Position numbers and translations under genes: made by a program. The notes beneath the pieces are model-generated. The model made no database searches. It was not told the origin of the DNA and worked only from the letters and a program-made list of their open reading frames with translations. From the NCBI GenBank assembly GCA_050012255.1, contig JBEKHN010000018.1, forward strand, positions 1 through 38,974: a stretch of DNA of 38,974 nucleotides. Reading direction: 5' to 3'. The DNA is from Candidatus Bathyarchaeia archaeon. GTDB lineage: Archaea; Thermoproteota; Bathyarchaeia; Bathyarchaeales; Bathycorpusculaceae. Positions within the stretch are counted from its first letter, which is position 1, and the number at the start of each line of letters is the position of its first letter. Below, piece by piece: positions 1 to 38,974 of the stretch.

Positions 1-265
1 TGTTGCATTTTTTGCTGAGATCGACGACAACCTCGTGAAGTTGCGGCTGCTCACTTGCAGACATGGCACGAACACGGTACATTGCACCAATCATATAGGG
101 TGAAACGAGCCACATGACAATGTTAAACACCCCGACCAAGATGCCCAAGGTCAAGAGATCAAAGGATGCTGTCAGGGTCAGAATAACCGTGAAAAACAGC
201 GTTGACAGCCCGATTATTAAGGCAAGCGTTCCAGCCATGGACAAACGGAGCTTCCAGATATCCAT
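1..265 (-). CDS. htpX: HtpX-family (M48) membrane zinc metalloprotease, N-terminal part, truncated by window edge
   Basis: Manual translation from ATG at 265: MDIWKLRLSMAGTLALIIGLSTLFFTVIL...IVMWLVSPYMIGAMYRVRAMSASEQPQLHEVVVDLSKKM. Two TM helices followed by the W-x-x-S-P...P-x-L-x-x-x-V pattern of HtpX N-termini. Not in the ORF track. Confidence 0.8.
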   Translation of the reverse strand, partial: MDIWKLRLSMAGTLALIIGLSTLFFTVILTLTASFDLLTLGILVGVFNIVMWLVSPYMIGAMYRVRAMSASEQPQLHEVVVDLSKKCN

Positions 266-441
266 TAACACACCTGTTGTTTCCCGTATTCTGAATCTCG
301 CCTATAAAGGTTCAGTAGGATTAAAGGGTTTTCCACAATTAGACCCAAATTCCTGCGCATGATGACAAGCGAGGCAGTGGAAAGAGCCCAGGATAGCGCC
401 CGCGCGCACGATACCTAGCTAAATGACCCTGGCTCAAACCT

Positions 442-481
442 GAAAACCCATACTGAAGCTTGTAGTTCATAATGGGTTTTC
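442..481. terminator. Stem-loop between the RsmC-like gene and htpX (terminator or processing structure)
   Basis: Perfect 10-bp inverted repeat GAAAACCCAT (442-451) / ATGGGTTTTC (472-481), about 20 nt past the methyltransferase stop. Confidence 0.35.
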
Positions 482-502
482 TAGTCGCCTAGACGATTGA
501 CT

Positions 503-1120
503 TTAATGTTTGTGCGACATTAAGACGCGATAGCCGCTTTCGCGCGCCGAAACCTCAACATTTCCAAAAGCCTCCTCGAAAAAGGTGCAGAATCGTCTGC
601 CGCCAACCTTGGATCTGACGACCATTTGAAAAGTGCCTTTGTTCGACATGTGCTTTGGCGCTTCACAGATTATCGCTCTAACAGTTTTCAGTCCTGCACT
701 CACAGGGGGGTTCGAAAGCACACAGTCGAAAAGCAGCTCCTGAACAGGTTCGTACAAGTTGCCCCGCCTTACCTCCGCATTGCTGACAAGGTTCTTCTCA
801 ACGTTCTGTCTTGCCAGCCATACCGCTCGGCTGTTAACGTCGGCCAGCACCACGTGCAGTTTTGGGTTGAAAGCCGCTGCCGCAATGCCGACGGGTCCGT
901 AGCCGCATCCGATGTCCAGCGCGTAGCCGTTTTTTGGAAGCACCATGCATTCGATTAGCAGTCTTGTACCCAGGTCGATTCGGCTCCTTGAAAATATGCC
1001 CGAGGCTGTCAGGAACTCGAAAGGTCTTCCCCGCAGGTAGGTGCAGACCAGCCCAAACCTTGCCCTTGACCTTGGGTGCTCTACAAAGTAATGCTCTGTA
1101 CTCTTGTTCTTATTACTCAT
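503..1120 (-). CDS. RsmC/MTS-family class I SAM-dependent methyltransferase
   Basis: EHYF, F-x-T-x-x-GIFS-x-x-x-ID-x-GT-x-LL, LDIGCGYG and SNPP motifs. Start moved to ATG 1120, which overlaps the cbf5 stop. Confidence 0.85.
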   Translation of the reverse strand: MSNKNKSTEHYFVEHPRSRARFGLVCTYLRGRPFEFLTASGIFSRSRIDLGTRLLIECMVLPKNGYALDIGCGYGPVGIAAAAFNPKLHVVLADVNSRAVWLARQNVEKNLVSNAEVRRGNLYEPVQELLFDCVLSNPPVSAGLKTVRAIICEAPKHMSNKGTFQMVVRSKVGGRRFCTFFEEAFGNVEVSARESGYRVLMSHKH

Positions 1121-2145
1121 CCTTTTTCGAACCGCTCTTCCAGCGTTTTGGATAAGTACCTCTGGGCATGAGCACTCTTTCAGTCTTCGCGACAAAGCCG
1201 TGCTCCATGTTCAAGACCTGGTTCCCGTCGACGACGGCTCTGCTCAAGCAAACGGCTTCATTTTTCAAGGTTAGAACAGCAATCATTGAACCTGCTTTAA
1301 CACTGCTCTCAAGCAATAGGACCCCGGGAGCAGTCAGGCTTGCACCGTGACACAGTGCGTCCACTGCTGAGTCCCGAACATGAACCTTTGGAATCATGTC
1401 CAAGGCTCGCTCCATCGGCTGAATAAACCGTCTTAGATATGTTTCATCGTTCTTTTCCTGCCACATCATGAACCAGTAGGCAGCATCATGCAAGATCACG
1501 CTGCCTGCCTCAACGAACGGCCCGGCTCTAGTTCTTCGCAGCTCCTGCATGTGTGCGCCACAGCCCAAGACTTCGCCGATGTCAAAGCATAGCTTGCGTA
1601 TGTACGTGCCGCCTTCGCATCCGGTTCTGAACAGCACTTTGCGTCCGTCTGTTTCGAGGAGATCCAAGTAATAGATGCGTCGAGTTCGAAGTTGACGTTT
1701 GACCGAAGCCCTTAAAGGCGGTCGCTGATAGATGTTGTCCTCAAACTCGCCTAGAACTTTCTTGATTTGTTCTATGCTCACGTCTTTATGCAGCTTCATC
1801 ACGCAGACGTACTCTTTCCCGCTGTGGAGCAATGCCTGAACAACTTTCGTGGCGTCCCCTAGAGTCACAGGCAGAACTCCGGTCACTTTGGGATTTCTCT
1901 GGCTAAGCCTTCGCCTCTAGAGTCCCGCCGTGACCAACATGGTCCTGCTTCAAGATGCGCTTAACCCACGCGGCAACCTCGTGGCTGCTCGGACCGGCCG
2001 GCTTGTCAACGTTGATCACACCGTATTTGATCAACTCCTCAGCCGACCTTTCTTCGGGCTTACATCCAAAACGCGGGTCAGTTTCGTCCTCAGCTTTGAC
2101 AAGCAGCTCATGTTTGACTTCCCATGGAGCAGCAGTCCTAGGCAT
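1113..2145 (-). CDS. cbf5: H/ACA RNP / tRNA pseudouridine synthase Cbf5 (exon 1 2145-1917, exon 2 1894-1113; 336 aa after splicing)
   Basis: DKPAGPSSHEV and GHGGTL in the upstream ORF; TGVLP, IYQRPPLRASVKR, GTYIRKLC, GAHMQELRRTR and a PUA domain downstream. Removing 22 nt restores GHGGTLDPKVTGVLP. Confidence 0.95.
1895..1916 (-). other. 22-nt archaeal pre-mRNA intron with canonical bulge-helix-bulge (BHB) motif
   Basis: Transcript GGGA-CUCU-AGA-GGC...GCC-AGAG-AAA-UCCC: outer stem GGGA/UCCC, 4-bp helix CUCU/AGAG, two 3-nt bulges. Cleavage after the second nt of each bulge yields GAU (Asp). Confidence 0.92.
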
Positions 2146-2278
2146 AGTGGCAATATCACTCCTACAGACTAGAAAAAGTGTTTGAAGTATTTGAGCTTAG
2201 ATGTGAAACACAGCTTCTTGCCTGCCTCGCCCTTTGCGATTGATGAGGAAGATTGCTCATGGGCGAGGGCCGTCTAGT

Positions 2279-2569
2279 TCATTTCGCAGCTAAGACAGGT
2301 TTGAGTTCTTTCGCCATCATGTCTAGCTTGCCAGAAGCCTTCAGCGCTTCTGAAATTTCATCATCAGAGGCTCCACGTTTGATCTCCACCGTGTCTTGCA
2401 GAGGTTCAACGTGGTTGATGTTTGCTCGTCGTCTTCTGATGCCAGTCACTTTTTGCGGTCCAGTTATCAACACAAAACTCTTGTCCACGACGTCGACTAT
2501 CACACATTTTCTTCCGGCCTCGCGTCCCGAAACCTTAACGCATATTCTGCCAACCTCTATCGCGGGCAT
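2279..2569 (-). CDS. rpl14e: 50S ribosomal protein L14e
   Basis: MPAIEVGRICVKVSGREAGRKCVIVDVVDKSFVLITGP...RRRRANINHVEP; usual position upstream of cbf5. Confidence 0.95.
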   Translation of the reverse strand: MPAIEVGRICVKVSGREAGRKCVIVDVVDKSFVLITGPQKVTGIRRRRANINHVEPLQDTVEIKRGASDDEISEALKASGKLDMMAKELKPVLAAK

Positions 2570-2626
2570 CACAGGTTCTCCTTCAGACTCATATGAGTGG
2601 CACTGAACCGTATTTATAGGTTCACT

Positions 2627-3973
2627 CTAGGTCATGAACCTCTCAACAACATGGTACAAGACACTCGTTCCGAACACAAGGTTATCGATCGAGATCCTCT
2701 CATCAACCCCATGAATTCCACTCTTCATTTCTCCGTAGGACATATCTGCGCGCATAGGCTGAAAACCGTAACACACGGCACCCAGCTTTCTGAGAAATCG
2801 AGAGTCAGTTCCACCGGTCAGCATGTCTGGCGCAACGGCACAACCAGAGTCGAATTTTCGCAGAGCACTCACGATCTCTCGATACAGCGTGGTGTTAAGA
2901 GGCGACTCTGAGGGCTCATTGGCTTGAATTATCTCAAACTCCAACTTTTCAAAGCCTACGCTCTTGAGCAAGATTCTAATTATGTCCATCGCCTCCGCGG
3001 TGGTCTGGCCTGGCAAGACTCTGCAGTCAAAGACAGCTTCGCACTCTGACGGGATTATGTTTTCTTTGACTCCGCCGTGAATCATTGTGGGAGTCACCGT
3101 CATCCTGAGCTTTGCCCGTATCTCTTCAGCCAAAATTCTGTCTTTCTTGGCAAGTTCATCCAAAACGGAATCAGCAGTAGCCGGGTTCTCAAGAAGCTTG
3201 GTTAATGTCTTCCTTGCCGTCTTTTTCTCTTTTGCCATTTCAGCCAAGAACTGTCTAACAGTGGGCGTTAACGAGATTCTTGAGCGGTATCTCTCAAGCT
3301 TACCAACGACGTTGTTCATCCGTACAATGGCGTTGTCTGCTGCTCCTGGTATCGAGCCGTGTCCAGGAGTGCCTTTTGCCTTGACCTTAAACCACAAGAT
3401 TCCTTTCTCCGCTGTTTGAACTGTGTACATGCTTTTGCCGTTCACAGGTATCGCTAGGCCTCCCCCCTCGTTTATCACGTAGTCTGCCCGAATTTTCTCC
3501 GGATACTTGCGCGTTAACCAGCCAACTCCTTTCTCTCCCCCTTTCTCTTCGTCTGCCGTTGCCGCGAGTATGACGTCACCTTTCAATTGGACGCGCTTTT
3601 TTTTCAGGAGCTTTAAGACCATAACTTCAACGGCAGTCATGGACTTCATGTCCAGTGCACCACGTCCCCACACGAAGCCATCTTTGATTGTGCCAGCAAA
3701 AGGTTCTGCGTTCCATTCTCTTGGGTTCGCAGCGACTACATCCAAGTGTGAAAGCAATAAGAGGCTCGGTTTTTCTCCACTCCCTTTTAGGCGCGTTATA
3801 ACATTGCCCCTTCCAGGTTCAGACTCAAGAAGCTCGCATGCGAGACCTTCTTTCTCAAGGGTTTTGGCCAAATACTGTGCTGCCTCCGTTTCATTTCCGG
3901 GCGGGTTGGTCGTGTCTATTCGGATCAAATCCCTGAGAAGACTCGTGACTTCTCCTCTTGCCTCTTCAAGCAA
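2627..3973 (-). CDS. M20/M25/M40 family metallo-hydrolase (ArgE/DapE-like)
   Basis: SHLDVV, WGRGALDMK, ADEE, GHGS, GGTD and HGVDERI motifs. Confidence 0.9.
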   Translation of the reverse strand: MLEEARGEVTSLLRDLIRIDTTNPPGNETEAAQYLAKTLEKEGLACELLESEPGRGNVITRLKGSGEKPSLLLLSHLDVVAANPREWNAEPFAGTIKDGFVWGRGALDMKSMTAVEVMVLKLLKKKRVQLKGDVILAATADEEKGGEKGVGWLTRKYPEKIRADYVINEGGGLAIPVNGKSMYTVQTAEKGILWFKVKAKGTPGHGSIPGAADNAIVRMNNVVGKLERYRSRISLTPTVRQFLAEMAKEKKTARKTLTKLLENPATADSVLDELAKKDRILAEEIRAKLRMTVTPTMIHGGVKENIIPSECEAVFDCRVLPGQTTAEAMDIIRILLKSVGFEKLEFEIIQANEPSESPLNTTLYREIVSALRKFDSGCAVAPDMLTGGTDSRFLRKLGAVCYGFQPMRADMSYGEMKSGIHGVDERISIDNLVFGTSVLYHVVERFMT

Positions 3974-4152
3974 TTGAGCATCGACCTCCTAGCTTCTCGC
4001 TCATTCTCAAAGCAACAAATGTTTCGACTTGCTTAATAGTCTGTTATCACGCCTAATCAGGCCTTAAGCTTTAATATCCACGTCCTGAATGCTTATGTCG
4101 CAGCAAACTGTGCCGAAAAATCGTCAGAAAGCACATTGGAAGGACAGCTTCG

Positions 4153-4695
4153 ATGGTCAGCCAGCAAGACCAGGTTCTACCCAAGTTGCAGGAAAGCTCG
4201 TGCAAGGTCGTTGGCCTAATATCCGACACACACGTACCCGTTCGGGCCAAGGAGATTCCCAAACGGGTGTTCAAGGTTTTTGAAAACGTGGATTATATTG
4301 TGCACGCCGGCGACTTGGTGGAGTTATCAGTCATTGACGACTTAGAACAGCTCGCACCAGTCTTGGTTGTTTATGGAAACATGGATGGGCCTGAAGTTCG
4401 TGGAAAACTGCAGAAATTGAGTTCCTTCAAGGTGTTCAACTGGAAAATCGGGGTTGTGCACGACCCTGGTGTACTTTTTGGGATGGGAAAAATGCGTCAA
4501 ATCTCCAAGATGAACGGTTTCGATGTCGTGGTTCATGGGCACACCCATAATTCAAGCATGAAATGGGAAGGGGACATCTTGTTCATAAACCCTGGAAGTC
4601 CAACAAATCCTCTTCCTCCATTCATATCTAAACCCACTGTTGCCTTGCTGAGAGTAACCAAGGAAAGGATTGTGCCTGAAGTAATTCAAATCTAA
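4153..4695 (+). CDS. YfcE/MJ0936-family metallophosphoesterase
   Basis: ISDTH, HAGD, GNMD, HGHTH and NPGS motifs. Confidence 0.9.
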   Translation: MVSQQDQVLPKLQESSCKVVGLISDTHVPVRAKEIPKRVFKVFENVDYIVHAGDLVELSVIDDLEQLAPVLVVYGNMDGPEVRGKLQKLSSFKVFNWKIGVVHDPGVLFGMGKMRQISKMNGFDVVVHGHTHNSSMKWEGDILFINPGSPTNPLPPFISKPTVALLRVTKERIVPEVIQI

Positions 4696-4789
4696 GGGCA
4701 CGAATGGCTTGCGGCTTATCCCTTCGTGAAATTGACCGCCAATTGAGACTTATATTCAAAGCATCAATTATGTTTCTTGAGGGTCATGT

Positions 4790-5293
4790 ATGAAAGAACA
4801 CTATATACTAGAAACACTGCTAATATTGCTGTGCATGTCTACTGTAGCGGGTTTTCGCATTCAAATCGCAGATGCCGGCATTCCGAGTATTGTCAGCGTG
4901 ATTGTTTGGACCAGCGGAACGCATACGATGCTTAACATCACAATCACTCATAGTCCGCCTCCGACCATTGGACCAAGTCACTACGTAAGCATAGTTCAAG
5001 TAGATATCAATGGAACGACGACTGATCTCGCGCAATCTCCTCAGTCGACAATCACATTCGTCGTGACCTACGACATGGGAGAGGTGGCGAGTGGTTCCAC
5101 AGTACGCGTCCGAGCTTTCTGCACTGTCCATGGCTGGAGTGATTGGTCCAACACGATAACAGTTCCAGAATATCCACCCTCCGCACTGCTGCTCGTCCTC
5201 GTTGCAGCTGCACTTGTCATGGTCGCAATGAGACTTCGATTCAATGTCCAGAGCGAGCTTCACAAGAAAAGATCTGTATACTGTAGCAAATAG
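4790..5293 (+). CDS. Secreted, C-terminally anchored protein with a superoxide reductase/desulfoferrodoxin-like motif and PEF-CTERM-like signal
   Basis: Signal peptide ending A-D-A; H-x9-H-Y-V and C-T-V-H-G-W; VPEYP followed by a TM helix and RLR. Confidence 0.6.
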   Translation: MKEHYILETLLILLCMSTVAGFRIQIADAGIPSIVSVIVWTSGTHTMLNITITHSPPPTIGPSHYVSIVQVDINGTTTDLAQSPQSTITFVVTYDMGEVASGSTVRVRAFCTVHGWSDWSNTITVPEYPPSALLLVLVAAALVMVAMRLRFNVQSELHKKRSVYCSK

Positions 5294-5691
5294 ACGAGTA
5301 TTCCCAGCGACAAAGCAACCAACCAGAACATAAACGCCATTCGCATAACCTTCTTTCTTTTAATACAGTACGCGGTGCCGGGGCGCAAACGCCAAGAAGC
5401 AAGGATGAATACCGCAAGAACATCAGCCACGGAGCCAAATGTCGCGTGCAACACTATGACGATTGATCGCTTTTCCAATGCTGACATCATTATTACTGGC
5501 TCGAGCGAAATCAATGATGGCCCCATGACCAGTGCAAAAGATACAAGGTTTAAGACGAGTGCGATGAGCATGAGTACTCCATGTGAAAGGAATCTGCCTT
5601 TCCGTTTGAAAGTGTAGCTGGCAAGAAGCAACGCTAAAATGACTACTTGTAACACTAGGTTAGACCGTGCCAGCAGTAAGTAGAAATCCAC
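5260..5691 (-). CDS. DUF420-like four-TM membrane protein
   Basis: Four hydrophobic helices; K-x-K-G-x-x-x-x-H-G-x-x-M, H-A-x-x-G and a C-terminal W-x-x-x-x-x-x-G-x-x-V-Y pattern. Confidence 0.6.
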   Translation of the reverse strand: MDFYLLLARSNLVLQVVILALLLASYTFKRKGRFLSHGVLMLIALVLNLVSFALVMGPSLISLEPVIMMSALEKRSIVIVLHATFGSVADVLAVFILASWRLRPGTAYCIKRKKVMRMAFMFWLVALSLGILVYLLQYTDLFL

Positions 5692-5837
5692 GTTTTCCCC
5701 GACTTATCAATCACCGCTGGCGTCTATAAGACTTTCACTTTAACCAGTCTCTCCCTTTTTCAGCAATGTTGTTTGTAAGAGAGCTTTAAAAGTGTAAGGC
5801 ACTGAGTCGTTGAGATTGCACAAGTAGTTGGAAGTGA

Positions 5838-5981
5838 ATGGGAATGGAACGTTGTAAGAACCCTTGGAATGGTGAATGCAAGAGTAATGACATTGAAGTC
5901 TACATTTTCTTGAAAGGAGAGAGGGTGCCGATTTGCAGGCGCTGCTGGAGCAAACTGGCAGACAGAGACTTCGAGTGGTGA
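5838..5981 (+). CDS. Small 4-Cys zinc-finger-like protein (47 aa)
   Basis: Manual translation MGMERCKNPWNGECKSNDIEVYIFLKGERVPICRRCWSKLADRDFEW*. C-x7-C...C-x2-C; stop lies 4 nt before the next ATG. Below the ORF-track cutoff. Confidence 0.7.
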   Translation: MGMERCKNPWNGECKSNDIEVYIFLKGERVPICRRCWSKLADRDFEW

Positions 5982-5985
5982 GAAC

Positions 5986-6225
5986 ATGGAAGGTTTCAGC
6001 CTCAACACAGCAAGGTCTTTTCTCGGGAGAAACGTTAACCTACACCTGAAAGACGGCTCTGTCATAATAAACGTTCAGCTAGCAGGGATCATGAAGGACG
6101 AATTCAGAAGAGAGAACTTTGTCACGTGCGTTCCATATGGCAACAGAACAACTATGAGAATCTCCATAAAAAACATAGCATGGGCAGAATTGCTGAACCT
6201 GAACTTGATCCTAGCTAGCGGGTAA
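5986..6225 (+). CDS. Hypothetical protein, possible Sm-like/SH3-type beta-barrel
   Basis: 79 aa; FLGRNVNLHLKDGSVI resembles the Sm1 motif. GGTGA SD upstream. Confidence 0.55.
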   Translation: MEGFSLNTARSFLGRNVNLHLKDGSVIINVQLAGIMKDEFRRENFVTCVPYGNRTTMRISIKNIAWAELLNLNLILASG

Positions 6226-6279
6226 AATGTAGAAAGTAGTCGAAACGTAGATTAGAAAAGCCTGGCTTATAGAGCCTTC

Positions 6280-6672
6280 ATGCGCTGTTCGCACTGTGGA
6301 ATATGCTGCGCAGAAACTCAAATGTTGCTTTCTGAAGAGGACGTGCGGCTCTTGGTGAAGGCAGGTTACAGCAGCGCAAGGTTTGTGCGATATGACAAGC
6401 ATGGTTATGCGATGCTCCGAAACCGTGGGGGCCACTGTGTTTTCTACGATGTTGAAAGGCGACGCTGTGAAACCTATAAGTCTAGGCCGTTGGGATGCCA
6501 CGTGTACCCCGTGGTCTACAGCGAGGAAAACGTAGCGGTCGTGGATGAACTGTGCCCGATGGGCCGAACCGTTTCAAAGATGGAACTGAGAAAAAAAAGC
6601 GAGAAGGTTGGTGAGCTTCTGCGAAGGATAGACCTTGAAGCTGCAAGTCGCAAACGGCCCCGGGGATCATAA
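6280..6672 (+). CDS. YkgJ/UPF0153-family cysteine cluster protein
   Basis: CxxCGxCC, C-V-F-Y, C-x-x-Y-x-x-RP-x-x-C-x-x-YP motifs. Confidence 0.85.
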   Translation: MRCSHCGICCAETQMLLSEEDVRLLVKAGYSSARFVRYDKHGYAMLRNRGGHCVFYDVERRRCETYKSRPLGCHVYPVVYSEENVAVVDELCPMGRTVSKMELRKKSEKVGELLRRIDLEAASRKRPRGS

Positions 6673-6743
6673 CTATTCTTTTAACATGAAACCGGCAAAC
6701 AATGTTAAATAAAACCACGCAAATTCTCTGATCGGTTAAAAAA

Positions 6744-7751
6744 ATGCCTTGCACAGTTGTAGCCGGCGGCTTCTGGGGAGATGAGGGCAAAGGGAAAATA
6801 ATATCCTATTTGGCACTCAAAGACAAGATAGACTTCTGCGTCAGAACAGGATCAGTGAACGCCGCCCACACCATCTGGTACAAGGGCAAACGCTACGCGT
6901 TACACATGGTTCCAGGAGGTTTCGTCAACAACGAATGTCGGCTGCTGATCGGGCCAGGCGCAAACGTTCACGTTGAACAGTTTTTGAAAGAAGTTGAAGA
7001 GACCAACGTGAAGAACCGCATAGGGGTTGATGGCCAAGCTTCCATAATTGAAGCGAAGCACTCGACTCAGGACAAGACGAGCGCGCACCTCAAGGGTCTA
7101 GGCACGACGGGCTGGGGTGTCGGGCCGGCGGTTGAAGAGCGTGTGCGCAGGACTGCTAGGCTTGCGAGAGATATTCCAGAACTGACGCCTTACCTCGTAG
7201 ACGCGGCTTCGGAAATCAACGATGCACTGAACAAGCAGAAGAATGTTCTGCTCGAAGGAACCCAAGGGCTGATGCTCTCTGTGTTCCATGGGACATACCC
7301 GTACGTCACAAGCAGAGATACGAGTGCTGCTGCGATATGTTCAGAAGCGGGTGTAGGCCCAACCAGAGTCGATGATGTCTTGTTAGTGTTGAAATCCTTC
7401 ATGACCCGCGTGGGGACAGGACCTCTGCCAGGAGAGATACCAAAAGAGGAGGCGTTGAAGCGAGGATGGTTTGAGACGGCGGCAGGAACTGGACGAGACA
7501 GACGCGCAGCACCCTTCGACTTTGAACTTGCCAAGAGGTCTGTGATGATCGATGGGGCCACTCAGATTGGGTTGACTAAGCTAGACTGCGTGTACCAAGA
7601 GTGTAAGGGTGCAAGGTCATACGAGGAAGTTCCAAGAGAGGCAAGACAATTCGTGACCAGAATTGAAAAAGAAACAGGAATCCAAGTTGCACTTATAGGA
7701 ACTGGACCCGACGCCTTAGACCTCGTCGATAGGAGAAAACAGCCTCGATAA
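6744..7751 (+). CDS. purA: Adenylosuccinate synthetase (short archaeal type)
   Basis: WGDEGKGK, NAAHT, GTTGWGVGP, EGTQG, YPYVTS, TRVGTGP, GTGRDRR and TKLD motifs. Confidence 0.95.
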   Translation: MPCTVVAGGFWGDEGKGKIISYLALKDKIDFCVRTGSVNAAHTIWYKGKRYALHMVPGGFVNNECRLLIGPGANVHVEQFLKEVEETNVKNRIGVDGQASIIEAKHSTQDKTSAHLKGLGTTGWGVGPAVEERVRRTARLARDIPELTPYLVDAASEINDALNKQKNVLLEGTQGLMLSVFHGTYPYVTSRDTSAAAICSEAGVGPTRVDDVLLVLKSFMTRVGTGPLPGEIPKEEALKRGWFETAAGTGRDRRAAPFDFELAKRSVMIDGATQIGLTKLDCVYQECKGARSYEEVPREARQFVTRIEKETGIQVALIGTGPDALDLVDRRKQPR

Positions 7752-7840
7752 GAATTAGCAGAGTCGTTAATTATTCGGCAATGATCGAAAAACAATAAGG
7801 ATAACGATCGAAAACATATGGTGGCACGTGAGGCCTGCCA

Positions 7841-8977
7841 GTGTTAAACAGAGACTTGAAACTAGTTTTCGCTTGCAACCTGGTGGGCTCTTTCGGCGAT
7901 GGCCTTTTCGCTTATCTTCTACCGGTTTACATGAGTAGCACGTTAGGCGCCGACTCAGTTCAGATAGGCATACTGTATGCCATGCTCAGCCTATTCGCTG
8001 CCCTGACCCTCCTGATCTCAGGAACACTTGCAGACAGGTATGACCGCAAGAAAATCATGATCGCCGGGTGGCTTGCATGGCTGCCCGTGCCGTTGATCTT
8101 TTCGTCAGCCAGCAACTGGATTGGAATGGTTCCTGGAATGATAATGTGGGGTTTCTGGCTAGGAGGACCCGCGGGAACAGCATACATCGTGACAGCGGCC
8201 GACCCCAGCATGTTGACGTTGACTTTCACGACGATGTCCGTTGCATGGTCAATCGGTTACATTTTTTCTCCTGCTTTGGGGGGATTTCTGTCCGGAAACA
8301 TCGGCATGAAACCTGTTTTCTACATAGCCTTCATTCTTTACTCTTTGGCCTGCCTGACACTTTTCTTCATCAAGAGCCAACGCGCAAAGAACATTCAAAC
8401 CAGCAAGGAGAATGATTATTCATTCAAAGAACTTCTGAAAACCCGAAAACTGTTGATCATGACGATTTTCTTCGCGGCCTTGATGTTTGTTTTGACGATG
8501 TTTCGACCTTTCATTCCAAAGTTCGTGGCCGATGTGTACAAGTTTGGCGATTTTGAAGTGGGTGTTCTCGGTTCAGTTTCCTTTGCAAGCTCAGCGATAC
8601 TTGGTCTTCTTCTTGGCAGACTTGGAGACAGGTCAGGTAAATCGTATCCTCTTGCACTGTCTGCCATCCTGAGCAGTGTGTCAACGGTTCTGTTGTTGTT
8701 GTCGGGCAGTTTCGCCATTCTTGCAGTCTCATTTATTCTGATAGGCGGTTCATACTTAACGTGGTCTTTGATGAGTGCTATCGCAGGCCCTATGGCCCCA
8801 GAATCATGCAGGGCCCGTTGGGTGGCGGTGCCTCAGACTGTAAGCATGTTTGTGTCCTTCATAGCGCCGTACCTTGGTGGTCTTCTCTACGCGTTTTCAC
8901 CGCAGTATCCATTCATCGTGGCAGCGGCTGTCATGCCGGTCATGGCTCTTTTGGCGGTTAGACTCTTTAGAGATTGA
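7841..8977 (+). CDS. MFS transporter
   Basis: About 12 TM helices; motif A in both halves (GTLADRYDRK, GRLGDRSGK). Confidence 0.9.
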   Translation: MLNRDLKLVFACNLVGSFGDGLFAYLLPVYMSSTLGADSVQIGILYAMLSLFAALTLLISGTLADRYDRKKIMIAGWLAWLPVPLIFSSASNWIGMVPGMIMWGFWLGGPAGTAYIVTAADPSMLTLTFTTMSVAWSIGYIFSPALGGFLSGNIGMKPVFYIAFILYSLACLTLFFIKSQRAKNIQTSKENDYSFKELLKTRKLLIMTIFFAALMFVLTMFRPFIPKFVADVYKFGDFEVGVLGSVSFASSAILGLLLGRLGDRSGKSYPLALSAILSSVSTVLLLLSGSFAILAVSFILIGGSYLTWSLMSAIAGPMAPESCRARWVAVPQTVSMFVSFIAPYLGGLLYAFSPQYPFIVAAAVMPVMALLAVRLFRD

Positions 8978-9042
8978 CTGGAGTAAGTTTTCCGTAACTC
9001 TTAAGAAGGGTCTTTCGACTCACTTAGGGAAAGGTGAATCAG

Positions 9043-10212
9043 ATGAATGAACGCCGCATGGGTTCCTCTGCAGCGGTCATAGCTCTAGTCCTCGTTGCAG
9101 GACTGATAGTTGGAGCAATGGTAACATCTTACGTGTTTTTGCAGAAGATCAACAATCTTGAGAATGATGTTTCAAACCTTTCAAGTATAGTCTCAAGAAT
9201 CTCAGGCAACCAGACGAACCTCTACCAGACGATCACTCTCAATTGGAACGCAACTGCGTTAAACGAATTATACCAGAAGGTCAAAGACTCGGTTGTTCTG
9301 ATTGAAGGTCAAACGAGCAGCGGAACCGTTCAGGGTTCAGGTTTCGTCTACAACATGACGGGATCATTGCTTGTGGTGACAAACAATCACGTTGTGCACG
9401 GAACGACAAGCTTGAGCGTGACTTTTTCAAACGGTGACGGCTACGCAGCCACGGTGAATGGGACAGACCCGTACTCAGATTTAGCAGTGGTCTCCGTTGT
9501 AGGTGCTGCCGAGGGTGAATTCAAGCCGATTGCTGTTGCGAGTTCCTCAGCATTGAGGGTCGGAGACTCTGTGGTGGCGATAGGGGCCCCCTTCGGCCTA
9601 GCGGGGTCGATGACCACGGGCGTGATAAGCGGTCTAGGCAGAACGATAACTGAGAGCGAATATGCTGGGGGTTTTGCGATAGCTAACATCATACAAACGA
9701 GCACTCCTGTAAACCCGGGCAACTCTGGCGGTCCCCTGCTGGACCTCGACGGCAAAGTCGTGGGGATAACTGCAGCTACAGCTGAGGTTTCTCAGGGCAC
9801 GCCGGCTCAGGGAGTAGTTTTTGCCGTTCCCTCGAACACGATACTCAGGGAGATTGCAGCCTTGGTTGCAACTGGCCATTATGACGGGCACTCATATTTG
9901 GGCGTAGGAGCAACGGCCGACCGCGGAGGAGACATGACCTACTTCGATTCTCAGACTCTGCACACAGACGTAACCTACGGCTGGTGGATAGGGGAAGTGG
10001 TCCCTGGAGGACCAGCTGACAAGGCAGGAGTGCACGTCGACGACATACTGGTCGGAATCAATAAGTCTCGTATACAAAACGGCGACGAGATGTCCAGTTA
10101 CCTAGAAGAAAACACGCTACCTACAGAAAATGTGACCTTAAACCTTGTCAGGAACAATCAAAATCTCGATTTACTACTAACCTTGGGAACAAGGCCTCCG
10201 CCACCGTCCTAA
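9043..10212 (+). CDS. Membrane-anchored HtrA/DegP-like S1C serine protease with PDZ domain
   Basis: N-terminal TM; GSGF, TNNHVV, DLAVV and NPGNSGGPL triad motifs; PDZ (GPADKAG). AGGTGA SD before ATG 9043 (alternative GTG 9034). Confidence 0.9.
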   Translation: MNERRMGSSAAVIALVLVAGLIVGAMVTSYVFLQKINNLENDVSNLSSIVSRISGNQTNLYQTITLNWNATALNELYQKVKDSVVLIEGQTSSGTVQGSGFVYNMTGSLLVVTNNHVVHGTTSLSVTFSNGDGYAATVNGTDPYSDLAVVSVVGAAEGEFKPIAVASSSALRVGDSVVAIGAPFGLAGSMTTGVISGLGRTITESEYAGGFAIANIIQTSTPVNPGNSGGPLLDLDGKVVGITAATAEVSQGTPAQGVVFAVPSNTILREIAALVATGHYDGHSYLGVGATADRGGDMTYFDSQTLHTDVTYGWWIGEVVPGGPADKAGVHVDDILVGINKSRIQNGDEMSSYLEENTLPTENVTLNLVRNNQNLDLLLTLGTRPPPPS

Positions 10213-10218
10213 CAATCC

Positions 10219-10905
10219 CTACACCTGCTTGCTCAGGACAAGTTCTGATTTCTGGCTGCGCTGGGACCTGAAGAATCTTGGCAGTTCAAAGATAACACTG
10301 GCCGCAAAAAGAACCATGTACACTAAATGCGGCACGATTAACCAAGCAGGCACAGACAACGGGTAGCTCAAGAACGTTGGCAGCAACACCGTGAAAATGG
10401 GGATCATCAGTATGAGGTTGGACCGATGGGCCTGAAACAATGCGACTATATCCCGAGTAATCAGCAAGATCGCAATGGACACAACGAACAGACTAAATTC
10501 TAAAGCCACGTTTTCCGCGCTCATTATGCTTGCCCCTGCTAATCCAAAACGTTGCTGGCTTATCGGCCAGAAAAGTTGCAAACCCCCTCCAGTTAAGTAG
10601 TCACCTATCAAAGCGTGCTGGACCAAGGCTATGAAATACGGAACCGCGGTCTTCCGATAGAGTACAAAGAAAGGAATGAAGATGATGAACGAAACCACAA
10701 ACGAATGTGCTGGGCCCCTGTGCTGGAGGATCGGAGCCAACACGGGCACGTGTTCTGCCAGGATATCTATGTCAGGGATGATAGATAAGGTCAGTACGAG
10801 CGGAATGTTAAGGTTTGTTTTCAGGAGCTTGGACGAAGTTTTGCCCAGGATATGGCCTAACGCCATGTGGCCGACTGCGAAACGAGTTTTGTTCCTCCTC
10901 TGCAA
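10219..10905 (-). CDS. Membrane metal-dependent hydrolase (YdjM-like)
   Basis: GH, IPDID, HRGPAHS, H-x-x-x-x-D and LFWP motifs; multiple TM helices. Start uncertain. Confidence 0.8.
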   Translation of the reverse strand: MQRRNKTRFAVGHMALGHILGKTSSKLLKTNLNIPLVLTLSIIPDIDILAEHVPVLAPILQHRGPAHSFVVSFIIFIPFFVLYRKTAVPYFIALVQHALIGDYLTGGGLQLFWPISQQRFGLAGASIMSAENVALEFSLFVVSIAILLITRDIVALFQAHRSNLILMIPIFTVLLPTFLSYPLSVPAWLIVPHLVYMVLFAASVIFELPRFFRSQRSQKSELVLSKQV

Positions 10906-11180
10906 GCGACAACAATACTTGAATAATTAAGTCTATAGGTCGTGAACCCTGCTTGAGCGTCTGCACGTTAACGATGGGCCAGTAACGGACCTCTCATTCA
11001 GAACTATGGTCTGCCAACAACGTTCTCTGCTTTGCCTTTTCCCTGTGTCAACTTACGCATCAACACTGCTTAACCCCCTGCAAGGTTTGAAGCTTTCATG
11101 TTGGCAATTCTTTTATGAATCAGGACCCTCCGTATTGTTCAGAGCCGAAGACGGTGAGATGTTTCAAGAGGTGATGTTTT

Positions 11181-11354
11181 TTGGCGAGGAAAGTTGTCAA
11201 GGTCTACCTGCCACCTTCACAGAAGAAGGTTCTTGACCGAATGTGCATAAGCCTAGGAATGGCTGAAAGCGAGGCTCTGCGCACCGCATTCTTGGAATAC
11301 GCAAAAAGCCTAGGCTTGATGACTGAACAGATCCGCGGCGACAGACTCAACTAG
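11181..11354 (+). CDS. Small ribbon-helix-helix (CopG-like) DNA-binding protein (57 aa)
   Basis: Manual translation from TTG after a GAGGTGA SD: MARKVVKVYLPPSQKKVLDRMCISLGMAESEALRTAFLEYAKSLGLMTEQIRGDRLN*. Beta strand, helix, then G-x-x-x-S-E-x-x-R-x-A helix. Confidence 0.75.
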   Translation: MARKVVKVYLPPSQKKVLDRMCISLGMAESEALRTAFLEYAKSLGLMTEQIRGDRLN

Positions 11355-11496
11355 CGACAAGCTTGACAGCCTGGGTCTGGCTGATACCCTAGCATGGAGG
11401 GACGGGTGCGTTAGCAGGCTGAACCCGGGGCACTTGAAACCTGAAGACGCCGTTGCGTGGCAGCGCAGTACATGAAAAGCACTGAAGAAGTACTAT

Positions 11497-11673
11497 CCTT
11501 GCCGAAACTCTTCGCCAAACCCTTTGCACAAGCTCAGCTTTAAGTCCTTACAAATCCAGTAGGGCCTTCGCCAGTGCCTATTTGCAGTACTAGTACCCTA
11601 GGGGGGAGGGGGGAGGGTGGAATAGACGGGGTCAAAACGCGAATACAGGGATGTAGCGTTTCTCATCCAGACA
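11497..11673 (+). repeat. Left copy of ~175-bp imperfect inverted repeat (conserved core 11583-11673)
   Basis: Hand alignment to the reverse complement of 14923-15097: core differs by 4 substitutions and 2 G-run indels over 91 nt; outer 86 nt align without gaps at 55/86. Confidence 0.9.
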
Positions 11674-11756
11674 GAGCTCGAATCAGAAACCAGTGCAGGC
11701 TAATCACGCGGTATTCTATTCCAAACGAAAGTTCATTAACAGGTGTTCTGTTTTTG

Positions 11757-12164
11757 ATGCCTATGCGATTCAGAGATCTTACGAAGCTGGATCTTGAACT
11801 TGTCGAGAAAGCAAAGGATTTGATTGGAAAGCGAAAGTCGAAAAGATCGTCTGTTGCAGCTGTCTTGCGGACCAAGAACAACAGGATGTTCTCCGGTGTC
11901 AACATCGAGATAGAGTGTTCTGCTCCATGCTCAATCTGCGCAGAGTATGCAGCGGTCGGAACGATGGTTTCTGAGGGAGAAGAAGAAATTGAGACCATTG
12001 TCGCGTTTGCATACAAGAACGGTGGTCGTGTCCTGCCGCCATGTGGGAAGTGTAGACAGTTCATAAGCGAATTCGGCGACCCGCACGTGATTGTTCAGGT
12101 CGACCGGAAACTCAAGAAAGTCAGACTGAGCGAACTGTACCCGTTGCCCGTGGTCTCTGAGTGA
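11757..12164 (+). CDS. cdd: Cytidine deaminase family protein (CAE/PCGxC type)
   Basis: GVNIE, SICAE and PPCGKCRQ zinc motifs. Start moved to ATG 11757 (or 11763) because the longer ORF runs through the repeat. Confidence 0.8.
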   Translation: MPMRFRDLTKLDLELVEKAKDLIGKRKSKRSSVAAVLRTKNNRMFSGVNIEIECSAPCSICAEYAAVGTMVSEGEEEIETIVAFAYKNGGRVLPPCGKCRQFISEFGDPHVIVQVDRKLKKVRLSELYPLPVVSE

Positions 12165-12946
12165 GTCAGGCAATGAGTCTTTATGACCCGATCGTCAGGC
12201 ATAGAGCCGTAGAGAAACTTGTCACGAGGGGCACTGGTAAGGATCAAGAAAGAAAGTATTGGCGGTTCCGCATTGATCGCTGGTACGGCGGAATAGTGAC
12301 GGCCGACGCAGTGGGGTGTGGTCTCCTCTGCAAGTTTTGCTGGGTCTCAAACCAGATCATGATGAAACCTGCGGAGGTTGGGAAGTATTGTGGCCCTGAA
12401 ACCGTTGCGAACACCCTCGTTAGAATGGCTGGAAAAAAGGCGATTCGACAAATTCGTTTAAGCGGAGGGGAACCCACGATCGGCAGAGACCACCTTCTTC
12501 ATGTTCTGGAAGGCTTGAAGGAGCAGAGCCTACTTTTCATCCTTGAAACCAACGGCATACTGATAGGACAAGACATGAGTTACGCTCATGAACTTTCAGA
12601 ATTCCCGTTTGTTCACGTCCGCGTCTCTCTCAAGGGGTGCAGTGAGGAAGAATTTTCCAGTCTGACGGGGGCAAAGCAGGAAGGCTTTCAGATGCAACTG
12701 AAGGCTCTGCAAAACCTGGTTGCAGAACACGTGCAGTGTCATCCAGCCGTGATGGTTTCGTTTTCTCCAGAAAACAGTCTGCAAAGACTCGTTGAAAGCT
12801 TGCGTGCGATCGATCCGAAACTAGTCGAGGAGCTCGAAACTGAGGAGCTCATCCTGTACCCAAGCGTTCAAACAAAAGTGCGTAGACATGGCCTCAGCTA
12901 CTATCGATCTTACATGCCGAACCGTGTTCCGAAAGAACTCGTCTAG
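12161..12946 (+). CDS. Radical SAM protein (archaeal YGG-x-x-TAD-x-x-GC type)
   Basis: CGLLCKFC (CxxxCxxC), SGGEP and LETNG motifs; GTGA overlap with the deaminase stop. Confidence 0.9.
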   Translation: MSQAMSLYDPIVRHRAVEKLVTRGTGKDQERKYWRFRIDRWYGGIVTADAVGCGLLCKFCWVSNQIMMKPAEVGKYCGPETVANTLVRMAGKKAIRQIRLSGGEPTIGRDHLLHVLEGLKEQSLLFILETNGILIGQDMSYAHELSEFPFVHVRVSLKGCSEEEFSSLTGAKQEGFQMQLKALQNLVAEHVQCHPAVMVSFSPENSLQRLVESLRAIDPKLVEELETEELILYPSVQTKVRRHGLSYYRSYMPNRVPKELV

Positions 12947-13552
12947 CTTTCACCAATGAGGACAAGGTTTCCCGCGTCTTCAGCGGAGTCGCTATCACCT
13001 TTCTCGAGCACTTGACGGTCGAGACAGCTTTGCCTGCGATTCCTCTTTCCTTTTTCTTCTACGCCGAATTAGTTCCACATCCAAAACGAGAATGAATGCT
13101 CCACCGATCCGCACCGACTGCTGTCATCATGCCCAAAACGATAGGCATGGAGATAGTCGACGTCATGAGTCCTTCAATATCTCTATCTTCCAGTTTCTTC
13201 CTTTACAACCGCCAGAATGTTGTCCTCACTGTTCGCGCACATGGCATTCTTGAAAGAATCCTCTATAACTCAGCTCCGTCCAGTCTATCCTTGTGTTGCA
13301 ACCGCTAAACAGTAACATTAGCGCGCGCTGTCCAGTTTTCCCTTTTTCCAAGTTTCAGGTGTGCACGTAGAATTCAGACTTGGCATTCATACAAGCTAAA
13401 TGCAATGACGGAGCCTACTTTCTTATTAACAGTAATAAGGATGTCACTGCAATGGCATCAGACGATGAGCGCGCACGTTGAAGGCCAATGGAGACAGCGT
13501 ATGCGTGAACAGCACGGTCTGTCAAGCGCGAACATGACGGAGGTGAGGCAAC

Positions 13553-14020
13553 TTGAGTGAGCGTGCCCGAATCCTTGTTGTCGACGATGACGAAGGAATA
13601 AGAAGAACGTTGGCGGCCATACTGGAAGACGAAGGCTACGTGGTTGACGCTGTGGAGAGCGGACGAGAAGCCATTGAGAGGTCTGACAGAAGAATCTACA
13701 ACGTGGCTTTGATCGATGTTCGGCTTCTGGACATGGAGGGGACGGAGCTTCTTACCAAGATGAAGGATAGAGTGCCAAGAACGCGGAAGATAATCATCAC
13801 TGGTTACCCAACAGTTCAGAACGCAATGGAGGCTGTTAACAAGAATGCAGACGCGTACTTGTTGAAGCCGTTTGACATAGCTAAGGTTCTCTTCGTTATC
13901 AAAGACCAGCTGCGGAAGCAGGAGGAGGAAGGCAGGTTCAATCAGGAAAGAGTCACGGCGTTCATCGAGACGAGTGTCAGGGAACTTGAGACCAAGACTG
14001 CTGGCAGCAAGCTGAAGTGA
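13553..14020 (+). CDS. Stand-alone response regulator (receiver domain plus short tail)
   Basis: ILVVDDD, LID, ITG and KP motifs; GGAGGTGA SD before TTG. Confidence 0.9.
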   Translation: MSERARILVVDDDEGIRRTLAAILEDEGYVVDAVESGREAIERSDRRIYNVALIDVRLLDMEGTELLTKMKDRVPRTRKIIITGYPTVQNAMEAVNKNADAYLLKPFDIAKVLFVIKDQLRKQEEEGRFNQERVTAFIETSVRELETKTAGSKLK

Positions 14021-14027
14021 AGGCTTT

Positions 14028-14462
14028 CTACTCTTTTCTCAGTCGCCTATGAGTGCTTACCTTTTTCCATTCATCATGTTTCTGCAGGACTTCCTTTGTC
14101 TGAGTGTTTATGAAGTCTTCGACGCTTCGGTACGGCGTGTTCATCTGCCTCAGTGCTTCTTCAAGCATGTCGTACTGTTCTTTGGGCATTTCTATGTATT
14201 CATGTTCTTGTCTTAGCCATGTCAATCGGAATCTTATGGCGTCGCGTATGAACTCTTCCTTCGTCGTGTAGCCTAGGTGCTTGTTCTCTTCTATGAAGCT
14301 CTGTGTCTGTGTGAGCAGCTCTTGGGGGAGTATGACTGACTGGTTTATCAGCGCGTTTATCGCGTCTTGGTACGTCTGCATCTTGCTCGTCTGAGTCATC
14401 AGTTCGCCCATCAGTGCCGTCAGCTTCTGGTGGATGTCCTCTGAAATCTTGAGGGTCTTCAT
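14028..14462 (-). CDS. Protein with three tandem ribbon-helix-helix-like repeats (144 aa)
   Basis: KTLKISEDIH...TYQDAINALI; SVILPQELL...GYTTKEEFIRDAIR; YIEMPKEQY...PYRSVEDFI. Start moved to ATG 14462. Confidence 0.7.
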   Translation of the reverse strand: MKTLKISEDIHQKLTALMGELMTQTSKMQTYQDAINALINQSVILPQELLTQTQSFIEENKHLGYTTKEEFIRDAIRFRLTWLRQEHEYIEMPKEQYDMLEEALRQMNTPYRSVEDFINTQTKEVLQKHDEWKKVSTHRRLRKE

Positions 14463-14538
14463 CTTGTTTTCCCGTTTCGCTTCTTGGTTTGTTGGTGTAT
14501 ATTTTGTTTTTGGTATTATATATGGAGACAGATTTATT

Positions 14539-14556
14539 AAGTATACTAAGTATACC
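14539..14556. promoter_or_regulatory. Tandem 9-bp repeat in a divergent promoter, candidate RHH operator
   Basis: AAGTATACT-AAGTATACC, each with palindromic GTATAC, next to TTTATTAA. Confidence 0.35.
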
Positions 14557-14598
14557 ATATGCTCGCTTTGAGTCGCACAGCTTGACGGGGGATGTCGA

Positions 14599-14838
14599 GT
14601 GCCATTCATCTTCTACTGCAGCCAGTGCGGGTCATTGTTGTACGAGGATTCAAAGCCTCTTTTGCAGGATGGAACGTACAGGCGTCAGACGTACCTTCAG
14701 AGCGTTGTCCTCAAGATTGGAGGCAAGTGTCCGAATTGCGGCCGCAAATTGCATATTCCTCCTTCGAAGGTGGAGGTCTTGGCACCTCAGCTGTCGACAG
14801 CTGTGGAAAGAAAAGGGAAGGTCTTGCTTTCTGAGTGA
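14599..14838 (+). CDS. Small zinc-ribbon protein
   Basis: FYCSQCG...KCPNCGRKL (two CxxC); GGGGGA upstream of GTG. Confidence 0.7.
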   Translation: MPFIFYCSQCGSLLYEDSKPLLQDGTYRRQTYLQSVVLKIGGKCPNCGRKLHIPPSKVEVLAPQLSTAVERKGKVLLSE

Positions 14839-14922
14839 CTGTTTTAGCGGCGTGGTGCGCACTGCGGCGGGGGCGGTGGGTATGCAGCTTGCGGAGCTGG
14901 TGACGGGGTGGGTTTCGCGTCT

Positions 14923-15097
14923 TGTCTGGATGGGAAACACTACATCCCTGTATTCGCGTTTTGACCTCGTCTATTTCACCCTCCCCCTCCCCCTAGGGTA
15001 CTAGTACTGCACGCGGGCGCAGAGAAAGGCCCTTGTGACTTTGCAAGGGCTTGAAGCAAGGTGCGTGAAGAAGATTTGGCTCAGAGTCTGGACAAGG
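14923..15097 (-). repeat. Right copy of ~175-bp imperfect inverted repeat (conserved core 14923-15011)
   Basis: Reverse complement reads TGCAGTACTAGTACCCTAGGGGGAGGGGGAGGGTGAAATAGACGAGGTCAAAACGCGAATACAGGGATGTAG..., matching 11583 onward. Confidence 0.9.
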
Positions 15098-15136
15098 CTT
15101 TGAAAGCGAGCGTGCGCTATTTCTGCCTCTTTCTTA

Positions 15137-16342
15137 TCACATGTTCTCTTTGATCATCTTGGCCAGGCGCTTGATGCCTTCTTCTATCTGCTGCTCTGAC
15201 GGGTATGAGAAGTTTATTCTCATGGTGTTCTGGCCTTTGCCGTTGCAATGAAAAGCCGAGCCTTTTACGTAGACCACTCCATTTTCGACTGCCTTTGGAA
15301 AGAGGTCGTCACTGCTCATTCTCTTCGGAAGTTTGACCCATAGAAACAGTCCGCCTTCCGGCTTGGTCCACGCCACACCCTTCGGCATGTATTTCTGCAA
15401 GGCTTCCAGCATCACCTGACGCTTTCTTGCGTAGAGTCTGCGGATACTCTCAATCTGCTTCGGCAGCAACCCGCGTTTCATGTACTCGGCCGCTATGAGC
15501 TGAGTGAACGTGGGCGAGCAGAGGTCCATGCTCTGTTTGGCGACGACCATCCTGTCCATCCACTCGGCGGGGGCCATTATCCAAGCCAACCTTAGTCCTG
15601 GGCAGAGCAGCTTGGAGAAGGTTCCCAGGACTATGACTTGACTCTCTTTGTCCAAGCTGAAAATGGCTGGAACGCTTTCGCCTGCGAATCTGAGGTCTCT
15701 GTATGGGCTGTCTTCAACGACGGGAAGCTCGTGCTCGTAAGCCAATTCCAAGAGTCTCTTGCGTCTTTCCAAGGACATCGTGACTCCTGAAGGATTCTGA
15801 AAGTCTGGGACAACGTAGATGAATTTTTGTTTCTTGTGCCTCTTTGCCAGTCTGGTCAAAGTTTTTTCCAGAAGGTCCATCCTCATTCCTTGATTGTCTT
15901 GGAGGACACCGACCATCTTGGCTCTGTAGGCTGTGAACGCTTGCAGACCGCCGATGTACGTTGGCAACTCAACTATTACCGTGTCCTTCGGGTCCAGGAA
16001 GACTTTGGAGATGATGTCCAAACCCTGTTGCGACCCTGACGTGACAAGGATGTTTTCGGGTTTGATCCCGGGTTTTTCACGTGAAATCCATTTGGCAATT
16101 TCTTCACGCAGAGCCCATTCTCCCTCGGTGGGTCCATACTGAAGGGCCACGGCTCCTTTTTGCCTCAGTATCTGACAAGCTATGTCTTCCAGGTCTTCGA
16201 CGGGAAAAGTCTCTGGAGCGGGAAGTCCCCCAGCGAAGGAGATCATGTCGGGTCGTCGGGTCACTTTCAGAAGTTCGCGGATCTCAGAACGTTTCATGTT
16301 GAGAGCATTCTTGGAGTAGAAGGCTGAAAGGTCTTTGATCAC
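15137..16342 (-). CDS. PLP-dependent class I/II aminotransferase (LysN/ARO8-like)
   Basis: ISFAGGLP, LQYG, GSQQ, FQNPSG, EDSPY and GTFSK-x-x-x-PGLR motifs. Confidence 0.92.
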   Translation of the reverse strand: MIKDLSAFYSKNALNMKRSEIRELLKVTRRPDMISFAGGLPAPETFPVEDLEDIACQILRQKGAVALQYGPTEGEWALREEIAKWISREKPGIKPENILVTSGSQQGLDIISKVFLDPKDTVIVELPTYIGGLQAFTAYRAKMVGVLQDNQGMRMDLLEKTLTRLAKRHKKQKFIYVVPDFQNPSGVTMSLERRKRLLELAYEHELPVVEDSPYRDLRFAGESVPAIFSLDKESQVIVLGTFSKLLCPGLRLAWIMAPAEWMDRMVVAKQSMDLCSPTFTQLIAAEYMKRGLLPKQIESIRRLYARKRQVMLEALQKYMPKGVAWTKPEGGLFLWVKLPKRMSSDDLFPKAVENGVVYVKGSAFHCNGKGQNTMRINFSYPSEQQIEEGIKRLAKMIKENM

Positions 16343-16504
16343 AATGACTCCTTCTTCTCAGCTTGAGACGACCGCCTGTTTGCCAATGATTAAATGTAGA
16401 CATATAAGGTTGTTGTAGTATGCGCAAGAATTCATGCGTGCCGACCGGAGTTTCTCAAAGGAGTCCCAGGCATCGTAAGGCAACTTTACCATGGCGCGGG
16501 GGCA

Positions 16505-17942
16505 TTACTTCAAGGGAAGGCCGTAATGCTCTTCGATAGTGTGGTGGTACAGCTGCGGTGTCATGAGCGGGCTGAAGGCTCTCGCTACAACCTCGCTCAA
16601 CGCCGGGTGGATGTGCATTGCCTTGATGAGCGGTTCTGCGCTTTGTTCATCAGTGTACATGACGTTCACTATCTCTTGAATGAGAACTGAAGCGTAGGGC
16701 CCGATAATGTGTGCGCCTATGATTTTTCAGCGGGTCTTTTTCAAGTATTACCTTCACAAAATAGTCTCGCACGCCCATAGCTTCTCCTTTGGCCGTGTCT
16801 TCATACCTGTGAAAGCCGATCAGAACGTTTTCTTGGCTGTACTTTTCTATTGCCTCCTTCTCCTTTAGCCCAACCGACGCGATTTCCGGATAGGTGAAGA
16901 CAGCATGTGGGACGGCGTGATAGTCGACTTTGACACCTTTCTTCTGTACAGCGTTGAAATACACGAGTAGAGCCTCGTAGTTTGCCACGTGCTTAAACAA
17001 GTATTTGCCGTCTGCGTCGCCGAAGGCCCAAACGTTAGGCTGGGATGTCTCCAAATACTCATTAACGATGATCCAGCCTTTTTCGTCAGTTTTGATTCCG
17101 GCCCTGTCTGGATGCAGTATGTCCGAATTGGGGCCTCTTCCCGACGCGACAAGTATCTCGTCTGCCACTATTTCAGCTTCCCTTCCTGTTTCTCTGTCAA
17201 CTGCGATTACCTTTCTCCTGCCCGCCGAAGTGTTCTCGACTCTGCGCACCTCATGGTTCGTGATAACGGTCATGTGCTTCTGCAGTTCTCTCTTAGCCAA
17301 CGCGGACACTTCTGGCTCTTCTTCTGGAATGAACTGTGGATTTCTGCCAATTATCGTGACCTTGGACCCCATGGCTGAAAGGAAATGGCCGTACTCAGCA
17401 GCTATGTACCCGCCACCGATGATTGCGATGCTCTTAGGGAGGCGATCAAGCTTGAGGATCGTGTCGCTTGTCAGGTAGGGTACGCTTTCGAGACCGGCTA
17501 TTGCAGGTATGATTGGTTTCGACCCGCTGCATAGGAAAATCATTTTTGATGTTATGGTTTCGTCGCCAACCTTCAACGTGTAGGGCGCCACAAATTCGGC
17601 TACGCTGTTGTAGTAGTCTAGGTTCTTGGAATGAGAAAGCCCCTGCCGCAAACTGTTGATTTCCCCGTAGATCATGGTTCTCATTCTCTGCATGACTTTC
17701 TGAAAATCAACGTTCTTGATATCAGCAGATATGCCGAACTCCTTGGCTCTTTCCATTGTCCTTACCAACTCTGCAGGGTACAGAAGAATTTTGGACGGAA
17801 TGCAACCGCGGGTGAGACAGATGCCGCCTGGCTCATCCTTATCTATTATCGCGGCTCTCACGCTCGGATTATCTTCAATCAACGCGTTCACTATTTCCAT
17901 GGCCGAGCCTGTGCCTAACACTATAAAGTCATATTCTTTCAC
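16505..17942 (-). pseudogene. lpdA: Dihydrolipoamide dehydrogenase-family flavoprotein with a single extra-base frameshift at 16723-16727 (pseudogene or sequence error)
   Basis: GGICLTRGCIPSK and GGGYIAAE motifs. Removing one A from the A5 run restores KIIGAHIIGPYASVLIQE...HIHPALSE and gives a 478-aa protein from GTG 17942 to TAA 16505. Confidence 0.8.
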
Positions 17943-18148
17943 GATGAACACCGCGAGCCTAGCGAGTATCGGTGAGAACCCGCGTTTATTTAACCCTAGC
18001 TTCTCGTACTGTGGAATGAAATTCTCATCCATGCCTCGTTTATGAACCGACGAGGTTCTACGCTGACAGTGGATGCTTATACGTCAACTATTCGCTGATT
18101 TGAATTGTATTTTCTCAACTAAAAAAGAAGAGCTCGCGACATGTTTTC

Positions 18149-18982
18149 CTATTCCTTAATGGCTGCTATGTGAAGATGGCTTCCAATGCCCGCAATGTAA
18201 GGTTCATCATAGATTCTTTGCAGTATCTCTGCTAGCTTTTTCTTTTCTGCTTCATCTTCGAAAATTTCTCGTCGCTTTTCTGCCGGAAGACCTGCGACAA
18301 ACGAGTCAAGCATATCTGAGCCAAAACCTATGGGTTTCCCTACGATTTTGACGGTTTTCAGACCGTACTTCTGTAGCAGTGAGATCAGTTCTGTCGGAGT
18401 AAACGACTTAGAATCAAATGGTGCTTCTTCTTCAGCCGGCGATATTCCTGTGTGCATGAAATCGAGAACATAGTCGAGGGATTTTCCCTGCGACAAGGTC
18501 CTGAAGACCCGGTAAAGTGTGCTGTCCACTCCAGCAACAAGATGGCTGTTTGTCTTGAGCACTCTTGACAGTTCGCTAACAGCCTTTTCGGGGTTACCGC
18601 AGATACATATAGGGTCTCCCTCACACAGTATGAAGTCAAAACTCCTGTCTGGATGTGGAACAGATCGAATGTCAGCCTTCAACACTTCAACGCGTCCGGC
18701 GAGCACTTTGTCCTTGATTATTCTTTTTGCGGTCTTCAGAAGCTCGCGAGTTATGTCCAGCAGCACAACCTTGCATTTTTTCGTTTGAGCCATTTTGATT
18801 GACGAGACACCCGCACCGCCGCCAGCATCAAGAATCCATCCTCGCTGAGGAAGGAAAGGTTCAATGTTGCTCCAAGTTAACGCGTCATAAACAGGGTCGT
18901 CTCCAACCTTTCTGTAGTATTCGCTTTCAGCTTCTCTCGTGTGATATTCAATAATCCTTTCAATACGTTCCTTAATCGGCAT
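18149..18982 (-). CDS. Class I SAM-dependent methyltransferase
   Basis: ILDAGGGAG, LLDI, ADI, SFD and ELSRVLK motifs. Confidence 0.85.
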   Translation of the reverse strand: MPIKERIERIIEYHTREAESEYYRKVGDDPVYDALTWSNIEPFLPQRGWILDAGGGAGVSSIKMAQTKKCKVVLLDITRELLKTAKRIIKDKVLAGRVEVLKADIRSVPHPDRSFDFILCEGDPICICGNPEKAVSELSRVLKTNSHLVAGVDSTLYRVFRTLSQGKSLDYVLDFMHTGISPAEEEAPFDSKSFTPTELISLLQKYGLKTVKIVGKPIGFGSDMLDSFVAGLPAEKRREIFEDEAEKKKLAEILQRIYDEPYIAGIGSHLHIAAIKE

Positions 18983-19074
18983 GCTCAAACGCACAAACCA
19001 TAATGGCTTGAGTAAGCCTTTGAGCTTTTTCCTTTCGTGCGCTTGCTAGTCAGTGATCAATGACCGCAAGTGGT

Positions 19075-19869
19075 CTATTCTAGGTTCAGTTTGAACAGTT
19101 CTATCGCGTTCCTGCAGAATATTCTTTCTTTCCGTGCTCCGCCGATATCTAGCGAGTTGATCAGGCCGATGTGCTTCGCAATACTGCAAATGGCGTAGTT
19201 TGTGCCAAACAGAACATTATTCGGTCGTTCATCTGCTGTCAAGGTCAGGACTTCTTTTATCTTCTCAAGCCCTGTTTCTCTTGTCACTTCTTCATCTGCG
19301 AGCGCAGAAGTATCAAAATAGATGTTCTCAAAGGGTTTGGTAACTGTGTGACAGTATTCGACCTTAGGCCAGAAATAATGGGAAATGACGATTTTCAACT
19401 GTGGGAACTTGACTGCGATTTTGACGATATGTTTAGGGTCATTGTATTTTGCAACTTCCGGATTATTGGAATTCCAGCCTGTATGAATCACAATGGGCAA
19501 GTCATACTTGATACACAGTGCGTAGACGGGTCCAAGCCTCGTGTCTGTCGGGTAGATCGGGTCGTGCCCCGGGAAAATCTTGATTGCCACAATCTTCCCA
19601 GCGTCGAACAAGGAGTCCAATTTCTGGAGAACGGTTTCCTCTTTCTTGAGGATGTTTATGGTTCCCATCACAAATGGCCGCTCACTATCCTTGACAAGCC
19701 CTAGAGCAACGTCCAGATCTCCGATGCCTGACCCATGGACATTATCTGGGATCAAGATTGCACGGTCGACGCCATTCCTCTCAAGGTCTCTCAGCAACAA
19801 TCTCTTTGAATCTTCGAAGGTTCTACCTTTCTCTCGAGGTGGCAGATGTAAATGGCTGTCAATTATCAT
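19075..19869 (-). CDS. Amidohydrolase_2-family TIM-barrel protein
   Basis: MIIDSHLH, IHTG, ISH, YFDTS and LFGTNY motifs. Start moved to ATG 19869. Confidence 0.85.
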   Translation of the reverse strand: MIIDSHLHLPPREKGRTFEDSKRLLLRDLERNGVDRAILIPDNVHGSGIGDLDVALGLVKDSERPFVMGTINILKKEETVLQKLDSLFDAGKIVAIKIFPGHDPIYPTDTRLGPVYALCIKYDLPIVIHTGWNSNNPEVAKYNDPKHIVKIAVKFPQLKIVISHYFWPKVEYCHTVTKPFENIYFDTSALADEEVTRETGLEKIKEVLTLTADERPNNVLFGTNYAICSIAKHIGLINSLDIGGARKERIFCRNAIELFKLNLE

Positions 19870-20056
19870 TTGATTATAATGAAAGCCTCCAGTCGGAATT
19901 AAGTTTTGACGTATGTCAGCTTTGAAACAGTCTCTCGTTGAACTCCGAAGGAATCTCGTTTGCAAGTATCTGATCCAGATCTGCAGTTTTTCCATTCAGA
20001 TCAGAGTCTGTTCGTCTTGGTGTGAGAAATAGACGAGCGTGCCGTGCACAAGCACG

Positions 20057-21322
20057 TCAAGGTCTGTTTCTTAGCAGATAGTAGACTGAGATGGTCATCA
20101 CGAACCCTGCCCAAACGATCCATGCTTCTACGGGCAGTGAAAACATCAGAATGATGCAACTGACCAAACCAAGGGATGGAATCAACGGGTAAAATGGAGC
20201 CCTAAAGGTTTTCAGGTTGGGCATTTTCTTTCTGAGTCTTATCGCTGAAACGTGCAGGATGATATGAGTGGACAGAAGTGAAAAACTCGTTATTGCCGCA
20301 GTTTGCTTCAGATCAGCAACAAAGGCTAAGATAGTCATCAGCGCTCCTGTGAAAAGAATTGAAACATAGGGGGTTCCGAGTCTGGAGTGGATTGTTGCCA
20401 GAGACTTTGGAAGCTGTCCGTTTCTCGCCATCGCAAATGAGACCCTGGACAAGCCGATCAGGTTGGTCAAAAGAACACTCGCAGTGGCCACCACGGCTCC
20501 AAAAGAAATAGTCGCTATTAGTGTCGAGTTTCCCGTCGCTCTTGCAGCATCAGCAAGTGGCGACCCCGACCCTGCCAAAGTTCGATAGTTTTGTAGACCT
20601 GTTGCGACAAGGCCCGTCACAAGATACAAGATCACCGAAGTGACCAGGGCAAGCAAGATCGCCAACGGCAACGTTCTCTTGGGGTTCTTTACCTCTTCGC
20701 CGAGCGCTGCTATCCTTCCAAAACCCAAGTACGCAAAGAAAATGAACCCTGCTCCTTGAAGGATTCCAACAAGGCCATTGGGCGCAAACTGTGAATAGTT
20801 TTGCGAATTCACTTGAAAAAATCCGAAACCAACAAACAGACAGAGGATCACGATTTTCACTAGTACCAAAATGTTGTTTATCATGGCCGAATGCTTCGTT
20901 CCGACGAGGTTTAACCCCGTCAAAACCAGTGCAGCTGAGACTGCAATGACTTTCAAAGGAAAAAAAGGGAACATCGCTACAACGTAACTTGCTAACCCCA
21001 AGCTCACAGCTGCTCCGGCCACGGTCTGGCCGAATAGCCACAAAGATCCCGAGATAAACGCCACGAAAGGAGAGATCATCTCGTAAGCGAACTCGTATGT
21101 GCCTCCCTGCTTTGGGATTGCAGAACCAAGTTCAGCGAAGCTGAGCGCGGTGAACAAGGCAACGGTTCCCGCAATGACCATTGATATGATAACCGCTGGC
21201 CCGGCATAGCCTACGGCGATGCCCAGCACAACGAAGATTCCGGCACCTATTATCGCCCCGACGCCAATTGCCGTGGCATCCAAAAGATTTAGAGTTCTCT
21301 TTAGCTCAACCATTTTCCTCAC
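20057..21322 (-). CDS. APC-family amino acid permease
   Basis: GAIIGAGIF, FAELGS, FFAYLGF and EEVKNPKR motifs; about 12 TM helices. Confidence 0.92.
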   Translation of the reverse strand: MRKMVELKRTLNLLDATAIGVGAIIGAGIFVVLGIAVGYAGPAVIISMVIAGTVALFTALSFAELGSAIPKQGGTYEFAYEMISPFVAFISGSLWLFGQTVAGAAVSLGLASYVVAMFPFFPLKVIAVSAALVLTGLNLVGTKHSAMINNILVLVKIVILCLFVGFGFFQVNSQNYSQFAPNGLVGILQGAGFIFFAYLGFGRIAALGEEVKNPKRTLPLAILLALVTSVILYLVTGLVATGLQNYRTLAGSGSPLADAARATGNSTLIATISFGAVVATASVLLTNLIGLSRVSFAMARNGQLPKSLATIHSRLGTPYVSILFTGALMTILAFVADLKQTAAITSFSLLSTHIILHVSAIRLRKKMPNLKTFRAPFYPLIPSLGLVSCIILMFSLPVEAWIVWAGFVMTISVYYLLRNRP

Positions 21323-21640
21323 GACAAACCTGAAACGGCAACACTTATAACAGATTCTATAACCTGGCTTGAATGCGCCGAGACATACACCGCAGAAAAG
21401 CCAGAACGTCTCCTATCAAAAAAGAAAGTTGAGGCTGCGGGTTACATCACCATCATGGACTGAGGCAAATCCCAGGGACCCACTACCGTCACTGTTTGCT
21501 TATAATCATGATCCAGTCTTTAGTTCTTGCGCAGACTACAAAAGCTTCATGTAGCTCGGTTTTCTGATGTTCCTTCAACCATAGGAAAACCAAGCGTGAA
21601 GGGTGAAGCGAGACGCAAGCGAGCACCTGTATAAGCTGCG

Positions 21641-22153
21641 TGCGTTGACTTTCCTTGTGAAGATGTGCTTAAACGTCGCTATCAGATTCCACGCGTAGAG
21701 ATTGAGCCAAGCAATATCAAGACGCTGATGATCTCAGAAGCACCACCAGAGAATCTCGACGATTGTTTCTATGCCTCAAACGGTCCCTTCTACTTCCAAA
21801 CAACGGCGCAGGCTTTTAGTGGTGCGGTACGAGACGTCTCATCAATGCAGGATGAGCTTAAGCTTGGAGTTTATGTCACCACTGCGATAAAATGCGCGAA
21901 AACGACGTATTCTATTTCTCCGAAAACCATTGAGAACTGCTCGGGCATTTTGGAAAAAGAGATAGATCTGTTCTCGAAAATCAGATGTATCCTGCTTATG
22001 GGAGACACGTATAAAGTCAGAAAAGGCAAGTATTTCTACAAACACCTCAGGATATTCCCTTCGTACTTGCAGACGGGGAAAAGTTATCTGATCGAGAAAT
22101 CCAAGAGAAAGATGATAGCAGAAGACATCAAAGCCGAATTGGAATATCACTAA
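21641..22153 (+). pseudogene. Degraded uracil-DNA glycosylase-like gene
   Basis: MISEAPP, TTAIKC and LLMGD motifs. In-frame CVDFPCEDV upstream of the called GTG is cut off by TAA at 21632-21634, and the helix expected after LLMGD appears to be missing. Confidence 0.55.
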
Positions 22154-22473
22154 TCTCGTCGGTTTCCGCGGTTATTGAACGACTCGCAGTTATCGTGCAA
22201 AAAAGTTGACCAAGAACATGGAAATAGAGAGTTTTGCGGGAGATATCGCCTCGCGCGGCTGCTGGCCCTGGATTAAACCAAAACATTGAAATCTCAAGGT
22301 GACTGCCTTTAAAGTGGACTATGAAGAAATCGAGGTACGGGTACGCTTTCTGCGGATGACCTCTTTTTCCGCTGCTGAGTCCAAAAAGACCTTTGCATGC
22401 TAAACTCCACTACGTAGTGGAGGCCCTGAAAGCTAGGATTCTGCGAACAAAGAAAGGGGATGGGAGAGAGATG

Positions 22474-22692
22474 TTAACGTTCTGGAGTTCCGCTGATGTA
22501 GGCCCAAATGCTCACTAGGAAAAGTGTTAGGCAAGCTCCGGCGAGTCCTGACAACAGATACCTTGCGCTGAGGAATGCAGGCAGCACTGATGCGAGAGCT
22601 GGAATGGCGTATGTGGCTGCGAGGTCTGCTATGACTCCTGCGAAGAATCCTAGGATTGCGACGAAGAGGAACATCTTTAACCTTTCGCCCAT
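22474..22692 (-). CDS. Small two-TM membrane protein divergent from the cdv operon
   Basis: Two Gly-rich hydrophobic helices; AGGTGA SD before ATG 22692. Confidence 0.65.
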   Translation of the reverse strand: MGERLKMFLFVAILGFFAGVIADLAATYAIPALASVLPAFLSARYLLSGLAGACLTLFLVSIWAYISGTPER

Positions 22693-22842
22693 TATTTTCA
22701 CCTTTTGCTTATCAATTGAATTCAAGCCGCTTTTTAGTCTAACTTACACTTTTTTGTCTATTCTCACAAAAGCGGCAACATCGTCTTTTAGTTGGAAAAT
22801 TAAAGGCCAAAACCGCTCTGACTGGGACGTATAGCTCCACAT

Positions 22843-22856
22843 ATATGCGCGCATAT
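22843..22856. promoter_or_regulatory. Perfect 14-bp palindrome upstream of the cdv operon
   Basis: ATATGCGCGCATAT, about 65 nt before the first cdv start. Confidence 0.35.
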
Positions 22857-22920
22857 TCTCATCATATTAACAATGCATAAGCTTGTTTTATGCTCCTTCT
22901 GTTTTTAGGAGGTAATTAAT

Positions 22921-23592
22921 TTGTCAGAAAGGTTTAGCAAGAAATGGGAATCGAGAAGAGAAGAACAACCGTTTCCGAACAAGCTCAAGGAGACAATAAG
23001 ACCACCTGGTCCTCTGAAGCCACGCCTAGACTTTGCTGTCCGACGCATTGATCTGCAAGTTCAGAAGCTCGATCAAGCTACAGACAGATTCGGTCAAAGA
23101 GACAAGACGATCTTTGCGAGAATAGTTGACGCTTACACCAAACACGACACTGCTCGCGCAAATGTCTTCGCCAACGAGTTAGCAGAGATACGAAAAATGG
23201 AACGGCTCATCATAAATGCCAGACTTGCGCTCGAACAGATCGTGTTAAGATTACGCACTGTGTCAGAGCTAGGAGATGTAGTGTCCACACTGGGCCCAGC
23301 AGTCGGTGTCCTAAGATCAGTCAAGGCGGGACTCGTGAGCGTTTTTCCAGAGGCAGAAAGCGAACTTGGCGAAATAGGCAACTTGCTGAGTGGCATAATG
23401 ATGGAAGCTGGAACAAATTCAGGGATGACAATGGACTTCAACACGGTTAACGAAGACGCAGCCAAAATTCTCACAGAAGCATCGACAGTCGCAGAGCAGA
23501 GAATCAAGGAGAAGTTCCCAGACCTGCCAGCAGGAATCCCAGGACTTCCAGCAGCCCCGGTAGGCGAGAAATCTTCGACAGAGACCTCATAG
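22921..23592 (+). CDS. cdvB1: ESCRT-III/Snf7-family protein (CdvB1/2-like, no winged-helix tail)
   Basis: Snf7 core (ANELAEIRKM, ALEQIVLRL-x-TV-x-ELGD, EDAAKIL-x-EA); Pro-rich MIM2-like tail FPDLP; AGGAGGT SD. Confidence 0.88.
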   Translation: MSERFSKKWESRREEQPFPNKLKETIRPPGPLKPRLDFAVRRIDLQVQKLDQATDRFGQRDKTIFARIVDAYTKHDTARANVFANELAEIRKMERLIINARLALEQIVLRLRTVSELGDVVSTLGPAVGVLRSVKAGLVSVFPEAESELGEIGNLLSGIMMEAGTNSGMTMDFNTVNEDAAKILTEASTVAEQRIKEKFPDLPAGIPGLPAAPVGEKSSTETS

Positions 23593-23609
23593 AACAGGGG
23601 ATGTAAACT

Positions 23610-24329
23610 TTGTCACAAAACCCCAACCTTTTTCTTTCCCTTGGAAAGCAAGTTAAAGACGAGTACGGATGTACAATAGGAAAGATTGCATCCTTCGCTG
23701 TCACCCCAAGTGGGAAATTTGACTCCGTCTTTATCGAACTTGGCGACGGAAGAATCTCGAAACACTCTTCTGAGCTCCTCAAGTTGGAGGGTGCTAACGT
23801 AACTCTAACATCTAACATAAAGGCTCAAGCAGCTATCCTGTGCGATCAAATCCCCCTCATTTGGCGCAAAGATCAAGCCCTCAAAGACTTGTCGGAAAAG
23901 AAGAAGATCTCCAAGGAGATGTACACTGAGCTGCACACCAGCTTCGACGGCGTGCTAGCCCAGCTTAAGACCGAAGCCCAAGCTCTCACGGAGGACATAG
24001 ACAATGAAATTGCAAGGTGCCTTGACGAAACGAAGGCCCTGAACTACGCATTCGTGCACCTCGAACTCGAACATGAGATAGGAAAATTGGACAACCAATC
24101 CTATGAGACCGCCTTCGCAATAGTTCAGGAAAGCCTCAAGAGAGTCCACATGGAGAAGACCGACCTAGACCTCACAAGGAGCAAGCTCTCAAACATTCTC
24201 TTAGGTGATCAAGCCAAAAACAAGGGGATCGAAGGGTTGAAAGCAGGGAGTTCTGCTTCATCCTCTCCAGGGCTTCCAGAGCCGCCTGTAGTAGTCTACG
24301 TGAAGGAAATCGGAAAGACTGGCATATAG
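23610..24329 (+). CDS. cdvA: CdvA-like cell division protein
   Basis: PRC-barrel start (GKQVKDEYG-x-x-IGKI), coiled coil, and C-terminal beta motif PVVVYV; located before cdvB and cdvC. Confidence 0.85.
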   Translation: MSQNPNLFLSLGKQVKDEYGCTIGKIASFAVTPSGKFDSVFIELGDGRISKHSSELLKLEGANVTLTSNIKAQAAILCDQIPLIWRKDQALKDLSEKKKISKEMYTELHTSFDGVLAQLKTEAQALTEDIDNEIARCLDETKALNYAFVHLELEHEIGKLDNQSYETAFAIVQESLKRVHMEKTDLDLTRSKLSNILLGDQAKNKGIEGLKAGSSASSSPGLPEPPVVVYVKEIGKTGI

Positions 24330-24365
24330 AATCGAAACAGGAAAGCGGCGGCGGAGGGAGAGCTC

Positions 24366-25265
24366 ATCAAAAGTTTCATTCGTTCGCACCCTCCACCCTT
24401 TCGCGAAACCGTTCAAAAGTCCGTTCAGACCTTGAGAATTGAGCAGGGTAAGCTCGGGCTAGCAGCTCACAGACTCAAAAACAGGCACGATTTTCTCTTC
24501 CAAACATGCGTCAGCGCGTTGAGAAACAAGAACAGGGAAAGAGCCGCAATATGTGCAAACGAGATTTCTGAAGTCCGAAAAATCCTGCAATTTCTCCACA
24601 GCGTAGAGCTGGCAATAGAACGTGTAGTTTTGAGGCTTGAAACCGTAAAAGAGCTAAGCGAGATCGTCGTCGACCTGAAACCCGCTTTGAGACTCCTCCA
24701 AAGTGTCTCGCAGGAGCTGATTTCGGTTCTTCCCGACGTTTCGTCTGAACTGTGCAAGGTCAACGATACTATTAGCGAGACGCTCTACTCGACCAAGATA
24801 AATGCCGATGAATCTGTGATACCCGTGAATTGGAAAACACCTGGCGGTCAAGAGATACTCAATGAAGTCTCGGGTTATCTTGAGAAGAAACTCGCTGAGG
24901 ATCTTCCAGAACCGCCCGCCGCTCAGAAAATCGCAGATGCTGAGAAAACCACGATAAAACAGATGGTGGCAATAGCTTCTGGCATAACAGAATCAGCAGG
25001 CAGGAAATCCGTTGAGGAATCCGGAAGAGATTCTTCTCAAACCCTCTTTTCTTATAAGAAAGCCGAGATTAAGGAAATCTCCTTAACGGTTGAAAATTCA
25101 CAACTAGAAGACATTCTTCTAGATTATGTCAAGAAGACCAACGGACAGATCGACTTGGCACGTTGCTCAGTTGATTTGGAAACCTCAAATGAGGAGATCG
25201 AAAAGGCCCTTCATAATCTAGGGTCTAAGGGGAAAATAAAGATCGAACTGAAAAATGGAGAGTAG
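24366..25265 (+). CDS. cdvB: ESCRT-III CdvB with C-terminal winged-helix; start uncertain (ATC 24366 or TTG 24432)
   Basis: ANEISEVRK, AIERVVLRLETVKEL, LPEPP and wH tail (LLDYVKK...EIEKAL-x-x-L-x-x-KGKI). Similarity to the paralog extends upstream of 24432. Confidence 0.85.
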   Translation: MKSFIRSHPPPFRETVQKSVQTLRIEQGKLGLAAHRLKNRHDFLFQTCVSALRNKNRERAAICANEISEVRKILQFLHSVELAIERVVLRLETVKELSEIVVDLKPALRLLQSVSQELISVLPDVSSELCKVNDTISETLYSTKINADESVIPVNWKTPGGQEILNEVSGYLEKKLAEDLPEPPAAQKIADAEKTTIKQMVAIASGITESAGRKSVEESGRDSSQTLFSYKKAEIKEISLTVENSQLEDILLDYVKKTNGQIDLARCSVDLETSNEEIEKALHNLGSKGKIKIELKNGE

Positions 25266-25270
25266 AAGGT

Positions 25271-26452
25271 ATGAGCGCTTCACAAGAGCTTGAGAAAGAT
25301 GCAACCAACTACGCGTTGGAAGCGGTACGATTGGACAAGCAAGGGTCCAAAGGCATGGCAATAACCATGTACCAGAAGGCCATAGAAAGCCTCTTGCAGC
25401 TTGTCCAGCTATATCCTGAGTACAGCCTGAACAAGGTCTACGTGCAAAGAGCAATAGCGTATCAAGAGCGGATCAAGGCTATTCAAGGCGCCGTAATCAC
25501 TTTTCGGGAACAACAACCTCACGTTGAAGCGAGAAACGCCGACGTTGAAGGCGAACCTAAGAGCAGTGAGGGCGGCAAATCCAGCTACGAGGAGTTGATA
25601 ATAACAGAGAAGCCTAACGTCAAATGGGACCAAGTTGTTGGACTTGACCCGGCAAAGAAGGCAGTGAAGGAAGCAATAATCTACCCAGTTGAGAGGCCAG
25701 ACCTGTTCCCACTAGGCTGGCCACGGGGAATACTGCTCTTCGGACCACCTGGTTGCGGAAAAACACTGATTGCAGCAGCCGTCGCGACAGAAATAGACGC
25801 AACCTTCGTTTCAATAGATGCAGCTTCGATAATGTCGAAATGGTTAGGAGAGGCTGAACAGAACGTTGCGCGTCTCTTTGGTCAAGTGAGAAAATCAGCA
25901 GTGGAAGGTAAACCCGCTATAGTTTTCGTCGATGAATTGGATTCGTTGATGGGAAAACATTCAAACGAGGTTGGAGGTGAGATTCGCGTTCGAAACCAGT
26001 TCTTGAAAGAGATGGACGGGATAGTGGACAAAGGCAAGGCCCTTCACGTGTACGTTATTGGAGCAACAAACAAGCCATGGGATTTGGACTGGGCTTTCAT
26101 AAGGAGGTTCCAGAAAAGGATCTTGGTGCCTCTGCCAGATCACCACACGAGGTTGATGATGTTCAATCTGTACACCACTAATCTGCAGTTGGCGCCTGAC
26201 GTTGACCTGCATGAGCTCGCAAGACTTTCAGAAGGCTTCTCAGGAAGCGACATAAGAGACGTTAACCAGTCGGCACAGCTGAAACTCATAGGTGAATTCT
26301 TCGAGTCAGGAAAGGCAAGCGATAAAATGGCGAAGCCGCGACCCTTGACAATGGATGATTTCAAACAGATACTTGAAGACAGAAAACCCAGCGTATCCCT
26401 CGACATGGTCGCCTTGTACACGCGATGGTTTGAAGCCTTCAAGGCCCTCTAG
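25271..26452 (+). CDS. cdvC: Vps4-like AAA+ ATPase CdvC
   Basis: N-terminal MIT domain, GPPGCGKT, VFVDELD, ATNKPW and RRFQKR motifs. Confidence 0.95.
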   Translation: MSASQELEKDATNYALEAVRLDKQGSKGMAITMYQKAIESLLQLVQLYPEYSLNKVYVQRAIAYQERIKAIQGAVITFREQQPHVEARNADVEGEPKSSEGGKSSYEELIITEKPNVKWDQVVGLDPAKKAVKEAIIYPVERPDLFPLGWPRGILLFGPPGCGKTLIAAAVATEIDATFVSIDAASIMSKWLGEAEQNVARLFGQVRKSAVEGKPAIVFVDELDSLMGKHSNEVGGEIRVRNQFLKEMDGIVDKGKALHVYVIGATNKPWDLDWAFIRRFQKRILVPLPDHHTRLMMFNLYTTNLQLAPDVDLHELARLSEGFSGSDIRDVNQSAQLKLIGEFFESGKASDKMAKPRPLTMDDFKQILEDRKPSVSLDMVALYTRWFEAFKAL

Positions 26453-26593
26453 AAGGAGATGATGCAACAAGAGTGTGTTGAACTGTCGGGTGGAAAGGTT
26501 TGGAGAATTACCTTGAATTTTTAACCTATCTCCTTTCTCCCATCTCCCCCTCAGATAATATCCCCAAACCCCACAACCCTGACACAACACAAC

Positions 26594-27130
26594 TCAAGTT
26601 GCAGCCTCTTTCTTAACAATTCTCTCAACTAGATCTGCAAGTCTTTCAGAGTCTTTCCGTATGTCCACGTATGGAATGCGCTTTAGGCCTGACTTGGGCT
26701 GATAAGGTCCTGTGAAAGCCAGGATAGGATTAAAAATTTCCAAGCTTTCCGCAATTTCTTCAGGGGATTTCACCACGGCAATTTTGTAGATAGACTTGTT
26801 TTCGGCAACCAGTTTTCTGAACCCCTCAAGAAAAACTAAATCGCTGCCTCTGCATTTTCGCAGGATCGCCCTTAAGGAAAGGTTCCTGGATTCCACTTTC
26901 TCAATCGTTGCGATCTCAACAGCTGACACAGCGACGACAATCTTGGCTCCCGACCGCGCGAACTTCCAAGTGTCTTTTCCCTTCGTGTCAATTGTAAAAT
27001 CTGGTTCAGGGATGTGCTTCACAGCTGCGATCTTGTATCCCCTTTGCGTAAGCTCTTTGGTCAAGATCTCTATCGTTGCTGTCTTCCCTGACTTTTTTCC
27101 TCCGACAACGGCTATCACGACGGGTACCAT
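26594..27130 (-). CDS. mobB: Molybdopterin-guanine dinucleotide biosynthesis protein B
   Basis: GGKKSGKT, AVKH, D-x-x-GKDT-x-x-F-x-x-x-GA and EGF motifs. Confidence 0.9.
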   Translation of the reverse strand: MVPVVIAVVGGKKSGKTATIEILTKELTQRGYKIAAVKHIPEPDFTIDTKGKDTWKFARSGAKIVVAVSAVEIATIEKVESRNLSLRAILRKCRGSDLVFLEGFRKLVAENKSIYKIAVVKSPEEIAESLEIFNPILAFTGPYQPKSGLKRIPYVDIRKDSERLADLVERIVKKEAAT

Positions 27131-27142
27131 GATGATTTCCTG

Positions 27143-27610
27143 CTACTCCATCTCTTCCATGAAGACCTTTCTTAAAGTGCCCCTGTCCACGTGCAGTTTC
27201 TCTGCAAGGTCTTTCACCCATCCAACGTACGCCCTGAAAAGGTCCTGTAATATCTCTGCTTTCTCCTCTTGAGAAAGGTCTCTTTGTTCAGCCAGCAGCA
27301 GCGCAAACCACCTTCCCGCATCTGAAAGCAGATAGGTTTTAACCCACACGGTACGTCCCTTTTCCTCGACTTTCTCCATGTTCTCCTTCATTATTCGAAG
27401 TCTTGTTAGCGATTTCAAATTCTCAATGATGGTTTTGTTTGAGTAGGACAGTTTTTTCACAAGATCCTTCTGATAGATCTTATTCGAAATGCCCTGTTTC
27501 AAGGAGAACCTCAGGACGTCCACAGCTGCTTTTGAGCCGAAAATCGCACTCAATATCTTTGTTTTTTGTTCGGACGGAAGGAACACTACATAGGGATGTA
27601 AATCTTCCAC
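27143..27610 (-). CDS. Winged helix-turn-helix protein, probable regulator
   Basis: YQKDL...YSNKTIIENLKSL HTH plus wing (Y-x-LSDAG). Confidence 0.7.
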   Translation of the reverse strand: MEDLHPYVVFLPSEQKTKILSAIFGSKAAVDVLRFSLKQGISNKIYQKDLVKKLSYSNKTIIENLKSLTRLRIMKENMEKVEEKGRTVWVKTYLLSDAGRWFALLLAEQRDLSQEEKAEILQDLFRAYVGWVKDLAEKLHVDRGTLRKVFMEEME

Positions 27611-27721
27611 TAGGACTCACTGCACTCAGCTCTGATGTATTCCTGCTTTAAACGTTACGGCTTTGTGCAATAGGTTTTTTTAACACTATGAACCAGTCTA
27701 TCGCGGTGCATCAAGACGAAC

Positions 27722-28741
27722 ATTGACAGCTGGATTCCTGAAGACGGAGACACTTTCACAACCAAAGCAAGATTCATATTCAACGTTTTCGGATATGAGC
27801 ATCCAGCTGATCGAGTCTTTGCCTTCTTGAAATACATTCCAGCCAAGTACAAGAAACTCTTCAACATCGCATATCTGGACAACACTTGGAACTACGGAAG
27901 GCAGAAAGTTTTCCGAGCAGAGAGGCTCTACACTGCCCAAAACTATCAGAGTTTCCTCGAGAGTTTTAGACACAATTTTCCCAGCCACGTGTATTTTTGC
28001 CCTTACATGGGCAAAGAGGTTATCACGGCCCCCTTGAACTCTGTGAAAGACATCTATGTTCCAAAAGAGTGTCTGCACCGCTTGGCAAAGCTTCAGACCA
28101 GGGACAGTCTGCAAAACGCTGCGTTGGACCTTATCAAGCTGCTGTCAACCGAATCACAAATCGACACTGAAGACTTCGGAATCCACGGTTCAATTGCTTT
28201 GAACATGCACACGCCAAAGTCGGACGTAGACTTAGTAGTCTATGGAGCACAAAACTTTCGCAAACTCGAGGCAACAATAAAAAAACTTGTCGAAGCAGGG
28301 ACGCTCACGTACATGTCCAAGAATCGTATAGACGCAGCGAGACAATGCAAGGGAAAATACCAAGGTAAAACATTCATGTACAACGCAGTCCGAAAGCCTG
28401 AGGAAGTCAATTCAAAATACGGGATAGCTAAGTATCATCCCACTGCCCCTGTCAGGTTCTGCTGCACGGTAAAAGACGATTCTGAAGCGATGTTTCGCCC
28501 AGCCATTTACAAAATTGAAAATTACGTTCCAGCGGACAGAGAGTCAACCCTCAGCGAGAACAAAGTGCCCAACCAAGTGGTCTCAATGATCGGGTGTTAC
28601 CGGAATGTTGCTCGGCGAGCCGACAGGATCCGAGTTTCCGGAATGCTGGAGCGTGTTGAAAACGTCGAAACAGGACAGGTTTCTCATCAAGTAGTGGTCG
28701 GTACAGGCACAAGTGAGGAAGAGCACATTTGGCCGCTCTGA
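27722..28741 (+). CDS. Pol-beta-fold nucleotidyltransferase paralog 1 (COG1665-like); true start upstream of the first canonical start
   Basis: GIHGS-x10-DVDLVVYG. In-frame [25 protein letters not shown] upstream of TTG 27827 matches the N-termini of both paralogs. Confidence 0.8.
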
Positions 28742-29799
28742 AACTCCGTGACCGTGACGCGATTATCACAGAAGAAGGATTGATCTTCCGCGTTTTCGGC
28801 TACTCGCATCCTTCAAAGTCCTATGTTTGCGATGTCGAATACGCGCCTTCTAACATCTTCAAGTCCGACAATCCCAAAGCCTTCAGAAACGAGGGTCAAA
28901 ACGTATTCTATAAGTTCTACGAGGATGAAGGCTGGAAGTTCGTTGAAAGCAAGTACACACGATACATGATTTTCCATGAAATGCTGCGACAAAACGTAGT
29001 CGGAGTTAGCGACAACGGTGTACTTGAAATTAGAAGACCGGAAGCAATTCTTCAAGAATGTATCGGAACACTACCGAAGGATGAACTTCTTACAGCATTG
29101 CAAAGTGTACTCGATACTGTGACAGAGTCTGCAGGTTTGCGCTTCCAGGACTTCGGGGTTTTCGGTTCTTTGCTGCATGGCTTTTATCATCCGAAGTTCT
29201 CTGACATTGACCTAATCGTTTACGGCAGAAGGAACGTTGCCAAGCTCTGTGAAACACTCAAAGAACTTTATGAAGCTGATTCTTCACCGCTCAAAAACGA
29301 GTTCGAAACCGAACAATCAATCGAAGGCAAGAATTGGCGGTTTCGGAACTTTAGTCTCGAAGAATACTTGTGGCATCAGAGAAGAAAGCTGATCTATGCC
29401 CTGTTTGACGACGCACGAAGTGGCAGGAAAATAAAGACAGAGTTTGAGCCTGTGAAAGACTGGAAAGAGATTAACAACGAATATAGCCCCAAGACAAGAA
29501 TTCTGCGAAGAGGTTGGACCAAGATTCTGGCCACGGTCACCGATGCCAGTCAGGCCCCATTCATTCCCTCGATCTATGACATTGAACCACAACAGGTTCT
29601 TGAAGGACCAAGGGAAGTTACCGAGGTAAGACGAATTGTCTCTTACATGGAGGAATTTCGAATGCAAGCAAGAGACGGAGAAACCGCGTATGTCGAAGGA
29701 AACCTTGAGGAAGTGACAACTCCGAAGAGCAGTTTCTATCAAATAGCGTTAACCTATTGTGAAAGATACTATGAGCAGGTTCTGAAAGTGAAGAATTGA
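28729..29799 (+). CDS. Pol-beta-fold nucleotidyltransferase paralog 2 (COG1665-like)
   Basis: [23 protein letters not shown]; GVFGS...SDIDLIVYG; C-terminal OB-like G-x-LE-x-V. Confidence 0.85.
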
Positions 29800-29803
29800 A
29801 TTG

Positions 29804-30841
29804 CTACGCCAACACCATATAGTCCGACGGCTTGTTCCCAATCAACAGTCTAAAGTATTCTTGATCTCGTTTTGAATCTGTGACGCGCTCGACTTTTCCC
29901 TGGGCAATAACGGTCTCGCCGCTTGCGGCTTGTTCGCAGAATCTTCCCCGGAAGGAAGCAATCTCCGTTATTGGGGAGAGCTTTGGTCCTTCCATGACGT
30001 TTGCGCCTTTAATAGTGTACCTGCACGGGGTAAGAATCGATTCAGAATCGTCTACGACTGTTGCTTTGATCTTTGCATAACCACTATTCTTGTACTGTGT
30101 GTCACCATATTTTTCATCAATCTCGTCCCAGTTCTTCACGAAGCGGATGAAGTAATCAGTTTTCGTGGACTTTCCCTGAAAGGCTTTTCTCGATTCGGTT
30201 CGAACGAACTCTTCAAAATCTATGGCCGTGTCCTTCGAACGGAAGTCGAACAGGCTTCTCAGTTCATGTTGGCTATAGGGCTTAAGGGGCGAATGTGGGT
30301 CATTAACGATTTCTTGCAGGCTTGAATGGACTCGCCGACAATTTGCGGAACCGTACACGATCGGATCGATGTCAGAACCAATCTTGTGGAGTCCGGCCAA
30401 GATGGATCCAGAAATCCCGATTGTGCTCCACGGAATGTTCGAGTTTCGTTTGAGTAATTCGGTTAACTGTAATGCCTTGTTTTCCACTGCGTCCAGAGTC
30501 TTAGAACTTCTCAGTTGCTGCAGCTTTTTCACGGGGTCAAAATGCTTTTTGACCTTGTTGAATGGCACTTCGCACAGAGTTTCATCAAATACAGGGTCAT
30601 GGACAAGGTACGTGGGGAACTTCTCTCTCAACAGCGAGTAGCGTTCCGAAAAGGAATAGACCTTGCGATAGGTTAACGCATTTCTCTTTCTGTCGCCGTT
30701 TTCATTGGGGTAATAGCGGATGAAGGCAACTATTCGACCATGAGGGTGGACGAGGCCTTTTACATCAAAAATCAAGCCTTCTGAAGTTTCTACCAAATCA
30801 CCTTCGCGAGCCTTCACATCCAGCATCCACCATGACTGCAA
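29804..30841 (-). CDS. Pol-beta-fold nucleotidyltransferase paralog 3 (COG1665-like)
   Basis: REGDLVETSEGLIFDVKGLVHP; GISGS...SDIDPIVYG; RGRFCEQA...GKVERV. Confidence 0.85.
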   Translation of the reverse strand: MQSWWMLDVKAREGDLVETSEGLIFDVKGLVHPHGRIVAFIRYYPNENGDRKRNALTYRKVYSFSERYSLLREKFPTYLVHDPVFDETLCEVPFNKVKKHFDPVKKLQQLRSSKTLDAVENKALQLTELLKRNSNIPWSTIGISGSILAGLHKIGSDIDPIVYGSANCRRVHSSLQEIVNDPHSPLKPYSQHELRSLFDFRSKDTAIDFEEFVRTESRKAFQGKSTKTDYFIRFVKNWDEIDEKYGDTQYKNSGYAKIKATVVDDSESILTPCRYTIKGANVMEGPKLSPITEIASFRGRFCEQAASGETVIAQGKVERVTDSKRDQEYFRLLIGNKPSDYMVLA

Positions 30842-30860
30842 GGAAGACTACGGAACACGC

Positions 30861-31556
30861 TTATTTTATAAGCTCAGAGAATCCGGCTCTTCTCAACCCG
30901 TAGTACACTGGAACGGCAATGACTGTTGTCAATGCCAAAGCAACCACTCTTTCCACTGGGTAGATTGGCATTGCAGCGAACCATATTTCAGGCGTCAGAG
31001 CCGGTGAAAAATACCAAATGGCCAACGCGCTGCCTGCCATGTGATCAGTTAAAATAGCAACAAATGCGGCGACGGTAATACCAAGCAATGGTCTCTCGGC
31101 ATCAGACGAGTGGAAAGAGGATCCTGCCACATAAGCAAGAGGTGAGAAGGCCACTATCATAGCGAAAATGTGCAACCACGTGTACGCAAAAGCCTCCCTG
31201 CCAGAAGGGTTAGCATAGAAGACCAAGAGAGAAAGGAGGATAATTGATCCAGCTATATAACCTCTTTTCATCTTTATGAACCCAGCAGCAACCGCAGCAA
31301 GAGTGGGAGGGATCACCGTAAGGATCCCAAAGAGAGCCCCACCGGGATTAATGAACACCCCTACGGTAGAGCCTATCAGAACCGCTAACCCGCCGAAGAA
31401 TGGTCCAAACAGGATGCCGATTAGGGGTCCACCTATCACACCAAATGTTATCTGACCAGAAGCGCCTATTGTAATTGAAAAGGGGAGCAGGCTGAGAAGT
31501 GCTTGCAAGGCTGCAAAAACGGAGACTAGCGCAATTTTCGTAGCTGATAATCTCAT
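30861..31556 (-). CDS. ECF transporter S-component-like membrane protein
   Basis: IAL-x-x-VFAAL, GILFGP-x-x-G and YPVER motifs; 6-7 TM helices. Start moved to ATG 31556. Confidence 0.7.
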   Translation of the reverse strand: MRLSATKIALVSVFAALQALLSLLPFSITIGASGQITFGVIGGPLIGILFGPFFGGLAVLIGSTVGVFINPGGALFGILTVIPPTLAAVAAGFIKMKRGYIAGSIILLSLLVFYANPSGREAFAYTWLHIFAMIVAFSPLAYVAGSSFHSSDAERPLLGITVAAFVAILTDHMAGSALAIWYFSPALTPEIWFAAMPIYPVERVVALALTTVIAVPVYYGLRRAGFSELIK

Positions 31557-31656
31557 AGCAGGACACCTTGTGTAGATTCGTAACTGGCTGTGTAAAAAAC
31601 TACACAACGTTAATAAAACTTTCCAAGACTATGACTTAGAAGACGGTGCAGTCCAG

Positions 31657-32601
31657 TTGAGCTCACTCACCAAATCGAAGCATGCCTCGCACTGCTTGGA
31701 GCTTGCCATACTTCTAGAGGCGAGCGCTCATAAGCCTGGAAATGTGAGCGTTGTGACCAACTTTGAAAAAACTCGATATGAGCATTTTCTTGCTTCTGCC
31801 GTTGCTGCGTCTACTTCTTTCGAATCTGCAGCTGAGAGAGGAATTGCTGTTTCTGAAGACAGAATTGATCCGTCCGACGTTGGAGTGGGCCAGTTCATAA
31901 AGAGATGTATGGCTGACATCAACGCTTGGCAACACGGAGGTAACACGTTGCTGGGCACCGTGATTCTGCTCTCCCCGATGGCCGTCGCTGCTGGCATGAC
32001 CATGTCGAGAGAGCGTTTTGACGTGCCCGCTTTAAGAAAGAACTTGAAGCTGGTTGTGGAGTCAACAACCGCCAAGGACGCCGCTGACGTTTATGAGGCT
32101 ATTAAGATCGCTAACCCCAGCGGACTTGGGAAGGCTCCTGACCTGGACATCAACGACCCCACCGCGACTAAAAGAATAATAGAGCAGAAAATAACCCTGT
32201 ATGAAGTTTTCAAGATAGCTGAGAAATACGACACGATCTGTTCCGAGTGGACAAGAAACTATCCAGTGACGTTTGATCTTGCCTACCCCTCTTTGATCAA
32301 CAGGTTGCGAGACAGCCCTGATCCAGGTTTGGCCATAGTTCAAACCTTCTTGCAGGTGCTTGCTGAAGTTCCAGACACTTTCATAGCCAGAAAGACGAGC
32401 ATAGAGAAAGCGCGTCAGATTTCGCTGAAAGCCAGAGAGGTCATAGAGCTCGGTGGAGTTGAAACATCCAATGGGAGAAAGAGCTTAAACAAGCTTGACA
32501 GGGAACTCAAGAAATCCAGCAATCTCTTGAATCCAGGCACCACTGCTGACATCATAGGAGCTGCACTGGCGCTATGCATTCTTGCCGGATACAGGCCTTA
32601 G
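31657..32601 (+). CDS. citG: CitG/MdcB-family triphosphoribosyl transferase (methanopterin-linked type)
   Basis: LEASAHKPGNV, NTLLG, PDTFIARK and NPGTTAD motifs. Confidence 0.88.
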   Translation: MSSLTKSKHASHCLELAILLEASAHKPGNVSVVTNFEKTRYEHFLASAVAASTSFESAAERGIAVSEDRIDPSDVGVGQFIKRCMADINAWQHGGNTLLGTVILLSPMAVAAGMTMSRERFDVPALRKNLKLVVESTTAKDAADVYEAIKIANPSGLGKAPDLDINDPTATKRIIEQKITLYEVFKIAEKYDTICSEWTRNYPVTFDLAYPSLINRLRDSPDPGLAIVQTFLQVLAEVPDTFIARKTSIEKARQISLKAREVIELGGVETSNGRKSLNKLDRELKKSSNLLNPGTTADIIGAALALCILAGYRP

Positions 32602-32794
32602 ACGCGTTCACTCTGCATCCATCTTTTGTAGAGAAGAACCAGTGCACGCAATAGCATCTATGTTGCTGCTGCGACTTGAAGGCATTGTCGATGTTTTATT
32701 GGGAAATCAGTTAGGCTAAATAACCCGTTGATGCACTGAGACTACTTCTAGAGCCGAAAAGATGTTGCCGCAGAAAATCGAGCAGGAACGTGAA

Positions 32795-33202
32795 ATGAGG
32801 AACGAGGCAAGACTCTCCGTTACGTTGCTGACAGGGCGAACGATTGAACAGGGCGTTGGCAAGGAGCGTGGAAAAGCTTCAAAGGAGTACGCCGAAAGTG
32901 TTACTGTCTGTTTCATAGACCCGCAGGACATGAAGAAACTCAAGGTCAAAGAAGGAGCCAACGTGGAAGTGTCAACGAGCCACGGTTCTGTCGTTTTGAA
33001 GTCCGTGAAATCCAGAAGAGGACCTCATCCTGGCATAGTTTTTGTTCCCTACGGCCCGTGGGCAAACGTCATCGTTGATTCAGGGACAGACAGCATCGGA
33101 ATGCCCTCTCTGAAAGGAATCCCAGCCGAAATAGAGTCCACCCCTGAAAAACCAGTACTAGATTTACCCCAACTTCTTGCGCAGCTCTTCGGGAATGAGT
33201 GA
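32795..33202 (+). CDS. fwdD: Formylmethanofuran dehydrogenase subunit D
   Basis: LLTGRTIEQG, VPYGPWAN and GMPSLKG motifs. Alternative start 32762. Confidence 0.9.
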   Translation: MRNEARLSVTLLTGRTIEQGVGKERGKASKEYAESVTVCFIDPQDMKKLKVKEGANVEVSTSHGSVVLKSVKSRRGPHPGIVFVPYGPWANVIVDSGTDSIGMPSLKGIPAEIESTPEKPVLDLPQLLAQLFGNE

Positions 33203-33203
33203 C

Positions 33204-34658
33204 ATGCCAGTCGTCAAAGCGGTGACCTGTCCGATCTGCGGATGTCTCTGCGACGACATAGAGCTAACAATCAAAGACAGAGCGATCGTCAAGGTAAAAA
33301 ACGGCTGCTCAATGTGCGAGTCGAAATTCTTCGGCTACACCGGACATAGAATATTGAAACCTTTGATCAAAAGGAACGGGCAACTGGTTCAAGTCTCTCC
33401 CAAAGAAGCTGTAACAGCCGCAGCTGAAATATTGGCCGAAGCAAGTTATCCACTGCTTTACGGTTGGAGCTCCACAAGCTGCCAGGCCATCCGCGTGGGT
33501 CTCGAGTTGGCCGAAGAAGTAGGCGGAATAATCGACAACACTTCAACAATCTGCCACGGCCCGTCTGCCTTAAGCATCCAAGACGTTGGATTGCCATCGT
33601 GCACGCTTGGACAGATAAGGCACCGGGCTGATCTGGTGATATATTGGGGAAGCAACCCCTGGAGTGCTCACCCGAGACACATTGAAAGGTACACGGCCTT
33701 TTCAGAAGGAAGGTTTGAGAAGAGCGAATGGGAAGGATACCTGAAAAAAACGAAGGCTGCGACAGCCAAGAAGAAGGTTGAAAGCGCTCTAAGAAGAGTC
33801 AAAGCAGAAGAAACAAAACCTTTCCAGTCACCTCCCGTGGGAGCGCCATGCCCAGCTATCTTGAAAGGAGGCAGAAAACTCGTAGTCGTGGACGTCAGGA
33901 GGACCAGAACCGCTGAGAATGCTGACTACTTTATCCAAGTTGAGCCGAACAAGGACTACGAGCTTTTCGAAGCTCTCAGAGCCTTGATTCGAGACGAAGA
34001 GCTTGAGGTTGACGAGGTTGCAGGAGTGCCTGTGGAATACTTGGAAGAAGTGGCAGACGCGATGATAGGATGCAATTTCGGCGTGATTTTCTTCGGGCTT
34101 GGGCTTACTATGAGCAAGGGAAAACTGCGAAACGTCGACGCAGCTCTTTCTTTGACCAGAGACTTGAACATGCGCACGAAATTTATGATACTGCCGATGC
34201 GAGGGCATTTCAACGTTACAGGTGCGGACACGGTCTTCACTTGGCAGACCGGTTACCCATACGCCGTTGATTTTTCAATGGGCTACCCGAGATATAACCC
34301 GGGAGAAACATCAGCCGTAGACGTACTCTTGCGAAAAGAAACAGACGCAGCGCTGGTGGTGGCTTCTGACCCTGTCTCAAACTTTCCCAGAACTGCCGCG
34401 GAACATTTGGTTAAGAATCCGTTGATCGTTATAGACCCGCACATGAATGTAACAGCCCAGATGGGCGACGTGGTTTTTCCCTCAGCTTTCGTTGGAATAG
34501 AGACAAGTGGAACAGCATACCGCATGGATCACGTGCCTCTTTCACTCAAAAAAATCGTTGACCCGCCAAGAGGAGTCCTTTCTGACGAAGTGATTTTGAA
34601 GAGGATCCTCGCTGAGGTTAGACGGATAAGAAAGAAAAAGCGAAGGGAGGCACGGTAG
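33204..34658 (+). CDS. fwdB: Formylmethanofuran dehydrogenase subunit B
   Basis: CPICGCLCDD, ICHGP (Cys ligand), WGSNP-x-x-AHPRH, PMRGHFNV and GTAYRMD motifs. Alternative start 33195. Confidence 0.95.
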   Translation: MPVVKAVTCPICGCLCDDIELTIKDRAIVKVKNGCSMCESKFFGYTGHRILKPLIKRNGQLVQVSPKEAVTAAAEILAEASYPLLYGWSSTSCQAIRVGLELAEEVGGIIDNTSTICHGPSALSIQDVGLPSCTLGQIRHRADLVIYWGSNPWSAHPRHIERYTAFSEGRFEKSEWEGYLKKTKAATAKKKVESALRRVKAEETKPFQSPPVGAPCPAILKGGRKLVVVDVRRTRTAENADYFIQVEPNKDYELFEALRALIRDEELEVDEVAGVPVEYLEEVADAMIGCNFGVIFFGLGLTMSKGKLRNVDAALSLTRDLNMRTKFMILPMRGHFNVTGADTVFTWQTGYPYAVDFSMGYPRYNPGETSAVDVLLRKETDAALVVASDPVSNFPRTAAEHLVKNPLIVIDPHMNVTAQMGDVVFPSAFVGIETSGTAYRMDHVPLSLKKIVDPPRGVLSDEVILKRILAEVRRIRKKKRREAR

Positions 34659-36350
34659 ATGGAGCTTCTGATAAAAAACGGCTTTGTCTACGACCCAATT
34701 AACGGCATAAACGGCGAAAAGATGGACATTGCCGTAAGGGATGGAAAAATAGTTGAAAACGTGAATGAACGCAAGGCTAGGAAGCTCAACGCTTCTGGAA
34801 TGATAGTCATGCCGGGAGGCGTTGACATCCACTGTCACGTTGCCGGGTCAGAGGTCAACTCTGGGAGGCTCTTGAGGCCCGAAGATCACTTCAAAGATTT
34901 TGAAGTGAAGACATCAATAACAAGGTCCGGAGTCGGCCGCTCGATTCCGTCCACTTTCACGACTGGCTACCGGTACTCTAGGATGGGTTACACGACGATA
35001 ATGAACCCTTCTATGCCTCCGTTGGAAGCGAAGCACACGCATGAGGAGTTAAGCGACACGCCTATGGTCGACAAGGCTTCTTATCCGCTCCTCGGCGACT
35101 GGTGGTTCGTGCTCGAGTATCTGGCGCAAGGAAACATCGAAGAGTGCGCAAGGCATGTGGCGTGGCTGATGGACTCAACCAAGGGATACGCGATAAAAAT
35201 AGTCAACCCAGGCGGGCTGGAGGCTTGGGGATTCGGCCACAACATCAAAAGCCTCGACGACCAGGTTCCGCATTTCTGCACCACCCCACGCGAGATCATC
35301 AGAGGCCTCTGTAGGGTAAACAAGCTCTTGGCGCTGCCCCACACAATTCACGTCCACACAAACAACCTCGGAAAACCAGCAAACTATCTCACGGCGTTAG
35401 AAACCATGAAGTGTGTTGAAGACCTGGCCCTTGAAAACAAGCCTGTAATCCACATAACACACTGCCAGTTCAGCGCCTTCAAGGGCGACGACTGGACAAC
35501 ACTCGAATCCGGTGCGGAGGACATTGCAAAATACGTTAACGGCCACTCTCACGTCACGATGGACATGGGCCAAGTCATATTCACAGACACGACGACTATG
35601 ACGGCCGACGGCCCATTCCAGTACGACCTCTACGGCCTTACAGGCAACAAGTGGGTAAACCATGATGTTGAAACGGAAACAAGCGCGGGCATCGTTCCCT
35701 TCCGTTACCGCCGCAAAAGTTACGTTCACGCAACTCAATGGTCAATAGGCTTAGAGCTGGCCTTGCTGATTAAGGATCCTTGGAAAATATTCATGACCAC
35801 GGACCATCCGAACGGCGGACCATTCACAGCGTATCCGAAGATCATAGCTTGGCTCATGAGTGAAAAAGCAAGGAAGGCAACGATGAAAAGGATTAACAGG
35901 CGGGCGAGGAGCAGAAGTCTCCTTCCCTCAATAGACCGTGAGCTAAACTTCTACGAGATCGCAGTCATGACGAGGGCCGGACAATCCAGGGCGTTGGGTC
36001 TTAAGGACAAGGGGCATTTGGGCGTGGGAGCAGACGCTGACCTGGCAATCTATGCTGTGAACCCTGAAACAGCCGATCCATCGAGAAAGTACAAGAGCGT
36101 AAGAAGAGCGTTCAAGAGAGTAGCATACACGATCAAAGGCGGAAAAATAGTCGTCAAGAATGGAGAGATAGTGAGACACGCTGATGGCGCTACGATGTGG
36201 CTTGATGTTCACGTGTCTGAACCCGTCAAGTTGACCGATGACATGAAGAAAAGGTTCAAGGAATACTGGACGGTTGAGTATGAGAATTATTCTGTCGGTG
36301 AAGAGTACCTTAAGGCTTCAAGGCCGATCGCTGTGAAGGCTAGTGTTTAG
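34659..36350 (+). CDS. fwdA: Formylmethanofuran dehydrogenase subunit A
   Basis: GGVDIHCH, KIVNPGG, HVHTNNLG, HCQF and TTDHPNGGP motifs. Confidence 0.96.
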   Translation: MELLIKNGFVYDPINGINGEKMDIAVRDGKIVENVNERKARKLNASGMIVMPGGVDIHCHVAGSEVNSGRLLRPEDHFKDFEVKTSITRSGVGRSIPSTFTTGYRYSRMGYTTIMNPSMPPLEAKHTHEELSDTPMVDKASYPLLGDWWFVLEYLAQGNIEECARHVAWLMDSTKGYAIKIVNPGGLEAWGFGHNIKSLDDQVPHFCTTPREIIRGLCRVNKLLALPHTIHVHTNNLGKPANYLTALETMKCVEDLALENKPVIHITHCQFSAFKGDDWTTLESGAEDIAKYVNGHSHVTMDMGQVIFTDTTTMTADGPFQYDLYGLTGNKWVNHDVETETSAGIVPFRYRRKSYVHATQWSIGLELALLIKDPWKIFMTTDHPNGGPFTAYPKIIAWLMSEKARKATMKRINRRARSRSLLPSIDRELNFYEIAVMTRAGQSRALGLKDKGHLGVGADADLAIYAVNPETADPSRKYKSVRRAFKRVAYTIKGGKIVVKNGEIVRHADGATMWLDVHVSEPVKLTDDMKKRFKEYWTVEYENYSVGEEYLKASRPIAVKASV

Positions 36351-37175
36351 ATGATAAGGCTCCGACCAGCGAGAGAATTCAGGTTTCCAGTAATTGCCGA
36401 GTGTATAAACCCGGATGTTCTTGAAGGCAAGAGCGCTGGCGAAATTGGAGAGTTGAAGATCTGGGAAGGGAACAGACAGAAGAAACTGCGTGAAATTTTC
36501 AGAATTGACGAGGTCAGAGACGAGAGTACGCCGGAAAGTGTTGCCATTGCAATCCATGGGGACGTTAGCAAAGTTCGAAGAATTGGGTCATTCATGAAAA
36601 GCGGAGAAATCGTGATTAACGGGGATGCTGGCATGCACTTGGGTGAAGAAATGAAGGGAGGCAAAATAACTGTTCATGGAAACGTCGGGGCTTGGCTTGG
36701 TTCAATGATGACTGGTGGCTCTATCGAGGTTCATGGAAACGCGAGCGACTATGTCGGCGCACCTTACCGTGGAAGCACCAAGGGCATGCATGGGGGTAGG
36801 ATGACCGTTTATGGAAACGTGGGAAACGAAGTTGGAGCGTGGATGAAAAAGGGCACGATTAAAGTGTACGGAAGTGCAGGCCAATTCGTCGGCTTTCGCA
36901 TGCGTGATGGTACGATCTATGTTCAAAACGACTGCGAAGAAAGGGCTGGCGCATGCATGACGGATGGAAAGATCGTTGCAGGTGGCTGTCTACGGTCCGT
37001 TTTGCCCAGCTTCACGATAGACAGCGTTAAACCAAGAGTCAAGATTGAAGAAAACGAAACGGTTGAAGGGCCCTTCTATCTTTTTTTGGGAGACCTTGCC
37101 GAAGGTGGAAAAGGCAAACTCTATGTCTTCAAGGACAAGAACCCACATCTGACCTGTTATGAGAAGTTACTCTGA
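36351..37175 (+). CDS. fwdC: Formylmethanofuran dehydrogenase subunit C
   Basis: Repeated G-x-x-M-x-x-G beta-helix units; GAPYRGS-x-x-GM. Confidence 0.95.
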   Translation: MIRLRPAREFRFPVIAECINPDVLEGKSAGEIGELKIWEGNRQKKLREIFRIDEVRDESTPESVAIAIHGDVSKVRRIGSFMKSGEIVINGDAGMHLGEEMKGGKITVHGNVGAWLGSMMTGGSIEVHGNASDYVGAPYRGSTKGMHGGRMTVYGNVGNEVGAWMKKGTIKVYGSAGQFVGFRMRDGTIYVQNDCEERAGACMTDGKIVAGGCLRSVLPSFTIDSVKPRVKIEENETVEGPFYLFLGDLAEGGKGKLYVFKDKNPHLTCYEKLL

Positions 37176-37188
37176 GGAGAAGTATCCT

Positions 37189-38157
37189 TTGAAAAACGCT
37201 TTAAGTGTAAATCGCTTGGCTTGGAGGCTTCTGGAAGAACTGGTCAAAAGTCCAGACTTCTACGGCGTCAAAGTGGAAAGGATGAGTAAGGGGACGACAA
37301 TCGTAGATGCGGGCGTACAGGCAAGAGGCGGCTTTGAAGCTGGCAGACTCATCACGGAGATCTGCATGGGAGGCCTCGGAAAAGCCCAAATATGCTCCAA
37401 AGAATACGGCGACTTGGAACTTCAGTCAATATTCGTTTACACTGACCACCCGGCAATCGCGACTCTAGGCTCGCAGTACGCTGGTTGGCAGATAAGCGAG
37501 GAAGGATGCTTCGCAATAGGCTCTGGACCAGCAAGAGCATTGGCTTTGAAACCGAAAGAAGTCTACGAAGAGATCCAGTACAAAGACGAGTGCGACAAGG
37601 CCGTTGTCGTCTTGGAAACCCAGAAATTTCCACCGCCGAAATTAATAGACCGTTTTGCAAGAGACTGCAGAGTATCACCAGAGAATGTGGCAGTAATTCT
37701 TACCCCAACAACCAGCCTGGCCGGAGCAACTCAAGTTTCAGGAAGAATCGTTGAAACGGGAGTACACAAACTAAGAAGGCTAGGGCTGAACCCCAACACA
37801 ATTCTCTACGCCTGGGGATATGCACCCATCCCGCCAGTGCATCCAAAGTTCGCTGACGCGATGGCCCGAACAAATGATGCAATTCTCTACGGCGGCACAT
37901 CCTGCTATGTTCTTGAGTATGATGATGAAGAAAAACTCAGCGAGATAGTGAAGAAGGCTCCCTCGAAGGCGTCCAAGGCTTACGGGAAGCCTTTCATAGA
38001 AATATTCAAGGAAGCCAAGTATGACTTCTACAAGATAGATCAGAACCTTTTTGCCCCTGCTATCATAATGGTCAACAATCGGAAGACAGGTCGCACTTTC
38101 AAAGCTGGAGAAATAAACAAAGAGGTTCTAGAAACCTCCTTGGGCATTAAGGCATAA
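37189..38157 (+). CDS. mch: Methenyltetrahydromethanopterin cyclohydrolase
   Basis: LSVN, ICMGGL, LGSQYAGW, GSGPARALA, GRIVETG, RTNDAILYGG and DFYKID motifs. TTG 37189 follows GAGGAG. Confidence 0.95.
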   Translation: MKNALSVNRLAWRLLEELVKSPDFYGVKVERMSKGTTIVDAGVQARGGFEAGRLITEICMGGLGKAQICSKEYGDLELQSIFVYTDHPAIATLGSQYAGWQISEEGCFAIGSGPARALALKPKEVYEEIQYKDECDKAVVVLETQKFPPPKLIDRFARDCRVSPENVAVILTPTTSLAGATQVSGRIVETGVHKLRRLGLNPNTILYAWGYAPIPPVHPKFADAMARTNDAILYGGTSCYVLEYDDEEKLSEIVKKAPSKASKAYGKPFIEIFKEAKYDFYKIDQNLFAPAIIMVNNRKTGRTFKAGEINKEVLETSLGIKA

Positions 38158-38169
38158 AGCCGATTTTGC

Positions 38170-38754
38170 TCACTTCAGCGTCTTCAGATTGGACTCCGCA
38201 ATTCTCGCTAATGAATAGCCTATGGGAATTGTGTACAGTGCCAACGTTATGTTGAAAATTGTCACAAAAGGAAGAGCGGCAATTACCGCTTCTTCGACCA
38301 AACCATAGCCAACAGGCGGTGGAAAGCGAAGGAACGAGTAATTGACCAAGGCCATTGATACTGTTCTCGCGGCGACGCCCGATGCTGTATACAGAGTCCC
38401 AACAATGGCCTCGTGAGTCGCAGGATGTTTTCTGAGAAGAGTTTTCGTGAGACCTATTCCTAGAAGGGTGCTCAGTACCGCCGCTAAATTGTATAGTGGG
38501 CCTGTAGGAAGCGCTCCAGGATAGAAGGCAAACAACGCCAAAGTGTTCACCACTGTTATCAGAACTCCTACTGTTGCTCCGAAAAGAAGGAATGCTGCCA
38601 CTATCGGTATTTCCCATATCTGATATATGAGGTACGGCGCGTATGGTGCGGGTATTTTTAGAGGAGACAAATTGAGCGCAATTGTAAGAGCGGCAAAGAC
38701 TATTATTGCAGCCAGAGTTTTAGTTTTCACCACAAGCCCTCCGCTTTCAGTCAC
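38170..38754 (-). CDS. ECF transporter S-component
   Basis: FAAL-x-x-x-L, KIPAPYAPYLIYQIWEIP and FNITL motifs; 5-6 TM helices. Confidence 0.75.
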   Translation of the reverse strand: MTESGGLVVKTKTLAAIIVFAALTIALNLSPLKIPAPYAPYLIYQIWEIPIVAAFLLFGATVGVLITVVNTLALFAFYPGALPTGPLYNLAAVLSTLLGIGLTKTLLRKHPATHEAIVGTLYTASGVAARTVSMALVNYSFLRFPPPVGYGLVEEAVIAALPFVTIFNITLALYTIPIGYSLARIAESNLKTLK

Positions 38755-38974
38755 AGCCTGTGAAAGTGAAAGCCTTGTGAGTCTCTATTTAAGAGTAGCT
38801 ACTCACAAAAGGGTAGAAGCGACCGAGCGGTTCTGTTACCTCTACGGTTGACGAGGCATTTCCATTGGGCTGTTACCTTTCGGTTGATGACCTGAATAGA
38901 CAGAAAAAAGATGGGAATTTTAGTTACTTCGCGTTTTCCGCGTGATATTGCAATTCATTTCATTTTTTCTCTCT

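Follow-up and report, generated by a model that had tools for sequence, protein, structure and literature searches.

Two inverted copies of a dispersed intergenic repeat in a Bathyarchaeia contig: probably resident repeats with a conserved core

Bathyarchaeia are abundant and largely uncultured archaea, and to our knowledge the non-coding content of their genomes is almost undescribed. Invertons are invertible segments bounded by inverted repeats, with the recombinase encoded adjacently. The ERIC, REP/BIME and CIR repeats are bacterial and built around one dominant palindrome or hairpin. The ends of IS200/IS605 elements, their derivatives and the TnpB omega-RNA scaffolds lack terminal inverted repeats and target duplications, and have a sharp 3′ end after a small hairpin and a scaffold placed beside locus-specific sequence, while propagated ('mobile') promoters are homologous intergenic DNAs upstream of unrelated genes. 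Prokaryotic MITEs typically carry flanking direct repeats (target-site duplications), at least when young, and are AT-rich with a stably folding transcript. In PMC10969869, CIR of Caulobacter and ERIC are named, and prokaryotic MITEs, for example the Correia element, QMITE and Chunjie, are described as multicopy intergenic elements of <500 bp with size variants and terminal inverted repeats of about 4–30 bp, which can reshape genomes by recombination.

Here we analyse two inverted arms in the window, namely the whole 38,974-nt stretch of contig JBEKHN010000018.1 under study, which the original prediction read as bracketing a 3.6-kb cassette and as either a dispersed element that captures or inverts cargo or a chromosome-organising site. 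We consider it likely that the arms are instead two resident copies of a lineage-specific, non-coding and dispersed intergenic repeat of Bathyarchaeia, lying by chance 3.2 kb apart in opposite orientation, and that the intervening genes belong to the ordinary chromosome and are not cargo.

The inverted arms and the genes between them

The inverted copies predicted at 11497–11673 and 14923–15097 were confirmed. A repeat search of the window returned two paired segments, 11497–11611/14983–15097 (71%) and 11603–11682/14914–14993 (88%), and blastn found the right arm as the sole window match to the left one (78.5% over 177 nt, E = 1e-37), with the next-best matches being ≤17 nt long at E ≥0.8. By global alignment, 139 of the 175 aligned columns were identical, with 2 gap columns in addition; identity was 64% (55/86) over the outer 86 nt and 94% (84/89) over the inner part, where a 2-nt indel lies in a G-run, nearly the values first predicted (64% and about 93%), and the better-conserved part faced inward on both sides as had been stated. 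The left and right cores were 95.7% identical. Comparison with other family members showed that the left copy reaches ~115 nt further out than the predicted arm, to about 11380, with conservation beginning ~20 nt before the start of the nhmmer match in the alignment of 22 copies. At the other end, the arms resemble each other for ~14 nt past the family's common 3′ end because they carry a common subfamily tail, which extends to 11673 in the left copy and recurs in the right one. The right copy starts ~33 nt past the stop of the aminotransferase gene (Table 1).

Table 1. Features of the two repeat copies, the DNA between them and their immediate flanks
Feature	Coordinates	Strand	Evidence
Small ribbon-helix-helix (CopG-type) gene, upstream flank of left copy, outside repeat	11181..11354	+	Pfam RHH_1, E 1.8e-4, 21.7 bits versus cut-off 20.5
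Left copy, long form: rapidly evolving 5′ part followed by a conserved 3′ core and a short subfamily tail	11380..11673	+	nhmmer family profile 11399-11660, E 2.7e-64
Left core	11583..11659	+	Invariant columns of copy alignment
Cytidine deaminase family gene, interior	11757..12164	+	Pfam dCMP_cyt_deam_1, E 1.1e-12
Radical SAM enzyme, interior	12161..12946	+	Pfam Radical_SAM, 1.8e-12; Fer4_12, 4.3e-6
No convincing gene; candidate histidine kinase remnant	12947..13552	.	Weak HisKA_3, E 0.02, for 13405-13560
Single-domain response regulator, interior	13553..14020	+	Pfam Response_reg, E 2e-24
193-aa protein without assigned family, interior	14028..14609	-	Sub-threshold only: RHH_1, 0.075; NikR-type, 7.7e-4
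Right copy, short form	14923..15104	-	nhmmer short profile 15104-14936, E 1.2e-49; alignment
Right core	14937..15011	-	Same alignment columns as left core
Class I/II aminotransferase, right flank	15137..16342	-	Pfam Aminotran_1_2, E 7.4e-47

The window was collinear with the sister-genome locus L022 over 11108–13212 and 13735–14036 at ~94% identity; the ribbon-helix-helix, cytidine deaminase family and radical SAM genes were 93.8%, 94.1% and 94.0% identical to their counterparts there, respectively. The intervening segment 13212–13735 (~520 bp), the start of which overlaps the candidate kinase remnant, corresponds to only ~115 bp in L022 by megablast. NCBIfam cytidine deaminase models matched the deaminase family gene below their cut-offs, and no NCBIfam model reached its cut-off for the radical SAM gene. 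Downstream of the right copy, no ORF of >100 aa precedes that of the 193-aa protein, which lies 327 nt from the core. Interior GC content (0.48–0.51) resembled that of the flanks, with no anomaly, and neither tRNA nor tmRNA was found in the window. As originally stated for the window, no transposase or integrase family matched any of the 50 ORFs scanned (47 of the 85 listed ORFs of ≥90 aa plus 3 shorter ones), and none of the 7 interior ORFs scanned matched a transposase family; together with outer parts that are the least conserved of the arms, this argues against an insertion sequence or composite transposon.

Distribution and divergence of the repeat family

A single scan of genome contigs with an exact 20-base stretch of the core yielded 24 loci, of which the family profile confirmed 21, together with the two window copies, at E = 5e-29 or better, giving 23 copies for analysis; the remaining three loci matched the profile over 21–29 nt only. 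Since every locus was ascertained by the exact 20-mer, degenerate copies escape detection, the counts are minimum values and the core looks more conserved than it is in those 20 columns. The complete 2.35-Mb Bathyarchaeota genome OY970176.1 carried at least 16 copies, 5 on the plus and 11 on the minus strand, and 4 were found in JBEKOM01. Only two neighbour distances in OY970176.1 were below 20 kb (12.4 and 16.3 kb), and 12 of the 16 copies had no partner within 58 kb. All 23 copies lay between ORFs, barring short overlaps with gene ends, and their neighbours were unrelated, housekeeping genes. The repeat was not found in the phage and plasmid collections searched; Rfam 15 gave no match at gathering score in the window, and even at E up to 10 none covered the repeat, whether at window positions 11300–15300 or at 17 loci. 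The description of a dispersed, non-coding element was borne out. The proposed cassette was not: the copies were scattered and in mixed orientation to neighbouring genes and the supposed cargo was not variable, a pattern which the original prediction had itself named as refuting it, and the solitary copies together with an interior collinear up to 14036 argue that the pair does not mark a cassette boundary.

The unit is asymmetric and 170–290 nt long (profile matches span 95–260 nt), consisting of a 5′ part, which falls into subfamilies, and a 3′ core of ~75 nt. Mean pairwise identity was 69.9% in the 5′ part and 91.4% in the core; leaving out the 20 searched columns lowers the core value to 87.8%. 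The 5′ part diverges ~3 times faster. The core carries an 8-bp palindrome, CCCTAGGG, in 23 of 23 copies, a 10-bp palindrome, GTACTAGTAC, free of mismatches in 13 of 23, a G-run that varies in length and an invariant AATAGA hexamer, and ends in a small invariant hairpin, which has a GGGA loop and contains an invariant ATG-TAG. Similarity among copies falls within about 10–25 nt past the core, where the first 8–12 nt form subfamilies common to unrelated loci. The AT fraction was mostly 0.23–0.50 inside the unit versus 0.50–0.60 outside. The unit is neither a protein-coding gene nor a fragment of one: column entropy by codon position was flat (0.84/0.85/0.78) with no three-base periodicity, and no reading frame was conserved, all frames being comparably open and shifted by 1-nt indels in several copies. 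When the 30 nt at either end of the unit were compared, the longest exact inverted match averaged 4.2 nt versus 4.1 nt after shuffling (maximum 7, n = 23), giving no sign of terminal inverted repeats; likewise, the longest word shared by the 15-nt flanks averaged 3.1 versus 3.3 nt (maximum 6), a test for target duplications weakened because the 5′ boundary is only approximate.

The left copy of the window and its orthologue at L022 were 70% identical over the 5′ part and 88% over the core, compared with 94% for the flanks and 80–87% for the remaining intergenic DNA. Copies were present on both sides at all four loci compared (the window left copy/L022, L009/L024, L005/L018, and L012 with L002/L014), although these were all chosen as repeat-bearing and the comparison is blind to empty sites. 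Compared with the orthologous site L005, L018 holds just the last ~95 nt of the unit, so copies decay. In both parts of the unit, divergence between paralogues was ~1.5 times that between orthologues. The paralogues L005 and L023 were 100% identical in the 5′ part while differing in the core and in the sequence further out, and the nearest relative of L022 was the paralogue L003, not its orthologue; both observations point to gene conversion. These patterns suggest that the family proliferated in a burst shortly before these species diverged, and that since then the core has been kept by purifying selection, aided by gene conversion, at about the rate of the flanking coding DNA. A core held in this way is probably recognised in a sequence-specific manner. 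In four or more related genomes, resident copies keep a core as well conserved as coding DNA. Both gene conversion and at least one inversion of chromosomal DNA have acted on the repeat, and it offers a practical means of recognising synteny breaks and mis-binned contigs within the clade.

Pairing, inversion and possible roles of the core

The inversion concerns L002 and L014, an inverted pair 10.6 kb apart on JBEKOM010000009.1. In OY970176.1, L012 is a recombinant of the two: it has the upstream flank of L002 and a 5′ part that is also that of L002, but inside the core it switches to the variant of L014 and then continues into the downstream flank of the latter. This arrangement requires an inversion of the 10.6-kb segment between the two genomes, with the crossover inside the core. 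The predicted capacity for inversion is partly borne out by this other pair; the window locus itself is collinear with the sister genome across its left junction and interior. Ordinary homologous recombination, for which ~75 nt at 96% identity is enough, would explain the inversion, making the trans-acting enzyme of the original prediction unnecessary. The 3.2-kb segment of the window, flanked by recombinogenic inverted homology, could likewise flip, the sole mechanistic consequence that the evidence backs. All four pairs closer than 20 kb (that of the window, that of JBEKOM contig 9 and two in OY970176.1) ran plus then minus with the cores inward; should deletion remove direct pairs, chance alone would give this with a probability of only 1/16, and pairing could perhaps be more than incidental.

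With resident repeats as the preferred reading, the core may act as a small RNA or as a regulatory site in the DNA, or it may be no more than a selfish relic. A tentative leading guess is that the unit is, or yields, a small non-coding RNA read from the strand as drawn, one of a gene family with a variable 5′ part and a constant 3′ domain, the invariant core, that would bind a common protein partner. This would suit a core ~3 times better conserved than the 5′ part at resident, orthologous copies, its invariant terminal hairpin and a unit orientation independent of neighbouring genes. The variable tract opposite the G-run stays pyrimidine-rich, and most predicted pairs change on one side yet stay paired, with 91% of 954 cells paired versus 38–48% when the partners were slid; however, shuffled controls performed equally (90.9% versus 91.0% of cells paired, and 2.3 double-change pairs expected versus 3), a covariation comparison limited by a core that barely varies. 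Pairing between an upstream box and the 12 nt that follow the core reached −6.9 kcal/mol versus −5.2 for shuffled tails, but the box pairs with its own tail no better than with the tail of another copy (p = 0.96). Fold energies were not below those of shuffles (mean z of +0.59 and +0.26 on the two strands of 23 copies), neither promoter nor oligo-T terminator occurred at a consistent position, and the lack of Rfam matches in the window region and the 17 loci also weighs against an RNA.

Ranked next, and doubtful, is that the core is an operator plus a promoter-like module firing outward from the sharp end, giving sense leaders or antisense transcripts depending on the locus, in the manner of a propagated promoter. 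Beyond its two palindromes, the invariant AATAGA resembles the TATAGA/TATAAG hexamers enriched 10–14 fold upstream of genes in these sequences, but is without their first T; it stands 30 nt ahead of the invariant ATG, a spacing noticed post hoc, and a hexamer-to-start distance of 27–33 nt occurred at 6 of the 65 listed gene upstream regions (8 of 32 hexamer hits). Conservation ends just past this ATG, and in L003 and L024 the core is succeeded by a 13-nt TATA-like module in three tandem copies, which also occurs in three metagenome ORFs. The TAG immediately behind the invariant ATG counts against the reading. The next ORF past the core end was co-directional at 10 of 22 copies, unclear at one and convergent at 11, and at these 11, with the gene 0–330 nt away, there is nothing obvious to drive; furthermore, ~75 conserved bases exceed what a promoter needs. 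Either an RNA or a protein-binding site would imply a new lineage-specific regulon or ribonucleoprotein.

A selfish non-autonomous element, MITE-like or derived from IS200/IS605 and moved by a transposase encoded elsewhere without host function, appears rather unlikely. Its multicopy and intergenic nature and its size (<500 bp) agree with MITEs as described in PMC10969869, the 5′-part subfamilies suggest a copying history, and the decayed L018 and the uneven copy numbers of OY970176.1 and JBEKOM01 fit as well. Against it stand the lack of terminal inverted repeats and target duplications, a unit GC-richer than its flanks with no stable predicted fold, and copies on both sides of every repeat-bearing locus compared, a comparison blind to empty sites. 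The 101 ORFs flanking 20 Bathyarchaeia loci (2 kb each side; Pfam) included no transposase, TnpB or IscB, with one weak match to a tyrosine recombinase, and a dead element would not hold its core 3 times better than the remainder. If selfish, it would represent a type of repeat that lacks the terminal repeats and target duplications found in most such elements.

We regard as improbable that the core serves as the recognition module of a dedicated trans-acting system, namely a tyrosine recombinase like that beside the left copy of the sister genome or an RNA-binding effector, with inward pairs marking flippable or co-regulated segments; if true, one repeat would create a genome-wide network of such invertible or co-regulated segments. 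Least probable is that the arms end a mobile or invertible 3.6-kb cassette whose inward-facing cores are acted on by an enzyme in trans, for although the inverted arms with conserved ends toward the interior, the four inward pairs, the one inverted pair with its crossover in the core and a 415-aa tyrosine recombinase with R, HxxR and Y motifs, encoded divergently in the sister genome and ~280 nt away from its left copy, would fit it, such a neighbour occurs at only 1 of 21 loci, the window ORFs scanned held no recombinase, most copies in OY970176.1 are solitary, and the interior has the GC content of its flanks and, up to 14036, is not inverted in the sister genome.

Comparison with described elements

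The resident repeat shares with invertons a few kb enclosed by inverted repeats, an inversion at another pair and the tyrosine recombinase gene beside the left copy of the sister genome, but its arms belong to a genome-wide family that is mostly solitary, and the window and sister genome show one orientation across the left junction and interior, with no recombinase among the window ORFs scanned. Like the MITEs described in PMC10969869, it is <500 bp, multicopy, intergenic and non-coding, with 5′-shortened copies; it differs in being free of terminal inverted and flanking direct repeats, in not being AT-rich, in its lack of a stable predicted transcript fold and in being conserved one-sidedly at the 3′ core, not at both tips.

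With IS200/IS605 ends and omega-RNA scaffolds it has in common the absence of terminal inverted repeats and target duplications, the sharp 3′ end behind a small hairpin and a constant scaffold next to locus-specific sequence. However, no TnpA, TnpB or IscB gene lies beside any of the 21 loci, Rfam gave no match, and the post-core sequence is no guide taken from the locus, since it falls into subfamilies that recur at unrelated loci. As in mobile promoters, a conserved block stands upstream of unrelated genes (10 of 22 copies) and its conservation ends near a putative transcription start, but at half of the copies the core points toward the 3′ end of a convergently oriented gene. Finally, the repeat resembles ERIC, REP/BIME and CIR in being dispersed, strictly intergenic and present in tens of copies with conserved palindromes and no transposase of its own, but it is archaeal and asymmetric, and its palindromes of 8–10 bp make up a small part of the core.

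Copies of a dispersed repeat and their anatomy

The inverted repeat that the original prediction placed around a 3.6-kb segment (11497..15097) is present there, and the coordinates assigned to its arms were correct. By blastn of each arm against the whole window, the other arm was the sole real match (78.5% over 177 nt, E 1e-37), with the remaining matches of either arm being ≤27 nt at E ≥0.8. Global alignment yielded 139 identical of 175 aligned positions, i.e. 64% identity in the outer 86 nt and 94% in the inner 89 nt with a 2-nt indel in a G-run, which argues against coding; as had been proposed, the better-conserved end of the arm points to the interior on both sides.

An exact 20-base word of the core returned 24 loci from 185,579 species genomes, namely 16 on OY970176.1 (a complete 2.35-Mb Bathyarchaeota chromosome), four on two contigs of JBEKOM01 (a Bathyarchaeia MAG) and four in records with bacterial labels. 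A family profile built from the aligned copies recovered 21 of the 24 loci and both window copies (E 5e-29 or better), and a merely local duplication was ruled out by these 21 further copies elsewhere. In three bacterially labelled loci (L006, L008 and L017) the profile match spans just 21–29 nt, and they were discarded as chance matches. The fourth, L018, lies on a contig labelled Candidatus Acidiferrales bacterium MAG and has a 5′-shortened copy; being 89–93% identical to the Bathyarchaeota locus L005 over the whole 4 kb, it is assigned to that lineage, with mis-binning of an archaeal contig as the probable explanation of the label. The 22-row alignments A2 and A4 exclude L018, and later per-copy analyses comprise 23 copies. 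The window is ~90% identical to OY970176.1 around L022, the locus orthologous to its left copy, and thus comes from a sister species. Searching proteins with a spurious ORF that runs antisense over the core yielded three metagenome matches and no more, which says little about the distribution of the repeat.

In all copies, the similarity among paralogues fades at most about 10–25 nt past one point, upstream of which lie a core of ~75 nt and then a more variable stretch of ~100 nt. An extra stretch of ~90–100 nt is found at the 5′ end in 14 of the 23 copies, while seven shorter copies begin at profile positions 25–49 and L018 retains just the last ~95 nt of the unit. The mean pairwise identity is 69.9% in the 5′ part and 91.4% in the core (87.8% minus the 20 search-word columns). 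The core comprises the palindromes GTACTAGTAC, perfect in 13 of 23 copies, and CCCTAGGG, found in all 23, a G-run of variable length, an invariant AATAGA hexamer and a small hairpin at its terminal end. Avoidance of CTAG was rejected as the cause of the CTAG-centred palindromes, the tetranucleotide not being notably rare (observed/expected 0.85).

A 13-nt unit with a TATA-like centre is repeated three times in tandem ~40–95 nt past the core end in the unrelated loci L003 and L024, and this triple module is also translated in the metagenome ‘hypothetical proteins’ P0002–P0004, which read antisense across the core. At L009, the orthologous locus of L024, unrelated sequence stands in its place, which suggests exchange of a variable module beside the core.

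Features of the window and of related loci
Feature	Location	Strand	Remark
Left copy	window 11380–11673	+	long form, beginning near 11380
Right copy	window 14923–15104	-	short form; short-profile match 15104–14936
Left core	window 11583–11659	+	similarity fades past 11659
Right core	window 14937–15011	-	similarity fades past 14937
Inverted arms (repeat search)	window 11497–11611/14983–15097 and 11603–11682/14914–14993
Search word	window 11634–11653		20 bases, exact match
AATAGA, ATG and TAG	window 11621–11656 and 14940–14975		hexamer 30 nt ahead of invariant ATG; TAG directly after ATG
End of synteny with OY970176.1	window 11108
Ribbon-helix-helix (CopG-type) gene	window 11181–11354		small, below a 60-aa ORF filter; 94% conserved in sister genome
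Similarity to OY970176.1 around L022	window 11108–13212 and 13735–14036
Length difference	window 13212–13735		~520 bp versus ~115 bp in sister genome
51-aa frame	window 13405–13560		weak HisKA_3 match, E 0.02
CdvA-like and Vps4-like (AAA plus MIT domain) genes	window 23610–26452		cell division
Molybdopterin oxidoreductase domains, amidohydrolase, GXGXG protein, methenyl-tetrahydromethanopterin cyclohydrolase	window 32762–38157
Tyrosine recombinase gene	L022:2564–3811	+	415 aa; catalytic R, HxxR and Y motifs visible; Phage_integrase match in Pfam, 1.3e-6
L018	DASPPK010000076.1 4004–8023
L020	JBEKOM010000001.1 313686–317705
Inverted pair	window 11.6/14.9 kb		3.3 kb apart
Inverted pair	JBEKOM010000009.1 9.9/20.5 kb		10.6 kb apart
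Inverted pairs	OY970176.1 362/378 kb and 970/982 kb

Divergence and exchange among copies

Compared with L022, the window left arm was 94% identical in the flanks, 80–87% in other intergenic DNA, 70% in the 5′ part and 88% in the core. Two other orthologous pairs gave 80–83% and 94–96% in the 5′ part and core, and paralogues on average 70% and 91%, respectively. Paralogues are thus ~1.5 times as diverged as orthologues in both parts, which fits a family that would have spread shortly before these species split and then stayed at fixed sites. The core changes at about the rate of neighbouring coding DNA and ~one third of the rate of the 5′ part, which is not the behaviour of a dead repeat. Ascertainment by the exact word was excluded as the cause, because a core as diverged as the 5′ part would keep the 20-mer intact in <1 in 1,000 copies.

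The 98 columns of the 5′ part match completely (100%) between the paralogues L005 and L023, which differ in the core and further upstream; the nearest relative of L022 is the paralogue L003 (83.5%), above its own orthologue (74.2%); and core variants are distributed as a mosaic over loci and species. Together, these sequence patterns indicate gene conversion between repeat copies. Moreover, L012 of OY970176.1 has the upstream flank and 5′ part from L002 and the core variant and downstream flank from L014, with the switch point within the core, and L002 and L014 lie in opposite orientation on a single JBEKOM contig, separated by 10.6 kb. Such a chimera requires an inversion of the L002–L014 segment with its crossover inside the core, no other event yielding it. 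The reciprocal copy expected in OY970176.1 is not among the exact-word loci and may lack the exact word. The locus L024 has a downstream flank in common with L009 and ~540 nt of weaker upstream similarity to L016; a second simple repeat-to-repeat crossover among these three was rejected, as the whole L024 repeat is L009-like.

Candidate functions of the core

A protein-coding unit was rejected, given entropies by codon position of 0.84/0.85/0.78 without three-base periodicity, six about equally open frames and 1-nt indels that break the frame; that a ~46-codon forward frame recurs from copy to copy in many of them is explained by conservation. Neither tRNA nor tmRNA was detected. A G-quadruplex in the G-run was dismissed as well, the fourth G-tract being absent in 9 of 22 aligned copies and the run partly absent in three, and no compositional island was found.

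That the core is part of a small non-coding RNA on the drawn strand is a tentative reading. One-sided changes preserve the predicted pairs and a variable tract remains pyrimidine-rich opposite the G-run, but shuffled controls equal the observed pairing and the fold energies are not below those of shuffles on either strand. In a putative stem formed by an upstream box with the tail, i.e. the short subfamily sequence just past the core, tails beat shuffled tails, yet pairing within a copy is no stronger than pairing with the tail of a different copy (p 0.96); the stem thus has no copy-specific covariation, which speaks against the RNA, and the stem was rejected. A test against the wider G-rich region was likewise not significant (p 0.08), and mid-region hairpins were discarded because single-sequence folds differ from copy to copy.

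A DNA-level promoter or operator appears rather doubtful. The palindromes speak for it, as does the likeness of the invariant AATAGA to the hexamers with the strongest enrichment ahead of genes in these sequences, with its distance to the ATG being the usual hexamer-to-start spacing, found at 6 of 65 gene upstream regions (8 of 32 hexamer hits). Conservation ceases just past the AATAGA-to-ATG point, and the TATA-like triple module of L003, L024 and the three metagenome ORFs is in favour too. Against it stand the TAG directly after the ATG and the orientation of the copies, half of which face the end of a convergent gene. On ORFs from our own greedy caller (22 copies), the orientation relative to neighbouring genes is mixed: the next ORF past the core end is convergent at 11, co-directional at 10 and unclear at one, and that on the 5′ side is divergent at 12 and co-directional at 10. 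The hexamer with its ATG-TAG may be a relic of the start of a leaderless gene, or chance. A scan for sigma-70 promoters and terminators, a model unsuited to archaea, gave nothing above shuffles.

Less probable still is that the repeat is a selfish relic; such is the outcome for most repeats of this kind, but it does not fit the differential conservation of core and 5′ part.

The copies neighbour housekeeping genes, i.e. aldehyde:ferredoxin oxidoreductase, RuBisCO, eIF-2B, MCM and PolD small subunit, and others including fumarase, Sua5, dihydroorotate dehydrogenase and ETF. At L020 the copy adjoins the gene for the small subunit of PolD and a fragment of the Cdc6 C terminus, near a likely replication origin region; no origin-type neighbours were seen at other copies.

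The enclosed segment and known mobile elements

The original prediction had proposed, as one of two readings, that the arms bracket a cassette with cargo captured or inverted by a trans-acting enzyme. The genes enclosed by the arms encode a cytidine deaminase family member, a radical SAM protein, a response regulator and a 193-aa protein with no family assigned; ahead of the response regulator, ~600 nt hold no convincing gene apart from a weak histidine-kinase remnant. This interior is collinear with the sister genome up to window 14036, where the compared locus ends, is ordinary in base composition, and is 94% identical to the sister genome in the two genes compared; the length difference begins just before the response regulator gene, extends into its start and, together with the HisKA_3-like frame, suggests a decaying two-component pair. 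On OY970176.1, no second copy occurs within 58 kb of 12 of the 16. Such solitary, scattered copies without cargo variability and a collinear, ordinary interior contradict the cassette.

All four pairs closer than 20 kb do run + then -, with cores facing inward, of which the chance is 1/16 if close direct pairs are lost by deletion (suggestive only), and in the sister genome a tyrosine recombinase gene stands divergent from the left copy where synteny with the window breaks. These two points keep the proposed idea alive, although such a neighbour was seen at 1 of 21 loci, and the cassette interpretation is very probably wrong. The recombinase gene begins just past the end of window similarity, where the window has a YdjM-family membrane protein gene, a configuration resembling an insertion or deletion that carries an integrase, ~280 nt from the left copy. 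The cell-division and oxidoreductase regions further along the window (Table) are ordinary chromosomal content for this archaeal group.

Among 101 ORFs flanking 20 Bathyarchaeia loci and 50 scanned window ORFs, none was a transposase, TnpB or IscB, and blastn of phage and plasmid collections gave zero matches. A TnpB/IscB guide RNA was rejected, there being no such genes near the copies and the tails not being locus-specific. Measured against the MITE features given in a review (PMC10969869), the unit differs from these elements in lacking terminal inverted repeats and target duplications, neither of which exceeds the length seen in shuffles, and in being more GC-rich than the surrounding DNA. 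With no Rfam match up to E 10 (window region and 17 loci) and no comparable Bathyarchaeia repeat described in the texts reached by a full-text literature search, the dispersed repeat family is, as far as these sources extend, previously undescribed.
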